Assembly (NCBI GenBank): GCA_048772705.1
Contig: JBLWGC010000009.1
Location: 1 to 6,718, forward strand
DNA: 6,718 nucleotides
Reading direction: 5' to 3'
Source of the DNA: Leidyana gryllorum EB-2025a
Taxonomy: Eukaryota > Protista > Apicomplexa
The stretch's first letter is position 1. Each line of letters starts with the position of its first letter. The position numbers and the translations under genes were made by a program. Positions 1 to 6,718 of the stretch are shown here, in pieces. A model generated the notes under the pieces. The model saw only the letters and a program-made list of their open reading frames with translations. It was not told the DNA's origin and searched no databases.

Positions 1-88
1 GGCGTGTAGTAGATTCAATATGGCGGGGGAGACAGAGACAAAATATTAATCCTTTGAACGTCCAGTTTGCCCCCGTAACTTGACACAG

Positions 89-705
89 ATGCTGGACAGA
101 CTTCGGTCCTTTTTTTTCTCACACTGGGGGCGTGGCGAGGGCATTGCGAACCAGATGCCTGACCTATTGGTATTCACATTTCGTTGTGGGAACGACAATC
201 CTTACTATGACTGTCCTGGTATTGATCAGTGGTATATCCCGCGTCCTCCGATACAGCTTGCCTCAACAGTGGGTGTGGTTGTGGCTTGAAGAAACATTAT
301 GCGCGCTGCGCGATGCTGCTGTTGCTCATTTGACTTTTCTGTGAGTTCGATTGTGGTCTGGTTGAGATTGAGGCTCATAGATTCAAGTGTTTGTCGGTTT
401 GGTGCCTTTATGTATGGGAGCAACGCTGGGCCGCTCTTCCAGACGGAGCTCGCGGTCCTGCAGACGAGAATCCGCCGGGCCTGGATGATGCAGAAAGACT
501 TCTCGCTGATGGAATTCCGCTCCAAACTCGACGTGCGAATGTCCTTACTGAAGTTGAAGTTCTTCGCCGGACAGTGACCAACCTTCAGTTTGCAAACGCA
601 AGAGTCGAGGCTAGATGTATCGAGCTTGAGAGGGAGATTGGAGGCCTGGCGCAAGAAGGTGGTGGACTTCCGCAAAACGGTGATGAGGGCTACGGACGGG
701 GCTAG
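89..705 (+). pseudogene. Gene A copy 1: transmembrane + leucine-zipper protein, frameshifted; join(89..340,381..705)
   Basis: ATG at 89 matches the copy 2 ATG at 3806. The T run at 110-117 has 8 T versus 7 T in copy 2, putting this ATG out of frame with the hydrophobic ORF 132..344. A further 2-nt indel at 682/683 leads to TAG at 703-705. The homopolymer difference could be a sequencing error. Confidence 0.6.
341..380 (+). other. 40-nt spliceosomal intron, gene A copy 1
   Basis: GTGAGT donor and GCTCATAG acceptor. It contains the stop of ORF 132..344, and its removal fuses ...HLTF-L-FKCLSVWCLY in frame with ORF 391..705. Confidence 0.8.
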
Positions 706-735
706 AGATGGAATGAGGCGACCAGGCGAGGGCAC

Positions 736-769
736 GAGGCGGACAACTATTGAGGCGGACAACTATTGA
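736..769 (+). repeat. Perfect 16-bp tandem duplication (GAGGCGGACAACTATT x2), copy 1 only
   Basis: 736..751 is identical to 752..767, followed by GA. Absent from copy 2. Confidence 0.95.
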
Positions 770-787
770 AGTAGCAAGATTGGAGGA

Positions 788-1050
788 ATGAAGGCGGATC
801 CACGGGCACAGGAACCTGCGCGGTCAGGGGACGAGGCGAGAAACGGAAGGCATAAGATAATGTGAGGAAGGGGGACGCCCAGTGCGAGGATTCAGAGCAT
901 TGTGCACTCTGCGCCATGGAGTTATCCGAAACGATTACATCTGCGGACGAAGAGTTGGAGCGTGGTGATATATACCGATTATTTGTATCTTGGAGAAGCG
1001 ACGAGTTCGGTGCCGCGATATCGAGTTCATCACAGCTCTTCCCAGACTGA
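788..1050 (+). pseudogene. Degenerate probable C-terminal tail of gene A, copy 1
   Basis: MKADPRAQEPARSGDEARNG matches the copy 2 repeat peptide ADPPAQGPPRPGNEAIIG. ELSETITSADEELERGDIY matches VLSDSITSPDEELERGDTY with mostly synonymous or conservative changes. Interrupted by stops and indels. Confidence 0.4.
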
Positions 1051-1360
1051 ACGTCAGCCCGGCCTCGAGGACTGACGGAGTTAGTTTAGAGGACTGCAAG
1101 TGTAGTCATCTGTACAGTCAATCGATTGTGTGCCCAGCTTAAATCTATGTTCCATCGCCTTTCGGCTATCAGCCGTAACATCAAGTTGAAAGAAGACTTC
1201 AGAACATGTCACACCCCCCCAACAATATACTGGAATTCAAAATTCCAACTACCTTAGTGACAAAGTGCGAGTTGATTATACTGGAACGATTGATCTGTAC
1301 TCTGCTGACGTCTGATCAGCTGAAATGACCACCGTGACGTTCTGCCAAAGGTGAGAAACA

Positions 1361-1691
1361 ATGGTGTATGGAGTTCTTACCGCTATTCATCCTCAAGCAG
1401 TCGTGGCTAACAGAGTGTACATCGGCAAGGTATACCAACGATTTTTTCTGACGTGCATGAAGTTAACCACCCACATAGTCATCTGCTGACTATCGAAACG
1501 GACGTGCTGCTACTAACTGGGTCTACCAAGGAGACATGAACCACGTTGCTTCGGTTGAGCTCCACGTTGGAATAACCGCACGGAAAGCCATGCGGCATGA
1601 TTGTAAAACATGGCCCGCAAGTTCGTCGAGTCGCCACACGCGTGTGCGCAGAGGACTTCTGCGGTCGTTGGTGCTGAGGAATGCTGAGTGA
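1361..1691 (+). CDS. Possible small spliced ORF/uORF, 93 aa, join(1361..1429,1479..1691), overlapping the F-box start
   Basis: ATG at 1361, AAG|GTATAC donor at 1430, GTTAAC...CATAG acceptor ending at 1478, open to TGA 1689-1691. The same structure is in copy 2. No recognisable domain; it could be 5' UTR. Confidence 0.25.
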
Positions 1692-3665
1692 CCACATCTG
1701 GACTCAAATCCTTCGCTTCCTACCGTTATGGGAACTGACAAGAGTGGCTGGAATCTCCAAACAGATTTACGACATCCTTCACTCAGAAACTTCGTTGTTG
1801 GTCTCGGAGCAACTTTCACTCACGATGACACAGTGGGTCTGGATACACCGGGCGTCGTGGTTCGAAGAATGGCTGCAGCGGTCGTGCCCACATCTAAAAT
1901 CGCTCTTCTGGATCGGAGAGATCAACAAGGATCTCATTGTCATCGATCTATTGCAGAAGATGTGCAAACGGGGTTTACCCAAGTTAAGGAAGGCAACAAT
2001 AGGCGTGACCTTCCCGACTGGGGGATCGTGGCAGTCCCATACTTTCACTTTCCCCACACTGAAGTATCTGGACTTACAATGGTCCGTCTTGTCTGACGGA
2101 CCTCTGCAAATCGACGCACCCATGCTGGAGTTTTTGGCTGTCAACAGGCACAGCCTCCCCTTCATTCGCCACGATTTGGCTGAGACACTCCATCAGGCGG
2201 TGGGCGACGGTCCCGATACCCTCATTATAGCAGTGACAAAGCCACAATTCAAGTATTGGATCTACAGAGTGTGTGATGTCCCCTCTTCTGTAGTGGAGGG
2301 AGGCTGGAAGACGTCCGCCGCTTTGGTGCAATTTTTACCCAGAGCCCCGGATTGGACACGCGATGTGTTGGATTTGCAAAATGAGCGTTCATTCACGTGG
2401 CCAACGTGCGCGAGGTGAGCAATGTTTGAGCCTTCAGTGACATACAGCGCAGGGGGGCACAGAGGCTATTGAACTTTCTCAAAAGAGAATGGTCCGATCG
2501 AGAACGCAATATGCATCCGCTGTGCCGCACCTTTTTACATTCGAAGCCGTATGTGGTATGGCTACGTCCTCAACGGATAGTCAATGAGACCGAAGAAAAT
2601 GGAACTGTGGGTGTGCGGGTGCGTTTAAGCTTGGGATGGTTCCGGTTGGCGCGAACTCGGGATCTGGAGTCCCCCCCTCTCTGGTGGATGGCACTGCCAC
2701 TGACCGAACCGCCCGCTGTATTTCCTCCCACAAACATTGGGTTGGTGACAAATCACACAGCGTATCTGAACGCCACCGGCCTGCATCATGCAGTGGATTG
2801 GTCCGAGGTGACACGGGTTCTCTATGTCAATAACGCTTCCATTCCAACTCTGACCGAAGACTCAATTAGAAGTTTGCCCTTCCGAAGTCTGAAGCGCATC
2901 GAGTTACCTCTGCAGGGTTGGGCACTCACCGCAGCGCTGCTTGAAGACGCGACTTCCCAATTTTGGCTTCCCGATTGTATCCGGGTGCTGTGCCTTCACA
3001 CCGACCGGGATGACTCACCGGAAGCGGTTCGACGATTGATTGAAAGATGTCACATCCAATACGTCGGTGTTACCGGAATACCTTCAAAAACCACAAAGTT
3101 GGTTGATTGGTTTTTGGTTGGCCACTCTATCTGGCGACGGAAAGGCGTGCGTATTCGCTTCGGCCTTCAAGCTGCAGCGCTTCTACAATACCCGTGGCCT
3201 AAGGTCCAATTGGAACTCGTCTCGGGACTCTACACCGATGCCACCCTCCGAGCTATGCTGAAGGACATCGGTTGCTCGGCTGATGAGATCGATGCGTTTC
3301 TGGAGGCTCAATCTGATGACGACAGCGAGGAGTGGCCACGGCTGCGAGAAAAAAGTGTCCGGGCTGAGTCCACTCTCGTCCAAGACACGTATTCCCCCAA
3401 CGTGCCAAAAGTATTCGTCAGTGAGTGGTACTCTGCGATGTTGGAAGCGACATTGGGCGAGGCTCAACCGTCTGTGGGCGGATTATTTGGCCCGATGGCT
3501 TCCCTTTGTTCAGACGATTGGTGGCTGGGCCGTATGTTGCTGGATCAGAGGTTCGCAGAACTGGAATATTTCGATGCTGTTGTGATGTTACCGGCTGTCT
3601 GTCCTTTGAGTCTGCACGAAGAAGTTTCCTCACGAAGCGAGGAGGAGAAGTTGGGGCCCACATAA
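1681..3665 (+). CDS. Gene B copy 1: F-box / LRR-like protein, ~648 aa, join(1681..2414,2453..3665)
   Basis: The N-terminal LSDHIWTQILRFLPLWELTRVAGISKQIYDIL fits the F-box consensus (L-P/S-D/E-x-I-x-x-x-I-L-x-F-L-P-x-x-D/E-L...V/I-S-K). LxxLxL-type repeats follow: CPHLKSLFW, LPKLRKATI, FPTLKYLDL, APMLEFLAV, and in exon 2 FRSLKRIEL and PDCIRVLCL. A 38-nt intron joins the 245-aa and 398-aa ORFs in frame (1947 nt total). Confidence 0.85.
2415..2452 (+). other. 38-nt spliceosomal intron, gene B copy 1
   Basis: AG|GTGAGC donor contains the apparent TGA stop. There is a TGAC branch-like motif and a CGCAG acceptor at 2452. Splicing gives ...PTCAR-GAQRLLNFLKREW. The alternative CAGs at 2447 and 2462 are out of frame. 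Confidence 0.8.
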
Positions 3666-3805
3666 GCGTTCTTTGATGACACGTTTTCGATCACATATGT
3701 GTGTTAGTATTATTGGTGGCGTGTAGTAGATTCAATATGGCGGGGGAGACAGAGACAAAATATTAATCCTTTGAACGTCCAGTTTGCCCCCGTAACTTGA
3801 CACAG

Positions 3806-4484
3806 ATGCTGGACAGACTTCGGTCCTTTTTTTCTCACACTCGGGGCCTGGCGAGGGCATTGCGAACCAGATTCCTGACCTATTGGTATTCACATTTCGT
3901 TGTGGGAACGACAATCCTTACTATGACTGTCCTGGTATTGATCAGTGGTATATCCCGCGTCCTCCGATACAGCTTGCCTCAAAAGTGGGTGTGGTTGTGG
4001 TTGGAAGAAATAGTATGCGCGCTGCGCGATGCTACTGTTGCTCATTTGACTTTTCTGTGAGTTCGATTGTGGTCTGGTTGAGATTGAGGCTCATAGATTC
4101 AAGTGTTTGTCGGTTTGGTGCCTTTATGTATGGGAGCAACGCTGGGCCGCTCTTCCAGACGGAGCTCGCGGTCCTGCAGACGAGAATCCGCCGGGCCTGG
4201 ATGATGCAGAAAGACTTCTCGCTGATGGAATTCCGCTCCAAACTCGACGTGCGAATGTCCTTACTGAAGTTGAAGTTCTTCGCCGGACAGTGACCAACCT
4301 TCAGTTTGCAAACGCAAGAGTCGAGGCTAGATGTATCGAGCTTGAGAGGGAGATTGGAGGCCTGGACGAGGAAGGCGGTCAACTTCCGCGAAACGGTGGT
4401 ATGAGGACTGCGGACGGGGCGATAAACGGAGGCATGCGGATCCACCGGCCCAGGGGCCTCCGCGGCCAGGGAACGAGGCGATAA
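3806..4484 (+). CDS. Gene A copy 2: Arg-rich N-terminus + transmembrane segment(s) + leucine zipper, 212 aa, join(3806..4056,4097..4484)
   Basis: Continuous 639-nt frame after removing a 40-nt GTGAGT..TAG intron. Hydrophobic FVVGTTILTMTVLVLISGI, a second hydrophobic stretch VAHLTFLFKCLSVWCLYVW spanning the splice junction, and a heptad repeat at 4257-4364. No family recognised. Confidence 0.7.
4057..4096 (+). other. 40-nt spliceosomal intron, gene A copy 2
   Basis: Identical to 341..380. Joins ORF 3797..4060 to ORF 4107..4484 in frame. Confidence 0.8.
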
Positions 4485-4555
4485 TCGGGGTGGTGGCGGA
4501 TCCACCGGCACAGCAATGTCCGCGGCCAGGGAACGTGGTCTTAAAACGAAGGCAT
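4436..4555 (+). repeat. Imperfect 60-bp tandem repeat (2 units; one related unit at ~794..847 in copy 1)
   Basis: GCGGATCCACCGGC starts at 4436 and at 4496, each followed by TCCGCGGCCAGGGAACG at the same spacing. The period is a multiple of 3. Confidence 0.9.
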
Positions 4556-5068
4556 CAGGTAGTGGGAGGAAGGGGACGCCGGGTGCGAGGATTCGGAACA
4601 TTGTACACTCTGCTCAACGGAGTGCTATCCGATTCGATCACATCGCCGGACGAAGAGTTGGAGCGTGGTGATACATACTGATTATATATATCTTGGAGAA
4701 GCGACGAGTTCGGTGCCGCGATAGCGACTTCATCACAGCTCTTCCCAGACTGGACGTCAGCCCGGCCCTGACGACTGACGGAGTTAGTTTAGAGGATTGC
4801 AAGTGTAGTCATCTGTACAGTCAATCGATTGTGTACCCTTGCCCAGCTTAAAAATGCGTTGGATCGCTCTTTGGCCATCAGCCGTATCATCAAGTTGATA
4901 GAAGACTTTAGAACATGTCATACCCCGCCAACATACTGGGATTCAAAATTCCGACTGCCTTAGTGACAAAGTGCGGGTTTCTTCAAACGGTAACAATTGA
5001 TTCTGGACTCTGCTGGTCTCAAATCAGCTGAAATCGCCACCGTGACGTGCTGCCAAAGGTGAGAAGCA

Positions 5069-5399
5069 ATGGTGCATGGAGTTCTTACCGCTCTTCATGC
5101 TCAAGCAGTCGTGGCTAACAGAGTGTACATCGGCAAGGTATACCAACGATTTTTTCTGACGTGCATGAAGTTAACCACCCACATAGTCATCTGCTGACTA
5201 TCGAAACGGACGTGCTGCTACTAACTGGGTCTACCAAGGAGACATGAACCACGTTGCTTCGGTTGAGCTCCACGTTGGAATAACCGCACGGAAAGCCATG
5301 CGGCATGATTGTAAAACATGGCCCGCAAGTTCGTCGAGTCGTCACACGCGTGTGCGCAGAGGACTTCTGCGGTCGTTGGTGCTGAAGAATGCTGAGTGA
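5069..5399 (+). CDS. Possible small spliced ORF/uORF, copy 2, join(5069..5137,5187..5399)
   Basis: Same ATG, splice signals and stop as 1361..1691. The exon 2 differences are CGC>CGT (silent) and AGG>AAG (R>K). Confidence 0.25.
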
Positions 5400-6718
5400 C
5401 CACATCTGGACTCAAATCCTTCGCTTCCTACCGTTATGGGAACTGACAAGAGTGGCTGGAATCTCCAAACAGATTTACGACATTCTTCACTCAGAAACTT
5501 CGTTGTTGGTCTCGGAGCAACTTTCACTCACGAGGACACAATGGGCCTGGGTACACCGGGCGTCGTGGTTTGAAGGATGGCTGCACCGGTCGTGCCCACA
5601 TCTGGAATCGCTCTCTTGGATTGGAGAGATCAACAAGGATCTCATTGTCATCGATCTATTGCAGAAGATGTGCAAACGGGGTTTACCAAAGCTAACGAAG
5701 GCAGCAATAGGTGTGACCTTTCCGACTGGGGGATCGTGGCAGTCCCATACTTTCACTTTCCCCACACTGAAGTATCTGAACTTACAATGGTCCGTCTTGT
5801 CTGACGGACCTCTGCAAATCGACGCACCCATGCTGGAGTTTTTGGCTGTCAACAGGCACAGCCTCCCCTTCATTCGCCACGATTTGGCTGAGACGCTCCA
5901 TCAGGCGGTGGGCGACGGCCCCGATGCCCTCATTATAGCAGTGACAAAGCCACAATTCAAGTATTGGATCTACAGACTGTGGGACGTCCCCTCTTCTGTA
6001 GTGGAAGGAGGCTGGAAGACGTCCGCCTCTTTGGTGCCATCGTTACCCACAGCCCCGGATTGGACACGCGATGTGTTGGATTTGCAAAATGAGCCTTCAT
6101 TCACGTGGCCAACGTGCGCGAGGTGAGCAATGTTTGAGCCTTTGATGACACACAGCGCAGGGGGGCACAGAGGCTATTGAAATATCTCAAGAGAGAATGG
6201 TCCGACCGAGAACGCAATATGCATCCGCTGTGTCGCACATTTCTACATTTGAGGTCGTGTGCGGTACGGCTACATCCTCAACGGATAGTCAATGAGACCG
6301 TAGGAAATGGAACTTTGGGTGTGCGGGTGCGTTCAAGCGTGGGATGGTTCCGGTTGGCGCGAACTCGGGATTTGGAGTCCCCGCCTCTGCGGTGGAAGGC
6401 ACTGCCACTGACCGAACCGCCCGCTGTATTTCCTCCCACAAACATTGGGTTGGTGGCAAATCACACAGCGTATCTGAACGCCACCGGCCTGCATCATGCA
6501 GTGGATTGGTCCGAGGTGACACGGGTTCTCTATGTCAATAACGCTTCCATTCCAACTCTGACCGAAGACTCAATTAGAAGTTTGCCCTTCCGAAGTCTGA
6601 AGCGCATCGAGTTACCTCTGCAGGGTTGGGCACTCACCGCAGCGCTGCTTGAAGACGCGACTCCCCAATTTTGGCTTCCCGATTGTATCCGGGTGCTGTG
6701 CCTACACACCGACCGAGA
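5389..6718 (+). CDS. Gene B copy 2: F-box / LRR-like protein, 3'-partial, join(5389..6122,6161..>6718)
   Basis: Paralog of 1681..3665. Exon 1 differs at 18 of 245 residues. Exon 2 (GAQRLLKYLKREWSDRERNMHPLCRTFLH...) is open to the window end and is absent from the ORF track, presumably because it has no stop. Confidence 0.85.
6123..6160 (+). other. 38-nt spliceosomal intron, gene B copy 2
   Basis: The GTGAGC donor, TGAC motif, CGCAG acceptor and length are all conserved, while internal positions differ from copy 1. Confidence 0.8.

Follow-up and report, generated by a model that had tools for sequence, protein, structure and literature searches.

A tandemly amplified unit of a putative orphan membrane-zipper gene and an F-box-like gene in an apicomplexan-type parasite

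Here we document the gene structures, arrays, linkage, rates and lesions of a two-gene unit in which a small gene for a predicted membrane and coiled-coil protein (gene A) lies upstream of an F-box-like gene (gene B). Weighing these observations, we consider it rather probable that the unit was amplified by unequal crossing-over, that A is a real orphan gene, and that A and B need not be biochemically coupled to be linked.

The tandem repeat

The window, meaning the whole stretch of DNA that was analysed (6,718 bp), is a complete contig, and it holds the following repeat features.

1-6718, + strand: the window, the whole 6.7-kb contig C9 (JBLWGC010000009.1), with 1.8 copies of a 3.7-kb unit
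1-3717, + strand: tandem unit copy 1, in the order A1, spacer, B1 and 52 bp past the B stop; 3717-bp direct repeat
3718-6718, + strand: tandem unit copy 2, truncated where the contig ends, at about position 3010 of the unit
319-649, identical to 4035-4365, + strand: tract of 331 bp that spans the end of A exon 1, the intron and the zipper; the longest identical run, at a shift of 3716

The two copies repeat at a spacing of 3717 bp, which falls to 3716-3701 past small indels, and they are 92% identical overall, with 100% identity between 1-116 and 3718-3833 and 84-97% in the remaining blocks. The 331-bp identical tract is likely to be a gene conversion tract. A and B alternate along the contig with gaps of 140 bp and about 900 bp, the shorter gap running from the stop of B copy 1 (which ends at 3665) to the ATG of A copy 2 (3806). 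An Rfam scan of the window gave no match, and no telomere repeats were seen at the starts of the array-bearing contigs checked. Searches, folds, alignments and rate counts were all done exon by exon, the spliced A and B proteins never being joined, and broken copies were neither repaired nor read through; rate counts for A copy 1 begin past its frameshift site.

Gene A is most likely a spliced orphan gene

One intact and one broken copy of gene A lie in the window.

3806-4484, + strand: gene A copy 2, intact; exon 1 3806-4056, intron 4057-4096 (40 nt, phase 2), exon 2 4097-4484
89-705, + strand: gene A copy 1, broken; exon 1 89-340, intron 341-380, exon 2 381-705
3887-3955, + strand: first membrane helix of A copy 2, a hydrophobic stretch in the translation at about residues 28-50 of exon 1
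4236-4364, + strand: leucine zipper of A copy 2, exon 2 residues 47-89; identical sequence in copy 1 at 520-648
4435-4575, + strand: 60-nt tandem repeat (repeat family D4) in the variable tail of A copy 2, extending beyond the A stop at 4484

The intact copy translates into exon pieces of 83 and 128 residues, and its codon-usage score is positive in the annotated frame alone. In a four-copy alignment, the T run at 110-117 is one base longer in copy 1 than in copy 2 and in the copy on contig C33, which shifts the frame of copy 1; its tail differs from and is shorter than that of copy 2, with a single 60-nt-type repeat unit aligned at 793-873. Within exon 2, leucine or valine occupies every seventh residue through seven heptads (d positions L47 V54 L61 L68 V75 L82 L89; a positions R V V N C I), and AF2 predicts a helix over residues 47-92 (46 residues, pLDDT 75-86), giving the exon the at least four heptads, hydrophobic a/d positions and continuous predicted helix by which a leucine zipper or coiled coil is recognised. 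The gene A product is predicted to be a small membrane protein with an arginine-rich start, one clear membrane helix, a dimer-type zipper and a disordered repeat tail. Judged by eye, a second hydrophobic stretch comes after this helix and appears to be interrupted by the intron.

Searches with gene A returned little. Pfam gave nothing beyond sub-threshold coiled-coil noise, the matches of exon 2 from one A paralogue being coiled-coil families exclusively, and the best ESM Atlas look-alike of exon 2 scored 0.86, under the meaningful level. A word-index search of exon 2 against 5.8 billion proteins found no match, so that no relative appeared outside this genome. A scan for the two-exon model itself (with a hydrophobicity threshold of Kyte-Doolittle >=1.7) recovered it from 7 of 30 spacers read on the B strand, from 0 of 30 read on the opposite strand and from 0 of 600 shuffles, and the two null counts place it far from chance. 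The codon-usage score was positive for the annotated frame in 12 of 12 exons and favoured that frame in 11 of them. From these features of the DNA, we regard gene A as most likely a real spliced orphan gene.

Gene B is a probable adaptor candidate

Gene B is likewise present twice in the window.

1681-3665, + strand: gene B copy 1; exon 1 1681-2414, intron 2415-2452 (38 nt, GT..AG), exon 2 2453-3665
5389-6718, + strand: gene B copy 2; exon 1 5389-6122, intron 6123-6160, exon 2 from 6161 to the contig end

Exon 1 of gene B has an F-box-like start followed by a strand/helix repeat region. Its Pfam matches are weak. PF00646 aligned residues 2-36 with profile positions 4-38 at E 0.0019, its 18.5 bits falling short of the 20.5-bit cut-off; PF12937 gave E 0.008 and LRR_At5g56370 E 0.09-0.14. 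The F-box-like motif region is near-invariant among 13 B paralogues. AF2 models exon 1 as helices at 4-13, 16-22 and 27-33 followed by alternating strands and helices, with a pLDDT of only about 50 in the F-box part. Foldseek retrieved COI1-ASK1, FBXL3, KDM2A-SKP1, Skp2 and Dia2 for this model and an exon 1 profile retrieved TLR4 and internalin C from the PDB, with no significant match in either case (E 0.2-1.6 and 0.23-0.86, respectively). Exon 2 had no Pfam domain match and no match in the word-index protein search, leaving the C-terminal part of B without a relative outside this genome. The genome holds one Skp1 gene (C230:901522-901665, E 3e-25). Taken together, the sequence features make gene B a probable candidate for a substrate adaptor of an SCF ubiquitin ligase.

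The B family is large, with about 36 close members and at least 83 exon-1 protein matches in the genome, and its arrays account for more than 40 DNA matches in tandem runs across many contigs. Full-length B copies were open in 12 of the 13 checked (C9, C213, C2, C230). The initial annotation had described a duplicated unit with a membrane and coiled-coil gene upstream of an F-box-type gene and a 140-bp gap, and the 92% repeat, the helix and the seven-heptad zipper bear it out. Its remark that B stays open wherever visible also stands, both window copies lacking an internal stop and copy 2 being open up to the contig end, and its remark that A carries lesions holds for the frameshifted copy 1, copy 2 being intact. 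The tandem amplification that it proposed extends beyond the two copies on C9 to A-B arrays on further contigs.

A-like genes adjoin B genes in other arrays

Genes of the same build as A stand beside B in arrays on contigs C230, C186, C136, C202 and C102, and A remnants stand in arrays on C2 and C47. In the C230, C186, C136 and C202 copies alike, exon 1 encodes a predicted membrane helix, the intron is in phase 2 and 37-41 nt long, and exon 2 encodes a predicted coiled coil. Wherever an upstream B is present, the A-like gene starts 137-185 bp past the B stop, a conserved distance that could reflect shared transcription. The C102 copy, which lay outside the A profile, was retrieved by it at E 1.6e-14 and 2.8e-9. 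In this single assembly, we found no A-like gene away from a B gene or B fragment; the C102 locus, the regions upstream of the C136 and C202 head copies, C204, C205 and the remaining C47 arrays were judged from search tables.

Between arrays, the divergence of A is extreme. Profile-profile comparison (hhalign) of C9/C230-type with C186/C136/C202-type A was not significant (E 0.37 and 0.061), and we infer their homology from position and build only. Open two-exon models nevertheless persist where the array spacers no longer align, and they keep canonical splice sites, the intron phase and the membrane helix; heptad periodicity is held in different sequences, as the zipper in C9 and as exact 7-residue repeats in C202. 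The tails carry repeats of differing kinds (60-nt in C9, 17-residue in C230, the 7-residue ones in C202), and paired cysteines (CC) stand just past the second hydrophobic stretch in three of the four C186, C136, C202 and C47 copies.

Lesions, rates and the B tree

About half of the A copies are dead through frameshifts, stops or deletions, including the frameshift in C9 copy 1, a TGA in C33, a deletion with a TAA in C213 and a TAG in C102. Intact A frames are kept in five lineages (C9, C230, C186, C136, C202) whose B proteins diverge by 25-40%. No intact A was seen without an intact adjoining B; where B is reduced to a fragment (C33, C102), A is dead in both cases, and in the C2 array every B copy is open while A is present as remnants only. 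With every A-like gene that was found lying next to B, A and B are tightly linked genes inherited as a unit, as toxin-antidote pairs are.

For A, dN/dS was 1.05-1.72 among copies of the C9 clade and 0.81 in the pair from C230, against 0.24-0.67 for B, and between C9 and C230 the A dN (0.76-0.94) is at or above the B dS (0.58-0.71) for the same arrays. A is evolving close to the neutral rate, and its counts carry a signal of neither purifying nor clearly positive selection. In the midpoint-rooted B tree, the nine sampled A-less copies form a single clade (100/100 support) nested among A-bearing clades. Since the A-less copies fall in one clade, the A-B unit appears to be the ancestral state, with A lost once (or gained once).

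Explaining the linkage of A and B

Under the explanation that we favour, amplification of a two-gene unit, the A-B unit would be older than the diversification of this B subfamily, would have multiplied through unequal crossing-over with local homogenisation by gene conversion, and would have given off multi-gene pieces of array that seeded new loci, a history by which A would always adjoin B. The many copies would in turn have left very loose constraint on A, preserving nothing beyond an open frame, the membrane helix, the intron and coiled-coil character, while one B clade would have lost A entirely and about half of the A copies would have become pseudogenes. We infer that A serves a function in its own right and that no biochemical coupling is required for its linkage to B. 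Against this explanation stands the retention of intact A in five lineages; a redundant passenger would be expected in fewer, which hints at a lineage-specific need, possibly tied to the neighbouring B. The conserved short spacing from B stop to A start, the finding of intact A solely beside intact B and the non-significant comparison of the two A types count against it too.

A possible but doubtful alternative is that A and B are cognate partners, A being a dedicated target, regulator or membrane tether of the adjacent B and the arrays diversifying matched pairs. In favour of it, the co-occurrence of A with B raised in the initial annotation held, each A-like gene found adjoining a B gene or fragment. 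This partnership would also suit the retention of intact A in five B lineages over long divergence, the conserved B-to-A spacing, the diversifying patches of B (dN/dS up to 0.67) beside a very variable A, the presence of Skp1 in the genome, and a decay pattern of dead A with B kept and never of intact A without B, as a poison-antidote pair predicts. However, linkage is the default result of duplicating a two-gene unit, and the A-less clade of at least nine sampled close B copies together with the C2 B copies that are open beside ruined A indicates that B does not depend on A. A shows a signal of neither purifying nor clearly positive selection, and its zipper is only presumed to face the cytosol. 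A complex prediction with three chains (B exon 1, B exon 2 and A exon 2) scored 0.00 with the fold of the partner uncertain, and it counts neither way. Co-duplication fits the A-less B clade, the open C2 B with A remnants and the near-neutral A rate equally.

In its most far-reaching form, the arrays would be many matched A/B pairs making up a co-diversifying recognition, incompatibility or poison-antidote system in which the adaptor restrains or removes only the neighbouring A, and this we hold to be quite unlikely. The toxin-antidote sub-case is very improbable. Against cognate partnership in general, the toxin-antidote elements known so far consist of one linked pair each and show presence/absence polymorphism (PMC3144186), unlike arrays of more than ten pairs.

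It is also unlikely, though a little less so than such a system of matched pairs, that A is no longer, or never was, a working gene. Its reading frames would then be the decaying remains of one ancestral gene that the spacer has carried with it, or would belong to non-coding sequence within the transcription unit of B. Such a relic would account for a dN/dS of about 1 throughout the close comparisons, a non-synonymous divergence no lower than the synonymous divergence of B, the lesions in about half of the copies, the lack of relatives in the 5.8-billion-protein search and the mere 140 bp from B stop to A start, but not for open, canonically spliced models surviving beside unalignable spacers, their absence from shuffles and reverse strands, the heptad periodicity kept across differing C9 and C202 sequences or the codon-usage preference for the annotated frame. 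Improbable as well is that A is a variable, antigen-like membrane protein of the surface or secretory pathway that shares recombination-prone arrays with B in an unrelated role, as the N-terminal helix followed by repeat-rich tails of varying length (C9, C230, C202) and the extreme divergence among arrays would suggest, but the second hydrophobic stretch with its CC in three of four copies suggests a hairpin and a cytosolic tail. This antigen-like role overlaps with amplification of a two-gene unit, and the two are not mutually exclusive.

Relation to known systems

Like the lineage-specific, expanded F-box families of Caenorhabditis and plants (PMC8120010, PMC8665587), the B family comprises dozens of tandem F-box-type genes under birth-and-death evolution, with a conserved docking end and variable, putatively target-binding parts. 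It differs from them in belonging to an apicomplexan-type parasite, in a C-terminal domain without a known relative, and in that a large part of the family alternates with an unrelated membrane-zipper gene. Our literature search found no report of F-box expansion in gregarines.

The pair resembles peel-1/zeel-1 in the close linkage of a gene for a small membrane protein to a ubiquitin-ligase-adaptor-related gene from an expanded adaptor family; sequence similarity is neither claimed nor found. The worm analogy drawn in the initial annotation proved weaker than stated, as the antidote activity of ZEEL-1 lies in its membrane domain and the ligase-adaptor-like soluble domain alone gives no rescue (PMC3144186). 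In the worm, PEEL-1 and PMPL-1 jointly make up a cation channel, and ZEEL-1 itself crosses the membrane six times. Presence/absence polymorphism there concerns a single pair, whereas here there are many arrays.

The S-RNase/SLF self-incompatibility loci of plants likewise combine F-box genes with a linked protein that they are believed to detoxify, and specificities diversify. A single secreted RNase is accompanied there by many SLF genes in each haplotype, whereas the ratio here is about one to one and the partner is a membrane zipper protein. Apicomplexan parasites also have multigene families, in tandem or at contig ends, whose small membrane proteins evolve fast and carry repeats and whose recombination-prone arrays contain many pseudogenes; a one-by-one alternation with F-box genes is not known for them.

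The alternating orphan membrane-zipper gene offers a concrete candidate for what some B adaptors act on or travel with. What still unites its family is position, intron and architecture, the sequences having diverged too far for profile searches to connect them, and counts of orphan genes in parasite genomes should be read with this in mind. Were the pairs cognate, they would form a recognition or selfish system in many copies, the first known from this group.

Conserved elements in the spacer

Two conserved elements were identified in the spacer between A and B.

1516-1680, + strand: conserved 165 bp upstream of the B start codon, 71-74% identical to the equivalent position in the C230 array
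1092-1108, + strand: 17-nt near-palindromic element, recurring at 4795-4811 with one mismatch

The 165 bp are probably a promoter or 5' UTR, and in the C2 array a shorter stretch upstream of B (from 1547 or 1582) is 72-75% identical. The 17-nt element has 26 genome matches against 2 for its reversed control, with 22 of the 26 at B-array coordinates and on the B strand.

The repeated unit and its two genes

A direct repeat with a period of 3717 bp spans the window, which is the whole of contig C9 in a 15.5-Mb assembly of 237 contigs, and each unit carries a small membrane/leucine-zipper gene (gene A) and an F-box-like gene (gene B). With further arrays on other contigs, this bears out the tandem two-gene module proposed in the initial annotation. 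Bases 3718-3833 are identical to bases 1-116, the remaining blocks are 84-97% identical and overall identity is 92%; because the copies differ this much, we ruled out an assembly echo as the source of the repeat. A 331-bp tract (319-649, matching 4035-4365), reaching from the last part of A exon 1 through its intron and the zipper, shows no difference between the two copies, against 3-10% divergence on either side, which suggests gene conversion.

Features of the window (all on the forward strand)
89-705: gene A copy 1, with one extra base in a T run (110-117) and a different, shorter tail
1092-1108 and 4795-4811: 17-nt near-palindrome GACTGCAAGTGTAGTCA
1681-2414: gene B copy 1, exon 1
2415-2452: gene B copy 1, 38-nt GT..AG intron
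2453-3665: gene B copy 1, exon 2
3806-4056: gene A copy 2, exon 1
4057-4096: gene A copy 2, 40-nt phase-2 intron
4097-4484: gene A copy 2, exon 2
5389 to contig end: gene B copy 2, start and open frame

Searches, folds and counts on both genes were made exon by exon. The ATG of A copy 2 (3806) lies 140 bp past the B stop, as first described, and the description of A as a transmembrane and coiled-coil gene also held: exon 1 opens with an arginine-rich segment and encodes a clear membrane helix, and exon 2 has a predicted helix of 46 residues (pLDDT 75-86) with L or V at every seventh residue, seven times, before a disordered tail. A second hydrophobic stretch crosses the exon junction (by eye, on separate exon translations). 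With R, V, V, N, C and I at its a positions, the helix has an a/d pattern that resembles a classic dimer-type zipper.

For gene B, the start matches the F-box Pfam family at E 0.0019 and 18.5 bits, below the cut-off of 20.5, and a Pfam search of exon 2 gave no match. Residues 1-35 are nearly invariant among 13 paralogues, and in the AF2 model of exon 1 (pLDDT 66, pTM 0.69) three short helices at the N-terminus give way to a region where strands and helices alternate. Foldseek listed the F-box/LRR ligases COI1, FBXL3, KDM2A-SKP1, Skp2 and Dia2 at E 0.2-1.6 only, a PDB profile search returned LRR proteins at E 0.23-0.86, and the genome holds a single Skp1 gene. Taking together the sub-threshold match, the near-invariant start, the model, the weak F-box and LRR matches and the Skp1 gene, we therefore regard B as a probable F-box adaptor whose middle region is LRR-like, which stops short of proof and of the F-box/LRR identity first assigned to it.

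Among 13 full-length B copies examined on C9, C213, C2 and C230, 12 have an open frame, and about half of the A copies are dead. In the window B is open in both copies, as first described; A copy 1 is frameshifted and A copy 2 is intact. The one B copy that is not cleanly open heads the C230 array (C230:771401-772593, minus strand; sub-stretch L026:3401-3556 and 3541-4593), and a break in its match close to the 3' end suggests a frameshift or indel.

Sequences upstream of gene B

The element GACTGCAAGTGTAGTCA has 26 genome matches at up to 2 mismatches, versus 2 for the reversed control; 22 of these 26 map to the coordinates of B arrays and share the strand of B. Beyond the window it occurs on C121, C133, C36, C173, C2, C213, C33, C202, C47 and C230, including arrays that lack gene A, and it sits ~530-650 bp upstream of the B start where measured (C9, C230, C2, C121). 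We consider it a candidate for a regulatory or termination role in the unit. Closer to the gene, the 165 bp upstream of the B start codon (1516-1680) match the corresponding segment of the C230 array at 71-74% identity, and a shorter part of them (starting at 1547 or 1582) matches the C2 array at 72-75%, amid spacer that otherwise barely aligns. This segment is probably a B promoter or 5' UTR, not a third gene.

Genomic distribution of genes A and B

Gene B belongs to a large family, with 83 exon-1 matches across the genome. Of these, 36 are full-length and reach >=54% identity. The matches are arranged in tandem runs whose periods are ~2.65, 3.3, 3.5, 3.6-3.7 and 4.1 kb. Direct searches with A recovered its own clade only, namely the two copies on C9, one on C33 with a TGA stop and a decayed one where C213 begins. 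Reading of the spacers revealed intact genes of the same build in two spacers of the C230 array and decayed versions in two more; the intact C230 genes start 137 bp after the B stop and have a membrane helix, a 40-nt phase-2 intron of similar sequence and a coiled-coil exon. Same-build genes with phase-2 introns of 37-41 nt lie on C186 (four copies), C136 and C202, and remnants on C2 and C47. An A profile also detected, at E 1.6e-14 and 2.8e-9, a copy on C102 that had not gone into the profile; it carries a single TAG stop, and a B fragment lies 620 bp downstream. With A-type genes on C230, C186, C136, C202 and C102, A is not confined to C9.

Neither direct nor profile searches of the genome gave an A-like match apart from a B gene or fragment. 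On the B strand our A model detector fired in 7 of 30 spacers, against 0 of 30 on the opposite strand and 0 of 600 shuffles, and a codon-usage score trained on B was positive in the annotated frame of all 12 A exons tested. Profile-profile comparison of the C9/C230 and C186/C136/C202 types was not significant; we infer their common descent from shared position and architecture and from the phase and length of the intron.

History and rates

Among 29 B exon-1 sequences placed on a maximum-likelihood tree, the nine from the 2.65-kb arrays (C36, C173, C121, C133) group as a single clade (support 100/100), and the detector found no A in the spacers of these arrays. With midpoint rooting this A-less clade branches from among the clades that bear A. 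Under any root a single event is enough to account for where A is present, the simplest version being an ancestral A-B unit from which A was lost once.

For A, dN/dS (Nei-Gojobori, summed over exons) was 1.05-1.72 in the C9 clade and 0.81 between the two intact C230 copies; for B it was 0.26-0.67 in the same unit pairs and 0.24-0.50 between arrays. Between C9 and C230, A dN is 0.76-0.94, at a distance where uncertain alignments inflate dN, and B dS is 0.58-0.71. Change at the amino-acid sites of A has therefore been about as fast as neutral change, or faster. We estimate that 170-250 unconstrained codons would presumably have gained several stops over that much change. Since open spliced A frames are kept in five lineages, we read A as selected to stay open and to keep its general architecture, its exact sequence being almost free of constraint.

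Probable amplification and dispersal, and the relation between the genes

Inside the 318-kb contig C33 lies a partial unit (C33:126719-129085, minus strand; sub-stretch L023:2720-5086) comprising the last 913 bp of B, the A copy with the TGA stop and spacer to unit position 1437. Because it is 90-97% identical to the window, we take it as a recent dispersed copy, its ends ignoring gene borders. C213:1-3470 (sub-stretch L020) starts within an A tail like that of window copy 2 and continues with spacer and an intact B (92% identical); the decayed A at this array end has lost its start and carries a TAA stop. C9 and C213 are probably a single array split by the assembler. The C230 array opens with a B gene beside an unrelated one and closes with a dead A; the C136 and C202 arrays begin with A, with no close B match reported upstream. 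Array phase is arbitrary.

Our preferred explanation, held with modest confidence, is that A and B form a unit amplified by crossing-over, in which A is a genuine membrane-zipper gene, evolving fast and requiring no biochemical link to B. Unequal crossing-over would have multiplied the unit, gene conversion would patch its copies, and pieces that ignore gene borders, such as the C33 insert, would disperse. Under such a history of unit duplication A always lies beside B, so linkage alone says little on function. That A and B are cognate partners seems to us rather doubtful, and the proposed form in which a toxic A is degraded via B highly improbable. A cognate bond would fit the intact A of five lineages, the conserved B-to-A spacing and the finding of no intact A without an intact B, but it sits poorly with a B clade that lacks A, with the open B genes beside ruined A copies in the C2 array, and with the neutral-like rate of A. 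The worm precedent invoked for ligase-type detoxification does not itself show it, as the antidote activity of ZEEL-1 lies in its membrane domain and the adaptor-like domain alone gives no rescue (PMC3144186).

Expanded, diversifying F-box families occur in nematodes and plants (PMC8120010, PMC8665587), and a full-text literature search found no paper on a gregarine F-box expansion. Three points on A are new here: it accompanies one large B subfamily across the genome at a conserved position, it evolves too fast for sequence searches to detect and, on the simplest history, it was lost once.

Array context and repeat variation

Tandem peptide repeats in A-like exon 2 differ by array, with three to four repeats of ~17 residues in one C230 copy (sub-stretch L022:9009-9566, minus strand) and six or more exact 7-residue heptads (QRIATLE-like) in the C202 gene (sub-stretch L070:2977-3345, minus strand). 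The 92-kb C186 has B-A arrays at both ends (270-6712, plus strand; 85608-92067, minus strand), inverted and pointing inward, with all four A copies open. Ordinary-looking genes flank the C230 array (C230:773532-775300 and 759000-760000), the open reading frames appearing, by eye from translations only, Brix-domain-like at one end and phosphoribosyltransferase-like at the other.
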